Assembly: GCA_944388805.1 (NCBI GenBank)
Contig: CALXKE010000001.1
Location: 48,090 to 112,089, forward strand
Direction of reading: 5' to 3'
DNA length: 64,000 nt
Source of the DNA: an uncultured Clostridia bacterium
GTDB taxonomy: Bacteria; Bacillota; Clostridia; TANB77; CAG-508
In this document: one piece after another, positions 1-64,000 of the stretch
Layout of the letters: each line of letters begins with the position of its first letter
How positions within the stretch are numbered: the stretch's first letter is position 1
The notes under the pieces: generated by a model
Database searches by the model: none
Seen by the model: the letters and a program-made list of their open reading frames with translations, nothing else
Told to the model about the DNA's origin: nothing
Position numbers and translations under genes: made by a program

Positions 1-917
1 CACATTTTATCATACCATTTCCAACTATCTTCAGGTTCACAAACAACAATCATTTCCTGTTTTTCAAATTGGTGAATTCTATATACACCACGTTCTTCGA
101 TTCCATGAGCACCTTTTTCTTTTCTGAAACAAGGAGAATAAGAAGTCATGGTGTATGGCATATCTTCTTTTCTTAAAATTTGATCTTTAAATTTACCAAT
201 CATAGAATGTTCAGAAGTACCAATTAAATATAAATCTTCTCCTTCAATTTTATACATCATGGCATCCATTTCTTCAAAACTCATAACACCAGTTACAACA
301 TCACTTCTTATCATAAAAGGTGGGATACAATAGGTAAACCCTTTATTAATCATAAAATCTCTGGCATAAGTTAAAACAGCAGAATGTAATCTTGCAACAT
401 CACCCATTAAATAATAAAAACCGTTACCAGAAACACGTCTAGCGCTATCCAAATCTAGACCGCCTAAGTTTTCTAATATTTCACCATGAAAAGGAATTTC
501 ATAGTCAGGAACAATAGGTTCTCCAAATTTTTCAACCTCTACATTTTCAGAATCATCTTTTCCAATAGGAACAGATTCATGCATAATGTTTGGTATTTTC
601 ATCATTCTAGTTTTAATTTCTTCAGCATATTCATTCTCTAGTTTTTCATTTTCTTCAAGTTTAGCGTTGATTTCTTGAACTTGTGCTTTGATTTTTTCAG
701 CTTCATCCTTTTTACCAGCTTTCATCAATTCTCCAATTTGAGAACTTAAGTTTTTTCTTTCAGCTCTTAAATTATCACCAGTAAGTTGTGCTTCTCTATT
801 TTTCTTATCTAAGTCAATGACTTCATCAACCATAACCAATTTATGGTCTTGAAATTTTTTCTTGATATTTTCTTTTACGATGTCAGGATGTTCTCTTAAA
901 AATTTAATATCTATCAT
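1..917 (-). CDS. serS: seryl-tRNA synthetase, N-terminal part; gene runs off the window start
   Basis: Reverse-strand translation from ATG 915-917 gives MIDIKFLREHPDIVKEN...coiled-coil...SGNGFYYLMGD...YSPCFRKEKGAHG, typical SerRS N-terminal arm plus class II core motifs. RBS tcctcct at 922-928 (minus-strand GGAGGA). Not in the ORF track because the gene is partial. Confidence 0.75.
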   Translation of the reverse strand, partial: MIDIKFLREHPDIVKENIKKKFQDHKLVMVDEVIDLDKKNREAQLTGDNLRAERKNLSSQIGELMKAGKKDEAEKIKAQVQEINAKLEENEKLENEYAEEIKTRMMKIPNIMHESVPIGKDDSENVEVEKFGEPIVPDYEIPFHGEILENLGGLDLDSARRVSGNGFYYLMGDVARLHSAVLTYARDFMINKGFTYCIPPFMIRSDVVTGVMSFEEMDAMMYKIEGEDLYLIGTSEHSMIGKFKDQILRKEDMPYTMTSYSPCFRKEKGAHGIEERGVYRIHQFEKQEMIVVCEPEDSWKWYDKM

Positions 918-933
918 AAAAATCCTCCTTTTT

Positions 934-1019
934 TGTCTCATTGAGATTGTTTGTGTCGCATTGAGTTCGTTTGTCTATGCGACATTTGTCTCATTGAGAT
1001 CGTTTGTCTATACGACATT
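934..1019. repeat. Family-2 repeat, about 3 tandem 31-nt palindromic units (tgtctcattgagNtcgtttgtctatgcgacat)
   Basis: Direct reading; unit has 8-bp terminal inverted ends atgtcgcat/atgcgacat; other copies at 13065, 15256, 19928, 22688, 39561, 63567. Confidence 0.8.
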
Positions 1020-1287
1020 ATTTTTTAGTATAATCTTTTTCTAAATCTGTTACTAACGCAAATCTTGTTTTTTGACCAGTGATATTGTCTGGTCTTTCTG
1101 GAATTTCTTCTAAAAACATTTTCTCAGGTCTCACCCATAAGGAGCGCCCATCTTCTCTAGGGTATAAAGGTTTATATACAACCATTCTTTCTTTTGTTTC
1201 CGAGTTATATGCCACATTTTCAACAAAGTAATAGTTTCCTTTAAAATGACGATAAACTTGTCCAATTTTTACTTCTTCCATAAACAC
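1018..1287 (-). CDS. DUF1653-family small protein
   Basis: 89 aa; motif GQVYRHFKGNYYFV...SETKERMVVYKPLY...LWVRPEKMF resembles DUF1653 as recalled from memory. Confidence 0.5.
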   Translation of the reverse strand: MFMEEVKIGQVYRHFKGNYYFVENVAYNSETKERMVVYKPLYPREDGRSLWVRPEKMFLEEIPERPDNITGQKTRFALVTDLEKDYTKK

Positions 1288-1427
1288 ACGCTCCTTTACA
1301 ATACGAAGTCATTATATAATATTTTTTCATAAATGGCAATAAAATTGGGCAAAATAACCAATATAAATCGTTGTTTAATCGTCGACCCAGCATTTTTAAA
1401 TAATAAAAATATATGTATGATTAAACT

Positions 1428-2318
1428 GTGACAAAAGCGGAAATAGAAAGAGGTATAAAAATGTTTTTTGAAATGATAAAATTTTTTATATATTCTATAT
1501 TGATTGTCGTGATATCAAAATATATATTAGTAAAAGCTTTGCGAAAGTTAGCAGAGAACTTAAAACTAAAGCCAAGGACGATAGGAAATATTGCAGGTAT
1601 GGCTACATCGATTCCTGAATTATTGACCGTAACGGTATCGAGTTTTAGAGGATTAATAGGAACTAGTTTATATAATATTATCAGTTCTAATGTGATTAAT
1701 TTTATTCAATATATAATATCGTTAATAATAAACAACAATCATAAGGTTATTAAAAATACAGGAATTGTGATTCAAAATATATTAGTAATATTAACCATTA
1801 TTTTTCCCATCATCTTATTAAAGTTAGGAAATACATTAAATATAATAATAGCAGGTATATTAGTTGTGATGTATGTTATTTTTTACTGGATTTCTAAAAG
1901 AATACATGAAAGATACTTAAATGATGTAGAAAATCAATTTGAAGAAATAAATTTTGAGGAAAATGAAGAAGAGAAAGAAAACGATAAGAGTAAACAATCA
2001 TTTATATATGTAGGATATATTTTAATAGCAGGTATCTTACTTTATTTTATAGGAGATGCATTGGGAAATGTATTGGAAAGCTTATCAGAAAGTTTTGGAA
2101 TTGCAGAATGGATTTTAGGCATTTTATTAGGAGTGATAACCAGTATTCCTGAATTGGTTACATTTTTTGAGTCACAAAAACATTATAAAAAGGAAGAAGA
2201 TAAAAATCTATTGGGAGTCATAGAAGCAACAAATAATTTGTTAACTTCCAATATGTTAAACTTGTTTATTATACAAGCAATTGGGATAGTTATATATATA
2301 ATAGTGATGTTACATTAG
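1428..2318 (+). CDS. CaCA-family cation/Ca2+ exchanger-like membrane protein
   Basis: Polytopic membrane protein with two alpha-repeat signatures: GMATSIPELLTVTVS and GVITSIPELVTFF. Confidence 0.55.
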   Translation: MTKAEIERGIKMFFEMIKFFIYSILIVVISKYILVKALRKLAENLKLKPRTIGNIAGMATSIPELLTVTVSSFRGLIGTSLYNIISSNVINFIQYIISLIINNNHKVIKNTGIVIQNILVILTIIFPIILLKLGNTLNIIIAGILVVMYVIFYWISKRIHERYLNDVENQFEEINFEENEEEKENDKSKQSFIYVGYILIAGILLYFIGDALGNVLESLSESFGIAEWILGILLGVITSIPELVTFFESQKHYKKEEDKNLLGVIEATNNLLTSNMLNLFIIQAIGIVIYIIVMLH

Positions 2319-2444
2319 ATACAAAAATAGTATAAAGTTAATGAAAAGTGTAAAAAAATATATGACAAAAATATGATGTGTAGAATAAAAAACACATCAT
2401 ATTTTTGTTCACACAAAATTCACAAAATATTTTAGCAGAAAGTA

Positions 2445-2471
2445 TTGACAAGTGCTAAAATCGGGTATAAT
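2445..2471 (+). promoter_or_regulatory. sigma-A-type promoter of the hrcA operon (TTGACA-N15-TATAAT)
   Basis: ttgaca at 2445-2450, tataat at 2466-2471; lies directly upstream of CIRCE. Confidence 0.5.
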
Positions 2472-2481
2472 ATATATGAAG

Positions 2482-2508
2482 TTAGCAAACAAACAACAAG
2501 AGTGCTAA
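2482..2508 (+). promoter_or_regulatory. CIRCE operator (HrcA binding site)
   Basis: TTAGCAAAC-N9-GAGTGCTAA versus consensus TTAGCACTC-N9-GAGTGCTAA; located between the promoter and hrcA. Confidence 0.8.
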
Positions 2509-2580
2509 AAAGCAATATATAATAAAATATATAAAAACATCATGCCATATATATTGAAAACTAACAATTAAACTAAAGAG

Positions 2581-3594
2581 GTGAGAAAATTGTTAGATGA
2601 TAGAAAAAAGAAAGTGCTACAAGCAATTGTGGAAGAATATATTAATACAGCAGAGCCAGTTAGTTCAAATGCATTAACAACAAATCATGGATTAGATTGC
2701 AGTAGTGCAACCATTCGAAATGAAATGGCAGATTTGGAAAAGGCAGGGTATTTGGATAAAACACATACTTCAAGTGGTAGAGTACCTTCTGAAAAAGGTT
2801 ATCGATATTATGTAGATGAACTGTTAAAAGATGATGATATTAGTCTTGAGGAAATCAAATATATTAGTGATAAATTAGAAACAAAGGTAAATGAAATTGA
2901 AGATTTAACAAAGATTGCGGCAAATACGATATCAGAAGTAACACATTATACAACAGTATCTATAGGCCCAAAAGCAAACAGTCAGATTATAGAAGAAATC
3001 AAATTTGTATTATTAGGCTCTAGAATGATGATGGCAGTTATCTTGACAGATAGTGGATTAGTAAAAGAAACCATTATTAAATTTGATGAAGATGTGACAG
3101 AAAAACAAGTAGAAACTATTAATTATATGTTTAATAAAAAATTAAAAGGACAGCCAATTGAAACAATTGATAGACCTTTAGAAGATTATTTGTATGATGA
3201 AATGACATATAGTGTCAATGTGATTAAGCCAATTATTGAGCAAATTAAAAAAGTATTAGAAGAGGAAAATGTATATTTAGAGGGCGCTAATAAGTCATTT
3301 GATTTACCAGAATTTAATAGCTTGGAAGTTGCTAAAAACTTTGTTAATATATTGGATACAAAAGAATTGGTAACAGATATGTTAGATTCAGGAATTGCAG
3401 ATGATATTCATGTATATATCGGAGAAGAAAATCAGAAAGAAGAGTTGAAAGATTTTAGCGTTGTTACTTTTAAGCATAAGGTAAATGGAAAGGATTTAGG
3501 AACGATTGGGATTATTGGACCTAAAAGAATGGATTATTCAAAAGTGATTTCTGTTATGAAATATATTAATAAGAAATTAAAAGAAATAGAGTAA
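2581..3594 (+). CDS. hrcA: heat-inducible transcription repressor HrcA (true start may be TTG at 2590)
   Basis: LLDDRKKKVLQAIVEEYINTAEPVSS... typical HrcA N-terminus; first gene of the hrcA-grpE-dnaK-dnaJ order; CIRCE upstream. Confidence 0.85.
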   Translation: MRKLLDDRKKKVLQAIVEEYINTAEPVSSNALTTNHGLDCSSATIRNEMADLEKAGYLDKTHTSSGRVPSEKGYRYYVDELLKDDDISLEEIKYISDKLETKVNEIEDLTKIAANTISEVTHYTTVSIGPKANSQIIEEIKFVLLGSRMMMAVILTDSGLVKETIIKFDEDVTEKQVETINYMFNKKLKGQPIETIDRPLEDYLYDEMTYSVNVIKPIIEQIKKVLEEENVYLEGANKSFDLPEFNSLEVAKNFVNILDTKELVTDMLDSGIADDIHVYIGEENQKEELKDFSVVTFKHKVNGKDLGTIGIIGPKRMDYSKVISVMKYINKKLKEIE

Positions 3595-3795
3595 ATTTGA
3601 GAAATAATCATCATTTGGCGTTGTTGACCTTCATTTTTAATTTATAGCTAAAGCTTACTGATGCTGTAACAAGCAGAGCTTTAACAGCCTCAGCATCAAC
3701 GTACAAATAGTACGCCTCATAAATTAAAAACTCGGTCGCCTAGCCAAATAACGATTCTTTTCCAAATTAGAAATTTGAGAAAGGTAGGTTAAAGA

Positions 3796-4308
3796 ATGGC
3801 AGAGAAAAAAGAAGAGTTAGAAAATGACGTAAAAAAAGAAGAAAAAGTAGAAAATAAAAAAGAAAAAAAGGAGCAAGAGATTGTACCAAAATCAGAATAT
3901 GACGAATTAGATGATAGATATAAAAGAATTTTAGCAGAATTTGAGAACTTTAAAAAGAGAAGTGCAAAAGAAAGAGAAAGTTTATATAATTCTATCTTAT
4001 CAGATGTAGTAGCAGTTATGCTTCCTATATTAGATAACTTGGAAAATGCTGCTAAAGTTGAAACAAAAGATGAAGAGTACAAAAAAGGAATTGAATTGGT
4101 ATTGAAACAATTTCAAGATACATTAAAAGCAAAAGGTGTAGAAGAAATTAAAACTGTAGGAGAAACTTTTGATCCAGAATTACATGAGGCAGTAAGTAGT
4201 GTACAAGATGATACTAAAGGTGAAAAAGAAATTGTTCAAGAATATAGAAAAGGATATAAAATTGGTTCAAAGGTTATTAGACATTCTATGGTAGTGGTAG
4301 CCAACTAA
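3796..4308 (+). CDS. grpE: nucleotide exchange factor GrpE
   Basis: 170 aa; acidic and K-rich N-terminus, YKRILAEFENFKKR motif, operon context. Confidence 0.85.
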   Translation: MAEKKEELENDVKKEEKVENKKEKKEQEIVPKSEYDELDDRYKRILAEFENFKKRSAKERESLYNSILSDVVAVMLPILDNLENAAKVETKDEEYKKGIELVLKQFQDTLKAKGVEEIKTVGETFDPELHEAVSSVQDDTKGEKEIVQEYRKGYKIGSKVIRHSMVVVAN

Positions 4309-4344
4309 AACAATTACAAGCGGCATCTTACTGCGTTAAACTTC

Positions 4345-4605
4345 ATAAAAATTTTTTCGATGTACAAAGCGTACTATCTCAAAAATTTTTACTTGTTTGC
4401 CTTGTAATATACCACTTCTAATTGTTTTAGAAATAAATGAATGAAAAGCAGCAATCTTCACATTTTTACAAATTTGTTCAAACCTCGATGTACCATAAGT
4501 ACACCTTCGGCTTGACCAATTTTATAAAAATGCAAATCTTACTACTTTTCATCCATTTAATCAGAAAAAAGAAAGTAGCAATCTTCACATTTTTACAAAT
4601 TATAG
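4345..4605. repeat. Family-3 repeat region: two degenerate copies of the TGTAC-N4-5-GTACA core (4355-4378, 4476-4520) plus a local 28-nt direct repeat agcaatcttcacatttttacaaatt (4447-4475 and 4576-4603)
   Basis: Direct comparison with the tandem copies at 47027-47285: tcaaacctcgatgtacNNNNgtacaccttcggcttga. Confidence 0.6.
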
Positions 4606-4620
4606 AAATAGGAGTTAAGA

Positions 4621-5207
4621 TGAAACAAGAAATAGAAAAGAAATATGCTGTAAACTATCTCCCAGAAGATTTAAACATAACAAATATATTGGATATAGAA
4701 CAAGCATTTATCTATAAAGATGCAAAAACAGTGATTAGAATTCGAAAAATACAAAATAAAAAGGATAAGCATATAGAATATATTTATACAGTTAAAACAA
4801 AAGGAGACATAGCGTATCATCAAGATTCTACTGTTGCAAATGCATATGAAATAGAAAGTTATCTTCAGGAAGAAGAGTTTAATGAACTTATAAAAAATAG
4901 AATTAGTAGCATAATAAGAAAGACGAGAATGATTATACCAATAGAAAATAACTTAAAAGTAGAAATGGACATATATAAAGATTACTTACAAGACTTAATA
5001 ACAGCAGAAGTAGAATTTCCAAGTGAAGATATAGCAAATGCTTTCCAAAAGCCAGAATGGCTGGGTGAAGAAATGCAATATAAAGAATTATCTAATTGGA
5101 AATTATCCAATATGACAAAAGAAGAGTGGATGAAAAAACTAACAAAAGAAATGATAGAAAACAATCGAAAAATCATTCTTGATTTAAAAAAGAATGAAAA
5201 AATATGA
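4621..5207 (+). CDS. CYTH-domain protein (triphosphate tunnel metalloenzyme family)
   Basis: MKQEIEKKY... carries the N-terminal ExExK signature of CYTH; RBS ggagttaag upstream. The ORF-track start at 4437 is probably an over-extension into the repeat region. Confidence 0.55.
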
Positions 5208-5231
5208 AAGGTATTAATTTTAAAAATATAA

Positions 5232-7178
<1,947 letters not shown>

Positions 7179-7187
7179 TAAATAAAA

Positions 7188-7454
7188 AGGGATTTTGGGG
7201 ACGGACTCAAATTTCCCTTTTTATCCAATTAGGACGTTTGAGGGATTTTGGGGACGGACTCATTTTTCCCTTTTTAGAATTTTAAGTATATAAAAAATAT
7301 AAATTATAAAGATGAACTAGTTTTGCATACTTAAAATTAAACTTAGAAAGTTAGTTTACACATAAAATTATAATAATGTTGTATTTTATAATTTTAGGGG
7401 ATTAATGCAAAAAAGGGAAAAATGAGTCCGTCCCCAAAATCCCTCAAACGTCCT
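7188..7454. repeat. Family-1 inverted-repeat element, copy A, between dnaK and dnaJ
   Basis: Left arm ggacgtttgagggattttggggacggactcatttttcccttttt; right arm is its exact reverse complement at 7410-7454; 130-bp AT-rich interior; an extra partial unit at 7188-7225. Confidence 0.85.
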
Positions 7455-7485
7455 AAAAAATTAGAAAGAGGAGAAGGTTAAAAGA

Positions 7486-8658
7486 ATGGCAGGTAAAAGA
7501 GATTATTATGAAGTTTTAGGTGTCAATAAAAATGCGACAGATGACGAATTAAAAAAAGCATATAGAAAACTAGCAAAAAAATATCATCCAGATGCCAATC
7601 CAGATAATAAAGAAGAAGCAGAAGCCAAATTTAAAGAGGTCAATGAAGCTTATGAAACATTATCAGACCCACAAAAAAGAAAGATGTATGATCAATTTGG
7701 ACCTGATGGCCCACAAGGATTTAATGGTGGAGCAGGAGGACCATTTGGTGGACAGAATGGATATTATTCATATACATCTTCTGGTTTTGATGGATTTGGT
7801 GACTTCGGAGATTTAGGAGATATCTTTTCTTCATTCTTTGGTGGAGGTTTTGGTGGTGGCAGAAGTAGTAGCAGAAAACAAAATGGACCAAGAAAAGGTG
7901 CAGACTTAAATCTTCATATTGATATTACTTTTGAGCAAGCTTTCTTAGGAGTAGAAAAAGAAATAACGATTACTAGAAATGAAGAATGCCAAGTCTGCCA
8001 TGGAACAGGTGCAAAACCAGGTACATCTGTTACAAAATGCCCAACTTGTAATGGTACAGGACAAATTAGACAAGTGCAAAATACAATCTTGGGACAAATG
8101 CAAACTACAAGAACTTGTACAAATTGCCATGGTACAGGTGAAGTCATAAAAGAACCTTGTGAAAATTGTCGAGGAAAAGGAACTGTTAGAAAACAACCAA
8201 AAATAAAAGTAAAAATACCAGCAGGAATTGATGATGGTCAAACCGTTGTCTTAAGAGGTGAAGGAGAACCAGGAGAAAAAGGTGGCCCTAAAGGTGATTT
8301 ATATATAACGGTTCGATTAAAGAAACATAGTATCTATTCAAGAAAAGGAAGTAATGTATATTGTGAAGTGCCAATTACGATTACACAGGCAGCTTTAGGG
8401 GCAGAACTAGAAATACCAATGGTTGATGGAAGTAAAGAAAAATATAAAATACCAGAGGGAACACAAACAGGAACTAAGTTTGCCATAAGAGGAAAAGGAT
8501 TTAAATCTGTAACTTCAAGTTCGGTTGGTGATTTTGTATTTACAGTAAATGTTCAAACACCAAAGAAACTTTCTAAAGAACAAAGAGAATTGCTAGTACA
8601 ATTAGCAAGAACGATGAATGAACAACCACCAATAAAGAAGAGAGGAATATTTGGATAA
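7486..8658 (+). CDS. dnaJ: molecular chaperone DnaJ
   Basis: J-domain with HPD motif (YHPDANPDN), G/F-rich region, four CxxCxGxG zinc-finger repeats. Confidence 0.95.
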
Positions 8659-8857
8659 TAAAAAGAGACTTAAATATTAGATGAGAATCTGATAATTGAG
8701 TCTTTTTTTGTTGAACAGAAAAAATGTTTAAGAAAGCCCGCTATTGTTCTGGGATAGGAAAAAGTTAAAGAATTTGTTTTATTCTTTATTTTACTAGACA
8801 GATACTTGAAAAAAAGATATAATATACAAGAATATAAAGAATAAAAAGGTGTAAAAA

Positions 8858-9331
8858 ATGAAGAAAAAAGTATTATTTATATCAAGTACAGGAGGGCATT
8901 TAACAGAATTATTACAACTTTCTCCTTTATTTGAAAAATATGATTATCATATTATAACAGAAAAAGATAAAGTGAATGAACATTTAAAAGAAACATATGG
9001 AGATAAACTAGATTTTTTACCTTATGGAACAAGAGCAAAACTATTTACATATATATTTAAATATTTGTATTTATGTATCAAAACAGTATATTATTATTTT
9101 AAATTAAGACCAAAGGTAATTGTAACAACAGGGACACATACAGCAGGACCAATGTGCATATTAGGAAAACTATTTGGAAGTAAAATTATCTATATAGAAA
9201 CTTTTGCGAATACCAATAAAAAAACAGCAACAGGAAGATTATTATATCCTATTGCAGATTTATTCATTGTGCAATGGGAAGAAATGCTAAAAATATATCC
9301 AAAAGCAGTTTATGGAGGTTCGATTTATTAA
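8858..9331 (+). CDS. Alg14-like glycosyltransferase accessory subunit (EpsF/Cps14G-like)
   Basis: 157 aa; ISSTGGHLTEL motif; followed by an overlapping Alg13-like partner gene. Confidence 0.55.
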   Translation: MKKKVLFISSTGGHLTELLQLSPLFEKYDYHIITEKDKVNEHLKETYGDKLDFLPYGTRAKLFTYIFKYLYLCIKTVYYYFKLRPKVIVTTGTHTAGPMCILGKLFGSKIIYIETFANTNKKTATGRLLYPIADLFIVQWEEMLKIYPKAVYGGSIY

Positions 9332-9819
9332 TGATATTTGTAATGTTAGGAACACAAAACAATTCATTTCAAAGACTTTTAGAAGAAATAGATACATTAA
9401 TTAGCAAAAATGTAATTAATGAAGAAGTAGTGGTACAGGCGGGATATACCCAGTATCAACCAAAAAACGAAAAAATGAAGATAATAGATTTTATGCCAAG
9501 AGAAGAATTAGATACATTTGAAGAAAAAGCGAATTTCATTATCACACATGGGGGAGTAGGTTCTATTATTACTTCACTTGAAAAAGGAAAAAAAGTAATT
9601 GCCGTGCCAAGATTACATCAATATGGAGAACATGTGAATAATCATCAAACAGAAATTGTAGAAAAGTTTCATAAAGGAGGAAACATTATTGGACTGCAAT
9701 CTGTAGAAGAATTAGAAGAGGCAATCAAGAAGGTACAAGATTTTGAACCAAAACCATATATAGAAAATAATCATAAAATGTTAAAGTTAATAGAAAACTT
9801 TATAGATAATATACAATAA
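9331..9819 (+). CDS. Alg13-like glycosyltransferase catalytic subunit (GT28 C-terminal domain; EpsE/Cps14F-like)
   Basis: MIFVMLGTQNNSFQRLL...ITHGGVGSI; start ATG at 9331 overlaps the stop of the previous gene (taATG). Confidence 0.55.
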   Translation: MIFVMLGTQNNSFQRLLEEIDTLISKNVINEEVVVQAGYTQYQPKNEKMKIIDFMPREELDTFEEKANFIITHGGVGSIITSLEKGKKVIAVPRLHQYGEHVNNHQTEIVEKFHKGGNIIGLQSVEELEEAIKKVQDFEPKPYIENNHKMLKLIENFIDNIQ

Positions 9820-9846
9820 AATGACGGTAAAGAAAGAGGAAAAAAA

Positions 9847-11835
9847 TTGAAAGAAAAAATAAAAGAAAATCAAAAGATAAAAGAAAAGATAAAGGAGAAG
9901 TTAGAAAAATTAAAAAAGAAAGAAACAGATGAAAAGGAAATGAAAATAACCAAGGCAAAAATAAAAGAGGTATCCAATCGATTTTTTAATTCGATAGGAT
10001 TTCCAATTTTAATAGGAATTTTATTACTATTAAAAACAATCTTTTTTTACCTAAATACTATATCTATTCGAGAAACGATAGATAAAGATACAATCTTAGG
10101 TACAATTGCATTTTTAGCAACAGTGATTTGTATGATATGTGCATTACCCAATAGGGGAAGAACGATTACCACAATAGTAGTAGATATATTATTAAGTATC
10201 ATATTATTTGCTGATAATGTATATCATACCTATTCAAGTTCTGTTTTGTCTGTGGCACAAATCATGAATCTCCAATATGGAGAAGAAATTATGGATACTT
10301 TGCCAATGCTAATAAAAGCAAAAGAAATTTTATATTTCTTAGATATTTTATTGATGATAGTATTACTATGTGCAAAAGTTTTAAAAATTTATAAAAAAGA
10401 AAAAACAGATTGGAAAAAGAAGATAGCAAAAGTTTTAGTGGGCGTAATTGCAATTGTATTGTTTTTAAAAATAGATGTGGATTTTATTGAAAAAACAAAA
10501 GAAGATCCATTTAATAAAGATATGCAGGTAAAGAAGAGTACAATTTATGGATATCATATATCAGATATAGAAAATACAATTAATATAAAAAAGCAAGCAA
10601 AATATACAACGAAAGAAACACTTATAGCTGATTATAATGAACTTAAAGAAGACTATGATGAAAAATATGGAAAGACTAATTATGATTTACAAGGAATTGC
10701 AAAAGGAAAAAATGTTATCATTTTACAATTAGAATCTATTCAAAACTTTGTCATTAATAAAGAAATTAATGGAAAAGAGATTACACCAAACTTAAATAAG
10801 TTTATCAATGATAATATTGAAATATCAAATATGTTTATGCAAAGTTATTCTTCAACAGCTGATTCAGAATTTTCGACAGTAACATCTTTATATCCAATGG
10901 AAAATGGCATGTCATATAGCCGATATTATACAAATGCGTATGATAACATATTTACGATGTTTGCTAATGAGGGATATACGACATCTTATATGCATGGAAA
11001 TTATGGGTTTTTCTGGAATAGAGAAAATGTATACCACACCTTTGGAGTAGAAAATATTGAGTTAAAAGATTCTTTTGCAGATACATCAGAAAATATTATG
11101 GGATATTTATCAGATGAATTACTATATACACAAGCAGTAGAGAAATTAAAAAAATATGATATGCCATTTGTTTCCTATATTGTTTCAGCATCTTCACACA
11201 CATCATTTAGTTTGGAGGGATTAGAAGATAGGAGCAAAGTGAATATTGATGTTGGAAAATATAAAGATACATTTTTTGGAAACTATTTAGAAGCTGTTAA
11301 TTATGCAGATTATGCTTTTGGAGTATTGATAGATAAATTAAAAGAAGCCAATTTATATGATGATACAGTAATTCTTTTATTTGGTGATCATAATGGAATG
11401 GATATGTATAATGAAGAAATGTTAGACTTTTTGCAAGGAACAGATTCAGAATTAACAGATACAGATATAAAATTAAATTATATCAGGGTAGCTTGTGGAA
11501 TGAAAATTCCAGGAATAGAAAATATAAAAATAGAAAAACCAGTCAGCAAATTAGACATAAAACCAACATTTGCTTATTTAATAGATGGAGATGCTGGATT
11601 TAGCTTAGGAACTAATATGTTTGCAAGAAAAGATTTTATATGTCTAAATAATGAAAGAATTGTTACAAGTCGATATTATTTTGATGAAAAATGGTATCGA
11701 ATCAAGGACGGAGAAGAAATAAACTTAGAAGAACTACCACAAGACGAAAGAGAATTATTGGAAGACTATTACGAGAAAATGAGAAGAGAATTAGATATAT
11801 CTATTTCAATTAGCATTAACAATTTGTTGAAATAG
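9847..11835 (+). CDS. LtaS-like phosphoglycerol transferase / sulfatase-family membrane protein
   Basis: N-terminal TM segments followed by an extracellular alkaline-phosphatase-superfamily domain (SYSSTADSEFS...). Unusual KEKIKE-repeat N-terminus; the true start may be internal. Confidence 0.6.
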   Translation: MKEKIKENQKIKEKIKEKLEKLKKKETDEKEMKITKAKIKEVSNRFFNSIGFPILIGILLLLKTIFFYLNTISIRETIDKDTILGTIAFLATVICMICALPNRGRTITTIVVDILLSIILFADNVYHTYSSSVLSVAQIMNLQYGEEIMDTLPMLIKAKEILYFLDILLMIVLLCAKVLKIYKKEKTDWKKKIAKVLVGVIAIVLFLKIDVDFIEKTKEDPFNKDMQVKKSTIYGYHISDIENTINIKKQAKYTTKETLIADYNELKEDYDEKYGKTNYDLQGIAKGKNVIILQLESIQNFVINKEINGKEITPNLNKFINDNIEISNMFMQSYSSTADSEFSTVTSLYPMENGMSYSRYYTNAYDNIFTMFANEGYTTSYMHGNYGFFWNRENVYHTFGVENIELKDSFADTSENIMGYLSDELLYTQAVEKLKKYDMPFVSYIVSASSHTSFSLEGLEDRSKVNIDVGKYKDTFFGNYLEAVNYADYAFGVLIDKLKEANLYDDTVILLFGDHNGMDMYNEEMLDFLQGTDSELTDTDIKLNYIRVACGMKIPGIENIKIEKPVSKLDIKPTFAYLIDGDAGFSLGTNMFARKDFICLNNERIVTSRYYFDEKWYRIKDGEEINLEELPQDERELLEDYYEKMRRELDISISISINNLLK

Positions 11836-11852
11836 TGACCAATGGTGGTTCG

Positions 11853-12019
11853 AGGAATTTTGAGGGATTTTGGGGACGGACGAAAAGGGAAATCGGGGAC
11901 GGACTCATTTTTCTCTTTTTCTCCAAAACAACTTTAAAATATATTAAATTTTGTGAAAAGGGAAAAATGAGTCCGTCCCCGATTTCCCTTTTCGTCCGTT
12001 CCCAAAATCCCTCAAAATT
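11853..12019. repeat. Family-1 inverted-repeat element, copy B (short interior)
   Basis: aattttgagggattttggggacggacgaaaagggaaatcggggacggactcatttttc mirrored at 11962-12019 with 1 mismatch. Confidence 0.85.
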
Positions 12020-12025
12020 ACGCAA

Positions 12026-13075
12026 ATGTCCCTAATTGGACAAAAAAGGAGGAAGTTAAAATTGGAAGAAGACAGAATTATTAGCCCAGAACTAGAGAAT
12101 ACAGGAGAAGAACGACTAGAAAATTCATTAAGACCAAAAACATTAGATGAATATATTGGACAAGATAAAATAAAAGAAAATATGAAAGTTTATATAGAAG
12201 CAGCTAAAAAAAGAGGAGAGCCATTAGACCACGTTTTATTGTATGGACCTCCTGGGCTAGGAAAAACGACGTTATCAAATATTATATCTAATGAAATGAA
12301 TTCTAATATCAAAATTACATCTGGTCCAGCAATTGAAAAGCCGGGGGATTTAGCGGCACTTCTTACAAATCTTTCAGAATTTGATGTTTTGTTTATAGAT
12401 GAAATCCATAGACTTAGTAAGAGTGTTGAAGAAATCTTATACCCTGCACTAGAAGATTATACATTAGATATTATTATAGGAAAAGGACCAAGTGCAAGGT
12501 CAATCAGGTTAGATTTACCGAAATTCACATTGATTGGGGCTACCACAAAAGCAGGGTCATTGACAACACCATTAAGAGATAGATTTGGAATTGTGCATAG
12601 ATTAGAGTTATATTCTGTAGAAGACCTTACAAAAATTGTAAAACGTTCTGCCGGAATTTTAAATGTAGAAATAGAAGAGGAAGCAGCAACAGAAATAGCC
12701 AGAAGATCAAGAGGAACACCTAGAATAGCAAACCGTTTATTAAAAAGAGTTAGAGACTATGCAGCAGTATTAGGTGATGGGAATATTACTTTAAAAATCA
12801 CAAAACATGCATTAAATAAGCTAGAAATTGATGAGCTAGGATTAGATGAAATTGATAGAAAAATATTAGATACCATGATTGTACAATATGCAGGAAGACC
12901 AGTTGGAATAGAAGCCTTAGCAGCAACAGTTGGCGAAGAAGTGGATACGATTGAAGATGTCTATGAGCCATATTTAATACAAATTGGATTTATTGCAAGA
13001 ACATTAAGAGGAAGAGTGGTATTACCACCAGCATATAAACATTTAGGGTATCCATGTCCCAACGATGTCGCATAG
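12026..13075 (+). CDS. ruvB: Holliday junction branch migration helicase RuvB (likely start TTG 12062 after RBS aaaggagg)
   Basis: [12 protein letters not shown]..., Walker [10 protein letters not shown], RuvB sensor motifs. The last 3 codons and stop (DVA*) lie inside the family-2 repeat. Confidence 0.9.
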
Positions 13076-13131
13076 AGTTCGTTTGTTGACGCGACATTTT
13101 GTCCCAACGAAAACGTTTCCTAATACGACAT
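13065..13131. repeat. Family-2 repeat, 2 units; provides the ruvB stop
   Basis: atgtcgcatagagttcgtttgttgacgcgacattt + tgtcccaacgaaaacgtttcctaatacgacattt. Confidence 0.75.
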
Positions 13132-13186
13132 TTTTGAATGATAAAAATTAAAAAGAAATAAATAGAAGAGTAAAGGAAGTTGAAAA

Positions 13187-13753
13187 ATGAAACTATTATT
13201 ACATACTTGTTGTGCACCATGTAGTGTATATTGTATTGATACATTAAGAGAAGAAGGCATTGAACCAACTGTATATTGGTTTAATCCCAATATCCATCCA
13301 TATATGGAATATAAAGCAAGAAGAGACTGTTTAAAAGAATATACAAAAAGTATTCATGTAGAAGCCATATTTGAAGAAAACTATGGGTTAGATGAATTTT
13401 GCAAACATGTCATTGGAGATTTACAAAATCGATGTAAACAATATTGCTATCCAGTGAGATTAGAGCAAACAGCAAAATATGCAAAGGAAAATGGTTATAC
13501 CCATTTTTCTACTACTTTATTAGTTAGTCCATATCAAAATCATGAAGCATTAATAGAAGTGGCAAACCAAATGGCAAAGAAATATGATGTGGAATTTTTG
13601 TATAGAGATTTCCGAGTAGGGTTTAGGGAAGGACAAGCAAAAGCAAGAGAGTTAGGATTGTATATGCAAAAATATTGTGGATGTATTTTTTCTGAAGAGG
13701 ATAGGTATCAAAAGAAAATTGAAAAAGATAAACAAAAAGCAAATAAAAACTAG
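13187..13753 (+). CDS. queH: epoxyqueuosine reductase QueH (DUF208)
   Basis: LLLHTCCAPCS N-terminal cysteine motif and size (188 aa) are characteristic of QueH. Confidence 0.7.
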   Translation: MKLLLHTCCAPCSVYCIDTLREEGIEPTVYWFNPNIHPYMEYKARRDCLKEYTKSIHVEAIFEENYGLDEFCKHVIGDLQNRCKQYCYPVRLEQTAKYAKENGYTHFSTTLLVSPYQNHEALIEVANQMAKKYDVEFLYRDFRVGFREGQAKARELGLYMQKYCGCIFSEEDRYQKKIEKDKQKANKN

Positions 13754-13845
13754 TGATTTTAATAGAATTGAAGTTAAGATATAAGTGAATTAGTTTTTTG
13801 AGATTAAATAAATCATATAGGAAAAAGAGGAAAATAAAAGAAAAG

Positions 13846-15336
13846 ATGAAGGAAAAAGTAATAGAATTTATTAATTCAAAGAAAATAATCTTAATTGTTT
13901 TTGTATTGGCTACTATCATATTTGCCATACCATCTATGAAGTATTTATTAGAAAATGGGACAATACGAAACTTTAATGAATATTTTAAATTTTGTTTAGA
14001 TGATACAACAAGTCAATTTGGACAAACCATAATATATATTGCTATTTTAATAATATTAACAATCGTTTATTTCTTAATCGTCAAAAATAGAAATAAGCTA
14101 TTTAAAAATAATAAGCAGATGTATATGTATATAGCAATTATTTCACTAATCTTTGTAGTAGTTGTACCGTTCTTAAGTTCAGATGTCTTTTACTATTTAG
14201 GTGTGGGAAGATTAGATAGCAAATATGGTCAAAATCCATATTATGTAACAATAAAAGATTTTGTAGAAAGTGGAGAGAATAGTCAATATTTAGAGCAAGA
14301 TACAGTATTAGCAAAAGGGTATGAGAATGACTGGGGAAGCACAACAGTTGTATATGGACCAGTTTGGACATTGATTTGTAAGATAGTAGCAGGGATTTCT
14401 TTTGGAAATATTGATATTGCTTTATTAGTATTAAAATTATTCAATATAGCAAGTCATTTATTGAATTGTTATCTTATCTATAAATTAACAGGAAAGAAAT
14501 TATTTGTGCTATTATATGGATTAAATCCATATATGTTTATAGAAAGCATTGCAAATGTACATAATGATATATATGTTGTCACATGTATATTAGCATCTTT
14601 GTATTTCTTATTAAAAAAGAAAAATCTGATTGTTAGTGTTGTATTTTTGGCATTGTCTACTGCAATAAAATATTTTGCCATTTTACTCTTACCATTTATG
14701 ATTATTTACTATTTTAGAGACAAAAAGCCTTTAGAAAGATTGAAGAAATGCTTCTTATATGGTATGCTATTTGTATTTATAGTGGGAATTACATATTTAT
14801 TATATATACAAGATATACAAGTATTAAGTGGAATCATAACGCAACAACAAAAATTTGCAAAAAACTTTTATATTATCTTAATGGAATATTTTGATAGATC
14901 AAATTTGGTTACTAATGTAAATGCTGTATTTTTAAGTTTATTTATCATCATCTATTTCTTTACTTGTTTGACAGTATTATACAAAAAACAGATAACATTT
15001 AGAGAAGAAATGAGAAAAGCAGAATATTTTTTAATAGCATTCCTATTTTTGCTAATCACCAATTTTCAACCATGGTATATTATGTGGTTATTTCCATTAA
15101 TGATGTGGCAAAAGAAAAAGATGATACAATTTGTTGTGCAAATCGCATTGATAAGTCAATTTGCCAATAGTGTATTCTTAATCAATGGAGAAGGTTGGAG
15201 AAATGGAACACCATTTACATTTTTTATGTTGTTAGGTATTTTTGTGTTTCAAGAAATGTCGCATAGACAAACGAACCTAATGCGACATACCCAAAAAGAA
15301 AAAAAGGAGGACAAAAATGGATATAACAATCAATAA
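13846..15336 (+). CDS. polytopic integral membrane protein, possibly a GT-C-type glycosyltransferase; C-terminus extended through a family-2 repeat
   Basis: At least 10 predicted TM helices; RBS aaagagg before ATG 13846. C-terminal ...MSHRQTNLMRHTQKEKKEDKNGYNNQ is encoded by a reverse-oriented repeat unit and overlaps the next gene by 20 nt. Confidence 0.4.
   Translation: MKEKVIEFINSKKIILIVFVLATIIFAIPSMKYLLENGTIRNFNEYFKFCLDDTTSQFGQTIIYIAILIILTIVYFLIVKNRNKLFKNNKQMYMYIAIISLIFVVVVPFLSSDVFYYLGVGRLDSKYGQNPYYVTIKDFVESGENSQYLEQDTVLAKGYENDWGSTTVVYGPVWTLICKIVAGISFGNIDIALLVLKLFNIASHLLNCYLIYKLTGKKLFVLLYGLNPYMFIESIANVHNDIYVVTCILASLYFLLKKKNLIVSVVFLALSTAIKYFAILLLPFMIIYYFRDKKPLERLKKCFLYGMLFVFIVGITYLLYIQDIQVLSGIITQQQKFAKNFYIILMEYFDRSNLVTNVNAVFLSLFIIIYFFTCLTVLYKKQITFREEMRKAEYFLIAFLFLLITNFQPWYIMWLFPLMMWQKKKMIQFVVQIALISQFANSVFLINGEGWRNGTPFTFFMLLGIFVFQEMSHRQTNLMRHTQKEKKEDKNGYNNQ
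15256..15288. repeat. Family-2 repeat, single unit in reverse orientation, in frame inside the CDS
   Basis: atgtcgcatagacaaacgaacctaatgcgacat. Confidence 0.75.
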
Positions 15337-15961
15337 TGCAAAAGAAGTTTTAAAAAAATATTTGAAAGCAAATAAGGGAAAGCTATATCATTCTATAAGA
15401 GTGGCAAAAGTGGCTAAAATATTGGCAGAGAAAAACAATGTATCAGTAGATGAGGCGGTTATTGCAGCACTTTTACATGATATAGGAAAGTCTATGACTA
15501 ACCAAGAGATGCGCGAACTATGTGCTTCTAGAGAAGTGACAATGTATGACTTTGAAATTTTTCAATCACCAGGGGCTTTACATGGAAAAGCAGGTGCTAT
15601 TTTATTTGAAAAAGAATTTAATAGAAATAGTGATCCAGAAAAATTTGACAGAATTAAACATGCTATATCATCTCATGTAGCGGGTGCCGATGATAAAATG
15701 AGTGCACTAGACAAGATTGTTTATGTAGCTGATAATATTGAACCTGAAAAAGAAAAGAAAAATAATAGTCAAGAAACAGGGATTCAAAAACAAACAGAAA
15801 CACTACTATCAAAAATAGAAAATGGAGAAATAGAAAGTCTTGATGATTGTATCCAGATAATCATAGAAGGAAAAAAACAAAGAGCAAAGAAAAGAGAGGT
15901 TGAATGTAATCCTTTAGTAGATAATATTTTGGCGAATGATGATGACGAAATAAGCTTGTAA
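15317..15961 (+). CDS. HD-domain phosphohydrolase (YqeK-like)
   Basis: H...LLHDIGK HD motif; about 200 aa. Confidence 0.5.
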   Translation: MDITINNAKEVLKKYLKANKGKLYHSIRVAKVAKILAEKNNVSVDEAVIAALLHDIGKSMTNQEMRELCASREVTMYDFEIFQSPGALHGKAGAILFEKEFNRNSDPEKFDRIKHAISSHVAGADDKMSALDKIVYVADNIEPEKEKKNNSQETGIQKQTETLLSKIENGEIESLDDCIQIIIEGKKQRAKKREVECNPLVDNILANDDDEISL

Positions 15962-16024
15962 AGAATATAGATGATTCAAAAATTCAAATAAATTTGTGTG
16001 CATTAAGAAAGGAATGTGGAAAAA

Positions 16025-18727
16025 ATGGATAATTTTGTTTTAATCGATGGGAATAGTATCATGAATCGAGCATTTTATGGAATTATGGGAAGTAAGATGC
16101 TAACAACAAAAGATGGAAAATATACAAATGCAGTATATGGTTTTTTAGCTATTTTGTTTAAATTAATAGAAGATACCAATCCAAAGTATATGGCAGTGGC
16201 ATTTGACCTAAAAGCACCAACTGCAAGACATAAGTTATATGAAGGATATAAAGCTAATCGAAAAGGAATGCCAGAGGAATTGGCAGAGCAAATGCCTTTA
16301 ATTAAAGAAATATTAAGAGCTATGAATATCGATATTGTGGAAAAAGAAGGCTATGAAGCAGATGATGTTTTAGGGACACTTTCTAGATATGGAGAAAAAC
16401 AAGGACTTCATGTGACCATATTATCAGGAGATAGAGATACTTTCCAATTAGCAACAGATAATGTAACCATCAGAATTCCTAGAACAAAAGGTGGAAAAAC
16501 GGAAACAGATTTATTTGATAGAAGTAAAATAATAGAGACCTATGGAATAGAACCAAAACAATTAATAGAGGTAAAAGGCTTGCAAGGAGATAGTTCGGAT
16601 AATATACCAGGTGTACCTGGAATTGGAGAAAAAACAGCATTATCTTTGATTCAAAAATATGGAACTATTGACAATTTATATGACAAAGTAGAAAAAAATG
16701 AAGATGATTTAAAAGGAAAACAAAGAGAAAAAATTAAAGACAATAAAGAATTAGCAGAATTATCTAAAACATTAGGTACTATCAATCTTGAAGTACCTAT
16801 AGAAGATACATTGGAACAATTTAAAGTAGAAGAATGGGATAAGGAAAAAGTATTAAAATTATTTAAAGAATTAAATTTTAATCGATATATTGAACGTTTT
16901 CATTTAACAGGTGAAAACGAGGATAACCAAGAAGAAACCTATAAAATAGATTTTAAAACGATTGAAAAATCTCTAGAAGAAGTAATCAATATTATCATAG
17001 AACAAAAAAATATGATATTTTATTTGCAAACAGAAAAGGATGATAATGCAGAAAATATCATAAAAGAAAAAATAACAGGAATGAGTGTATATAATCCAGA
17101 AATCCAAGAAGCTTATTATATTAAACTAAACCAAGAAGAAATCGTAAAACTAAAAAATATATTTGAAGATGCAAACATAAAAAAGACAAGTATTAATTTA
17201 ACAAAAGTATACATTTTACTAAAACAAGCAGATATTACTTTGGATGGAATTGAAAATGATATATCTATCGGAGCCTATATTTTAAATCCAACAAATAATA
17301 AATTAGACCTTAAAAATTTAGCAATGCAATATTTAGAATTAGATATAGAGGAATATGTAGGAGAAGAAGATAATCAAAAGCAAATGACTTTATTTGAAGA
17401 AAACGATGTACAAAATGATAAAAAAGATTCAGAAAAATATACGTTGTACGCATATGTGATTGAAAAAATAAACACAATGATTTTACAAAAATTAAAAGAA
17501 ACCAATAGTTTTGACTTATATACCAATATTGATATGCCAACAGTAGAAGTATTATCTAGTATGCAATGGAATGGAATGTATGTAGATGAACAAGAATTAA
17601 GTGCATTTGGAGAAGAATTAACTTCACAAATTGAAGTTTTAACAAAGGTAATTCATGAAATGGCAGGTGAAGAATTTAATATTAATTCGACAAAACAATT
17701 AGGAGAAATCCTTTTTGAAAAAATGAAATTACCAGTTATTAAGAAGACAAAAAATGGATATTCTACAGATGTAGATGTTTTAGAGAAACTAAAAAGAGAA
17801 GATCCGATTATTGGAAAGATATTAGAATATAGACAATTGATGAAATTAAATTCTACGTATGTAGAAGGATTAAAACCTTTTATTAATCCTAAAACAAAAA
17901 GGATTCATTCATTTTTCCATCAAACGATTACAGCCACAGGAAGAATCAGTTCAACAGAGCCAAATTTGCAAAATATTCCTACCAGATTTGAATTAGGAAA
18001 AAGAGTGAGAAAAGTATTTAAACCAGAAGAGGGAAAAGTATATATTGATGCGGACTATTCTCAAATAGAGCTAAGAGTATTGGCCCATATTTCAGAGGAC
18101 AAGCACATGATTGAAGCTTTTAAGAATAATGAAGATATTCATAAACAAGCAGCTTCAAAAGTTTTTAAAACACCAATTGATGAGGTAACAAAAGAACAAA
18201 GAAGTAACGCAAAAGCTGTCAATTTTGGAATAGTTTATGGAATTAGTGATTTTGGATTAGCAGAACAGCTAGGTATTTCTAAAAAAACGGCTAAACAATA
18301 TATAGATGAATATTTAACAGAGTATGCAGGAATAAAAGAATTTATGGAGAATATTATTGAAAAGACAAAGGAAAAAGGATATGTTGAAACCTTATTTCAT
18401 AGAAGAAGATATGTTCCAGAATTGAAATCAAAAAACTATATGGTAAGACAATTTGGAAATAGAGTAGCTATGAATACACCAATTCAAGGAACAGCAGCTG
18501 ACATTATGAAAATAGCGATGATTAATGTAAATAGAGAATTGAAAAACAGAGGCTTGAAATCTAAGATTATTTTACAAGTACATGATGAAATGATGATAGA
18601 AGCACCAGAAAGTGAAAAAGAGGAAGTAAAAGAGATTATGAAAAAAGAAATGGAGTCTGCAATACAATTAAAAATTCCACTTGTTGCAGAAATATCAGAA
18701 GCAAAAAATTGGTATGATTGTAAATAA
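16025..18727 (+). CDS. polA: DNA polymerase I
   Basis: N-terminal 5'-3' exonuclease (LIDGNSIMNRAFYG), C-terminal family-A polymerase motifs (DYSQIELR, QVHDE). The 3'-5' exonuclease region looks degenerate. Confidence 0.9.
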   Translation: MDNFVLIDGNSIMNRAFYGIMGSKMLTTKDGKYTNAVYGFLAILFKLIEDTNPKYMAVAFDLKAPTARHKLYEGYKANRKGMPEELAEQMPLIKEILRAMNIDIVEKEGYEADDVLGTLSRYGEKQGLHVTILSGDRDTFQLATDNVTIRIPRTKGGKTETDLFDRSKIIETYGIEPKQLIEVKGLQGDSSDNIPGVPGIGEKTALSLIQKYGTIDNLYDKVEKNEDDLKGKQREKIKDNKELAELSKTLGTINLEVPIEDTLEQFKVEEWDKEKVLKLFKELNFNRYIERFHLTGENEDNQEETYKIDFKTIEKSLEEVINIIIEQKNMIFYLQTEKDDNAENIIKEKITGMSVYNPEIQEAYYIKLNQEEIVKLKNIFEDANIKKTSINLTKVYILLKQADITLDGIENDISIGAYILNPTNNKLDLKNLAMQYLELDIEEYVGEEDNQKQMTLFEENDVQNDKKDSEKYTLYAYVIEKINTMILQKLKETNSFDLYTNIDMPTVEVLSSMQWNGMYVDEQELSAFGEELTSQIEVLTKVIHEMAGEEFNINSTKQLGEILFEKMKLPVIKKTKNGYSTDVDVLEKLKREDPIIGKILEYRQLMKLNSTYVEGLKPFINPKTKRIHSFFHQTITATGRISSTEPNLQNIPTRFELGKRVRKVFKPEEGKVYIDADYSQIELRVLAHISEDKHMIEAFKNNEDIHKQAASKVFKTPIDEVTKEQRSNAKAVNFGIVYGISDFGLAEQLGISKKTAKQYIDEYLTEYAGIKEFMENIIEKTKEKGYVETLFHRRRYVPELKSKNYMVRQFGNRVAMNTPIQGTAADIMKIAMINVNRELKNRGLKSKIILQVHDEMMIEAPESEKEEVKEIMKKEMESAIQLKIPLVAEISEAKNWYDCK

Positions 18728-18782
18728 AAGGGGAAACTTACATGTTAAAGGAGAGGAAACTTTATTGAAAAACAAATATAAA

Positions 18783-19331
18783 ATGATAATAGGTACGGTT
18801 ATTGTGGTACTCATAATAGCCATACTATTTGTTCTGTTTAAAGATAAATTATTAAAAATATTGTACCCTAAAACATATAGTGACATTATATCAGTCTATG
18901 CGGAAGAATATGATGTAGATGAAAATTTAATATATGCAGTCATAAAAGCAGAAAGTAATTTTGATAGTAGAGCAGTTTCTAATAAAGAAGCAATTGGATT
19001 AATGCAAATTGTAGAAGAAACAGCGGTCGATGTTGCAAAGAAAAATAATATAGATATTGATACAGAAAATATAGAAGAAGAAATATTAGATATTGATAAC
19101 AATATTAATATTGGAACAAAATATTTATCAACATTATTAACACAATATGGAAATATAGAAGTAGCATTAGCAGCATATAATGCAGGCATCGGAACAGTGA
19201 ACAATTGGATAGAAAAACAAATCATAAAAGCAGATGGATCAGATATAGAAAATATACCATATAAAGAAACGAATAATTATGTAAGAAAAATATTAAGAGA
19301 CTATCATATATATAATGAGTTATATGGATAA
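18783..19331 (+). CDS. lytic transglycosylase (SLT domain) with N-terminal TM anchor
   Basis: AESNFDSRAVSNKEAIGLMQI...AYNAG matches the SLT catalytic motif. Confidence 0.65.
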   Translation: MIIGTVIVVLIIAILFVLFKDKLLKILYPKTYSDIISVYAEEYDVDENLIYAVIKAESNFDSRAVSNKEAIGLMQIVEETAVDVAKKNNIDIDTENIEEEILDIDNNINIGTKYLSTLLTQYGNIEVALAAYNAGIGTVNNWIEKQIIKADGSDIENIPYKETNNYVRKILRDYHIYNELYG

Positions 19332-19360
19332 TGGAAAAATCAACAAAAGGAGGAAGAAAA

Positions 19361-19936
19361 GTGAGAATTATATTAGCATCTCAATCTCCAAGAAGAAAAG
19401 AATTATTAGCATTAATTGTTCCTAAATTTGAAATTATTGTAAGTAATCAAGAAGAAACTTTAAATGCTGAATTATCAGTAGAAGACCAAGTAACTGAAAT
19501 TGCATATGCCAAGGCAAAGAATGTTTATGATAGAACTGAAGGTGATAGAATCGTCATTGGTTCTGATACGATTGTTACAAAAAACGGGAAAATATATGGA
19601 AAACCAAAAGATAGAAATCATGCAAAAGAAATGATAAAAGAATTAATTACAGGAGATAAAGTTCATGAAATTATTACTGGATTAAGTATTTTAATAGAAG
19701 AAAATGGTCATTTAAAAGAATATAAAACATATGATACTGTAAAAGTATATCTAAAAGATATATCAGATGAAGAAATAGAAAGATGGTTAGATACAGGTAA
19801 TGCGATGGACAAGGCAGCAGCTTATGGAATTCAAAATGAATTTTGTGTACATGTAGAAAAAATAGAAGGAAATTATACATCTGCTCTTGGATTACCAACA
19901 CATATGGTATATGATATTTTAAAAATGTTGCATTAA
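19361..19936 (+). CDS. maf: Maf-family nucleotide pyrophosphatase
   Basis: VRIILASQSPRRKELL...GSDT Maf signature; GTG start after RBS aggagga. Last codons and stop (MLH*) lie inside a family-2 repeat. Confidence 0.8.
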   Translation: MRIILASQSPRRKELLALIVPKFEIIVSNQEETLNAELSVEDQVTEIAYAKAKNVYDRTEGDRIVIGSDTIVTKNGKIYGKPKDRNHAKEMIKELITGDKVHEIITGLSILIEENGHLKEYKTYDTVKVYLKDISDEEIERWLDTGNAMDKAAAYGIQNEFCVHVEKIEGNYTSALGLPTHMVYDILKMLH

Positions 19937-19996
19937 GATTGTTTTTGTTTGAGAGATTTGAGACATTGTCGCATTAGGATCGTTTTTGTTTGTGAT
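19928..19996. repeat. Family-2 repeat, 2 units; provides the maf stop
   Basis: ttgcattaagattgtttttgtttgagag ... ttgtcgcattaggatcgtttttgtttgtgatag. Confidence 0.65.
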
Positions 19997-20164
19997 AGTA
20001 TCTTGAACAGAACAATGATAAGTAAATAAGAAATCTTTTTACAAAAAATGGTTGAAAAAATGACAATATTGTAATATAATTGTAACAAAATTGTAACAAG
20101 AGAAATATAAGGTTAGGATAAAAGATTATTTTTCTTATGGAATAAAAATAAAAGAAGGGAAGAT

Positions 20165-21181
20165 ATGCAAATGTTTAAATTTGGTTTTGGACAAGATGTA
20201 GGAATTGATTTAGGAACTGCAACTGTAATTGTATATGTAAAAGGGAAGGGAATTGTATTAAGAGAACCTTCTGTTGTTGCTGTGGATAATATTACAGGAG
20301 AAGTTTTAGCAGTAGGACAAGAAGCTAGAAGAATGCTTGGAAGAACACCAGGAAATATTGTTGCAACAAGACCATTAAGAGATGGTGTTATATCAGATTA
20401 CACAGTTACAGAAAAAATGTTAAAACATTTTATTAATAAAGTTTGTGGTAAATTTATATTTGCGCCAAGAATTATGATTTGTATCCCTTCACAAGTAACT
20501 GAAGTTGAGAAAAAAGCAGTTATAGATGCAGCAACACAAGCAGGTGCTAGAAAAGTATATTTAATAGAAGAACCAATTGCAGCAGCCATTGGAGCAGGAA
20601 TTGATATATCAAAACCATGTGGAAATATGGTAGTCGATATTGGTGGAGGAACAACAGATATTGCTGTCATATCATTAGGTGGTTCAGTTGTAAATACATC
20701 TCTAAAAGTTGCTGGAGATAAATTTGATGAATATATTGTAAAATATATTAAGAAAAAACATAATATCATGATAGGTGAAAGAACAGCTGAAGATTTAAAA
20801 GTTAATATTGGTTGTGTATATCCTAAAATTCAAGATACAGAAATGGATATAAGAGGAAGAGATTTAGTAACAGGACTTCCAAAAACGTTAACAGTTCATT
20901 CAAGTGAAATGTTAGAAGCGTTAATTGAACCAGCCATGATGATTGTAGATGCTGTTCATTCTGTGTTAGAAAGAACACCACCAGAATTGTCAGCAGATAT
21001 TAGTGATAAAGGAATTTACATGACAGGTGGAGGTTGTTTGGTTGATGGATTAGATAAGTTATTACAAGAAAAAACTGGAATTAATGTTATGATTGCACAA
21101 GATACGGTATCATGTGTTGCATTGGGAACGGGAAAAGCTTTAGATAATTTAGATGTGTTAGAAGGAAAATCAAGGAATTAA
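20165..21181 (+). CDS. mreB: rod-shape determining actin homolog MreB/Mbl
   Basis: GIDLGTATVIVYVKGKGIVLREPSVVA..., actin-fold phosphate motifs. Confidence 0.9.
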   Translation: MQMFKFGFGQDVGIDLGTATVIVYVKGKGIVLREPSVVAVDNITGEVLAVGQEARRMLGRTPGNIVATRPLRDGVISDYTVTEKMLKHFINKVCGKFIFAPRIMICIPSQVTEVEKKAVIDAATQAGARKVYLIEEPIAAAIGAGIDISKPCGNMVVDIGGGTTDIAVISLGGSVVNTSLKVAGDKFDEYIVKYIKKKHNIMIGERTAEDLKVNIGCVYPKIQDTEMDIRGRDLVTGLPKTLTVHSSEMLEALIEPAMMIVDAVHSVLERTPPELSADISDKGIYMTGGGCLVDGLDKLLQEKTGINVMIAQDTVSCVALGTGKALDNLDVLEGKSRN

Positions 21182-21267
21182 ACTAGGAATTTTATTTCTA
21201 ACAGATACCATAAAGTATTAAGATTTTTCAACCAGATTTATGCCTTGAGAAAGGAATACAATAAAAA

Positions 21268-22698
21268 ATGAAAACAGTAGCATTTATTACATTGGGTTGT
21301 AAAGTAAATCAATATGAAACAAATGCCATGACACAGCAATTTATAGAAAAGGGGTATGAAATTGTAGATCATACTCAAAAAGCAGATATCTATATTGTCA
21401 ATACTTGTACAGTAACCAATATGTCAGACAGAAAATCTAGACAAATGTTAAGAAGAGTAAAAGAATTAAATAAAGAAGCAATTGTTGTTGCTTGTGGTTG
21501 TTATGCGCAAGTAGCAAAAGAAGAATTAGAAAAGATAGAAGAAATTAATTTAGTATTAGGAAATAATGAGAAAAAAGATATCGTAGAATATGTTGAAACA
21601 TATATACATCATCAAACTTTAAATGAAAATAAAGAAGATACATTACATATAAAAAATAAAAGTAAAAAAATAGAGGAAGATGTAAACGTATCACAAAACA
21701 AAGAAATAACGGCAAATGCAGAAAAAAATAAAATAACAACAAACAGAGTAGAAACACAGATAGAAGATGTCATGAACCAAAAGGAGTTTGTGGAATTTGG
21801 AGACATTACCTTTACAGAAAAGACAAGAGCTGTTATCAAAATTCAAGATGGTTGTGACCGTTTCTGTTCTTATTGTATCATTCCATATGCACGAGGAAGA
21901 GTAAGAAGCAGAAAACCTGAGCATATTTTATCTGAAATTCGTAAAATCGCAAAAGAAGGCATAAAAGAAGTGGTAATCACTGGAATTCATATTGCCTCAT
22001 ACGGAAAAGACTTTAAGCAGGAATATCGATTAATCGATTTATTAGAAGAAATGAACGAAATAGAGGGAATTGAAAGAATCAGACTAGGATCTATAGAACC
22101 TTTATTAATAACAGAAGAATTTGTCAGCAGATTAGAAAAATTGTCTAAAGTATGTCATCAATTTCATTTATCATTACAAAGTGGTTGTGATGAAACATTA
22201 AAAAGAATGAATAGAAGATATACCACAGACCAATTTAAAGAGATAACAAAGTTGTTAAGAAAAACATTTGAAGATGTCATATTAACAACAGATATTATTG
22301 TAGGATTTCCAGGAGAAAGTGAAGAAGAATTTGAAAAAACTTATGAATTTTTAAAAGAAGTTAAATTCTATAAAATGCATGTATTCAAATATTCACCAAG
22401 AAAAGGAACCAAAGCCGCAGTGATGCCAAATCAAATAGATGGAAATAAAAAAGAAGAAAGAAGTAGAAAATTAATAGAGCTATCCAATAAGAATGAAAAA
22501 GCATATAATCAACAATATATAGGAAAAGAAGTGGAAGTCCTTTTTGAGGAAGAAAAAAATGGTGTATGGCAAGGACATACAAAAAATTACATATTAGCAC
22601 ATTATAAAACAGAGGAAAATATGGAAAACAAAATGATAAAATTACAATGTGTAGGAGCAGAAATAGAATATGTCCTTTTGAAAACGTTGTCTCATTGA
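21268..22698 (+). CDS. MiaB-family radical-SAM methylthiotransferase (MtaB-like) with a roughly 70-aa low-complexity insert
   Basis: N-terminal MTTase domain (FITLGCKVNQYET), CxxxCxxC radical-SAM motif (DGCDRFCSYCIIP), TRAM-like C-terminus. Stop (LSH*) supplied by a family-2 repeat. Confidence 0.8.
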   Translation: MKTVAFITLGCKVNQYETNAMTQQFIEKGYEIVDHTQKADIYIVNTCTVTNMSDRKSRQMLRRVKELNKEAIVVACGCYAQVAKEELEKIEEINLVLGNNEKKDIVEYVETYIHHQTLNENKEDTLHIKNKSKKIEEDVNVSQNKEITANAEKNKITTNRVETQIEDVMNQKEFVEFGDITFTEKTRAVIKIQDGCDRFCSYCIIPYARGRVRSRKPEHILSEIRKIAKEGIKEVVITGIHIASYGKDFKQEYRLIDLLEEMNEIEGIERIRLGSIEPLLITEEFVSRLEKLSKVCHQFHLSLQSGCDETLKRMNRRYTTDQFKEITKLLRKTFEDVILTTDIIVGFPGESEEEFEKTYEFLKEVKFYKMHVFKYSPRKGTKAAVMPNQIDGNKKEERSRKLIELSNKNEKAYNQQYIGKEVEVLFEEEKNGVWQGHTKNYILAHYKTEENMENKMIKLQCVGAEIEYVLLKTLSH

Positions 22699-22750
22699 GA
22701 TCGTTTGTCAATGCGACATTGCCCCATTGAGATTGCTTTTGTTTGCGAAA
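22688..22750. repeat. Family-2 repeat, 2 units
   Basis: tgtctcattgagatcgtttgtcaatgcgacatt + gccccattgagattgcttttgtttgcgaaatt. Confidence 0.75.
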
Positions 22751-22892
22751 TTTTCAAAACATAAAATGTAACAAAAATGTAACTATTTTGTAATGGATAT
22801 TTAACAAAAAAAGAAACAAAAAGTATTGATAAAAAACAAAAGATATAGTACAACTAATATAATAGATATATAGTTACAAAGGAGAAATTTAA

Positions 22893-23213
22893 ATGGCAGA
22901 TATAAGAGAGGAATTTAATTTATATAATGAAACAGAATTTCATAATGAAAGTAATCAAGATATGAAAAAGGGAGAATTTATAGAAGAAAAAAACTTGCCT
23001 GTACTTGCTAAGCAAGGACTTTGGGAAAGATTCAAGGCTTTTTGGTTCCAAGAAATTGAATTAAGTCAAATAATCAAAATACAATTCAATGTATATAAAC
23101 CAAAAGAAGAAAACGAAATAAGCAAATCTTCATATATAGGTAGTGCTTTGAAAAAAATACATGATGTTTTATTTATGGAAATTACATTTGGTAAAAAAAA
23201 TGCAGAAGTATAA
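22893..23213 (+). CDS. hypothetical protein (106 aa)
   Basis: Good RBS aaaggag; no recognisable motifs. Confidence 0.4.
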   Translation: MADIREEFNLYNETEFHNESNQDMKKGEFIEEKNLPVLAKQGLWERFKAFWFQEIELSQIIKIQFNVYKPKEENEISKSSYIGSALKKIHDVLFMEITFGKKNAEV

Positions 23214-23294
23214 AATTGTTTTTAAAAGTATAGCAAAATAAAGAAAAATATGCTATACTTTTTTTGTTTTAAGGCAAAAGGAGAGAAAAGAAAA

Positions 23295-24659
23295 ATGGCG
23301 AAAAGTAAAACAATTTTTGTATGTAGTGAATGTGGTAATGAGTCTAGCAAATGGCTTGGAAAATGTCCTGCTTGCAATAGTTGGAATACATTTTATGAAC
23401 AAAAAGTAGTGGAGACAAAAGCTGGGGGACACAAAGATTTAGCAAAGAGTGAAAATAAACCTCAAAAACTAAATTCGTATGAGGCAAAAGAAACATTGAG
23501 AACTTCAACAGGTTTTGGAGAGTTAGATAGGGTTTTAGGTGGAGGACTGGTAAAAGGTTCTCTTGTGTTACTAGGTGGAGAGCCTGGAATTGGAAAGTCT
23601 ACGTTAATTCTGCAAATATGTGATAAAGTAAAAGGTGAAGGAAAAGTTTTATATGTCTCAGGAGAGGAATCAGCAGAACAAATAAAAATGAGAGCAGATA
23701 GATTAGGTATCAATAATGATGATATTTTATTTTTAGGCGAAACAGATATAGATGTTGTCAATCAAGCAATTATAGAAATTAATCCAAAACTTGTCATTAT
23801 TGATTCGATTCAAACTATGTATTCAGAAGAGATTTCAGCTGCTGCTGGAAGTGTTAGTCAAGTACGAGAGATTACTTCACAAGTGATGAGAGTTTGTAAA
23901 TCTAGAGCGATTACAACCATTATTATAGGGCATGTTACAAAAGAGGGAAATATTGCAGGCCCAAGAGTTTTGGAACATATGGTAGATACTGTATTATATC
24001 TAGAAGGAGAAAGATATTTTTCATATAGAGTATTAAGAGGGGTCAAAAATAGATTTGGTTCAACAAATGAAATTGGTATGTTTGAAATGAATGAAGAAGG
24101 AATGTGTGAAATTACCAATCCATCAGATATCCTAATTTCTGAAAGAGAAGATAATCCAGCAGGTTCTTGTATTGTATCTAGTATAGAGGGGACAAGAGCA
24201 ATCTTAATAGAATTACAAGCATTAACCACACAAAGTATTTTTGGATTTCCTAAAAGAACAGCCAATGGAACAGATTATAACAGATTAGCATTATTAATAG
24301 CTGTTTTAGAAAAAAGAGCAGGCATTATGTTAGGAAGTCAAGATGTGTATTTAAATTTGGTAGGAGGCATTAGAGTAAATGAACCATCTATTGATTTAGG
24401 AATGATGATGGCAGTGGTTTCCAGTTTTAAAAATGTACCAATTCCTAAAGATATGGTGATTATTGGAGAAGTTGGTTTAACAGGAGAAGTGAGAAGAATT
24501 AATGTAATTGATAAAAGGTTGAAAGAAGCAGAAAAATTAGGATTTAAGAGTTGTATTATTCCAGAATCTAACAAAAAAGACTTGAAAGAAAAATATAAAT
24601 TAGATATAATAGGTGTTAGCAATATTAATGAAGCAATGAAAAAGATTGGATTAAAGTAG
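23295..24659 (+). CDS. radA: DNA repair protein RadA/Sms
   Basis: N-terminal C4 zinc finger (CSECGNESSKWLGKCPACNSW), Walker A GEPGIGKST, Lon-like C-terminal domain. Confidence 0.9.
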   Translation: MAKSKTIFVCSECGNESSKWLGKCPACNSWNTFYEQKVVETKAGGHKDLAKSENKPQKLNSYEAKETLRTSTGFGELDRVLGGGLVKGSLVLLGGEPGIGKSTLILQICDKVKGEGKVLYVSGEESAEQIKMRADRLGINNDDILFLGETDIDVVNQAIIEINPKLVIIDSIQTMYSEEISAAAGSVSQVREITSQVMRVCKSRAITTIIIGHVTKEGNIAGPRVLEHMVDTVLYLEGERYFSYRVLRGVKNRFGSTNEIGMFEMNEEGMCEITNPSDILISEREDNPAGSCIVSSIEGTRAILIELQALTTQSIFGFPKRTANGTDYNRLALLIAVLEKRAGIMLGSQDVYLNLVGGIRVNEPSIDLGMMMAVVSSFKNVPIPKDMVIIGEVGLTGEVRRINVIDKRLKEAEKLGFKSCIIPESNKKDLKEKYKLDIIGVSNINEAMKKIGLK

Positions 24660-24791
24660 TTTGATGAATAGTTCAAATTTAAATTTATTTTTATTATAAA
24701 GTGTAAAAAACAATGAAAAATGTATTTAGATTTGAACATTAACAAGACAGTTATCAAATATAGACACATTATAAAAGAGAGGAGTTTAATT

Positions 24792-25865
24792 TTGAAAAAG
24801 GTAAAAGAAGATAATATTACATCTGTTTTGAAATTAATAGCTCCAGGGACACCAATAAGAGACGGCCTAGAAAATATATTAAGAGCAAAGACAGGGGCAT
24901 TACTATTAATTACAGACAATAATGAAGTGATAAAAGAAATTGTGGATGGTGGATTTGTCATTAATGAAGATTATACATCATCAAAATTATATGAATTGGC
25001 GAAAATGGATGGAGCAATTGTATTAAGTGGAGATATGAAAAAAATTCTATATGCCAATGCACAATTGATTCCAGAACATGAAATACAAACAACAGAAACA
25101 GGGACAAGGCATAGAACGGCTGAAAGAACAGCAAAACAAACAGGAGAATTAGTCATTAGTATTTCACAAAGAAGAAATATCATTACTGTTTTTAAAGGAA
25201 ATGATCGATATGTCTTAGAAGATACAGATGTTGTATTAAATAAAGCAAATCAAGCAATACAAACTTTGGAAAAATATAAAAAAGTATTTGATAATAAGCT
25301 AAACATATTGAATGAATATGAATTTAATGATATAGTAACATTGCAAAATGTTGTACTTGCTATTCAAAGAGCAGAAATGGTTATGCGAATTGTAGAAGAA
25401 ATACAAAGACAAATCTATGAGCTTGGAGATGATGGAAGACTAGTCAAAATGCAATTAGATGAATTAATCGGTGGACTTGAAAAAGAAGAAAGCCTAATTA
25501 TAAAAGATTATGTTGTCAAAAAGAAAAAATCTCCTGAAAAGATTTTGGAAGAGTTAAAAGATTTAGAATATGAAGAACTCTTAAAAGAATCTTCCATTGC
25601 AAAATTGCTAGGATATGAATATTTTGATAATTATGACGAAGTAGCTGTTTATCCAAAAGGATATCGAATTTTAAGTAAAGTGCCAAGAATGCCAAATAAT
25701 ATTGTAGAAAATTTAGTAGATTCTTTTAAATCCTTTCAACATATATTGGCAGCAGATATTGAAAGCTTAGATGAAGTTGATGGCATAGGAGAAGTAAGAG
25801 CGAGAACAATAAAACAATCATTAAAAAGAATGCAAGAACAATTTGTTTTTGATAATATGTTATAG
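24792..25865 (+). CDS. disA: DNA integrity scanning protein DisA (diadenylate cyclase)
   Basis: LKLIAPGTPIRDGLENILRA...DGA(I/V)...RHR DAC-domain motifs; radA-disA gene order; TTG start after RBS agaggag. Confidence 0.85.
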   Translation: MKKVKEDNITSVLKLIAPGTPIRDGLENILRAKTGALLLITDNNEVIKEIVDGGFVINEDYTSSKLYELAKMDGAIVLSGDMKKILYANAQLIPEHEIQTTETGTRHRTAERTAKQTGELVISISQRRNIITVFKGNDRYVLEDTDVVLNKANQAIQTLEKYKKVFDNKLNILNEYEFNDIVTLQNVVLAIQRAEMVMRIVEEIQRQIYELGDDGRLVKMQLDELIGGLEKEESLIIKDYVVKKKKSPEKILEELKDLEYEELLKESSIAKLLGYEYFDNYDEVAVYPKGYRILSKVPRMPNNIVENLVDSFKSFQHILAADIESLDEVDGIGEVRARTIKQSLKRMQEQFVFDNML

Positions 25866-25979
25866 GGGACGTGCCAAATCGTTTCAAAATGGAACAAAAG
25901 GGACAGACCTGACAAATTTAAATGTATCATGAGGATTTTAACAGATTCAGAAAAATAAAAGAAAGGAAAAGTGAAGTAA

Positions 25980-26774
25980 ATGGGAAAATTTAAAAATATT
26001 ATATGGATTATTGCTTTAATTATCTTAATTGTTTTAATAGGAGTTATAGGTTATGGATATTATAGAAATGCAACAATGGAGGTTACGAGACCTGTTGCAA
26101 CGATGGAGGTAGAAAATTTTGGAACTATCAAATTTGAATTATATCCAGAATATGCTCCAGAAACAGTAGCGAATTTTATAGCATTAGCAAATAGAGGATT
26201 TTATGATGGATTAACATTCCATAGGATTGTAAAAGACTTTATGATTCAAGGTGGAGATAAAAATGGAGATGGAACAGGATTAGCAACAACGAAAGATTTA
26301 AGAGATGATGGAGATGACACAGAATATACAATAAAAGGTGAATTTATAGCAAATGGTGTGGATAACAAGTTACAATTTGAAGAAGGTGTTGTCGCAATGG
26401 CAAGATCTGATTATACCAGTTATTCTTCTACATTAACAGAGGAATCATATAATTCAGGAAGTTCTCAATTCTTTATCATGACTGCAGAAAATACAGGACT
26501 AAATGGACAATATACTTCTTTTGGTAAAGTAATAGAGGGTATGGATATTGTACATGAAATAGAAGGTGTAGAAGTAAAAGCAGCAGATGATTCAGATACA
26601 ACAGGAAATACGGAAGTAAGTACACCAGTAAATCCTCCAGTTATTACATCTATTAGAGTAGAAACAAATGGAATTGATTATGGGTTACCAGAAACATTAA
26701 CACCATTTGATTATACATCATGGTTATATCAACAATATGGAATAGATCCAAGTAGTATGACAACTGTTCAATAA
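25980..26774 (+). CDS. cyclophilin-type peptidyl-prolyl cis-trans isomerase with N-terminal membrane anchor
   Basis: FHRIVKDFMIQGGD...MAR cyclophilin motifs after a TM helix. Confidence 0.8.
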   Translation: MGKFKNIIWIIALIILIVLIGVIGYGYYRNATMEVTRPVATMEVENFGTIKFELYPEYAPETVANFIALANRGFYDGLTFHRIVKDFMIQGGDKNGDGTGLATTKDLRDDGDDTEYTIKGEFIANGVDNKLQFEEGVVAMARSDYTSYSSTLTEESYNSGSSQFFIMTAENTGLNGQYTSFGKVIEGMDIVHEIEGVEVKAADDSDTTGNTEVSTPVNPPVITSIRVETNGIDYGLPETLTPFDYTSWLYQQYGIDPSSMTTVQ

Positions 26775-26913
26775 AACAAAAAATATTATGATTTAGTCGA
26801 TATAGATTAAATACATTTCATATCTTAATAGTTTATATAATGTATTTGGAAATATATTTTGATTGAATATTAATAAAAAAATTGGAAAAAATAAAATAAA
26901 ATTTGTAAAATGG

Positions 26914-26943
26914 TTGACAAGATGGGGTGAAATAGGGTAAAAT
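26914..26943 (+). promoter_or_regulatory. promoter for the tRNA-His/tRNA-Gln pair (TTGACA-N18-TAAAAT)
   Basis: ttgaca at 26914-19, taaaat at 26938-43, about 35 nt upstream of tRNA-His. Confidence 0.5.
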
Positions 26944-26979
26944 AAGTAATGTGCTAATCAAAAGGTGCACGTAAACTAT

Positions 26980-27057
26980 GGTGGATGTAGCGTAGTTGGT
27001 TAACGCGCCAGTTTGTGGCACTGGAGACCGTGGGTTCGAGTCCCATCTTCCACCCCA
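26980..27057 (+). tRNA. tRNA-His (GTG)
   Basis: Cloverleaf with anticodon loop ttGTGgc, T-loop GGTTCGAGTCC, extra 5' G typical of tRNA-His. Confidence 0.8.
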
Positions 27058-27065
27058 TTATATAT

Positions 27066-27140
27066 TGGGCTGTAGCCAAGCGGTAAGGCACCAGACTTTG
27101 ACTCTGGCATGCGCTAGTTCGAATCTAGCCAGCCCAGCCA
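27066..27140 (+). tRNA. tRNA-Gln (TTG)
   Basis: tgggctgtagccaagcggtaaggcaccagactTTGactctggc...ttcgaatctagccagcccagcca. Confidence 0.8.
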
Positions 27141-27282
27141 ATTCTAAGAATATCAACGATTATAGTAGTTGGTATTCTTTTTTATTAGGCTGTATCACCT
27201 TTAGTGAATTTTAAAAATCAATATAGTTTCACAGTATAAAATTTTATTTGCTAAAGATAGAAAAGAATTCATAGCCGAAATA

Positions 27283-27312
27283 AGGTAGAGGTTACAGTCT
27301 ACCTTAATTTTT
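27283..27312 (+). terminator. rho-independent terminator after the tRNA pair
   Basis: aaggtagag-gttacag-tctacctt followed by aattttt. Confidence 0.5.
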
Positions 27313-27460
27313 CCAAAACATAGAAATGTATGAATTTTAAACTTTGCCTAAAAATAGGCACTTATCATTTGTGGACAAATCAAAGAAACAATGTTATAAT
27401 CAAAATAATTTTTGGAAAAGGGATATACAAAAAATTTAAATAAAAAAAGGAGGAAAAAAC

Positions 27461-27745
27461 ATGATAAAACATATTGTTATTTGGAAATTTAAAGAAAATC
27501 AAGAAGAAAAAATGAAAGAATTTTTAGAAGGATTAAATCGTTTAAAAGATATTATTCCACAAATTAAATATATGGAAACAGGTGTGAATATCAATCCGAA
27601 AAATGAGTATGATGCCATATTAATTTCTGAATTTGAAACTATGGAAGATTTAGAAACATATAAGAATCATCCAGAACATGTTAAAGTATCAAATTTGTGT
27701 AAATCAATAAGACTTGATAGACAAGCAATTGACTATGAAATTTAG
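27461..27745 (+). CDS. Dabb-family stress-responsive alpha/beta-barrel protein
   Basis: MIKHIVIWKFKEN...HPEHV pattern, 94 aa. Confidence 0.6.
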   Translation: MIKHIVIWKFKENQEEKMKEFLEGLNRLKDIIPQIKYMETGVNINPKNEYDAILISEFETMEDLETYKNHPEHVKVSNLCKSIRLDRQAIDYEI

Positions 27746-27816
27746 CATGTAACATAAAAGTAAAGATAACATATGATTGCATAATTATAAAAGACAAACG
27801 CATAGGAGAGCAAAAT

Positions 27817-28389
27817 ATGAACTTAGAAAGTATAAAAAATGCAAAAACGAAATATATAGGAAAAGAAATAGAATATTTTAAAGAAATCTCTTCTACACAT
27901 ACATATGCCAAAGAAATTGCCATGCAAGAAAAACAAAACGGGAAAATCATCATAGCAGAAACGCAAACAAATGGAATTGGAACCAAAGGAAGGACATGGT
28001 ATACAGGAGAGAGCAAAAATATAGCTTTGACCATTATATTAAAACCAGAATGGGCAATTAGTAGATTAGAAGGTTTGACTGTAAAAATTGCAAAATGTAT
28101 GCAAAAAGCCATACAAGAGTTATATGGGATTGGGCTGGAAATAAAAGAGCCTAATGATTTAATGCTAAATGGGAAAAAGATTTGTGGAATTTTAACTGAA
28201 ATCAATACCATATCAGAAAAGATGAATTATTTGCTAATTAGTTTTGGATTCAATGTTAATGAAAATCATTTTTCAAAGGAAACAGAAAATATTGCAACAT
28301 CGCTTAAAAAAGAGTTTGGAAAAGAATTTAGCAGAGAAGATATTATCAAAAAATTTATAGAGATTTTAGAAAAGGAAATAGAATTATAG
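27817..28389 (+). CDS. biotin--protein ligase-family catalytic-domain protein (BirA-like, no HTH)
   Basis: TQTNGIGTKGRTWYTGESKNIALTIILKP resembles the BPL GRGRxGRxW...L..S block. Confidence 0.45.
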   Translation: MNLESIKNAKTKYIGKEIEYFKEISSTHTYAKEIAMQEKQNGKIIIAETQTNGIGTKGRTWYTGESKNIALTIILKPEWAISRLEGLTVKIAKCMQKAIQELYGIGLEIKEPNDLMLNGKKICGILTEINTISEKMNYLLISFGFNVNENHFSKETENIATSLKKEFGKEFSREDIIKKFIEILEKEIEL

Positions 28390-28521
28390 TTCTATTTCTT
28401 TTTTTAGTAAATATACATTAAAGGAAAAGTTATAACAAGTATTGTGGAATCAAAAGATATTAGCAAATATTCTACAAATTAAAAGGAAAGGAGAGTATGA
28501 TATCTATCATAAAAGAGAAGT

Positions 28522-28914
28522 ATGGAAAATTCAGATAATTCAAATAATAAAAATTTTATCAATATATTAAAGGGATTGGGAATTGCTTTTATCATCACTT
28601 TTATTTTTTTATTGATTTTATCAATCGTATTAACTTATACAAATGTTTCTGAAAATATGATTAATCCAACCATCATTATTATTACCGCACTTAGTATATT
28701 AATAGGAAGTAGTATTAGCAATATAAAAATCAAAAAGAATGGATTAATAAATGGAGGCATTATAGGTGGTGTATATATTATCTTACTATATCTGTTTTCT
28801 AGTATATTTAGTATGCAATTTTCTTTAAACTTGCAATCTGTTATTATGATTATCACAGGAATTGTTTTTGGAATTTTAGGAGGGATTATAGGTGTTAATG
28901 TATCCTCTAAGTAA
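28522..28914 (+). CDS. small 4-TM membrane protein
   Basis: Hydrophobicity pattern only. Confidence 0.4.
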   Translation: MENSDNSNNKNFINILKGLGIAFIITFIFLLILSIVLTYTNVSENMINPTIIIITALSILIGSSISNIKIKKNGLINGGIIGGVYIILLYLFSSIFSMQFSLNLQSVIMIITGIVFGILGGIIGVNVSSK

Positions 28915-29097
28915 CAGTAGACAACAAAGTTAGATTACATATGATGGAATTATGATGTATAGGAAAAAATAGGAAAAAAAGCATAGAATAAAAGCCATAG
29001 ATATAAATAATCTATGGCAATTTATTTTTTATAGAAACATGTTTTTTTTCTATTCAAGAACATGGATTTACTCTAAGGATTGAACATATATGAGTGT

Positions 29098-30447
29098 TTA
29101 TCCAATATAATCTGTATAAATGACACGATTCCAGTAATTCATTAAATTCTGTTTTTCTGATTTTGGAACTATATTGATTCTAATAGCAGAAAAAGGCTTA
29201 TCATGAGAATAGGTTGTTTCTTCACCATCAGAAGAGGCTCTTAACCAACCAACAGACGGAACATAAATTTGATAAACAATAGAATATTCTTCACAATTTT
29301 TTAATTGAAAAGCAATTCCAGAAAGACCATATAAATTTTGTTTTGCAATTTCTTGAGGAATAGGCTTTTTCTGGTTCATACAACTATTGCCAGCTTGATT
29401 ATGTCCATAGCCACCTAACTGCAGAGCAATCTTATTAAGAAAACGTATAGCATTTTGTCCAGTAATATCATACCAAGTTGTGGGACTAGGGTTGTATCCA
29501 TAACTATAGAGAATTTCAGAAGAGTTGCAGAGATCAGTTGTATTTTCACCCCAGTAGGTATAATCAAAAACTCTTGCTTGTAATATAGATTTATCGATGT
29601 CACCATCTAGATAAGTAATGATTCTTTCAGATTTTTTAGAAGAGGCATCAATAATAGTTTGTTTACCAGAAATTTGTCCACTATGATTAAACTCATTAAT
29701 AGGATAACCACTATTATGAGTGGCATAATACAGCATAATGTTTTTTGCATGTTGTATATTAACAAAAACTTCTGATGTATTTCCTGCATAATCTGTTATA
29801 GTGATTGGATAAGAAATAGGGGAAGGAAATATTTTAGATAAAGAAGAATGGGAATCATAGAAATCCCAACCATTTATTGGTCTTAAATTTTCATTAGATT
29901 GAATCATATATTGTGATTTATCATTTTCAATAGATAATTCTTTACAGGTAGAAGTAGGAGAAATGTTATCAATATAAATACCGGTTTCAAATTTTTGGGA
30001 ATCATTTTTTAAACCAAAAGCATCTTCAATGATGCCTTCTGGAAAAACAATACTTAAATTCCCATTGCCTGTTAAATTAGATAATATCAAATCATAAAGC
30101 ATTTCACCGTTGTTATTAGAAAGTAAAGATAATTTTATAGATGGTTTCATAGTTGTATCATTAACTAAAATTTGTATGTTATCATGAGTAAAGTGATTGA
30201 TAGTAACATTTTTTTCTGTAACTTTAATCCTTAGAGTTACAAGATGTGTAGAATTTGCATATTTTTCATATCCTGTATTTGTATTGGAAATACTTAAAAC
30301 TTCTATTACCGGTTTTTTATCAATTTGAATTTTTGTGGCAATGAAGGATTCATTAAAAACATATTTTGAAAAACTAAATTGACAATAAAATGGAATGAGA
30401 AATAGGAAGATGAAAAATAAAAAGATAATAATAAATTTTTTGCTCAA
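29098..30447 (-). CDS. secreted protein (449 aa) with SipW-cognate-like signal peptide
   Basis: N-terminus MSKKFIIIFLFFIFLFLIPFYCQFSFSKYVFNES; the FSKY motif is shared with the TasA-like gene at 31085. Confidence 0.5.
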   Translation of the reverse strand: MSKKFIIIFLFFIFLFLIPFYCQFSFSKYVFNESFIATKIQIDKKPVIEVLSISNTNTGYEKYANSTHLVTLRIKVTEKNVTINHFTHDNIQILVNDTTMKPSIKLSLLSNNNGEMLYDLILSNLTGNGNLSIVFPEGIIEDAFGLKNDSQKFETGIYIDNISPTSTCKELSIENDKSQYMIQSNENLRPINGWDFYDSHSSLSKIFPSPISYPITITDYAGNTSEVFVNIQHAKNIMLYYATHNSGYPINEFNHSGQISGKQTIIDASSKKSERIITYLDGDIDKSILQARVFDYTYWGENTTDLCNSSEILYSYGYNPSPTTWYDITGQNAIRFLNKIALQLGGYGHNQAGNSCMNQKKPIPQEIAKQNLYGLSGIAFQLKNCEEYSIVYQIYVPSVGWLRASSDGEETTYSHDKPFSAIRINIVPKSEKQNLMNYWNRVIYTDYIG

Positions 30448-30656
30448 AAAATCCCTCCTTATTTTATTGAATATTTGTGAAATACGTGAAAATATTTCAT
30501 TTTTATTTTTGGATGATTATTGGGATTTTGAAATTAACGAAATAAAATATTTGAATATGAATGTATACATTATATAAAGAAATATGGAAAATGTCAATAA
30601 ATACAAGATTTTAGTTTCAGAATTTGTAACTATTCAGTGGTATAAAATTTCTAATT

Positions 30657-30838
30657 ACGAGTTCTTGTATATTTATTTTTCATAAATTCCTCGGTTCAAT
30701 ACGTGCTCTAGCCTTTCTAACTACAAAAGAAACGAGCCTCTCGCTATTCCCGCTTCCTCATTTCTTTTATAGTAAGAAAGGCTACAATCACTCCAATCAC
30801 ATTCATCATTTATGAAAAATAAATATACAAGAACTCGT
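30657..30838. repeat. IR-1: 31-bp perfect inverted repeat flanking a 120-bp GC-enriched spacer
   Basis: acgagttcttgtatatttatttttcataaat (30657-30687) and its exact reverse complement (30808-30838); the spacer has nested 9-bp inverted repeats agcctttct/agaaaggct. Confidence 0.9.
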
Positions 30839-30951
30839 TTAATATCAAATATCTTTACTTATGAAACTAAAAATTCAAAAGGATTATTATAAGGAATAGT
30901 GCTTTCTGTCGAATTTTGCGATGAAAATCCTAAAAAATAGTAAAAAAATGA

Positions 30952-30980
30952 TTGACAATGGCAAAATATGGAATTATAAT
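30952..30980 (+). promoter_or_regulatory. consensus sigma-A promoter TTGACA-N17-TATAAT for the TasA-like cluster
   Basis: ttgaca at 30952-57, tataat at 30975-80. Confidence 0.6.
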
Positions 30981-31084
30981 TTAATTACATTTTTTTCTAT
31001 AATTTTTAATATTAATTTTTAATTTCAAAATTATCTAATCATTATCCAAAACAAAAAAATAAATAACAAAGGAGGTATGCCTAT

Positions 31085-31669
31085 TTGAGTAAAAAGAAAA
31101 CGGCTTTGCTAGTAATATGTTTGCTACTAGCGATTATATTATCTTTTATGATTGGTAAAACTTTTTCTAAATACATATCAGAGGTAAAAGGAACAGGAAC
31201 AGCAGAAATAGCAAATTGGGTGTTTAAAGTAAATGGAAAAGAAGATGTTATTCAAAATGTAAATTTATTATCTACATATGATAATGAGACTTTAATTAAT
31301 AATAAGGTAGCTCCAGGGACAAGTGGAAGTTTTAATATTATCGTAGATGCAACAGGTTCTGATGTGGGAATAGACTATGCAATTCAATTCCTAAATGAAA
31401 GTGAAAAACCACAAAACCTAATATTTACCTATGATGATAAACAATATACAACTATACAAGATTTAGAAGAGGATTTATCAGGAACCATAAATGCAAATGA
31501 TGAAAATAAATCAAGAACCATTACAATTAATTGGGAATGGCAATATGAAACTGGTGAAGATGAAAACGAAATTAATCAAAATGATATAATTGACACAAAC
31601 AATGCAAAACAACTAGAAAATTATACATTTGATATATATGTTACAGGAACACAAGTTATGCCACAATAA
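31085..31669 (+). CDS. TasA/CalY (camelysin)-like secreted protein
   Basis: TTG start after RBS aaaggagg. Signal peptide then TFSKYISEVKGTGTAEIANW (cf. CalY GGGTFAFFSDKEVSNNTFAAGTLDL), mid VAPGTSGSF, C-terminal TITINWEWQYE (cf. CalY LNLEWTFNA). Similarity judged from memory. Confidence 0.45.
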   Translation: MSKKKTALLVICLLLAIILSFMIGKTFSKYISEVKGTGTAEIANWVFKVNGKEDVIQNVNLLSTYDNETLINNKVAPGTSGSFNIIVDATGSDVGIDYAIQFLNESEKPQNLIFTYDDKQYTTIQDLEEDLSGTINANDENKSRTITINWEWQYETGEDENEINQNDIIDTNNAKQLENYTFDIYVTGTQVMPQ

Positions 31670-31888
31670 TTGATGAAATATGCGAAAATAAAAATATGAT
31701 GAATATGATAACCCCTAGAAAATATATAAATTAAAATTTTAAACAATCAATTTTAGAAATCAAAAATTAAAAATTAGAATCCACATTCAATCCTCTAAAT
31801 ATAAATTATAGAGAAATATGTACAAACAAAAGAGCAAGAATAAAAAGTAAATGATAAAATATTTAGCAGAATACATAATCTTTGTGAT

Positions 31889-31917
31889 TCATTAAGAGGA
31901 CAAGTTCCTCTTAATGA
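31889..31917 (+). other. 12-bp perfect stem-loop between TasA-like genes
   Basis: tcattaagagga-caagt-tcctcttaatga; no U-tract follows. Confidence 0.7.
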
Positions 31918-31927
31918 ATATATAAAT

Positions 31928-32506
31928 ATGGAGAGGAGAAAAGATTTGAATTTAAACTTTATAAAAAAGCCAAAAAAACTAACATTAAAAACTCTAAAAA
32001 AAGAGCAAAAAAAGTATAAAGATAAGAAACAAGAAATTCTTATCATTTGTATGATATTGATAATTGGAATTACATTTTTCTCAGGCGTGAGTGTCGGAAA
32101 AGCCGTATATAATAGTCATATAAAAAATGATACACAAATTGCAAAACCAGTTTTAGAGGTGGAAAAAGGTTCAGAAATGATTATTACAGAAGATAATCAA
32201 AAAGGTGAATATACATTTATAGTAAAAAATTATAATGAAGTAGCAGAAATATCACAAGTAGATTTAACATATTATATTGAAATCTTAGAAAAAGATTTAA
32301 ATGAGTCTATACAATATCAATTATATAAAGATAATGAGCTAATAGAATTGAAAGAAAATAAAACAGAAACAATGACATTTCATAAAGATGTAAAGGAAGA
32401 ACAACACTATACACTAAAAGTAACTTATGATGATAGTAAAAATACAATAGAAGATATCATGCAAGAGATACAAATAAAAGTACATTCAGAACAGTTAAAG
32501 ATATAG
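31928..32506 (+). CDS. membrane-anchored or secreted protein of the TasA-like cluster (possible start TTG 31946)
   Basis: Basic N-terminus, one TM/signal helix, beta-rich ectodomain. Confidence 0.4.
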   Translation: MERRKDLNLNFIKKPKKLTLKTLKKEQKKYKDKKQEILIICMILIIGITFFSGVSVGKAVYNSHIKNDTQIAKPVLEVEKGSEMIITEDNQKGEYTFIVKNYNEVAEISQVDLTYYIEILEKDLNESIQYQLYKDNELIELKENKTETMTFHKDVKEEQHYTLKVTYDDSKNTIEDIMQEIQIKVHSEQLKI

Positions 32507-32514
32507 GTGTAAAA

Positions 32515-33129
32515 ATGCAAAAAAGAAAAAAACGATATATTATCATAATGATCATTTTAGTGTGTATTATATTTTTTATGATAAATTTTATAAGATATGA
32601 TTTTTTACAAGAAGATTTATTATTTTTTCAATTTTTAAGTTCTAGAAATCAATCCAAAGATATTTCTAATGTAAGAAAGCAAGTCGTAGAAAACGATGAA
32701 ACAAATATAAATGTAAAAAACATTTTTTTTGATGTACAGTATCAGAAAACAACAATAAAAGCATTAAATCTAACAGAAACACTAGATAATAAAACATTAG
32801 TATATGAAAAAATAGCACCAGGGACAAGTGGTGAATTTGAAATTTTATTAAATGCTAACCAGAATATGAATTATAAAATTGCATTTGAAAGTGAAAATGA
32901 AAAACCAACTAATTTACAATTTTATACGACAAATAAGGAAAAGAGATATGCCACTTTAGAAAATTTAGGAGAAATATTAACAGGTAAAATTCTAAGAAAT
33001 GAAGAAAAAATAATACCTGTTTATTGGGAATGGAAATATGAAACAAGTCAAGGGCAGAATAAGCAAGATACATTAGAAGCAAAGAAAATTAGAGAATATC
33101 ATTTTTTGATATATGTACAAGGGTATTAG
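32515..33129 (+). CDS. TasA/CalY-like secreted protein, paralog of the gene at 31085
   Basis: IAPGTSGEFEILLNA...IPVYWEWKYETSQG parallels VAPGTSGSFNIIVDA...ITINWEWQYETGED. Confidence 0.45.
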   Translation: MQKRKKRYIIIMIILVCIIFFMINFIRYDFLQEDLLFFQFLSSRNQSKDISNVRKQVVENDETNINVKNIFFDVQYQKTTIKALNLTETLDNKTLVYEKIAPGTSGEFEILLNANQNMNYKIAFESENEKPTNLQFYTTNKEKRYATLENLGEILTGKILRNEEKIIPVYWEWKYETSQGQNKQDTLEAKKIREYHFLIYVQGY

Positions 33130-33130
33130 T

Positions 33131-33323
33131 TTTTGTTCAGTGTCCAGTTCCTCGAAGGTATATATATTATATTTTTCGCTATCCCAACACTTTACATATT
33201 CTAGCAAAATCAGCTCCCACGGGACTGTCGCTGATTTAATAAGAGTATGTAGCGTGTCGGTCCCCACGAAACTCGCTTAAAATATAATATATATACCTTC
33301 GAGGAATTGGACACTGAACAGAA
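33131..33323. repeat. IR-2: 41-bp inverted repeat (1 mismatch) flanking a 103-bp spacer
   Basis: gttcagtgtccagttcctcgaaggtatatatattatatttt (33135-33175) versus 33279-33319; the spacer contains sub-hairpins (atcagc...gctgat). Confidence 0.9.
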
Positions 33324-33365
33324 ATGGATATTTGATAAGTATTCTAATAAAATCTATCAAAATAC

Positions 33366-33394
33366 TTGTAAAAGAGAAAGAAAAATTATATAAT
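33366..33394 (+). promoter_or_regulatory. promoter TTGTAA-N17-TATAAT for tRNA-Gln(CTG)
   Basis: ttgtaa at 33366-71, tataat at 33389-94. Confidence 0.45.
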
Positions 33395-33406
33395 ATACAT
33401 GTATAT

Positions 33407-33481
33407 TGGGGTATCGCCAAGCGGTAAGGCATCGGACTCTGACTCCGACATTCCTGTGTTCGAATCACAGTACCCCAGCCA
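33407..33481 (+). tRNA. tRNA-Gln (CTG)
   Basis: tggggtatcgccaagcggtaaggcatcggactCTGactccgac...ttcgaatcacagtaccccagcca. Confidence 0.8.
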
Positions 33482-33482
33482 T

Positions 33483-33520
33483 TTTGCAACTAGTTTATTT
33501 GACTAGTTGCTTTGTTTTGT
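33483..33520 (+). terminator. rho-independent terminator
   Basis: ttttgcaactagt-ttatttg-actagttgc then tttgtttt. Confidence 0.6.
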
Positions 33521-33675
33521 TAAACAACAATTATGTATAAAAGCATGTTCGATTTGGTATGGTGAAGTAACAAAGTGTGAGAAACTATTTTGATTTTTCA
33601 GAATAGTTTTCTTTACTTTTTGGTAAAATTAGGATATAATGTAACAAGTTAACAAGATAAAAAGGAGAGATAGAT

Positions 33676-35184
33676 ATGCAAGAAAACAAAAATAAAGCAA
33701 ATGAAAATCAAACAGAAGAATTAGATGTAAACCATCTAATGCAAATCAGAAGAGACAAGTTAGAAGAATTACAAGCACAAGGAAAAAATCCATTTGAAAT
33801 CACAAAATTTAATAGAACCAATACAGCAGGAGAAATCAAAGCAAATTATGATAAGTTTGAGCAAAAAGATGTAACGGTTGCAGGAAGAATTATAGCAAAA
33901 AGAATTATGGGAAAAGCATCATTTTGTACCATTCAAGATAGTGATGAAAAAATCCAAAGCTATGTTAGTATCAATGATTTAGGAGAAGAAAGCTATAAAG
34001 CATTTAAAACATTTGATATTGGAGATATTATTGGAATAACAGGTTTTGTATTCAAAACAAGAACAGAAGAAATCTCTGTACATGCAAAAGAAGTGACATT
34101 ACTTACAAAATCTTTAAGACCATTACCAGAAAAATTCCATGGATTAAAAGATATGGATTTAAGATATCGTCAAAGATATGTTGACTTAATTATGAATCCA
34201 GAAGTAAAAGAAACATTTATCTTAAGAAGTAAAATTATAAAAGAAATTAGAAAATTTATGGATGAACATGGCTATATGGAAGTAGAAACACCAATGCTTA
34301 CAACAGTAGCAACAGGAGACGCTGCAAGACCATTTATCACACATCATAATACATTAGATTTACAAATGTATTTAAGAATTGCACCAGAATTAAATTTAAA
34401 AAGATTAATTGTTGGCGGATTTGATAAAGTATTTGAAATTGGTAAAAACTTTAGAAATGAAGGAATGGATATTAAACACAATCCAGAATTTACAAATATG
34501 GAATTTTACTCTGCTTATGAAGACTATCATGATATGATGAATATAGCAGAACAATTAATTTCAACTGTTGCCCAAAATGTATTAGGAACAACAAACATCA
34601 CATATCAGGGACAAGAAATTAATTTAGCTCCAGGTTGGAAGAAAATTACCATGATTGATGCCATAAAAGAAGTAACAGGTATTGATTTTAATACAATCAA
34701 TACAGATGAAGAAGCGCAAGCTTTAGCTAAAGAAAAAGGTGTAGAATATGAAGAAATCAAAAATACAAGAGGACATATTATAAACGAATTTTTCGAAACA
34801 TTTGTTGAAGAAACTTTAATACAACCAACATTTATCATGGATTATCCAGTAGAGGTATCACCACTTACCAAAAGAAAGAAAGAAGATCCAAGATTAGTTG
34901 AAAGATTTGAATTATTTATTGGTGGAAGAGAATATGGAAATGCTTATTCAGAATTAAATGATCCAATTGACCAATATGAGAGATTTTTAAAACAAGTAGA
35001 AGCCAAAGAAAAAGGTGATGAAGAAGCTGGTGGAATGGATGAAGATTTCGTAAATGCACTAGAAATCGGATTACCACCAACAGGTGGAATGGGAATTGGA
35101 TTAGATAGATTAATTATGCTATTAACAGATTCTGCTTCTATAAGAGATGTATTGTTTTTCCCAACAATGAAGCCATTAAACTAA
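33676..35184 (+). CDS. lysS: lysyl-tRNA synthetase (class II)
   Basis: OB anticodon-binding domain plus class II motifs (FRNEG, GGxGIGIDRL). Confidence 0.95.
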
Positions 35185-35216
35185 TTTGATAAAAAAAGGG
35201 GAAGATAGGAGTATTT

Positions 35217-35957
35217 ATGTTTAATTTTTCATTTGATAGAAGAATCATTTATATTATATTAGGAATCATGGTATTATCTATGGTTGTACAATATTTAGCA
35301 AATCCAGGAATGTTATTTTCACTATTAATTAGTGTACCAGGTGTGTTAATTGCCATTACATTTCATGAATTTGCCCATGCCTTTGTAGCAGACAGATTAG
35401 GAGATGATACAGCAAGAAGAGAAGGAAGGTTAAGTCTAAATCCATTAGACCATTTAGACCCAATTGGAACAGTATTATTACTATTTGCAGGATTTGGTTG
35501 GGGAAAACCAGTTCATGTAAATCCAAGAAATTATACAAGGAAAATGTCTATGGAAAAAGGAGAAGCACTGGTTTCTATTGCAGGACCAGTTATGAACTTT
35601 GTACTTGCCATTATTTTTGCTATTGTATATTATGGAATTTATAAATTTGCAAATACCTCATTTTTGTTATCTACAATGGGCGGAATTATTATGACCATGA
35701 TTGGTTCAACAGTATCCATTAATGTGGGATTAGGATTATTTAACTTAATTCCATTACCACCATTAGATGGTTCAAAAGTGATTATGCCATTTTTACCATT
35801 CAATGCAAAACAATGGTTTATTAATAATGAACAAATCTTTTATATAGTATTTGTTGTATTATGGATAACAGGATTAACATCTTATATCATTTCTCCAGGA
35901 ATTCAAGCAGTAAGTAGTTGGATATCTAACCTAGCAATGGCTATTTGGGGATTATAA
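35217..35957 (+). CDS. M50-family site-2 protease-like membrane metalloprotease
   Basis: HEFAHA zinc-binding motif within a TM helix; polytopic. Confidence 0.7.
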   Translation: MFNFSFDRRIIYIILGIMVLSMVVQYLANPGMLFSLLISVPGVLIAITFHEFAHAFVADRLGDDTARREGRLSLNPLDHLDPIGTVLLLFAGFGWGKPVHVNPRNYTRKMSMEKGEALVSIAGPVMNFVLAIIFAIVYYGIYKFANTSFLLSTMGGIIMTMIGSTVSINVGLGLFNLIPLPPLDGSKVIMPFLPFNAKQWFINNEQIFYIVFVVLWITGLTSYIISPGIQAVSSWISNLAMAIWGL

Positions 35958-36191
35958 GTTTATGTATAGGAAATATAAAAGAGGAAGAGAGCTAGAAATT
36001 AAATCTCAGCAATCTTCCTTTTTAGTTGAAACGGAAAAAATAGAAAAAATTCTTCTAAAATGAGATGTATCTATTAATAAAGTACGTAGTAATCTTTACT
36101 ATTTTTACGATAAATGATATAATTAGCACGAAAATAAAAGGAAAAATAGGAAGAAAAAAACAGAATTATTGATAAAATATTTGGAGGAAAG

Positions 36192-37178
36192 ATGAAAGAT
36201 ATTTACACATTAGGAATTGAATCAAGTTGTGATGAAACATCAGTGGCTATTGTGAAAAATGGAAGAGAGATAGTATCGAATATCATTGATACACAAATAC
36301 CAATCCATGAAAAATATGGAGGGGTTGTACCAGAAATAGCCTCTAGAAATCATATAGAAGCTATTTCAAGAGTAACCAAAAAAGCATTAGAAGATGCAAA
36401 AATGACATTAGAACAAATAGATGCCGTTACACCTACATATGGACCAGGATTAGTTGGTGCTTTATTGGTTGGATTATCTTATGCAAAAGCATTAAGTTTT
36501 GCAATCAATAAACCATTTGTTGGAGTAAATCATATCCAAGGGCATATCGCAGCAAATTATATAACTTATAAAGAACTAGAGCCACCATTTTTATGTGTGA
36601 TGATGTCAGGTGGTAATACACAAATTATACATGTAAAAGATTATACAGAATTTGAAGTATTAGGTAAGACAAGAGATGATGCTATTGGAGAAGCATTTGA
36701 TAAAGTAGCAAGAGTCGTAGGATTGGGATATCCTGGAGGACCTAAAGTAGACAAATTAGCGCAAGAGGGAAAACCAATCATAGACTTACCAAAAACACAT
36801 TTCGAAAATATGGATTTTAGTTTTAGTGGAATCAAAACAGCTGTCATTAATTTACATCATAAAAATCCAGAAATCAATAAAGCAGATTTATGTGCAAGTT
36901 TTGAAAAAACAGTAACAGAAATATTAATCGAAAATGTAAAAAAGGCAATGAAATTAACAGGGATAAAAACAATTGCATTAGCAGGTGGTGTATCAGCTAA
37001 TAGTTATATAAGAAAAGCCTTTATGGAGTTAAAACAAGAAGGCATGGAAATATATATGCCAGATTTAAAATTATGTACAGACAATGCTGCTATGATTGCG
37101 TCAGCTGGATATTATAATTATATACAAGGAAAAAGAGATGAATTAAACTTAAATGCAATACCAAATTTAAAATTATAG
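36192..37178 (+). CDS. tsaD: tRNA N6-adenosine threonylcarbamoyltransferase TsaD
   Basis: [15 protein letters not shown]..., HxxGH metal motif, Kae1/Gcp family. Confidence 0.9.
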
Positions 37179-37279
37179 GAATTTTACTTTTATTTTCATG
37201 TAAATGAGAAACGAATAAAATTTGATAAAAGCAGACTTTCCTATAAAGTAAAAGATATGATAAGAAATGGAGAAAATAA

Positions 37280-37987
37280 ATGGCAATATATACAATAGGA
37301 GACCTTCATTTATCCTTTAATGAAGATAAGCCAATGAGCGTCTTTGGAGAAAATTGGGAAGGATATGAAGAAAAAATAAAAGAAAATTGGATAAACCTGG
37401 TAACAGAAAATGATTTGGTCATATTACCAGGAGATTTTTCATGGTCAATGTATTTAAAAGATACATATAAAGATTTTGAATATCTAAATTCTCTACCAGG
37501 TAAAAAGCTATTATTAAAAGGCAATCATGATTATTGGTGGTCTACAGTCAATAGTATGAGAAACTATATAAAAGAAAATGACTTTAAGGATATTGACTTT
37601 ATATATAATAATGCATATGAATTTGAAAATAAAATCATAGTAGGAACAAGAGGATGGTCTTTTGGGGAAGATGCAGAAAGCAAAAAAATGATTCAAAGAG
37701 AAGTGGCAAGATTAGAATTATCTATCAAAAGTGGAATAGAAAATTATGGAGAAGACAAAGAAATTATTGCATTTTTACATTATCCACCAATTGTAAATCA
37801 AAATGTACAAAAAAATGAAATGAATGAATTTATTAAAATGTTGAAAAAGTATGACATAAAGAGATGTTACTATGGACATTTACATAGTATGGCAATAAAA
37901 GAAGCAGTGGAAGGAGAACATTTTGGGATTAAGTTTCAATTGGTGAGCGCTGATGCTGTTCAGTTTAATTTAGTAAAAGTAGGATGA
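37280..37987 (+). CDS. calcineurin-like metallophosphoesterase
   Basis: IGDLHLS, GDF, GNHDYW motifs. Confidence 0.7.
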   Translation: MAIYTIGDLHLSFNEDKPMSVFGENWEGYEEKIKENWINLVTENDLVILPGDFSWSMYLKDTYKDFEYLNSLPGKKLLLKGNHDYWWSTVNSMRNYIKENDFKDIDFIYNNAYEFENKIIVGTRGWSFGEDAESKKMIQREVARLELSIKSGIENYGEDKEIIAFLHYPPIVNQNVQKNEMNEFIKMLKKYDIKRCYYGHLHSMAIKEAVEGEHFGIKFQLVSADAVQFNLVKVG

Positions 37988-37995
37988 GTATTTTT

Positions 37996-38148
37996 GAGGA
38001 AAATTGGGGACTGACGAATCGGGAAATCGGGGACGGACTCATTTTTCCCTTTTTATAAAATTTAATATATTTTTTAGTTATTTAAGTAAAAAGGGAAAAA
38101 TGAGTCCGTCCCCGATTTCCCGATTCGTTCCCAAAATCCCTCGAAATT
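37996..38148. repeat. Family-1 inverted-repeat element, copy C
   Basis: gaggaaaattggggactgacgaatcgggaaatcggggacggactcatttttccctttt mirrored at 38090-38148. Confidence 0.85.
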
Positions 38149-38206
38149 GTCTATTGACAAAAAAATAAGGAATTGATAATATATACATATATAATGGGGG
38201 CGAAGT

Positions 38207-38710
38207 ATGAATATATATCCAGATGCATATTTTAAAAAAGTAGAAGATATAAATGTAGAATTTTTGAATAAGAATAAAATAAAAGCATTGTTATTGGATG
38301 TAGATAATACATTAGTAGATCATACCCAAAAGATGGCAGAAAGTGTCATAAAATGGGCAAAAGAATTAAAAGGTCAAGGTGTAAAACTATATGTATTATC
38401 CAATACAAATGATAAACAAAAAATTGAAAACATTATTAAAAAAATAGAGGTACCATATCAGCTTTTTTCTATGAAACCATTAAAAAGAGGTTTTAAAAAA
38501 GCACAAAAAGCATTAGGAGAAAAAAGTGAAAATATAGCGATAGTAGGAGATCAAATTTTTACAGATGTGATTGGTGGGAAAAGATGTAATATGTATACCA
38601 TATTGGTAGATCCAATAAACGAAAAAGATTTTTGGTATACTGCATGGAAAAGGCCAATAGAAAATAAAATTAAAAGTAAAATAAGAGTACAGCAAAAAAA
38701 TGTAAAATAA
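38207..38710 (+). CDS. YqeG-family HAD phosphatase
   Basis: ALLLDVDNTLV HAD motif I, about 170 aa. Confidence 0.65.
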   Translation: MNIYPDAYFKKVEDINVEFLNKNKIKALLLDVDNTLVDHTQKMAESVIKWAKELKGQGVKLYVLSNTNDKQKIENIIKKIEVPYQLFSMKPLKRGFKKAQKALGEKSENIAIVGDQIFTDVIGGKRCNMYTILVDPINEKDFWYTAWKRPIENKIKSKIRVQQKNVK

Positions 38711-38860
38711 ATAAAAACAAGAAACTATGAAATTAGATAGACTACAATAAAATGAAAACATGCAAACGAAAAAATAGAATGACAATATGAAATATTGGAA
38801 AAAGAAAAAAGGAGAATAGAATGTATTATAATGATGTACATATAGGATATTACTTAGCAG

Positions 38861-39571
38861 TTGCAATTATTCGGTTTATTTGTAGGACAATTGGTTGATT
38901 GGGCGAATAAACGATTACCAGAATATAAAAAGTTTTTATCATTAGATATATTTAAAGAATATAAAAGAAAATTCAAACCAAACTATATATTGATGTTATT
39001 AACATCTGCAATTTATGTAACATTGGTTTATACATTGGGAATAAAAGATACATTAATTGCCAATTTAGATTTAATAAAATTCTTGATTTTAACACCAATG
39101 TTGTTATCTGCATTTGTTATAGATTACAAATATCAAATCATACCAAATAGATTGAATCTAACCATATTTGAAATTGGGTTAATATTTGCTTTCATATATG
39201 GATTATCCAATGTAGCAATTACTTTAAATATGTTATTAGGAATGTTAGCTGGTGCAGGAATTTTTTTAGTTATCACATTAGTTGGTGGATTATTTTATGG
39301 AAAAGAAGCCATGGGATTTGGTGATGTTAAATTAATGGGAGCATTAGGATTATTTTTTGGATTATCTAATATTGTGGTAATCACATTAATATCTTTCTTA
39401 ATAGGTGCCATATTGAGTATAGGACTATTAATTACAAAAGTAAAGAAAACAGATGAATATATACCTTTTGGACCATTTATCGTAATTGCAACATTTATTA
39501 GTATGTATATACCATTTGAAACAATAAAATTTGTATTAATGAAGATATTTACACTAGGAATGTCTCATTGA
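38861..39571 (+). CDS. A24-family prepilin peptidase; N-terminus probably frameshifted (see findings)
   Basis: GFGDVKLMGALGLFFG catalytic-Asp region, polytopic. A strong RBS aaggaga+ATG at 38821 opens a different frame that closes at 38895. Stop (MSH*) comes from a family-2 repeat. Confidence 0.7.
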   Translation: MQLFGLFVGQLVDWANKRLPEYKKFLSLDIFKEYKRKFKPNYILMLLTSAIYVTLVYTLGIKDTLIANLDLIKFLILTPMLLSAFVIDYKYQIIPNRLNLTIFEIGLIFAFIYGLSNVAITLNMLLGMLAGAGIFLVITLVGGLFYGKEAMGFGDVKLMGALGLFFGLSNIVVITLISFLIGAILSIGLLITKVKKTDEYIPFGPFIVIATFISMYIPFETIKFVLMKIFTLGMSH

Positions 39572-39622
39572 GATTATTTGTCTGTGCGACATGTCTCATT
39601 AAAGTTATTTGACTGTGCGACA
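39561..39622. repeat. Family-2 repeat, 2 units
   Basis: tgtctcattgagattatttgtctgtgcgacatgtctcattaaagttatttgactgtgcgaca. Confidence 0.75.
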
Positions 39623-39631
39623 AAAATATAA

Positions 39632-40711
39632 ATGATAGAGGGGATGAGAAATATGAATCCTAAATTACAATGGTTAAGAAATAAAATGTCTAGTTTAGAC
39701 TTACAGGGATTAATTATATCCAATCCAATTAATATTAAATATTTAACGAATATAGATGCAGAAGGGATATTATTATTAACTAGAAAAGAAAATATTTATA
39801 TCACAGATGCAAGATATATAGAGCATGTTCACAGTATATTAACATTATATGATGAAATTATTGTCTATGATATGAATGATGTATCAAAAGAAGATTATGA
39901 GAATTTCTTTATGTTTTGTGAAAATGTTGGATTTGAAGAATATTATGTCACATATGCACAGTATAAAGAATATATGAGAAAATATAAAATTAACAGTTTA
40001 GTAGAAACAGAACATATCATAGAAAAGCAAAGAATGATAAAAGATGAAGAAGAGATTAGTAATATTAGAAAAGCATGTGAGATTACAGATAATTGTTTTT
40101 CATATATATTAGATTATATCAAACCAGGTATGACTGAAAAACAAATTGCGAATGAAATTGAAGAATATTATAAACAAAGAACAGATGGCTTATCTTTTGA
40201 AACAATTGTGGCTTCAGGGGAAAATACTTCAAAACCACATGCCATTCCAACAGATAGAAAGATACAAGATGTAGATATTATCACCATTGATATGGGATGT
40301 AAGGTAAATGGATATTGCTCAGATATGACGAGAACCTTTTTTGTTGGAAAAGTTCCAGAATATGTAAAACCAATTTATGATTTGGTTTTAAAAAATCAAA
40401 CACAAACAGCTAATGATTTTAAAGATGGAGCAAGTACAAGATTGTTAACAAAAATGGTAGAAAATGATTTTAAGTTAAATGGATGTGATTTAATTCATAG
40501 TTTAGGGCATGGAGTAGGAATGGAAATACATGAAGCACCATATATTAGTTATAAGTCAGATACATTACTAAAAGAAAATATGGTTGTAACCAATGAACCA
40601 GGAATATATATACCAGGGAAATTTGGTGTGAGAATAGAAGATACTGTGCAAATTACAAAATTTGGTTGTATAAATTTAACCAATTCTGAGAAAAATTATA
40701 TTGTAATATGA
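39632..40711 (+). CDS. M24-family Xaa-Pro aminopeptidase
   Basis: HSLGHGVGMEIHEAP pita-bread metal-site motif. Confidence 0.8.
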   Translation: MIEGMRNMNPKLQWLRNKMSSLDLQGLIISNPINIKYLTNIDAEGILLLTRKENIYITDARYIEHVHSILTLYDEIIVYDMNDVSKEDYENFFMFCENVGFEEYYVTYAQYKEYMRKYKINSLVETEHIIEKQRMIKDEEEISNIRKACEITDNCFSYILDYIKPGMTEKQIANEIEEYYKQRTDGLSFETIVASGENTSKPHAIPTDRKIQDVDIITIDMGCKVNGYCSDMTRTFFVGKVPEYVKPIYDLVLKNQTQTANDFKDGASTRLLTKMVENDFKLNGCDLIHSLGHGVGMEIHEAPYISYKSDTLLKENMVVTNEPGIYIPGKFGVRIEDTVQITKFGCINLTNSEKNYIVI

Positions 40712-40881
40712 GAACGTTACACTTCAGTCTAGGATATATTCTAGGATATATCTTAGACTGAACCGTAACAATAAAAAAGCAAAATGGCTTAAAATCAGCA
40801 AAATGCTTGATTTTTATTGAAAAATGTAGTAAAATATATAAAGTTTGTAATAGTATTTGAAAAATGAAAGGAGAAATGAAA

Positions 40882-41448
40882 ATGGCATCAGTATATTCAG
40901 CAGGAGATTTTAGAAATGGAACAACATTTGAAATGGAGGGAAATGTATATAGAATCGTAGAATTCCAACATGTAAAACCAGGAAAAGGTTCAGCATTTGT
41001 AAGAACAAAATTAAAAAATGTAATAACAGGTGCAACATTAGAAAAAACATTTAACCCAGGAGATAAATTCCCAGCTGCACAAATAGAAAAGAAAAATATG
41101 CAATATTTATATAATGATAGCGGTTTATATTATTTCATGGATAATGAAACATATGACCAAATACCATTAAATGAAGAACAAATTGGTGATTGTTTAAAAT
41201 ATTTAAAGGAAAATATGGAGGTAACGATTCTTTCATATAAAGGAAATGTATTTGCAGTAGAACCACCAATATTTGTTGAATTAGAAGTTACATACACTGA
41301 ACCTGGATTTAGTGGAAATACAACAACAACATCAGGAAAACCAGCAAAATTAGAGACAGGTTTAGAAATTCAAGTACCATTATTCGTTGAAATTGGGGAT
41401 ATTTTAAGAATAGATACTAGAACAGGCGAATATATGGAAAGAGTATAG
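40882..41448 (+). CDS. efp: elongation factor P
   Basis: [13 protein letters not shown]...[16 protein letters not shown] with the conserved KPGKG loop. Confidence 0.95.
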
Positions 41449-41462
41449 AAAGGTGAATCTTA

Positions 41463-41996
41463 ATGGCTAAACTAAGAGAAGAATATAATAACTTTTTAAA
41501 GGATATTGAAAAAAATTTAAAAAACAAAGAAGATCTAGAATATGTAAAAGTTAGATTTTCAATGTTTGTTGATAAAGTAATTGACGAAATGGATATGATT
41601 GTAGACTATAAAACACAGAAAATGAATGAAATAGAGCAAAAACAAAAAGAAATTGATGATAAAATGGGTAAAATGCAACAAATTATTGATAATATTGAAA
41701 AAGATATCTATTCTGATGAAGGTTTTGATTTTGAAATTATTTGTCCATATTGTGATAATCAATTTGTGATAGATGTTGATGAAGATAGAACAGAAGTAGA
41801 ATGTCCAGTTTGCAATAATATTATTGAATTAGATTGGTCAGGAGATGTAGAAGAAGATATAGATTGTCATGGAAGTTGTTCAGGTTGTCATGGTTGTGAT
41901 GATGAGACAGAAGAAGAACAACAAGAGAAAAATCAGTCAGCTAAAAATGATAATACAAAAAAGAATACACGAGAAAATAATGATGATGATATGTAA
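41463..41996 (+). CDS. coiled-coil / double zinc-ribbon protein of unknown function
   Basis: CPYCDN...CPVCNN plus a C-terminal CHGSCSGCHGCDD cluster; acidic tail. Confidence 0.5.
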   Translation: MAKLREEYNNFLKDIEKNLKNKEDLEYVKVRFSMFVDKVIDEMDMIVDYKTQKMNEIEQKQKEIDDKMGKMQQIIDNIEKDIYSDEGFDFEIICPYCDNQFVIDVDEDRTEVECPVCNNIIELDWSGDVEEDIDCHGSCSGCHGCDDETEEEQQEKNQSAKNDNTKKNTRENNDDDM

Positions 41997-42047
41997 GAAA
42001 AATAGAGTACAGTGAGTTAAAGTTATGATTAATCTTAAATAGTAATA

Positions 42048-42086
42048 AGTAAAAAAAGCACTAAAATTTATTTTTAGTGCTTTTTT
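42048..42086 (+). terminator. rho-independent terminator
   Basis: aaaaaagcactaaaa-tttattttt-agtgctttttt. Confidence 0.7.
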
Positions 42087-42087
42087 C

Positions 42088-42116
42088 TTGCCATTATGAA
42101 TTCTTTATCATATAAT
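42088..42116 (+). promoter_or_regulatory. promoter TTGCCA-N17-TATAAT
   Basis: ttgcca at 42088-93, tataat at 42111-16, immediately after the terminator. Confidence 0.55.
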
Positions 42117-42152
42117 AGAATTAGTAATTTAAGAGAAAAATGGGGAATACAT

Positions 42153-43877
42153 ATGAAAAGAGAAGATTTAAGAAAAAATATACTTCCAGTAACCTTATAC
42201 AATACAAATTATGATGGAGAAATAAAAAGAGGGGAATTAGACACAAAGGATTATTTATATATACCAGCGCAAAAAGACTATGTGGATATGAATAAAGACG
42301 ATATTAGAAAAGCGGGGTATTCTCGTTCAGCGCTTATACAAGATATTTCAGAAGGAAAATATCAAGCTAAGTCAAGTGAAAGCACAGATTTTTTAGATAG
42401 CTATCTAGAGAAAACAATTAAAGGAAAACAATGTCACGAATATTATCTTCGCTCGGTAAGTAACGGATTAATAAGAAAAGCAACAACATCGGGATATACA
42501 GAGAGTGCATTAAAAAATGAAAAAAGTCATGTAGGTGTACGTGTTTCATTATATTATGAAATTCCAGAAAAAACAGAAGAATTATCAATTAGAACAGTAA
42601 GAGATAGATTTGGAAAAATAAGATATCATACCTTACAGATAGGAGAATATTCTGGAGCAGAAGTTGTTGGGAAAGGAGTAGAATTTTTAGAGAAATTATA
42701 TAATCATGGAGATGTAAAAGAAGGGTTAAAAGCAACCGGTAGATGGTATTCTTCAAATGGTCTAGATCAGGATATATGGGATGAGAGAGGATATCAAGGA
42801 AAACATAGCCCAGAATTTGAATGTAATGGTGTACGATTTGTTAGAACAATGACAGATCCAGCAACAAATCCAAATCAATATACAGAAGGAAGTACAGAGT
42901 TAAAGCAAGGAAGAGTTAGATGGCAAAGAGTAGATCCTGTATCGTTTATTATCTTAAATTGGGATAGCCTACCAAAAGATATTAATCCCGATGGATTTGG
43001 AACGCAAAAATATTTTAAATTAATATCAGAAGATATTTTAATTTCGAATATGCCATTTTATCCTAAAACAAGTGATAAAAATAGCGAATTATGGCAAAAT
43101 AGTACCATTAGAGGATTTTTAAATGGAATAGATGTAAGAAATATAACAGAAAATGGGAATCCAGAATATGGTGCAAGTAATGGGGGAGATTTTCGAGGAG
43201 AATGTAACTTCTTAAATGAAACATTTAATTTATCAAGAGAACCAATAGTAGAATATACTATACCAGAAAGTGAAGAGGCAATACCAGATGATGCTTTTAA
43301 CGGTTGTATAACACTAGAAAAATTAAATCTGCATAATGGTATTGAAAGCATTGGGAAAAGAGCATTTGATGGAATTGATTTTCGATATGCCTATAAAACA
43401 CCAACAGGTGAGATTATGTTTTCTAAAGAATTATTAAAAGATATAGACGAATCGGCAAAGGTTATAGAAATAGAAAAATTGAGAAAAGCTTTACCAGGAC
43501 TAGATTATAATATATTTTTAAAAGATAATCAGATGGATGATATTATAAAACTGTCTGAAACATTAATTAAGCACCATTTTTCAATACCATATATATATGG
43601 TATGAAATTATTAGAAAATGGACTTGCAAGTTTATTTTGTGAAAAAAGTGTTTTTAAATTTTTTAAAAAAGAGAATCCTAATATTACCGAAATATTATCG
43701 GAATATCCAGAAGAGGAGAGATTAGACTTTTTTAAATTTGCAACAGCACTAGGTTGTTTTTCAAAAGAAAAAATATTAGATGAAAATGGAAACGAGACAC
43801 AAACAATGGTGGCACAAAAGGCATCTTCAGCTTTAGCTTCTATGTTGAAGAAAAATGCGAATATGGCATTACGGTAA
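42153..43877 (+). pseudogene. large hypothetical protein, N-terminal part; contains a BspA-type leucine-rich repeat; probably one gene with 43855-44985 that is split by a 1-nt indel in an A5 run
   Basis: ATG 42153 after ggggaa. Motifs HEYYLRS...GVRVSLYY (DUF6273-like as recalled) and IPDDAFNGCITLEKLNLHNGIESIGKRAFDG. The frame switches to +1 at gaagaaaaatgcg (43843-43856). Confidence 0.5.
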
Positions 43878-44985
43878 TTATCATGAAAAATTTGACTCTT
43901 TACCTGTTGAAGATGGGTGTATAAGTCAAGAATTCTTAAAATTTATAACTGAAATGGATGGCAAAAAAGATTTTAAAAATATCGAATTACTTTTTCATTT
44001 AGAAAGAGAATATCCAGGAATAATGGTAAAAACGATGTCTGATTTTCATAAGGCTAAATCATTTAAAAAAACCTTAGATGAAAATGGAGAACCAATTGTT
44101 TTATCTTGGGAAGAGACTCTAAAGAAATTTTATGTGAGTGAAAAATATAAAGGGGTAACAATGCAAAATGCAGATATAGCTGAATTATATGAGCAAAGAG
44201 GACTATCCCAAGAAGCTTTTGATGAAACTAGAGAATTACGATCAAAACAAATAGCAGATAATATTTCACCACATATATTAGGAAAAAAAATGGAGGAAAA
44301 TACAATACTAGAGAGCATAGAAGAAATTAAAAATCGTACAGCAGAAGAAATCATAAATGGAAAAGAAATGGTTGAAGAATTATGGGATAAGCAATTTACG
44401 TATGAATGGTTAGATAAATATAATCCACATAATCCCATTATTGGTTTGGATTGTAGTTGTTGTGCAACCATAATTAGTAAGTATTATGGAAAAGAAATAG
44501 CCAAAAAAAGTATGATTGCACCAGATGTACAAAATCTTGTTATTAGAGATGCAAAAGGAAAAATTATTTCAAAAGGAACTATGTATATGAATAAAGAAAA
44601 AGGTTATGCTGTTTTTAATGATTTTGAATTAAATAAAGAGTATAGAAAACATGAAGTAAAAAAAGCAGTAGAACCATATGGAGGAAGATATACAGTAGAT
44701 CCAGAATCAAAAGATGAACAACAAAGAGATTTAATATTTAAAGCTTACCAAAGGGGGATAAAGGCCTTTATAGAAGAATATGATAAGCAAAATCCAGAAA
44801 ATCCATTACAACAGGTAAATGTGGGAATGGGATATAATAGGTTGAAAAGACAGGTAGAACAATTTAAAAAAGCAAGTCAAAATTTAACAGTGCCAGTAGA
44901 ATACTCATTTGAAGATGCAAAAGAGGAACAATATATTCTTTATAAAAGAGAAGGAACAGAACCAAAGAAAGGGGAGATACGATGA
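43855..44985 (+). pseudogene. C-terminal part of the same large hypothetical protein (as annotated, or a separate 376-aa ORF without a clear RBS)
   Basis: The open frame starts right after a TGA at about 43848; no SD before ATG 43855; removing one A joins the two frames. Confidence 0.45.
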
Positions 44986-45452
44986 TGATGACGTTAACCC
45001 AAACAAAACTTACAGGACTGACAATGGAGTTAGATTTAAAAGTAAGAGAATATAATATGCTGTGTGAAAAATTAGAAACATTAAAAGCGAAAAAAATCAA
45101 TCCTAATGATATGACATTATTACCTTTAAAGGAAAAATTCGAAAATAATTATCTTGAAATTGTAGAGATTAATAGACAAATAAAAGAACTAAAAAAGAAG
45201 ATAGAATCTGAAAAAAACAATTTAAAAGTAAAATCAGAAGAAGAAATGTTTAAAAAAGCAAATAATAAGAACGATTTAGAAACTTTAGAATTCCCAGAAG
45301 TTTCAAAAATTCTAGAAGATTCAGAATTATCAGAAACGCTTGAAATTCCAGAAACTATAAATAATAAGGAGAGTATTTTGCCAATCCTTCCAAATAAAAG
45401 AAATTGGTTTGAAAAAATCATAGAAAAAATAAAAAATATATTTAAACATTAA
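44982..45452 (+). CDS. coiled-coil protein (156 aa), translationally coupled (ATGATGATGA overlap)
   Basis: Heptad-rich, K/E-rich sequence. Confidence 0.45.
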   Translation: MMMTLTQTKLTGLTMELDLKVREYNMLCEKLETLKAKKINPNDMTLLPLKEKFENNYLEIVEINRQIKELKKKIESEKNNLKVKSEEEMFKKANNKNDLETLEFPEVSKILEDSELSETLEIPETINNKESILPILPNKRNWFEKIIEKIKNIFKH

Positions 45453-45456
45453 AAGT

Positions 45457-45492
45457 GCCACAGATGGTGTTCCATTGTGGCACTTTTTGTGA
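45457..45492 (+). terminator. rho-independent terminator
   Basis: gtgccaca-gatggtgttccat-tgtggcac then tttttgtg. Confidence 0.7.
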
Positions 45493-45494
45493 AT

Positions 45495-45752
45495 TTAGCA
45501 GTCATCTGTTCTAAATGAGCATAATACAAAAAAAAGCGGTATGAGCCCAAGAAAGAGTAGAAATGCAAAAACCACGATGGTGGCAACCAATTTTCCTAAC
45601 AGACTGTAGTCTGTTAAGAAAAAAATAAAGAAGCCAACAATTACCATAACAGCAAGAGAGGTTATGGTCATTCCTTCGATACGGAAAAACATATCCGCAA
45701 ATTTTGTTAATTGTGGATACTTCCGTGTCAAAGGCAGGTTATTCATTTTCAT
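45495..45752 (-). CDS. small 2-TM membrane protein
   Basis: RBS aggaggg on the minus strand; hydrophobic. Confidence 0.45.
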   Translation of the reverse strand: MKMNNLPLTRKYPQLTKFADMFFRIEGMTITSLAVMVIVGFFIFFLTDYSLLGKLVATIVVFAFLLFLGLIPLFFVLCSFRTDDC

Positions 45753-45923
45753 GAAATCCCTCCTTTCTGATTATTCAGTGAATTTTCACTGTATTTACAT
45801 AATATCATAAAACGTGTTTAAAGTAAATATTTTGACATGTTATAAGGAGATAATAAATAGAAAATGTGATAACAGTTCAGATTAAAATGGAATTTGGTTT
45901 GAAATATGCAAAAATTAGAAGTA

Positions 45924-46517
45924 TTAGAAAAAATCTAATGGATTTTGATAATTACCATCTATTCGTATCCCTAAATGTAGATGGGTTCCAGTTGTGGCTC
46001 CATTGGTAGGGTTACCAGAAGAATCAGAATATTGGTTACCTTTTACACCATAAACATATTTCGGCCCGACATAACCAATGACTTGACCTTGTTTTACGAT
46101 ATCTCCAACTTTTACAATATAATTTGGAGAACAGTGACAATAGGTAACTTTGTAATTATCAAAAGAAAGGGTTATTGTATATCCACCAGCGCCTAAAAAT
46201 TGCGTAAAGGTAATTTCACCATCAGCTACTGCAATTAGTTTTGTTCCTTCAGGTGCAGGAATATCAATACCAGAATGAGAAGAAGAGGCACCAGATGTTG
46301 GAGAAACTCTTTTTCCAAAGTAGGAACTAATTCTTGTATATCCAGGAATGGGCCAAACAAAACCATCTGGATTAATGGAAATAATTTCAGAGTCTAAATT
46401 ATTTTCATAATAAACACCATTTGAACTTATCATGGGACTAAAAAAGATGGTAATAAACAAAATCAAAAAAATAAGTATGTAAATAAAAGATTTTATATGA
46501 TGAAAAATAAAAATCAC
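45924..46517 (-). CDS. M23-family peptidase (LytM/lysostaphin-like) with N-terminal TM
   Basis: HSGIDIPAPEGTKLIAVADG...GTHLHLGIRIDG matches the HxxxD and HxH motifs. Confidence 0.75.
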   Translation of the reverse strand: MIFIFHHIKSFIYILIFLILFITIFFSPMISSNGVYYENNLDSEIISINPDGFVWPIPGYTRISSYFGKRVSPTSGASSSHSGIDIPAPEGTKLIAVADGEITFTQFLGAGGYTITLSFDNYKVTYCHCSPNYIVKVGDIVKQGQVIGYVGPKYVYGVKGNQYSDSSGNPTNGATTGTHLHLGIRIDGNYQNPLDFF

Positions 46518-46618
46518 CTCATTTAAACTGAAAACATTAAAAATTTACTTATTGAAAAGTAGGAGAAAAAATAAAAAAATGAAAACCATATAACTGTTGC
46601 ACAGTCTGGTTTCCATTG

Positions 46619-46692
46619 TGGCAGGGGTAGTAGGATTCGAACCCACACAGGCGGTTTTGGAGACCGATGTGCTACCATTAACACTATACCCC
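46619..46692 (-). tRNA. tRNA-Trp (CCA)
   Basis: Minus-strand aggggtatagtgttaatggtagcacatcggtctCCAaaaccg...ggttcgaatcctactacccctgcca. Confidence 0.8.
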
Positions 46693-46760
46693 TATAATTT
46701 TAAGACAATTAATATATTAGCATAAAAAAATGATTTTATCAATATTTTTTTTGAAAATTA

Positions 46761-46789
46761 TTGACTTTTTTCAAAAAGGATAATAAAAT
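46761..46789 (+). promoter_or_regulatory. promoter TTGACT-N17-TAAAAT of the glyQS leader
   Basis: ttgact at 46761-66, taaaat at 46784-89. Confidence 0.5.
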
Positions 46790-46795
46790 ATATAA

Positions 46796-47022
46796 AATTA
46801 AATATCTGCAGTGAAGAAGAAAAAGTGTGATAATATTTACTTAAAGAGAGTTGGTGAAGGTGAGATACCAATGGTAAATACACATGGGGAGCTTTGGAGT
46901 GGATTTGGAATGAAGGTGCTTGAAACTTCAGATAACTTTAATCTAAGTTTTAAGAATTAGGGTGGAAACGCGGAAATAATAACTTTCGTCCCTAGCTATA
47001 TGCTAGGTATGAAAGTTTTTTG
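46796..47022 (+). promoter_or_regulatory. T-box riboswitch leader (glycine) with terminator
   Basis: AGAGA box (46846), T-box sequence aattagggtggaaacgcgg (46956-46974), terminator aactttcgtccctagc-tatat-gctaggtatgaaagtt+tttttg (46981-47022). A GGU triplet in the candidate specifier region (ccaatGGTaaa). Confidence 0.75.
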
Positions 47023-47026
47023 TTTT

Positions 47027-47285
47027 AAATCGATTAGATTCATCATCTAGCACATTTTCGTAATTTATTTCAAACCTCAATGTACAAACGTACACCTTCG
47101 GCTTGAAAGTAAATCACAAAAATGCACTATATAATAAATCTAATCGATTTAAATGAAATAGAGGTAGATTCATCATCTAGCACATTTTCGCAATTTATTT
47201 CAAACCTCGATGTACAAACGTACACCTTCGGCTTGAAAGTAAATCACAAAAATGCACAATATAATAAAGGTACTCTATACAAAAA
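47027..47285. repeat. Family-3 repeat, two tandem 127-bp copies between the T-box terminator and glyQS
   Basis: Copies 47030-47156 and 47157-47283 are about 95% identical. Core tcaaacctc(a/g)atgtacaaacgtacaccttcggcttgaaa holds a TGTAC-N4-GTACA palindrome. Copy 1 is flanked by the inverted repeat aaatcgattagat/atctaatcgattt. Confidence 0.85.
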
Positions 47286-47329
47286 ACTTTCATGTTACTA
47301 GCAAATAAAATTAAAGAGGAGGAATTGTT

Positions 47330-48712
47330 ATGTTAAAATCAATGGACACTTTAGTAGCACTTTGCAAAAATAGGGGATATATTTACCCTGGTTCAGAAAT
47401 TTATGGAGGGTTAGCCAATACTTGGGATTATGGACCTTTAGGAAATGAACTAAAAAACAATGTCAAAATGGCATGGAGAAAGAAATTTATACAAGAAAGT
47501 AAATATAATGTAGGATTAGATGCAGCTATTTTAATGAATCCAACAACATGGGTTGCTTCAGGACATGTAGGAGGATTTTCAGACCCATTAATTGATTGTA
47601 AAGAATGTAAAACAAGACATAGAGCAGATAAATTAATAGAAGAATGGGCACATGATAATGGAAAAGATATGATTGCAGATGGTATGTCTGATAAAGAGTT
47701 AATAGACTTCATTAATGAAAATAAAATACCATGCCCAAATTGTGGAAAAACAAACTTTACAGATATCAGGAAATTTAATTTAATGTTTAAAACATTCCAA
47801 GGCGTAACAGAAGATAAAACAGCAGAAATCTATTTAAGACCAGAAACAGCACAAGGTATATTTGTAAACTTTAAAAATGTAATGAGAACAACAAGAAGAA
47901 AATTACCAATGGGAATTGCACAAATCGGAAAAGCCTTTAGAAATGAAATCACACCTGGAAACTTTACATTTAGAACTAGGGAATTTGAACAAATGGAATT
48001 AGAATTCTTCTGTAAACCAGGAACAGATTTAGAATGGCATGCATATTGGAAAGAATTCTGTAAAAAATGGTTATTAGATTTAGGAATCAAAGAAGAAAAT
48101 ATTAGATTAAGAGATCATTCAAAAGAAGAATTATCACATTATAGTAATGCAACAACAGATATCGAATTTACATTCCCATTTGGTTGGGGAGAATTATGGG
48201 GAATTGCAGATAGAACAGACTTTGACTTAAAGAGTCATATGAATGTTTCAAAAGAAGACTTCACTTATACAGACCCAGAAACAAACGAAAAATATGTACC
48301 ATATTGCATCGAACCATCTTTAGGAGCAGATAGAGTAGCATTAGCATTCTTATGCAATGCATATGATGAAGAAGAAATTGGTGAAGGAGATACAAGAGTT
48401 GTATTACATTTACATCCAGTATTAGCACCATTCAAAATAGCAGTACTTCCATTATCTAAAAAATTATCAGAAAAAGCACAAGAAGTACATGAAAAATTAT
48501 CAAAGAAATTTATGTGTGATTATGATGAAACAGGAAGTATCGGAAAGAGATATAGAAGAGAAGATGAAATTGGTACACCATATTGTTTAACAGTAGATTT
48601 TGATACACTTGAAGACAATACAGTAACTATCAGAGATAGAGATACCATGGAACAAATTAGAATTCCAATCGATGAGGTAGAAAGCTGGTTAGAAGAAAAA
48701 TTAGAATTTTAA
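47330..48712 (+). CDS. glyQS: glycyl-tRNA synthetase (alpha2 dimeric type)
   Basis: Class II motifs; [16 protein letters not shown]-terminus typical of GlyQS; T-box upstream. Confidence 0.95.
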
Positions 48713-48841
48713 TTAATTGGGTCCATTGGGACCAGGTCCGTTTGGGTCGAAAAGTTATTAGTTGTTTTTAGTATAAATTTATGGTAAAATCTATTGCATA
48801 AGAACATTTTAATAAGCAGTGCAAAAAGAAAGGAGACAACA

Positions 48842-49021
48842 ATGGAACGGAAATATGAGACATTTGAGCCACGAAGGATAGAAAGATTCGTGGAAAGAGA
48901 GGCAGATAGAAATGTGATCTTTAAAGGTCATGATGGTGTTTGTCAATCCTTGTGTCGATTGACGATGGGAAAAATAAGGGATAATCCCGGTTCCTTAATC
49001 GATTCAATCCGTATCAAGTAA
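48842..49021 (+). CDS. small hypothetical protein (59 aa) in a GC-enriched stretch
   Basis: RBS aaaggag 7 nt before the ATG; sequence MERKYETFEPRRIERFVEREADRNVIF... Confidence 0.35.
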   Translation: MERKYETFEPRRIERFVEREADRNVIFKGHDGVCQSLCRLTMGKIRDNPGSLIDSIRIK

Positions 49022-49109
49022 ATGATGTTGTCAAACTTAACACATGGAATCACAGGTATTGTGATTCCATGTCCATTTGAGTGGATTTTTGAACATATGA
49101 GGTGAGAAT

Positions 49110-49379
49110 ATGAACAAAAAAACGTATACATTTGAAGCAATCATAAAAAAGGTTCCAGATATAGATGGAGCATATATTGAATTTCCTTATGATGTAGAAA
49201 AGGAATTTAATAAAAAACGAGTAAAGGTACATGCAACATTTGATGATGAACCATATGATGGAATTCTAGTCAGAATGGGAACACCTTGCCATATTATTGG
49301 AATTCGTAAAGATATTCGAAAAAAGATAGGAAAACAACCAGGAGATAAAATAAAAGTAACGATTATAGAAAGAGAATAA
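49110..49379 (+). CDS. DUF1905-family small protein
   Basis: 89 aa; ...VPDIDGAYIEFPYDV...VKVHATFDDEPYDGILVRMG...IRKDIRKKIGKQPGDKIKVTI pattern recalled for DUF1905. Confidence 0.5.
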   Translation: MNKKTYTFEAIIKKVPDIDGAYIEFPYDVEKEFNKKRVKVHATFDDEPYDGILVRMGTPCHIIGIRKDIRKKIGKQPGDKIKVTIIERE

Positions 49380-49470
49380 GCATAAAGGAAGATAAGGTTG
49401 AAAAATAATTAGTGCAAAATTTAATTATTTTCTAACCAAGTTTGCAATTTAAGAAAGGAATACATAAAAA

Positions 49471-51396
49471 ATGAACTACAGAATTGTAAATGGCTCTATA
49501 TCTTATGGAGCTGAAACGATATTAGAAGAAATTAATTTTGAAATAAAAGAAAAAGATAAAATAGCGATTATCGGAAGAAATGGAGCAGGAAAAACCACTT
49601 TTTTAAATGCCATTATTGATAATGACATTTTAGAAGAGGGGATTGGAGAAGAAAAATTCCATATATATAAACAAGGAAATCCTGTCATTGGATATTTGAA
49701 ACAAATGAATTTTGAAAATTCTAATAAAACTATGTTAGAGGAAATATTAGAAGTTTATAAACCAATTTTAGACTTAGAAAACAGAATACAAGAAAAAGAA
49801 AAAGCACTGCAGGAAAATACAGATGAAAAACTCATAAAAGAATATACAAATGCCCTAGAACAATATGAAATACAAGGTGGATATGTATATAAAAAAGAAT
49901 ATGAAATAGCCATTAAAAAATTTGGTTTCAAAGAAGAAGATAAACATAAAAAAATAAGTGAATTTTCTGGAGGACAACGAACAAAAATTGCTTTCTTAAA
50001 GTTATTATTAAGCAAGCCAGATATTTTATTACTAGATGAACCAACAAATCATCTAGATATTGTAGCGATTGAATGGTTGGAAAACTATTTAAAAAATTAT
50101 CCAAAAGCAGTTGTGATTGTTTCACATGATAGAATGTTTTTAGATAAGATTGTTAATAAAGTATATGAGATAGAATATGCCAGTATGGTAGAATATACAG
50201 GGAATTATACAGATTTTGAAAGACTAAAAAAAGAACGATATGAAAAGCAATTAAAAGATTATGAATATCAACAAGCAGAAATCAAAAGATTGCAAGCCAT
50301 TGCAGATAGATTTCGATATAAGCCAACCAAGGCTAAAATGGCATTATCCAAATTAAAAAAGATTGAACAAATGACAATTATAGAAAAGCCAGAAGAATAT
50401 GATTTGAAAACATTTTATGCGAATTTTGATGTAAAAGTACAAAGTGGAAAAATGGTATTAAAAGTAGATAAGTTAGAAATAGGATATGATAAGCCAATTG
50501 CAGAAGTATCCTTTGAATTATATAAAGGACAGAAACTAGCCATTATTGGAGAAAATGGAACAGGAAAATCAACTTTATTAAAAACATTGAATGGAGATAT
50601 ACCGAAAATTAACGGTGATTTTGAATATGGATATCATGTGCAAACAGGATATTTTGATCAACAGATGGAATTTTCAAATCCAGAAAATACGATATTTGAA
50701 GAAATAACGCAAAACTTTCCAGAATTAACAACAACACAAGCAAGAACTTTATTAGGAATCTTTCTTTTTACAGGAGAAGATGTCTTTAAGAAAATAAATG
50801 TATTATCAGGAGGAGAAAGAGGTCGCTTGCAGTTGTGCAAAATTTTAAAAAGCGAACCCAATGTGTTATTACTAGATGAACCAACCAATCATATGGATAT
50901 TGTGGGGAAAGAAAGTTTAGAAAACATATTAAAAGAATATACAGGAACTTTAATTTTTGTATCTCATGATCGATATTTTGTAAATAAACTTGCAGATTGT
51001 ATATTAGAATTTGATAATGGAAAAGCAACTTTTTATCATAAAAATTATCAGGAATTCTTAGAGTATAAAGAAAACCATAAAGATACAACGGAAGAATTAC
51101 AGAATTCCAATACAGTAGAAGAAAAAACAAACTTGAATGAAAAAAATAAGAAAAAAGAAACCAATTCATACTTTATCGAAAAAGAAAGAAATCGAATACA
51201 AAATAAGATGAATAAGATTGAACAAGAAATCAATGATAAAGAAAAGAAAATTCAAGATATTGAAAAAGAAATGATGAAAGAAGAAATAGCTTCAGACTAC
51301 ATAAAATTAAATGAATTACAGGAAGAAATACAAAAAATTAATCAAGAAATAGAAGAGAAAATGCAAGAATGGGAAGATTTAAACAATAAACTTTAA
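49471..51396 (+). CDS. ABC-F family ATPase (two ABC domains and a C-terminal coiled coil)
   Basis: Two Walker A motifs (GRNGAGKTT, GENGTGKST), two LSGGQ/LSGGE signatures, interdomain linker, K/E-rich C-terminus. Confidence 0.85.
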   Translation: MNYRIVNGSISYGAETILEEINFEIKEKDKIAIIGRNGAGKTTFLNAIIDNDILEEGIGEEKFHIYKQGNPVIGYLKQMNFENSNKTMLEEILEVYKPILDLENRIQEKEKALQENTDEKLIKEYTNALEQYEIQGGYVYKKEYEIAIKKFGFKEEDKHKKISEFSGGQRTKIAFLKLLLSKPDILLLDEPTNHLDIVAIEWLENYLKNYPKAVVIVSHDRMFLDKIVNKVYEIEYASMVEYTGNYTDFERLKKERYEKQLKDYEYQQAEIKRLQAIADRFRYKPTKAKMALSKLKKIEQMTIIEKPEEYDLKTFYANFDVKVQSGKMVLKVDKLEIGYDKPIAEVSFELYKGQKLAIIGENGTGKSTLLKTLNGDIPKINGDFEYGYHVQTGYFDQQMEFSNPENTIFEEITQNFPELTTTQARTLLGIFLFTGEDVFKKINVLSGGERGRLQLCKILKSEPNVLLLDEPTNHMDIVGKESLENILKEYTGTLIFVSHDRYFVNKLADCILEFDNGKATFYHKNYQEFLEYKENHKDTTEELQNSNTVEEKTNLNEKNKKKETNSYFIEKERNRIQNKMNKIEQEINDKEKKIQDIEKEMMKEEIASDYIKLNELQEEIQKINQEIEEKMQEWEDLNNKL

Positions 51397-51478
51397 ATTT
51401 AATAGACTTTAGAGAATATTTATGATACAATACTTCCTAAGATAACTTTGTAGTAAAAACAACACAAGGAGGAAGAAT

Positions 51479-51745
51479 ATGAGTAAAGTCAGAGCTGTTA
51501 ATGGATTTGAAATACGGGAAGAAAGTAACAAAGACAACAGAAGAGTAATTATCATAGAGTATAAAATTGATAATGAATTTTTTGCACAATCAACATACTA
51601 TGATATGGATGAAGAGAAAATCAATAAAATAGAAGAAAAACTTAAAGATTATACATCCACGAACCAGGAAGCAGAAGAGTTGTGCCGGACAATATCGTTA
51701 ATGACAATTGTTAACGCAGTGGAAAAAATCATATTTGACTACTGA
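51479..51745 (+). CDS. hypothetical protein (88 aa)
   Basis: RBS aggagg; followed by the terminator at 51755-51795. Confidence 0.4.
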   Translation: MSKVRAVNGFEIREESNKDNRRVIIIEYKIDNEFFAQSTYYDMDEEKINKIEEKLKDYTSTNQEAEELCRTISLMTIVNAVEKIIFDY

Positions 51746-51754
51746 AAAAACGAA

Positions 51755-51795
51755 TTGCAAGAAGAAGAAGGAACCAGAAAAATTTTTGGTTCCTT
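51755..51795 (+). terminator. rho-independent terminator
   Basis: aagaaggaaccag-aaaaatttt-tggttccttctt then ctttatc. Confidence 0.6.
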
Positions 51796-51884
51796 CTTCT
51801 TTATCTATCGTTTTCAACATTTGCATAAAAAATTTATAAAGATAAAATATATTTTACAAAGATAATTACTTTATATTATTAGTT

Positions 51885-52073
51885 TTAATTATATAAATTT
51901 CTTTCATATAAATCTTGGATAAAGACATCCTTTTCTTCAAAATTATCAATAAAACCAACTTTAGCGATATTGTCATTCACACCTTGAATCCATACAGGTC
52001 TATCCTCATAAAACACATCACACTTTTCTTTATTTGCTAATATAGAATGAATCCTAGAAATATCCATAACCAA
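51885..52073 (-). CDS. sspH: H-type small acid-soluble spore protein-like
   Basis: MDISRIHSILANKEKCDVFYEDRPVWIQGVNDNIAKVGFIDNFEEKDVFIQDL parallels B. subtilis SspH (IQRAKEI...VTYNGVPIYIQHVDEQNETARI...) as recalled. Confidence 0.45.
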   Translation of the reverse strand: MVMDISRIHSILANKEKCDVFYEDRPVWIQGVNDNIAKVGFIDNFEEKDVFIQDLYERNLYN

Positions 52074-52336
52074 TTCCTCCTCTTAATTAAAATAAATAGA
52101 TTATCTTTTGATATAAAATGTTTCTAATAAAAATATATCCAAAAAAAAGCTTTATATTCATAAAATGTTTTTCTAATTACAAAAAAATATTCTGGAATAA
52201 AGAAGAAATATATAAAACAATTTTAGACTGAAAAATAATGATGTAGTTTTGATACATTTTGCAACTGTTTACAATGCTTGACTTAAAACTTGATTTCATA
52301 TACAATAAATTAGGAAAAAACAAAAGGAGGAATTTT

Positions 52337-64000: not shown

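Follow-up and report, generated by a model that had tools for sequence, protein, structure and literature searches.

REP elements and the RAYT transposases that accompany them have been studied mostly in Proteobacteria. In the REPtrons of Escherichia coli, Pseudomonas and Stenotrophomonas, imperfect palindromes of about 33 nt are dispersed outside genes, singly or in clusters, a Y1/HUH transposase gene lies between inverted copies of the repeat, and a genome holds several repeat families, each with a RAYT paralogue. Described REPs lie mainly 3′ of coding regions, between unidirectional or convergent ORFs. Many of their copies are no more than 15 nt away from a stop codon (PMC12306157). GTAG REPs touch or provide stops and have occasional copies inside ORFs, the GTAG and CGTC tags defining two superfamilies and not all REPs (PMC3733652). 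RAYT genes are flanked by REPINs, and the RAYTs reported in Clostridia belong to Group 1, whose flanking repeats are only of low abundance (PMC5581495).

Here we analysed a 64,000-nt stretch (the window) of contig CALXKE010000001.1 from an uncultured Clostridia bacterium, in which unrelated genes end in copies of a palindromic repeat, Family 2. Family 2 is a further member of the REPs, whose supply of stop codons is already known (Di Nocera 2013), and we consider it likely to be a REP family belonging to a narrow, uncultured clade of low-GC Clostridia, spread now or formerly by a cognate RAYT (Y1/HUH). It adds to the Clostridia an abundant REP family with its own RAYT.

Family 2 shares with REPtrons the length and palindromic form of the unit, the dispersed extragenic singles and clusters and a transposase gene between inverted copies (here in the sister loci L121 and L122), and its clade likewise has a second repeat family with a RAYT paralogue (Family 3; L118, L120 and L071). 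It also resembles described REPs in touching or providing stops, in the large number of copies that lie 15 nt or less from a stop and in placing occasional copies inside ORFs. Several properties set it apart. Its consensus carries neither the GTAG nor the CGTC tag (Family 3 has an internal GACG), and its 15-nt loop of conserved sequence is unusually large. Unlike in REPIN systems, direct tandems predominate over inverted doublets (48 versus about 10). Arrays are depleted between convergent genes and enriched 5′ of genes, in contrast to the positions of described REPs. The RAYT, of about 255 amino acids with a C-terminal extension, scores below the NCBIfam equivalog cut-off, and the host belongs to an uncultured, low-GC lineage of Clostridia, unlike the classical REP hosts.

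Rickettsia palindromic elements (RPE), reportedly described by Ogata et al. in 2000, are said to span 100–150 bp and to insert inside genes. Like Family 2, they are palindromic repeats that are translated while the host gene is spared, here as 11–12 residues in a membrane protein and in the Maf protein of relatives; unlike them, Family-2 units are 33 nt long, lie at the extreme C terminus only and show no sequence relationship to RPE. MIRU, attributed to Supply et al. in 1997, are said to be 40–100 bp long, with small ORFs thought to allow translational coupling. They resemble Family 2 in filling the intercistronic spacers of operons, their ends overlapping the upstream stop and the downstream start region, but they are not hairpins with a cognate RAYT, and the small-ORF logic belongs to MIRU. 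RPE are also mentioned in PMC3733652.

Family 2 in the window and across the clade

The Family-2 unit is a 33-nt palindrome, TGTCGCAT-TGAGTTCGTTTGTCT-ATGCGACA, followed by a T-run, and as such falls within the size and form of a REP (an imperfect palindrome of about 20–40 nt). Its stem of 8–9 bp encloses a 15-nt loop of conserved sequence; the 8-bp stem given in the initial annotation applies to most copies, and only those with A at position 1 pair over 9 bp. T occupies unit positions 33–36 in 92, 88, 74 and 65% of copies (forward orientation). With added complementary A/T flanks, the consensus folds at about −15 kcal/mol in either orientation (z −4.5 to −6), and the actual window copies fold at −7.6 to −9.4.

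A pattern search allowing up to three mismatches returned 7 matches in the window against 0 in 100 shuffles. Degenerate copies added by nhmmer and repeat finding brought the total to 14 units at eight sites, against a chance expectation of zero, and the repeat indeed lies where the initial annotation had placed it. The sites start at 934/954/987, 13065/13099, 15255 (minus), 19925/19966, 22687/22720, 39560/39591, 63562 (minus) and 63649 (minus); the units are listed below with a single unit of Family 3.

About 933–954, plus strand: partial unit, third member of its array, between a DUF1653 gene's stop and the ribosome-binding site of the gene that follows on the minus strand
954–985, plus strand: full unit with 0 mismatches to the pattern; orthologous site kept in six sister loci
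987–1018, plus strand: full unit, its last base within the TAA stop of the DUF1653 gene (1018–1020, minus strand)
13065–13097, plus strand: forward unit giving ruvB its final DVA and TAG (stop 13073–13075)
13099–13131, plus strand: degenerate second unit of the ruvB array
15255–15288, minus strand: reverse unit inside the membrane-protein ORF 13798–15336, in frame, in the C-terminal tail
19925–19965, plus strand: degenerate forward unit giving maf its final MLH and TAA (stop 19934–19936)
19966–19999, plus strand: degenerate second unit 3′ of maf
22687–22719, plus strand: forward unit giving the MtaB-like gene its final LSH and TGA (stop 22696–22698); the focal site
22720–22750, plus strand: degenerate second unit of the mtaB array
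39560–39592, plus strand: forward unit giving the prepilin peptidase gene its final SH and TGA (stop 39569–39571)
39591–39623, plus strand: second unit of the peptidase array, with a derived TTATTTG motif common to both units
62471–62503, plus strand: single Family 3 unit (GTGTCACATTGAGGATGTTTCTGTTTGGAACAT), following a Family-1 hairpin
63562–63594, minus strand: reverse unit ending a window-specific insertion that carries a 124-aa ORF (63158–63532)
63649–63681, minus strand: reverse unit within a 5′ leader, some 10 nt past a TATAAT box and 2 nt before the Shine–Dalgarno sequence AAGGAG of the next gene

The TTATTTG motif common to both units of the peptidase array points to local tandem duplication, several copies are decaying (13099, 19925, 19966 and 22720), and the site of unit 63649 holds two units in sister genomes. 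The array at 933–1018 is reverse-oriented relative to its minus-strand neighbour genes.

Among 185,579 species genomes, an exact 26-nt pattern was found at 70 loci (119 matches) in only eight uncultured Clostridia/Eubacteriales assemblies; the pattern had no match in 212 kb of more distant relatives, and Rfam scans of every unit at gathering or E ≤ 1 thresholds returned none. Our clade census covers 185 units in 115 arrays over 609 kb (54 singles, 54 doublets and 7 longer arrays), with 1–4 units per array separated by 0–11 nt. Doublets comprise 48 same-orientation and 6 inverted pairs, four of the longer arrays are mixed, and inverted pairs occur in forward-then-reverse order only. As is typical of REPs, copies are many, dispersed and overwhelmingly extragenic: a crude ORF caller placed 16 of the 115 arrays ‘inside gene’, and the cases inspected, in the membrane protein and orthologues of it, overlap the C terminus. 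Most arrays occupy the same site in orthologous loci across species, a conservation that is also compatible with retained function and whose estimates are biased because the census loci were picked by pattern match.

Gene ends supplied by the unit

The initial annotation held that the unit supplies the stop and last residues of mtaB, the prepilin peptidase gene, maf and ruvB, and all four ORFs do end inside a unit, which gives them their final two or three residues. The final codons are TTG TCT CAT TGA in the MtaB-like ORF (21268–22698; radical-SAM MiaB/MtaB type in Pfam), ATG TCT CAT TGA in the peptidase ORF (38861–39571; Peptidase_A24), ATG TTG CAT TAA in maf (19331–19936; Maf) and GAT GTC GCA TAG in ruvB (12026–13075; RuvB). 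Comparison with orthologues upheld the proposal that these tails come from an inserted repeat and not from coding resemblance, as unfused orthologues end differently. MtaB orthologues end in ...AEQEYIIVN in more than 60 clusters, and the window's ...EYVLLKTLSH is unique; Maf orthologues end in ...YDIIKEYI(N), RuvB orthologues in ...GYPYQENM with a TAA touching a reverse-oriented unit, and peptidase orthologues in ...TLGMYN, the 97%-identical relative in L042 having ...GMYN, TAA and then a single unit. Since the orthologues end otherwise, the window's tails derive from the repeat; chance or coding resemblance is ruled out by the zero expected matches together with these differing tails.

The repeat is an otherwise ordinary mobile REP with its own transposase, and the shared tails are a side effect of it. 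Inside the unit, stops fall at the -SH offset in about seven true genes and at the TAG offset in ruvB and one sister membrane-protein ORF; -SH endings elsewhere in the clade are EMSH (L001), QMSH (L030), KWSH (L032), PMSH (L042) and ILSH (L041). Nine long ORFs, in both orientations, have a stop (6 TAA, 3 TAG) that overlaps exactly the first unit base, the junction reading TA-A against TGTCGCAT, or TA-G against TGTCGCAT when position 1 is G; they include the SLT gene (L034, L039 and L125) and ruvB (L004 and L053). Alignment to orthologues resolves a 7-nt junction deletion and an inverted array at the window's ruvB; at the peptidase gene it resolves a 13-nt junction deletion, marked by ATGT microhomology, and the duplication of a unit. 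Read by eye, the sequence of L032 against L029 and L063 shows a gap of about 8–9 nt at the junction.

The reverse unit at 15255–15288 is likewise in frame in the membrane-protein C terminus, as the initial annotation had proposed. It encodes ...QEMSHRQTNLMRHTQ..., read in the window as MSHRQTNLMRH, and is present in three of five orthologous loci; in sister genomes the ORF stops on the TAG of the reverse unit. Two further statements about this copy were mistaken. Said to lack a stop in any frame, it contains GTC GCA TAG in one frame and ACC TAA in a second; and said to extend the ORF into the next gene, it is absent from the L054 orthologue, which likewise extends into the beginning of the HD gene (judged by eye from the alignment, keeping to the frame used in the window).

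A transposase between inverted units

Gene-context look-ups alone led to the RAYT. In the sister contigs L121 and L122, not in the window, a Y1/HUH transposase gene lies between inverted repeat copies: the gene at 1501–2268 encodes a 255-aa PF01797 protein (P0146) and is flanked by three forward Family-2 units (1149–1248) and three reverse units (2269–2384). P0146 conserves the HVH and YIHQNP motifs. In NCBIfam it scores highest against NF047646 (REP-associated tyrosine transposase), with 61.9 bits, which is below the curated cut-off of 80 bits; IS200 scores 20.5 bits. A 64%-identical RAYT paralogue in L118, L120 and L071 lies in a matching arrangement between units of the related Family 3. 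We infer from this arrangement that the RAYT mobilises Family-2 units.

The window itself has no RAYT, and the syntenic RAYT slot 3′ of mtaB (23213–23250) is empty. A PDB sequence search with the RAYT gave no match, and queries with IS200 TnpA and E. coli YafM (approximate sequences) gave no significant one, although the best YafM match (E 0.23) is a true RAYT in L071. A flank-synteny search for filled and empty site pairs returned only copy-number differences and false pairs from Family-1 repeats. The REP/RAYT system was absent from the readings offered in the initial annotation.

On this RAYT-driven reading, copies would build up as singles or short tandem arrays in very short intergenic spacers, forward copies (a hairpin, then a T-run, on the mRNA strand) persisting beside stops at transcription-unit ends and reverse copies just 5′ of ribosome-binding sites. 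A unit often abuts the stop, TA-A against TGTCGCAT being a frequent form, and small junction deletions or duplications could thereby remove the native stop. An ORF entering a forward unit in one frame, (A/T/G)TG TCN CAT T(GA/AG/AA), would then end in (M/L/V)-S-H; as it stops after three repeat codons, such junction fusions would be tolerable. In other frames or orientations the unit is read through, as MSHRQTN... in the membrane protein and as NVQLGTFLFGTF in the Maf of relatives. The repeat-encoded tails are probably selectively near-neutral.

Orientation, position and possible RNA functions

Relative to the majority gene strand, 108 units are reverse and 36 forward across the 115 arrays. Reverse arrays usually end 1–27 nt upstream of the next gene's Shine–Dalgarno sequence, and forward arrays adjoin stop codons, followed by long promoter-bearing spacers. 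In spacers of at least 40 nt, forward-only arrays lie nearer the stop in 8 cases and nearer the Shine–Dalgarno in 0, versus 5 and 17 for reverse-only arrays (51 orthology clusters; Fisher test, 2.2e-4). This orientation rule would reflect exclusion of forward, terminator-like copies from operon interiors, polarity-specific insertion into A/T runs, or both; replication strand cannot alone explain how orientation depends on position within one spacer type. Together with the scarcity of arrays between convergent genes, the rule sets Family 2 apart from classical REPs and offers a testable handle on transcript selection versus insertion polarity.

One tentative alternative, which can coexist with a RAYT origin, is that units are kept mainly as RNA elements. 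Forward copies would be intrinsic terminators or 3′ stabilisers; copies no more than about 15 nt from a stop would attenuate translation, as in E. coli; reverse copies would form hairpins in 5′ leaders or between cistrons, stabilising the cistron that follows or adjusting its translation; and the supply of stops would be a compaction of stop plus hairpin. The fold of the flanked consensus in both orientations, the T-run 3′ of the forward unit and the positions of forward and reverse arrays given above all fit, as do the placing of unit 63649 just past a TATAAT box, at a predicted mRNA 5′ end, and the retention of orthologous arrays in up to seven genomes. By a hand count from listed offsets, 44 of 98 arrays begin within 15 nt past the upstream stop, the range of ribosome stalling by E. 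coli REPs (PMC12306157). Against it, convergent pairs seldom carry arrays (3 of 57, compared with 68 of 383 for tandem pairs and 19 of 62 for divergent ones), a central T·C mismatch affects 38 of 178 stems (21%) versus only 8 compensated variants, several window copies are decaying, and conservation extends to the sequence of the loop, something that structure alone would not require.

Like Rho-independent terminators, forward units combine a hairpin and short U-run at gene ends before promoter-bearing spacers. Unlike them, they have a 15-nt loop (versus 3–8 nt), weak and frequently mismatched stems and conserved sequence, most copies face the non-terminating way in operons, and few lie between convergent genes. 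Of the usual marks (G+C-rich stem, short loop, U-tract, and a place at transcription-unit ends that includes convergent pairs), the T-run is present, and a terminator scan whose criteria exclude a 15-nt loop called no unit. The initial annotation's suggestion of selection for a terminator hairpin is therefore unsupported as a general explanation, given the convergent-gene depletion, the loop and the mismatched stems.

A further reading, which we regard as unlikely, is that the clade's REP families were co-opted to mark gene boundaries, in a role that depends on their orientation. Forward units would then supply stop, hairpin and U-run at gene ends and reverse units a leader hairpin a fixed few nucleotides before the ribosome-binding site; if true, a selfish repeat has come to punctuate the operons of a streamlined genome. 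A Family 3 unit appears to supply the AAGGA Shine–Dalgarno sequence of radA.

It is improbable that the transposition machinery targets stops or gene ends directly, for example TAA or TA before A, so that overlap with stops would reflect the choice of target in place of later junction indels. The nine ORFs whose stop overlaps the first unit base in both orientations would agree with such targeting, as would the RAYT gene's own TAA, which directly precedes a unit in L121. Yet most arrays are closer to the downstream Shine–Dalgarno than to the stop, stop-free divergent spacers are the richest in arrays, the flanks are T-rich on both sides (forward orientation) with no conserved target motif, and small deletions explain the three best-resolved fusions when each is compared with a sister genome in which a unit already adjoined the native stop. 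The preference for gene ends put forward in the initial annotation is likewise unsupported as a general explanation, since reverse arrays mostly end just before a Shine–Dalgarno; in the census, forward arrays adjoin stops and most arrays lie away from them.

The initial annotation singled out the shared -SH tag as unusual, and a functional (M/L)-S-H tail, selected for example as a degradation or localisation tag, would account for -SH on at least seven unrelated clade proteins, including the window's MtaB and peptidase, and for a second, independent MtaB lineage that ends in ...LIVSH. We find this highly implausible: the -SH tail is the plain translation of unit positions 1–12, close orthologues lack it, and the varied endings of MtaB (at least 8 in the clade) and Maf (more than 20) are typical of an unconstrained end. 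Nor is the in-unit stop itself selected. Triplets at the loop start (TGA 59, TAG 56, TAA 25 and TGG 25 among 178 units) indicate subfamily structure and not stop enrichment, TGG being as rare as TAA. The odd shared tag is thus explained as a mobile-repeat by-product, and anyone annotating genomes of these uncultured gut Clostridia should be prepared for variable C termini that the repeat encodes and should not take them for functional motifs.

A phage origin is ruled out by zero matches in viral contigs, and a CRISPR array by the absence of spacers (unique ones of about 25–40 nt would be expected), units abutting or lying 0–11 nt apart. The arms could be read as the 8–9 bp inverted repeats of a MITE, an element that derives from a DDE-type insertion sequence and is marked by terminal inverted repeats and a target-site duplication; the low-complexity T-runs on both flanks would mask any such duplication, and the synteny search recovered no empty site. 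The presence or absence of maf, the 124-aa ORF and a CoaE-like gene beside units prompted the idea of integron-like cassettes with units as attC; we reject it as a general reading because the maf–mreB neighbourhood is common to relatives and the CoaE-type gene is not bounded by units on both sides. Loss of maf is compatible with deletion between AATG microhomologies.

Family 2 and genes that end within it

In the window (29% G+C), the pattern of Family 2, a ~33-nt palindromic repeat, matches seven times with up to three mismatches, against none in 100 dinucleotide-preserving shuffles. Adding degenerate members with a profile from these seven copies and a repeat search gives 14 units at 8 sites (+, forward, hairpin then T-run):

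934/954/987, +, array
13065/13099, +, array
15255, reverse, unit
19925/19966, +, array
22687/22720, +, array
39560/39591, +, array
63562, reverse, unit
63649, reverse, unit

Base composition tabulated position by position over 178 full-length copies, drawn from the window and from related loci, gives a consensus that comprises a T-rich flank, TGTCGCAT, TGAGTTCGTTTGTCT, ATGCGACA and a T-run of 4–5 bases. Across these copies the 8-bp stem (9 bp where position 1 is A) has nearly invariant pairs and encloses a 15-nt loop conserved in sequence; at the centre, 122 copies pair G-C, 38 have a T.C mismatch and only 8 carry a compensated variant. The loop-start triplets (TGA 59, TAG 56, TAA 25, TGG 25) show that stop codons as such are not enriched, and an Rfam search of the units matched no family.

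The initial annotation proposed that four genes end within a unit, and ORF coordinates and end codons bear this out for each:

21268–22698, MiaB/MtaB-type ORF (Pfam UPF0004 and Radical_SAM), ending TTG TCT CAT TGA
38861–39571, peptidase ORF (Pfam Peptidase_A24), ending ATG TCT CAT TGA
19331–19936, maf ORF (Pfam Maf), ending ATG TTG CAT TAA
12026–13075, ruvB ORF (Pfam RuvB), ending GAT GTC GCA TAG

Long unbroken table-11 ORFs, together with TGA ending 46 of 529 called ORFs, show that this organism truly uses TGA as a stop. The reverse unit at 15255–15288 does lie in frame within a membrane-protein ORF (13798–15336; ...QEMSHRQTNLMRHTQ...), as had been noted. It had also been described as free of stops in every frame, which is incorrect: GTC GCA TAG provides one, on which the ORF terminates in sister genomes, and this copy has ACC TAA in another frame. 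Nor does the unit cause the overlap with the next gene, since the unit-less orthologue of locus L054 also reaches the HD-domain gene start (by visual inspection of the alignment, using the frame of the window). Across the clade, among ORFs of at least 80 codons, ten (about seven of them real genes) form the xSH* class, ending at offset 9 of the unit, and two end on TAG at offset 8; a further nine have a stop overlapping exactly the first unit base (TAA six, TAG three), in either orientation.

Orthologues reveal the origin of the tails

Comparison with orthologues, the test put forward with the initial annotation, supports insertion of the repeat as the source of the tails, and fused and unfused orthologues differ by small junction indels. 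More than 60 MtaB protein clusters at 82–94% identity end ...AEQEYIIVN*, while ...AEIEYVLLKTLSH* occurs only in the window protein; more distant relatives (81–82% identity) end ...IIVN* or ...IIVE* with no downstream unit, yet conserve the TGTAAC-rich region 3′ of mtaB. In L042, 97% identical to the window in the genes neighbouring the peptidase, that protein terminates in ...TLGMYN*, and one A separates its TAA from a single unit. The window version ends ...TLGMSH*, is followed by two units and, relative to L042, is missing 13 nt flanked by ATGT repeats; a derived TTATTTG motif common to both units points to local duplication. RuvB ends ...GYPYQENM* in L004 and L053, its TAA overlapping the first base of the unit, and ...GYPCPNDVA* in the window, with a 7-nt deletion and an inverted array. 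The whole two-unit array (13065–13131) is inverted relative to L004 6095–6170, which fits flip-flop inversion between palindromic arms.

Most Maf orthologues end ...YDIIKEYI(N)* and the closest end ...YDILKNVQLGTFLFGTF*, the latter being unit read-through, as L125 maf DNA demonstrates by reading in frame through a related unit (AAT GTC CAA TTA GGG ACG TTT CTG TTT GGG ACA TTT TAA). This process also operates elsewhere in the clade: a further protein, in L032, ends ...SMKWSH*, whereas its L029 and L063 orthologues end ...NEMEI* with TAA touching the unit; a junction deletion of ~8–9 nt, read by eye from the sequences, separates them.

The maf gene (window 19331–19936), present in L125, is missing from three sister genomes (L034 4860–5040, L021 6240–6430, L039 600–470), where the TAA of the upstream SLT-domain gene directly overlaps the unit (GGATAATGTCGCAT). 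The boundaries fit a deletion whose ends are AATG microhomologies located at the unit.

Distribution, placement and orientation

An exact 26-nt Family-2 pattern, scanned over 185,579 species (one genome each), gave 119 matches at 70 loci (manual count), all in eight uncultured Clostridia/Eubacteriales assemblies; viral contigs had no match. The profile recovered 185 units in 115 arrays from 609 kb of clade loci, which were chosen by pattern match and are partly orthologous (the key orientation test was collapsed to 51 clusters), and none from 212 kb covering loci of more distant relatives. Many census loci are syntenic with the window at 83–98% nucleotide identity, and arrays lie mostly at orthologous positions, varying in copy number (1, 2 or 3) and occasionally in orientation; no empty insertion site was recovered among related loci.

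With gene pairs from a simple ORF-based caller, whose calls are crude, arrays occupy 68/383 tandem, 19/62 divergent and only 3/57 convergent pairs. Relative to the majority gene strand, 108 units are reverse and 36 forward. The window is atypical (11 forward, 3 reverse), which is why stop-codon overlap had looked so frequent there: it affects 4 of 8 window sites but about 5 of 108 arrays elsewhere (manual count).

Units abut stops and ribosome-binding sites. Reverse arrays mostly end 1–27 nt 5′ of the downstream Shine–Dalgarno (SD) sequence; forward arrays abut or cover the upstream stop, and the spacers that follow them are long and bear promoters. In spacers of at least 40 nt, forward-only arrays were closer to the stop in 8 cases and to the SD in 0, against 5 and 17 for reverse-only arrays (Fisher 2.2e-4; 51 orthology clusters). 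Mixed arrays always run forward, then reverse. Two non-exclusive processes could underlie the link between orientation and position: forward copies, a hairpin with a U-run, would terminate transcription and be purged from operon interiors, or insertion may have a fixed polarity and enter A-runs, frequent on the sense strand 5′ of SDs. Units may also have kept a role in RNA, for example as stabiliser, attenuator or leader hairpin. Of 98 arrays, 44 (manual count) start no more than 15 nt after the upstream stop, the range in which E. coli repetitive extragenic palindromes (REPs) stall ribosomes (PMC12306157).

A cognate transposase in sister genomes

Gene-context look-up in one of the sister genomes identified a PF01797 (Y1_Tnp) gene of 256 aa, two genes 3′ of mtaB, with inverted flanking copies of Family 3, ATGTCCTTTTGGGGACGTTTCTGTTTGGGACAT, a relative of Family 2 that aligns with it and carries compensating arm changes (TGTCCCA/TGGGACA versus TGTCGCA/TGCGACA):

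L118 8909–8945 and 9990–10110, Family 3 around the gene, mtaB–radA interval, sister genome
L071 4758–4795 and 5832–5945, Family 3 around the gene, mtaB–radA interval, sister genome
Window 62471–62503, single hybrid Family-3 copy

With ...CCAAAAGGACAAAATG at the end of its reverse copy, the Family-3 unit appears to provide radA with its AAGGA SD. P0146, a paralogue on contigs L121 and L122 that is 64% identical to the 256-aa protein, is flanked by Family 2 itself, with three forward units upstream (1149–1248) and three reverse units downstream (2269–2384), starting directly after the stop codon. Of the NCBIfam models, 'REP-associated tyrosine transposase' matches P0146 best (RAYT; full model, 61.9 bits, below the curated cut-off of 80), against only 20.5 bits for the IS200 model, and the HUH (HVH) and tyrosine (YIHQNP) motifs are invariant among the RAYT paralogues. 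REP/RAYT systems are defined by the arrangement seen here, the REPtron, in which such a gene lies between inverted repeats (PMC3733652; PMC5581495). Family 2 is a family of REPs that has a cognate RAYT, a link drawn from sister-genome contigs and not from the window's own genome; the window holds no RAYT, and its syntenic slot (23213–23250) is empty.

Stop-supplying REPs are already documented: GTAG termini often give flanking ORFs their TAG stop, and REPs also occur inside ORFs (PMC3733652), making the headline phenomenon a known one. Family 2 differs from described REPs in having no GTAG or CGTC tag, a large, sequence-conserved loop, mostly direct tandem arrays, a position upstream of genes with depletion between convergent ones, a RAYT of ~255 aa and an uncultured Clostridia host lineage.

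The single-strand transposition of E. coli TnpA-REP and IS200/IS605 serves as the model here: the RAYT would spread Family 2 likewise. In so compact a genome, units might then survive nowhere but in the gap of a few nucleotides that separates a stop from the following ribosome-binding site. Small indels would arise at these hairpin-prone junctions, and a gene that lost its native stop would come to no harm, since a forward unit ends translation after NTG-TCN-CAT.

Other features

Family 1, a second repeat with core GGGATTTTGGGGACGGACTCATTTTTCCC, forms inverted pairs that yield long hairpins (110–230 nt), which Rfam scores spuriously, below threshold, as plant miRNA precursors:

7182–7296 and 7388–7443, Family 1
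11852–11995, Family 1
37986–38128, Family 1
54021–54219, Family 1
62435–62470, Family 1

A similar palindrome, with core GGGGACGG, precedes a second RAYT paralogue (L045 181–2, minus strand), whose N-terminal 60 aa show 31% identity, so Family 1 may likewise be a REP or REPIN family served by a RAYT of its own.

Four sister loci, L021, L037, L039 and L118 (936–1664), have an additional gene, for a CoaE-like P-loop kinase, between the membrane-protein and HD-domain genes and directly 3′ of the reverse units; it is absent from the window (15288–15317) and L054. At 63100–63600, a ~480-nt segment missing from L038 and L007 contains a promoter-like region, a 124-aa ORF (63158–63532; no Pfam match), a G+C-rich hairpin (63533–63552) and a reverse unit. 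Repeated TGTAAC motifs (AAAATGTAACAAAAATGTAACTATTTTGTAATGG, ATTGTAATATAATTGTAACAAAATTGTAACAAG) at 22760–22800 and 20065–20100 precede, respectively, the 106-aa gene that follows mtaB and the mreB gene; the first set is conserved down to relatives with 60% MtaB identity, and the motifs are possibly a transcription-factor operator. Finally, a T-box leader match (46802–46996, +; 68.9 bits against a gathering score of 93, E 8e-13) lies upstream of ORF 47330–48712 and is followed by a 119-nt direct repeat (47035–47153 and 47165–47283, 92% identical).

Follow-up and report, generated by a model that had tools for sequence, protein, structure and literature searches.

What is the perfect inverted repeat that lies between two divergently transcribed genes for exported proteins in this stretch of Clostridia DNA (64 kb, referred to here as the window): a switch controlling phase-variable genes, a mobile element or a structured RNA? 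The sequence-only reading of the locus took the geometry for that of an invertible DNA switch (inverton), and named a MITE and a structured RNA as alternatives.

The repeat itself is as it had been described: the two arms are complementary at 31 of 31 positions, with a spacing of 120 nt. The arm sequence has no further occurrence in the window (shuffles with a match: 0/100), and the chance of a perfect 31-nt inverted repeat arising within 200 bp, in 64 kb of DNA at 29% GC, is estimated at about 4e-10. The inner part of the locus is organized as follows:

30657-30687, no strand: left 31-nt arm (repeat search and shuffles)
30688-30807: 120-bp core, 42% GC, the segment that is inverted in the sister lineage
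30688-30708 and 30785-30807: asymmetric internal-loop segments of the core (21 and 23 nt)
30709-30736 and 30757-30784: the two halves of an inner repeat within the core, 28 nt each
30737-30756: apical loop of the core, 20 nt
30808-30838, no strand: right 31-nt arm (repeat search and shuffles)

The core is indeed enriched in GC, at 41.7%, against 29% for the window and 19.8% for the remaining intergenic region, and it is C-rich (36 C versus 14 G). The nested 9-bp repeats reported within it are present, but their size was understated; they belong to an inner stem of 28 nt, 89% complementary, with a 20-nt loop between its halves. The complete 182 nt form a single long hairpin (z about -13.7 for either strand), with a fold energy of -85.2 kcal/mol for the minus strand and -67.7 kcal/mol for the plus strand, the minus-strand fold being the stronger because the stem mismatches become G:U there. 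A terminator-like hairpin is found in the core on the minus strand, at 30745-30731. No ORF of at least 40 aa overlaps the element in the window, the only overlapping ORFs being of 21-33 aa. In Rfam 15, no family matches the element at the gathering score or is relevant by E-value; the sub-threshold shape matches are to plant families (MIR7996, 31.6 bits versus 119; MIR161, 25.7 versus 90). The only Rfam matches at the gathering score anywhere in the window are four tRNA genes (26981-27137, 33407-33478 and 46622-46693).

The start of the 449-aa gene at 30447 on the minus strand and the consensus promoter of the plus-strand cluster were both placed correctly by the sequence-only reading, and a promoter scan found a second strong promoter on the minus strand. 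The conserved gene set and its promoters are:

29098-30447, minus strand: gene for the 449-aa protein
30569-30597, minus strand: sigma-70 promoter of the 449-aa gene, 12/12, TTGACA at 30597 and TATAAT at 30569, 60 bp beyond the left arm
30952-30980, plus strand: sigma-70 promoter of the cluster encoding the 194-, 192- and 204-aa proteins, 12/12, 114 bp beyond the right arm and outside the element
31085-31669, 31928-32506 and 32515-33129, plus strand: genes of this cluster

Within 30657-30838, the scan found no promoter-like site on either strand. The element is on the upstream side of each -35 box; it therefore occupies a non-transcribed spacer and is transcribed from neither strong promoter, and a flip would move neither of them, since both promoters are located outside the element. 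No recombinase is encoded within about ±10 kb, as had been noted earlier, and the neighbours within some 10 kb are housekeeping genes (MreB, a MiaB-like enzyme, RadA, DisA, a PPIase, an LplA-like ligase, LysRS, an M50 peptidase, TsaD and EF-P). The 449-, 194-, 192- and 204-aa proteins match no significant family in Pfam, NCBIfam or the PDB sequences. The 449-aa and 194-aa proteins have a common N-terminus, in which a K-rich and a hydrophobic stretch occur together with an FSKY motif. The AlphaFold model of the 194-aa protein is a beta-sandwich (pLDDT 74). The cluster had been labelled TasA-like, and B. subtilis TasA (5OF1) does have the top TM-score among the PDB matches listed for this model, but with a TMq of 0.36 and an E-value of 0.018, such that a TasA-like identity of the predicted structure is weakly supported.

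The inverted repeat, with its 31-bp arms, forms the inner stem within a larger non-coding mobile element of about 245 bp, a MITE. The 182 nt singled out by the sequence-only reading are its inner part only, the element as a whole spanning about 30627-30872. This became clear from other copies, found in a scan of one genome for each species that used the outer 20 nt of the arm as probe. Of the 14 loci obtained, 12 are real copies, distributed over 7 MAGs at 2-3 per MAG with unrelated flanks; this copy number is a lower bound, as detection requires an exact 20-mer match. Two single intragenic 20-mer matches, in a Lachnospiraceae (L035) and a Carnobacterium (L045), were rejected as chance. The 7 MAGs are titled uncultured Clostridia, Bacillota or Eubacteriales, and one comes from chicken; copies co-occur in BRZ_NV bin29 (L034, L038 and L043), BRZ_GN bin76 (L044 and L046) and Chicken_24_mag_33 (L033 and L042). 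At least five unrelated loci carry the family: the window locus; locus A, with the 3' end of an aminotransferase gene and its terminator on one side and a 261-aa gene on the other; locus B, near an 830-aa surface protein; locus C, in the clpX-priA spacer; and locus D, immediately after a gene stop. An nhmmer profile search of the 64-kb window for diverged copies returned only the one copy; the element had no BLAST match in plasmid or phage collections, and the arm 20-mer had none in an IMG/VR scan.

Alignment of the family reveals that the arms and core are enclosed by linkers and outer terminal inverted repeats (TIRs) common to the copies. A full copy measures 245-246 bp, and the canonical layout consists of outer TIR, linker A, 31-nt arm, 120-nt core, 31-nt arm, linker B and outer TIR. 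An identical 15-18 nt flank both ends of the full copies L033, L034, L041 and L046, and the outer TIR TAACTATTCAGTGGT(ATA) is present at both ends of these copies and of L037; the sequence of the family termini is TAACTATTCAGTGG. In the window copy, the outer parts are:

30609-30622: repeat X, TTTTAGTTTCAGAA, outermost, 14 nt, 13/14 reverse-complementary to 30859-30872, with which it pairs in the fold
30627-30644: left outer TIR, TAACTATTCAGTGGTATA, intact in this copy
30645-30656: linker A, AAATTTCTAATT, joining the outer TIR and the 31-nt arm
30839-30858: linker B, TTAATATCAAATATCTTTAC, matching the other copies
30859-30872: right end, TTATGAAACTAAAA, degenerate or rearranged, standing where the canonical TIR (..CCACTGAATAGTTAG) is expected

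The right end of the window copy diverges from the canonical sequence immediately after linker B and pairs with repeat X instead, an arrangement also present in the sister lineage (L044). Repeat X looks like an outer TIR, and the 14-nt pair may be either a rearranged end or the result of insertion into an older hairpin. No convincing 8-bp target-site duplication (TSD) surrounds the window copy, the best candidate pair, AGAATTTG and AAAATTCA, agreeing at 5/8 positions. Given its non-canonical right outer end, the window copy has probably lost its mobility and persists as an immobile fossil. Other copies form a decay series, from one with a shortened core (L037), through copies that have lost the core and retain only the arm hairpin (L036, L043 and L047), to half copies (L038-L042). 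One of the core-deleted copies (L047, 3290-3345), located about 55 nt past a stop codon, retains only a stem of 20 bp, its AAAA loop and a TTTTT tail; this is the shape of an intrinsic terminator and suggests that a MITE hairpin has been co-opted.

The marks of transposition are clearest at locus A. The L037 copy there is arranged as CTTGTGTG, 246 bp, CTTGTGTG, with 8-bp direct repeats; L033 and L034 have the 8-bp direct repeats CTGGTGTG on both sides; and the empty locus in a related species (L065 and L066) has a single CTTGTGTG within the same flanks. The locus is filled in L033, L034, L037 and L046 and empty in L053-L068. The locus contains a small palindrome, CACAC-nnn-GTGTG, whose right half is the target. 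Since both duplicate copies differ alike between species, and since the whole unit is oppositely oriented at the same site in L046, repeated insertion into one preferred 8-bp target is a reasonable inference from these alignments; conversion or inversion through the outer repeats is a possible alternative for this pattern. With dispersed copies, outer TIRs, 8-bp TSDs and an empty site in a relative, it is the MITE alternative of the sequence-only reading that proved correct.

The source of the transposase was sought among the same sequences. No fetched locus contains an IS-sized pair of outer TIRs, and neither these loci nor the IMG/VR scan revealed an autonomous IS with matching TIRs. Thirteen IMG/VR matches to a 16-mer of the outer TIR were judged to be chance, each being single, with no partner TIR, on contigs of 39-62% GC. 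The IS66 family generates 8-bp duplications and has termini starting with GTAA; it was considered as the source, and no claim is made, the ends of the Clostridia element, as defined by comparison with the empty site, being TAAC...GTTAG.

A third palindromic element, of about 150 bp, is present in L065 (about 961-1120) and also in L066, with bounds AGACGAGTCTCTATTTTTATTATTTT and AAAATAATAAGAATAGAGACTTGTCT. L067, L068 and L072, which encode an identical protein of 263 aa, lack it. Within this third element lies CACAC-CTT-GTGTG, the target preferred by the main family.

Two lineages carry the element at the window locus, and four more distant ones do not. In the orthologous loci of L020, L022, L049 and L050 (77-81% protein identity), the element is absent, and the two promoters are almost back to back and both conserved, as are the upstream motif TGTCGAATTTTGCGATGAAAA and the leader of the 449-aa gene. 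Because four outgroup lineages without the element retain both promoters, the element at the window locus is, on this comparison of orthologues, a derived insertion that the promoters would not need. Its only evident effect on the flanking exported-protein genes is that their promoters are about 290 bp further apart than in the relatives.

Two conserved non-coding blocks were recognized in this spacer. The first, TGTCGAATTTTGCGATGAAAA (30907-30927), precedes the -35 box of the plus-strand promoter and is a candidate binding site for a regulator; the second, ACGAAATAAAATATTTGAATATGAATGTATACATTATATA (30537-30576), covers the -10 box and leader of the 449-aa gene. Whether or not they carry the element, all relatives as distant as 77% protein identity have both blocks. 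The same divergent-promoter spacer also houses a sibling MITE in a lineage with a 77% orthologue (L024 and L029, also L027), about 130 bp upstream of the start of the 449-aa gene. It has the same outer TIR (TAACAGTTCAGTGGT ... ACCACTGAATAGTTA) around a different, almost perfectly palindromic interior of 114 nt, with the 8-bp TSD GTTACAAT, and is missing from L022, L023, L025 and L026, which encode an identical 449-aa protein. A clean empty site for it was not found in the comparison of L022 with L024, the sequences being too different.

The core of the main family occurs in both orientations. In contigs encoding the orthologues of the 449-aa protein that are 96-97% identical to it (P0002, P0003 and P0004), the arms, linkers and flanks are identical to those of the window, and the core is the reverse complement of the window core, with 2-3 SNPs in addition. 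At the window locus, the five complete assemblies of the window lineage all have the core forward, and the sister lineage, represented by eight assemblies, has it reversed throughout, with no mixed case. The eight reverse assemblies represent eight samples, the 5 + 8 assemblies come from three projects, and the window lineage also includes one partial sample with two contigs ending in the element. Among metagenome contigs encoding an identical 449-aa or 194-aa protein, all of those spanning the element have the window orientation. Normalized to their linkers, the window copy, L033, L034, L041, L046 and L037 read A-forward-B, and L044/L013 (the window locus of the sister lineage) and L048 (locus B) read A-reverse-B. 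The flanks and linkers of L041 and L048, both at locus B, are orthologous and co-oriented, and the inner parts are 98% identical only if one of them is reverse-complemented. By alignment, core-only inversion has thus occurred at least twice in this family, once at the window locus, and always bounded by the 31-nt arms. The arms also change in concert: in L041, a C>T in one arm is compensated by G>A in the opposite arm, and in L048 the two arms share a matching insertion of 1 nt.

An apparent inversion of this kind could be produced by assembly, as inverted repeats longer than k leave the orientation of the segment that they enclose undefined in a de Bruijn graph. Logan contigs do break exactly at the arms (L005, L010, L012 and L019), as expected for k = 31, and are therefore uninformative on orientation, and two SPAdes contigs from sample BRZ_MF end within the element. 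Contigs made with a larger k or by other pipelines nevertheless span it, and their orientation follows the flanking lineage, which random mis-orientation would not do. Since this holds across assemblers, and since the inverted cores carry private SNPs, at the window locus and likewise in L041 versus L048, an artefact is hardly credible. Two SPAdes contigs from sample ERZ24773446 (L004 and L009) end in the element (window 30727-30801) with end variants that are typical of the other genomic copy (CAAGCAC and TTCGTC, as in L046), consistent with repeat copies of the window's own strain having been confused by the assembler.

The inversions being genuine in all likelihood, the question becomes whether they are programmed. 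The inverton reading of the locus was right as to geometry and the occurrence of both core orientations, but a switch controlling phase-variable genes is not supported. For such a switch, a recombinase encoded elsewhere would flip the core reversibly at the dispersed copies, altering an orientation-dependent site near the divergent promoters, such as one for protein binding or a terminator-like hairpin; this is improbable. Arm length and spacing lie within the range of known invertons and so fit this reading, as do the two orientations found independently at two loci with breakpoints within the arms, the perfect and co-varying arms, and the asymmetric core, with its 21- and 23-nt internal loops and its terminator-like hairpin on the minus strand. 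Against it, orientation is fixed by lineage in all 13 assemblies (p about 2e-4 under unbiased switching), the element contains no promoter-like site, both promoters lie outside it and are conserved independently of it, no recombinase is encoded within ±10 kb, other copies occupy housekeeping intergenic regions, and the family has the TSDs, empty site and deletion derivatives of a transposon. As orientation strictly follows lineage, fast unbiased switching is unlikely, and the flips look like sporadic evolutionary events rather than a programmed switch. About as improbable is a reading in which a trans-acting recombinase would act on the 31-nt arms, or in which these would be processed in a hairpin-resolving step of the element's own transposition, comparable to flip/flop isomers. 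It would accommodate the two independent flips, with their precise bounds, and the arms' concerted evolution, and the lineage-fixed orientation and the lack of an internal promoter speak against it; if it were true, the MITE family would spread small invertible modules, and the window copy would be a reversible modulator of exported-protein genes.

The hairpin could alternatively be a structured non-coding RNA gene or a cis-regulatory RNA, transcribed from the minus strand. This is very unlikely, because there is no Rfam match (only the weak resemblances in shape to plant miRNA hairpins), neither transcription unit includes the element, both -35 boxes being downstream of it, and different loci carry it in different orientations with respect to the neighbouring genes; the TSDs and empty site, moreover, indicate arrival by transposition. 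The RNA alternative of the sequence-only reading accordingly fared less well than the MITE. In its favour, the stem changes are compensatory, yet arm conversion in DNA palindromes would have the same outcome, and the fold asymmetry (-85 versus -68 kcal/mol) recurs: one strand has an RNA fold advantage of 10-20 kcal/mol in 8/8 copies tested, which hints at a constraint on strand or structure beyond the needs of selfish DNA. Also very unlikely is a REP/REPIN-like or IS200/IS605-type palindromic element (PATE), moved as a single-stranded hairpin by a Y1 (HUH) transposase. The long hairpin, the compensatory arm evolution and the small CACAC-nnn-GTGTG hairpin targeted at locus A would suit such an element, but IS200/IS605 elements and REPINs are not known to duplicate their target site or to have terminal inverted repeats, whereas this family has TIRs of 15-18 nt and an 8-bp TSD verified against an empty site.

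The inverted repeat is, then, probably the inner hairpin of a decaying, non-autonomous MITE copy whose arms recombine occasionally, with no switch. A transposase supplied in trans would recognize the outer TIRs; the window copy would have landed in the spacer of two promoters standing back to back and increased their separation by about 290 bp; and the arms would recombine at times, through homologous recombination, gene conversion or replication template switching in the hairpin, this recombination flipping the core and keeping the arms identical. Several observations sit less easily with this explanation: the exact-20-mer scan detected few copies, with one in the 64-kb window; the fetched loci and IMG/VR yielded no autonomous IS with the same TIRs; the window copy has no recognizable 8-bp TSD and its right end is non-canonical; a site-specific invertase would also yield two flips bounded exactly by perfect arms; and one strand folds better as RNA in every copy tested.

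The likeness to a switch has practical consequences. A perfect inverted repeat in a divergent promoter region, present in both orientations between strains, mimics an inverton and is a MITE copy here; inverton predictors based on sequence or orientation could miscall such MITEs. The invertons themselves, such as fimS of E. coli, cwpV and flgB of C. difficile, flipped by RecV, and the Mpi regulon of B. fragilis, resemble the window element in being short segments with two orientations between inverted repeats, in their location upstream of exported-protein genes and in that a trans-acting recombinase could serve them. The window element differs in having no internal promoter or coding part, in its lineage-fixed orientation, in belonging to a TSD-type transposon and in having copies in housekeeping contexts.

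The Correia elements (CREE) of Neisseria duplicate TA on insertion, and not the 8 bp duplicated by the Clostridia family, with which they have no recognized sequence relationship. They can contain outward promoters and an IHF site, whereas the window element has no promoter-like site, and in the Clostridia family it is the inner core, within a second, nested repeat pair, that flips. The two are alike in being non-coding, about 100-250 bp long and dispersed in intergenic regions, often beside promoters, with long inverted repeats that form a long hairpin, in having size variants that arise by internal deletion, and in a reported inversion in situ (PMC10969869). For Neisseria gonorrhoeae, PMC10969869 and PMC5874624 cite Elbeyioglu et al. 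(2017) for in-situ inversion of Correia elements. The recurrent core flips described here provide a second example of in-situ inversion in a bacterial MITE, after the Neisseria elements.

REPINs, which are REP doublets mobilized by RAYT transposases, are tied to a RAYT gene and lack TIR and TSD signatures, whereas the Clostridia family has outer TIRs and an 8-bp TSD; the likeness lies in dispersed, hairpin-forming repeats with two arms that evolve in concert (PMC3116915). Prokaryotic MITEs are characterized by a size below 500 bp, TIRs, direct repeats of the target in younger copies, AT-rich intergenic sites and stable stem-loops, and they form a gradient from full copies to truncated, REP-like remnants (PMC10969869). 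The Clostridia family matches this description in size, TIRs, direct repeats, AT-rich intergenic site, hairpin and truncation gradient, as do RUP and SPRITE of pneumococcus, ERIC/IRU of enterobacteria, Chunjie of Geobacter and QMITE1/2 of Coxiella in the criteria that they share (PMC10969869). It is distinguished from these other prokaryotic MITEs by a new sequence, two nested levels of inverted repeats, a low copy number (at least 2-3 per MAG, by exact-20-mer scan), and the apparent re-use of one 8-bp target, and its hairpin remnants resemble intrinsic terminators. It is a previously undescribed MITE family, with sibling families of the same outer TIR, in uncultured Clostridia, in part from the chicken gut.

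Follow-up and report, generated by a model that had tools for sequence, protein, structure and literature searches.

The analysed window, a stretch of 64 kb from an uncultured gut Clostridia bacterium, carries three genes read in the same direction (p1, p2 and p3), a divergent fourth gene (p4) and a gene for a small membrane protein (p0). The features of the locus, including two promoters and an intercistronic stem-loop, are as follows.

28522–28914, plus strand: p0, small four-helix membrane protein of the DUF3792/TIGR04086 type
29098–30447, minus strand: p4, 449 amino acids, divergent from p1-p3; candidate tip, adhesin or cap subunit
30569–30597, minus strand: sigma-A-type promoter TTGACA-17-TATAAT (12/12), facing p4, with a 5′ UTR of about 115 nt
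30952–30980, plus strand: sigma-A-type promoter TTGACA-17-TATAAT (12/12), about 100 nt ahead of the p1 start codon
31085–31669, plus strand: p1, open reading frame of 194 amino acids with a TTG start; putative major subunit
31887–31919, plus strand: p1-p2 stem-loop with 14-bp perfect arms (31887–31900 and 31906–31919) and a 5-nt loop, immediately before the ribosome-binding site of p2
31946–32506, plus strand: p2, 186 amino acids (192 amino acids if started from ATG at 31928), small subunit
32515–33129, plus strand: p3, 204 amino acids, paralog of p1

The TTG codon at 31946 is more likely than the ATG at 31928 to be the start of p2; it is preceded by the ribosome-binding site GGAGAGGAG, and the gene callers also picked the equivalent TTG on related contigs. 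The p1-p2-p3-p4 module is kept in three divergent lineages, p4 being placed in one operon with p1-p3 in L034 and L054, and family members have also been found on conjugative elements. The product of p0 is recognised by Pfam DUF3792 (E = 1.5e-24) and TIGR04086 (E = 2.7e-25), and its gene adjoins the module in two genomic contexts (the window lineage and L034-36). It lies about 5 kb off in L054 and is missing from the mobile-element contexts, so DUF3792 was rejected as an obligatory component, and it is uncertain whether p0 is part of the module at all.

The consensus promoter to which the earlier note had ascribed the module was confirmed in front of p1, with all 12 positions matching. In 23 of 24 related species, among them the distant L034 lineage, an identical promoter (12/12) lies equally far from the p1 start, although synonymous divergence reaches about 0.9. 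Such perfect conservation of a consensus promoter implies that the surface structure is strongly expressed. The upstream inverted-repeat element was considered as a fast phase-variation switch, and this reading was downgraded for three reasons: the orientation of the element is fixed per lineage (3/3 forward versus 11/11 inverted), both consensus promoters lie outside it and point away from it, and related species carry similar elements at other sites or none. Rfam found only four tRNAs over the whole 64-kb window and matched no family to the two long inverted-repeat elements or to the hairpin.

The intercistronic hairpin had been described as a 12-bp structure at 31889–31917 that would attenuate read-through; it is real and covarying, with arms of 14 bp rather than 12. 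The 61-nt window that holds it folds at -21 kcal/mol (z = -6.3 versus shuffles). A strong hairpin occurs in the p1-p2 spacer of every species of the window lineage, with at least 8 different arm sequences, and compensatory double changes were found at 9 of the 14 consensus pairs; it is missing where the spacer is short (L034, L054). No U-tract follows the p1-p2 hairpin, so termination is not predicted under the standard model and the attenuator role is a guess.

A common N-terminal cassette on paralogous domains

The K-rich n-region of p1 is followed by a hydrophobic helix (residues 3-26), the junction T26-F-S|K29-Y, a flexible segment (29-41) and a conserved strand IANWVFKV that leads into a beta-sandwich with two helices. 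The 194-amino acid and 204-amino acid proteins, p1 and p3, are indeed paralogs (37% identity, E = 3e-31) with the APGTSG.F and W.W.YET blocks in common, and five residues (P77, G78, G81, W152 and D170) do not vary in 105 diverse family members. In p3 an extra amphipathic insert of about 20 residues follows the hydrophobic helix and the junction is degenerate (QSKD); its orthologues in L029, L031, L034 and L054 keep the N-terminal insert and lack the AKY motif. The p1 gene is under purifying selection (dN/dS = 0.06-0.27).

The position of p2 between the two paralogs, which the earlier note had described as a 192-amino acid anchored protein, is correct, and p2 turned out to be a remote paralog of the p1/p3 family as well (hhalign probability 96.7%, E = 4e-10, 114 columns). 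It starts with a long K-rich N-terminus and a hydrophobic helix, and the junction S-V-G|K-A-V-Y and the strand IAKPVLEV lead into a beta-sandwich some 130 residues long. In p4 the signal/anchor helix at the N-terminus is followed by the FSKY junction and a first strand, then by two Ig-like domains in tandem (about 47-230) and lastly by a C-terminal domain rich in beta structure; by eye this last domain resembled clostridial ChW repeats, a likeness that is unsupported by Pfam. The N-terminal 41 columns of p4 are homologous to the corresponding part of the p1 family (hhalign probability 89%, E = 2.3e-6). All four proteins start with one homologous cassette, comprising the K-rich n-region, a hydrophobic helix some 18 residues long, the junction T-[FY]-[AS]|K-[YF] and the first strand [VI]-A-K-[WP]-x-[FL]-x-V, downstream of which p1, p2 and p3 have paralogous beta-sandwich domains and p4 has its two Ig-like domains and C-terminal domain.

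Family searches and fold comparison with TasA

The p1 family comprises 2,624 clusters at 50% identity (E <= 1e-3), and p4 has about 290 homologous clusters, with a Pfam domain in none of them. Pfam and NCBIfam gave no informative family for p1-p4 or for 105 diverse relatives. Membership of the TasA/camelysin family, as originally proposed, did not hold. PF12389 matched none of p1-p4 (E <= 1) and none of the 105 diverse family members (E <= 0.01), and it was carried by 120 of the 120 TasA homologues among the matches listed; TIGR04088, the model of SipW-cognate signals, matched none of the 105 relatives. When the family profile was aligned by hhalign with TasA alone, just the signal peptide and the junction were aligned (probability 0.7%), and the same part alone was aligned with a 55-sequence TasA/PF12389 profile (probability 8%). 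The negative results with PF12389 and TIGR04088, together with alignments limited to the signal peptide, show that p1-p4 are not TasA/camelysin members by sequence.

Searches of PDB sequences with p1 and with 8-sequence and 105-sequence profiles returned non-significant de-novo Ig designs or nothing, the 105-sequence family profile giving an empty result. The comparison of an AlphaFold model with TasA, which had been suggested as a check, placed TasA first: for the p1 model (pLDDT 86.6, residues 29-41 disordered) the best PDB match is the TasA fibre 8aur_A (Foldseek E = 3.8e-4, probability 0.99), though with a TM of just 0.35. It is followed by FimG, the PapG pilin domain, CS17, CfaB and the archaeal bundling pilus 7ueg, the matches to donor-strand pilins being weak (E = 0.01-0.09; 7ueg E = 0.08). 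The p4 model (pLDDT 91.2) matched generic tandem-Ig structures only. The N-terminal helix is modelled as long and with confidence (pLDDT 90-96).

What is left of the proposed TasA-like fibre module is the functional analogy, which is based on the fold match to 8aur_A, on the association with SipW, on the remote paralogy of p2 with p1/p3 and on the N-terminal cassette that p4 has in common with them, and not the sequence family. The module is probably a multi-subunit fibre. The proteins represent a new TasA-like family that is associated with SipW, comprises at least 2,600 clusters, all of them 'hypothetical', and has no Pfam or NCBIfam model; p1 may be among the 2,172 BsaA-like proteins of the Bsa study (bioRxiv 10.1101/2024.11.04.621531).

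Signal junction and signal peptidase

SPase I requires small residues at -1 and -3. The FSKY junction noticed earlier in p1 and p4 is present in both (TFSKYISEV at residues 26-34 of p1, FSFSKYVF at residues 24-31 of p4), and the motif T-[FY]-[AS]-K-[YF], with small residues at -1 and -3, is found family-wide among the 105 diverse members. The mature N-terminus of TasA is known experimentally (T-W-A|A-F), and the hhalign register sets it against T-F-S|K-Y of p1 (S28|K29) in an alignment that is non-significant (probability 8%). TIGR04088 matched neither p1, p3 and p4 (NCBIfam, E <= 1) nor the SipW-adjacent L029 paralogs. A lipobox is absent, with no conserved Cys in or after the h-region and a Cys at position 12 of p1 in just 6 of 105 members. 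N_methyl did not match p1-p4, which have no G|F-T-L-x-E and in which, unlike in type IV pilins, the hydrophobic helix stands before the junction.

The earlier statement that neither SipW nor TapA is encoded nearby was borne out. In the window the S26 motif scan was empty, and five SipW-type sequences used as tblastn queries reached no better E than 0.38; TapA/YqxM (TIGR04087) had no NCBIfam match among p1-p4. No signal peptidase was found within 10 kb of the module in about 25 sister species either. A signal peptidase I of the archaeal/ER type (TIGR02228, SipW-like) lies inside or beside the family modules in L029 (two copies), L031, L033, L037 and L052/53, with TIGR02228 scores of 82-106 bits (cutoff 51.85) and NF046067 SipW as the best-named match. 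Counted by independent contexts, five of nine have such a neighbour and four do not; two of the five belong to sister species of the window organism. The SipW-type nature of the signal is in this way supported by gene neighbourhood and not by TIGR04088. With a dedicated SipW-type peptidase co-encoded inside modules of the family, an absence of cleavage would be hard to explain.

A candidate surface fibre and its alternatives

The reading that we prefer, at somewhat better than an even chance, is that p1, p2, p3 and p4 are subunits of a secreted surface fibre, similar to those of the TasA superfamily and built from an unnamed protein family. The signal peptide is predicted to be cut off after the small residue and before the lysine (S28|K29 in p1); the enzyme would here be either a SipW-type peptidase or a general SPase I, with its gene elsewhere than in the window. 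Once free, the flexible N-terminal segment would, together with the first strand, serve as a donor strand and complete the fold of the adjoining subunit, as happens in TasA. The disorder of p1 residues 29-41 and the cassette common to all four proteins speak indirectly for such donor-strand complementation. Through such completion of its neighbour p1 would polymerise as the abundant major subunit, with p2 and p3 as minor subunits. Since p3 lacks the junction motif and has the extra linker, it may stay uncleaved as a candidate membrane-anchored base, and p4, which has the N-terminal cassette and no acceptor domain, would sit at one end as a capping adhesin. The stem-loop may set the major-to-minor ratio by stabilising the 3′ end of p1 or by partial transcription termination.

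A different assignment, which we regard as rather unlikely, is that the four proteins are neither cleaved nor polymerised and form a type II membrane-anchored envelope complex or coat, in which the junction is a juxtamembrane interaction motif. The long, confidently modelled N-terminal helix, the p3 protein without a junction motif, the recurrence of the DUF3792 membrane protein as a neighbour and the absence of a signal peptidase gene from the window and about 25 sister loci would all fit it. Against it stand the dedicated SipW-type peptidase found repeatedly inside modules of the p1 family, the small residues at -1 and -3 and the disorder of p1 residues 29-41, which is like that of the donor segment in TasA/BsaA monomer models (bioRxiv 10.1101/2024.11.04.621531). 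It is quite improbable that p1-p4 serve a type IV pilus-like apparatus as substrates or partners (pseudopilus-assisted secretion), for which the Bsa proteins of C. perfringens give a precedent (bioRxiv 10.1101/2024.11.04.621531). Sister modules do end with a protein of 549-686 amino acids with a prepilin-like N-terminus (weak N_methyl, E = 0.003), and an A24 prepilin peptidase is encoded 6 kb downstream in the window; however, the pilin-like gene is missing from the window, the A24 gene lies in a housekeeping stretch that is syntenic whatever the module content, and p1-p4 have the non-pilin N-termini described above.

That the proteins are bona fide TasA/camelysin (PF12389) members with TIGR04088 SipW-cognate signals is hardly credible: TasA is the best fold match and the junction resembles TFAFFSD, yet both models were empty for p1-p4 and the 105 relatives even at E <= 0.01-1, and with the 55-sequence TasA profile the mature domain showed no homology. 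TasA originally went under the name CotN, its homologues frequently carry a spore coat-associated annotation, and ENA fibres occur widely among Firmicutes. A role as spore-coat or endospore-appendage proteins, in whose favour F-ENA-type appendages occur in Clostridia (PMC11844507), is nevertheless highly improbable, because the conserved promoter is of the perfect vegetative sigma-A type and not of a sporulation-sigma type; the occurrence of family members on conjugative elements also speaks against it. The F-ENA appendages themselves were rejected as a counterpart, having a different head-neck beta-barrel architecture (PMC11844507) and being absent from the fold matches of p1.

Among the protein scaffolds of Gram-positive biofilms, TasA-type fibres are the best understood, yet sequence models see only a small part of the TasA superfamily. 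The preferred fibre reading shares with tapA-sipW-tasA of B. subtilis and TasA/CalY of B. cereus a secreted subunit of about 20 kDa that is a beta-sandwich and carries a cleavable signal (predicted here) and a flexible N-terminal segment, a comparable junction (T-W-A|A-F in TasA, T-F-S|K-Y in p1), a locus that encodes its own ER-type signal peptidase (here in relatives) and major and accessory subunits. It differs in that the mature domains have no homology detectable by HMM or profile-profile comparison, the motif after the cut is K-[YF] instead of x-F-x-D, TapA is lacking, four subunit classes are built on one N-terminal cassette and the window is without SipW. The sipW-bsaA-bsaB-bsaC system of C. 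perfringens is likewise clostridial, with multiple remote TasA-like paralogs per operon, a proposed donor-strand polymer, a SipW-type peptidase in the operon (here in relatives) and possible ties to type IV pilus-like genes, whereas the operon in the window has no sipW and no von Willebrand A protein such as BsaC. Multiple paralogs are common in TasA-like operons and their sequences are highly divergent (bioRxiv 10.1101/2024.11.04.621531). TasA-superfamily loci have been described as having a jelly-roll core, donor-strand complementation, a co-located TIGR02228 SPase I and minor, tip or anchor components (bioRxiv 10.64898/2026.01.04.697558). The archaeal and bacterial filaments of that superfamily (AbpA bundling pili, AbpX, Tafi, Saci_0406 threads) resemble the present system as proposed in the major subunit, minor/tip components, membrane anchor and TIGR02228 signal peptidase I (here in relatives), and AbpA (7ueg) is among the p1 fold matches, though weakly; the taxonomic range, here gut Clostridia, is different. 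In chaperone-usher pilins (FimG, PapG pilin domain, CfaB, CS17) an Ig-like fold is completed by the N-terminal strand of a neighbour, as proposed here, and all subunit classes including the tip adhesin have a common N-terminal extension. In pap operons an intercistronic hairpin fixes the major-to-minor ratio. Those pilins are, however, Gram-negative and depend on a periplasmic chaperone and an outer-membrane usher, both of which are missing here.

A wider proposal, to which we give tentative credence, is that a very large unrecognised family of SipW-processed donor-strand fibres exists in gut Clostridia and on conjugative elements, with four subunit classes on one cassette, ratios set by a covarying hairpin and no peptidase at the present locus, and that these fibres, expressed from the invariant perfect promoter, are among the most abundant surface structures of the cell. 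The module suggests that abundant uncultured gut Clostridia and some of their conjugative elements carry a separate family that escapes current annotation. The logic of its loci would be that of the TasA type: major and minor subunits, a cap or adhesin and, in many relatives, a SipW-type peptidase. Such a surface structure could matter for aggregation, for attachment to mucus or host, or for mating-pair formation. The junction motif T-[FY]-[AS]|K-[YF] could seed a new HMM and defines a testable class of substrates for SipW-type peptidases.

Organization of the module and its surroundings

The four genes of the module, p1 to p4, are located in DNA of approximately 28-30% GC among housekeeping genes (hrcA-grpE-dnaK-dnaJ, ruvB, polA, mreB, radA, lysS, tsaD, efp, polC and others), bordered at one end by genes of the BPL and DUF3792 families and at the other by tRNA-Gln and lysS. 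All elements named in the earlier note were found in the window.

Features of the module
29098-30447, minus strand: p4, 449 aa, transcribed divergently
30657-30838: E_up, long palindrome in the region separating the divergent promoters of p1 and p4, with 31-nt perfect inverted repeats and a 120-bp core
31085-31669, plus strand: p1, 194 aa
31887-31900 and 31906-31919, plus strand: arms (14 bp, perfect) of the p1-p2 stem-loop
31946 (likely TTG start), plus strand: p2, 186 aa, between p1 and p3, preceded by a strong ribosome-binding site
32515-33129, plus strand: p3, 204 aa
33130-33324: second long hairpin element, before tRNA-Gln, with 46-nt arms (96% complementary) and a 103-nt core

The paralogy of p1 and p3 proposed there holds (37% identity, E = 3e-31), the consensus promoter (TTGACA-17-TATAAT, 12/12) precedes both divergent genes, and the hairpin after p1 is present. 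The reported lack of a signal peptidase extends over the whole 64 kb, in which a motif scan detected no S26 signal peptidase and tblastn with five SipW-type queries gave a best E of 0.38.

The synteny of the locus is kept across related species. A scan of GTDB species representatives provided 28 related loci, all from MAGs labelled as uncultured Clostridia, Eubacteriales or Clostridium and, where the source is given, originating from chicken or Hadza human gut samples; metagenome contigs encoding a protein identical to p1 also exist. The DUF3792/TIGR04086 membrane protein gene (28522-28914) adjoins the module in two contexts that are otherwise not syntenic, those of the window lineage and of L034-36; it is 5 kb away in L054 and missing from mobile-element contexts. 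Elsewhere in the window, three co-oriented genes of unknown function (42096-45452) lie between efp-region genes and an M23 peptidase, encoding a 593-aa protein that contains a BspA-type LRR_5 repeat, followed by products of 376 aa and 156 aa, both without a Pfam match. The polC gene is apparently split by a frameshift at approximately 61625-61731 into orfs of 1368 and 235 aa, the conserved sequence ...FDELIRIS / GLSHGTDVWLGNAQ... running on in another reading frame; since polC is essential and the genome is a MAG, the split is probably an assembly or sequencing error.

Family relationships and predicted structures

By sequence, p1-p4 do not belong to the TasA/camelysin family to which the earlier note had likened them, because neither PF12389 nor TIGR04088, the model of the SipW-cognate signal, matched any of the four, and because hhalign of a TasA profile against the p1 family aligned the signal peptide and junction only (32 columns, probability 8%). 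The TasA profile comprised 55 sequences; 120 PF12389 homologues had been gathered, and the B. subtilis TasA sequence was checked against 8AUR and 5OF1. No other Pfam or NCBIfam model matched p1-p4, PF12389 matched none of 105 diverse p1-family members, and a search of PDB sequences with the family profile found nothing. The p1 family is large, falling into 968 clusters at the 90% identity level and counting 2,624 representatives at 50% (E <= 1e-3), and its named members are always called "hypothetical protein".

An AlphaFold2 model of p1 derived from 105 aligned sequences (pLDDT 86.6) begins with an N-terminal helix (3-26); residues 29-41 are disordered, and the remainder forms a sandwich with about nine strands and two helices. 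Among 350,542 PDB chains, only the TasA fibre 8aur_A matches this model at E <= 1e-3 (E = 3.8e-4, probability 0.99); FimG, the PapG pilin domain, CS17 and CfaB come next and, lower, the archaeal bundling pilus 7ueg, all of them donor-strand-complemented subunits. The TM-scores are low (<= 0.35), for which the signal helix retained in the model and the fibre conformation of TasA may be partly responsible. The predicted fold is therefore suggestive rather than decisive evidence for a TasA-like p1.

The four proteins share an N-terminal cassette. The p2 orthologue profile aligns with that of p1/p3 over 114 columns (probability 96.7%, E = 4e-10), spanning the signal, the junction, the first strand (IAKPVLEV vs VAKW.F.V) and core strands. 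The p4 profile matches the p1 family in the N-terminal 41 columns only (probability 89%, E = 2.3e-6); in the p4 model (pLDDT 91.2) the cassette is followed by two Ig-like domains in tandem and then by a beta-rich domain at the C-terminus, and the PDB matches are limited to generic Ig folds. In the orthologues of p3 the AKY junction is missing, and an amphipathic insert of about 20 residues follows the helix. One co-oriented operon comprises p1-p2-p3-p4 in two further lineages (L034-36 and L054). This architecture resembles donor-strand fibre systems, where every subunit class, the tip adhesin included, bears the same N-terminal extension. It also agrees with recently described TasA-superfamily loci, in which a major subunit is accompanied by minor and tip components, by an anchor and by a TIGR02228 peptidase (bioRxiv 10.64898/2026.01.04.697558); operons with several highly divergent paralogs are also reported (bioRxiv 10.1101/2024.11.04.621531).

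Signal junction, SipW-type peptidases and a proposed fibre model

The N-terminus of the p1 family has a K-rich n-region, an h-region of about 18 residues and a patterned junction, G-x-T-[FY]-[AS]-K-[YF]-x-[ST]...G-x-G-[TS]-A-x-[VI]-A-K-W-x-F-x-V. The hhalign register sets T-F-S|K-Y of p1 opposite T-W-A|A-F of TasA, whose mature N-terminus is A28 (8AUR).

Scanning all collected loci for S26 catalytic motifs revealed SipW-like genes in L029 and L031, the two species that diverge most within the lineage of the window itself. In L029 a second, paralogous module (3393-6285), about 4 kb upstream of p1-p3 in the same genome, has the order SipW (209 aa), p1-like (198 aa, STYAKY), paralog (199 aa), SipW (196 aa), p2-like; in L031 a SipW gene is flanked immediately by p1 and p2. 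With TIGR02228 these peptidases reach 82-106 bits (cutoff 51.85); NF046067, "signal peptidase I SipW", is their next-best or best-named match. Sampling of more distant members added three adjacent SipW-type genes: in L052/53 (p2-like, p1-like, SipW, p1-like), in the conjugative-element locus L037 (957-aa p1 fusion, p1, SipW, p2-like) and in L033. A dedicated SipW-type peptidase thus occurs in five of the nine independent contexts, the four without one being the window lineage, L034-36, L054/55 and L038/39. The intuition in the earlier note that a SipW enzyme belongs with such proteins is therefore borne out at the family level, and the window locus is a peptidase-less version of the family module. 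In L031 (9525-10510) the p1 orthologue ends early (...KIDTRRCTKN), overlapping the start of the inserted SipW gene, and p2 is called as a 93-aa fragment only, so this locus may be decaying or mis-assembled.

We lean, with modest confidence, towards a fibre model in which cleavage and filament formation are predicted. The proteins p1-p4 would be exported by Sec and cleaved at [AS]|K by a SipW-type peptidase, encoded at the locus in relatives and supplied here from outside the window. The fold match, the disordered segment and the shared cassette suggest that p1 may polymerise, each subunit lending its N-terminal strand to the one that follows; p2 and p3 would be minor subunits, p4 a strand-donating cap or adhesin, and the excess of p1 over p2 and p3 would be set by the hairpin. 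According to the main rival, which we regard as unlikely, all four are uncleaved, membrane-anchored surface proteins; in the fibre model this may apply to p3 as the membrane anchor. Donor-strand fibres of the TasA superfamily with a dedicated SPase I are already known and are being extended to many divergent families. The new elements are a large family without an existing sequence model, its own junction motif, the four-subunit module and a locus devoid of the peptidase throughout a lineage.

Expression signals, inverted repeats and mobile relatives

In 23 of 24 species, the distant L034 lineage included, an identical 12/12 promoter precedes p1 by about 100 nt, although the synonymous divergence of p1 reaches about 0.9; dN/dS of p1 is 0.06-0.27. 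This pattern points to strong vegetative expression of p1 as a structural protein and speaks against a function in the spore coat.

All species of the lineage have a strong stem-loop in the p1-p2 spacer. Its arms occur in at least eight sequence versions, and a 15-sequence alignment shows compensatory double changes at 9 of 14 consensus pairs and few broken ones; in the window, the 61-nt segment around it folds at -21 kcal/mol (z = -6.3). Since neither strand has a U-tract, the stem-loop does not qualify as a canonical intrinsic terminator. It could plausibly act as a 3'-end stabiliser or processing site of the p1 transcript, or as a weak attenuator; a palindromic operator, which would give the same symmetric covariation, is a possible alternative.

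Both consensus promoters lie outside E_up, whose relatively GC-rich core contains an inner 28-nt imperfect palindrome. In the sister strain L005 the core is exactly inverted between collinear flanks (117/120 positions match as reverse complement, 25/120 in direct orientation). Orientation follows lineage, being forward in 3/3 contigs with the window's p1 allele and inverted in 11/11 with a 99%-identical allele, a pattern suggestive of a single fixed inversion (or a MITE-like element) and not of fast phase variation. The downstream element begins immediately after the p3 stop codon, has one orientation in all contigs seen and no Rfam match, and occupies the place of a gene for a 588-686-aa protein in the sister species L029 and L050. 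Repeats like those of E_up occur at the post-p3 position in L023, and unrelated long inverted repeats at either position in L006, L009 and L018, which suggests mobile MITE-like hairpins.

Sister-lineage modules end with a gene, missing from the window, for a large 549-686-aa protein (L029 12205-14265; L034 13442-15091; L050 8832-10598) with a type IV prepilin-like N-terminus, e.g. KKNNSG|ITLISLVITIIIL (weak N_methyl match, E = 0.003). This parallels the type IV pilin-dependent secretion reported for the Bsa proteins of C. perfringens (bioRxiv 10.1101/2024.11.04.621531). The window has no recognised pilin gene; about 6 kb downstream of the module, among housekeeping genes, it encodes a type IV prepilin peptidase of family A24 (38861-39571, Pfam E = 1e-20).

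Members of the p1 family are also carried by conjugative or mobile elements (L037 1523-6260; L038 10001-11608; L039 6292-7899). The 957-aa protein of L037 has an N-terminal p1 domain and is encoded beside p1, SipW and p2-like genes, with PrgI, VirD4-like and group II intron genes nearby; a 535-aa family fusion lies near sortase, SpaA-domain, HipA and Fic genes. Their occurrence on such elements hints at a role in mating-pair adhesion.
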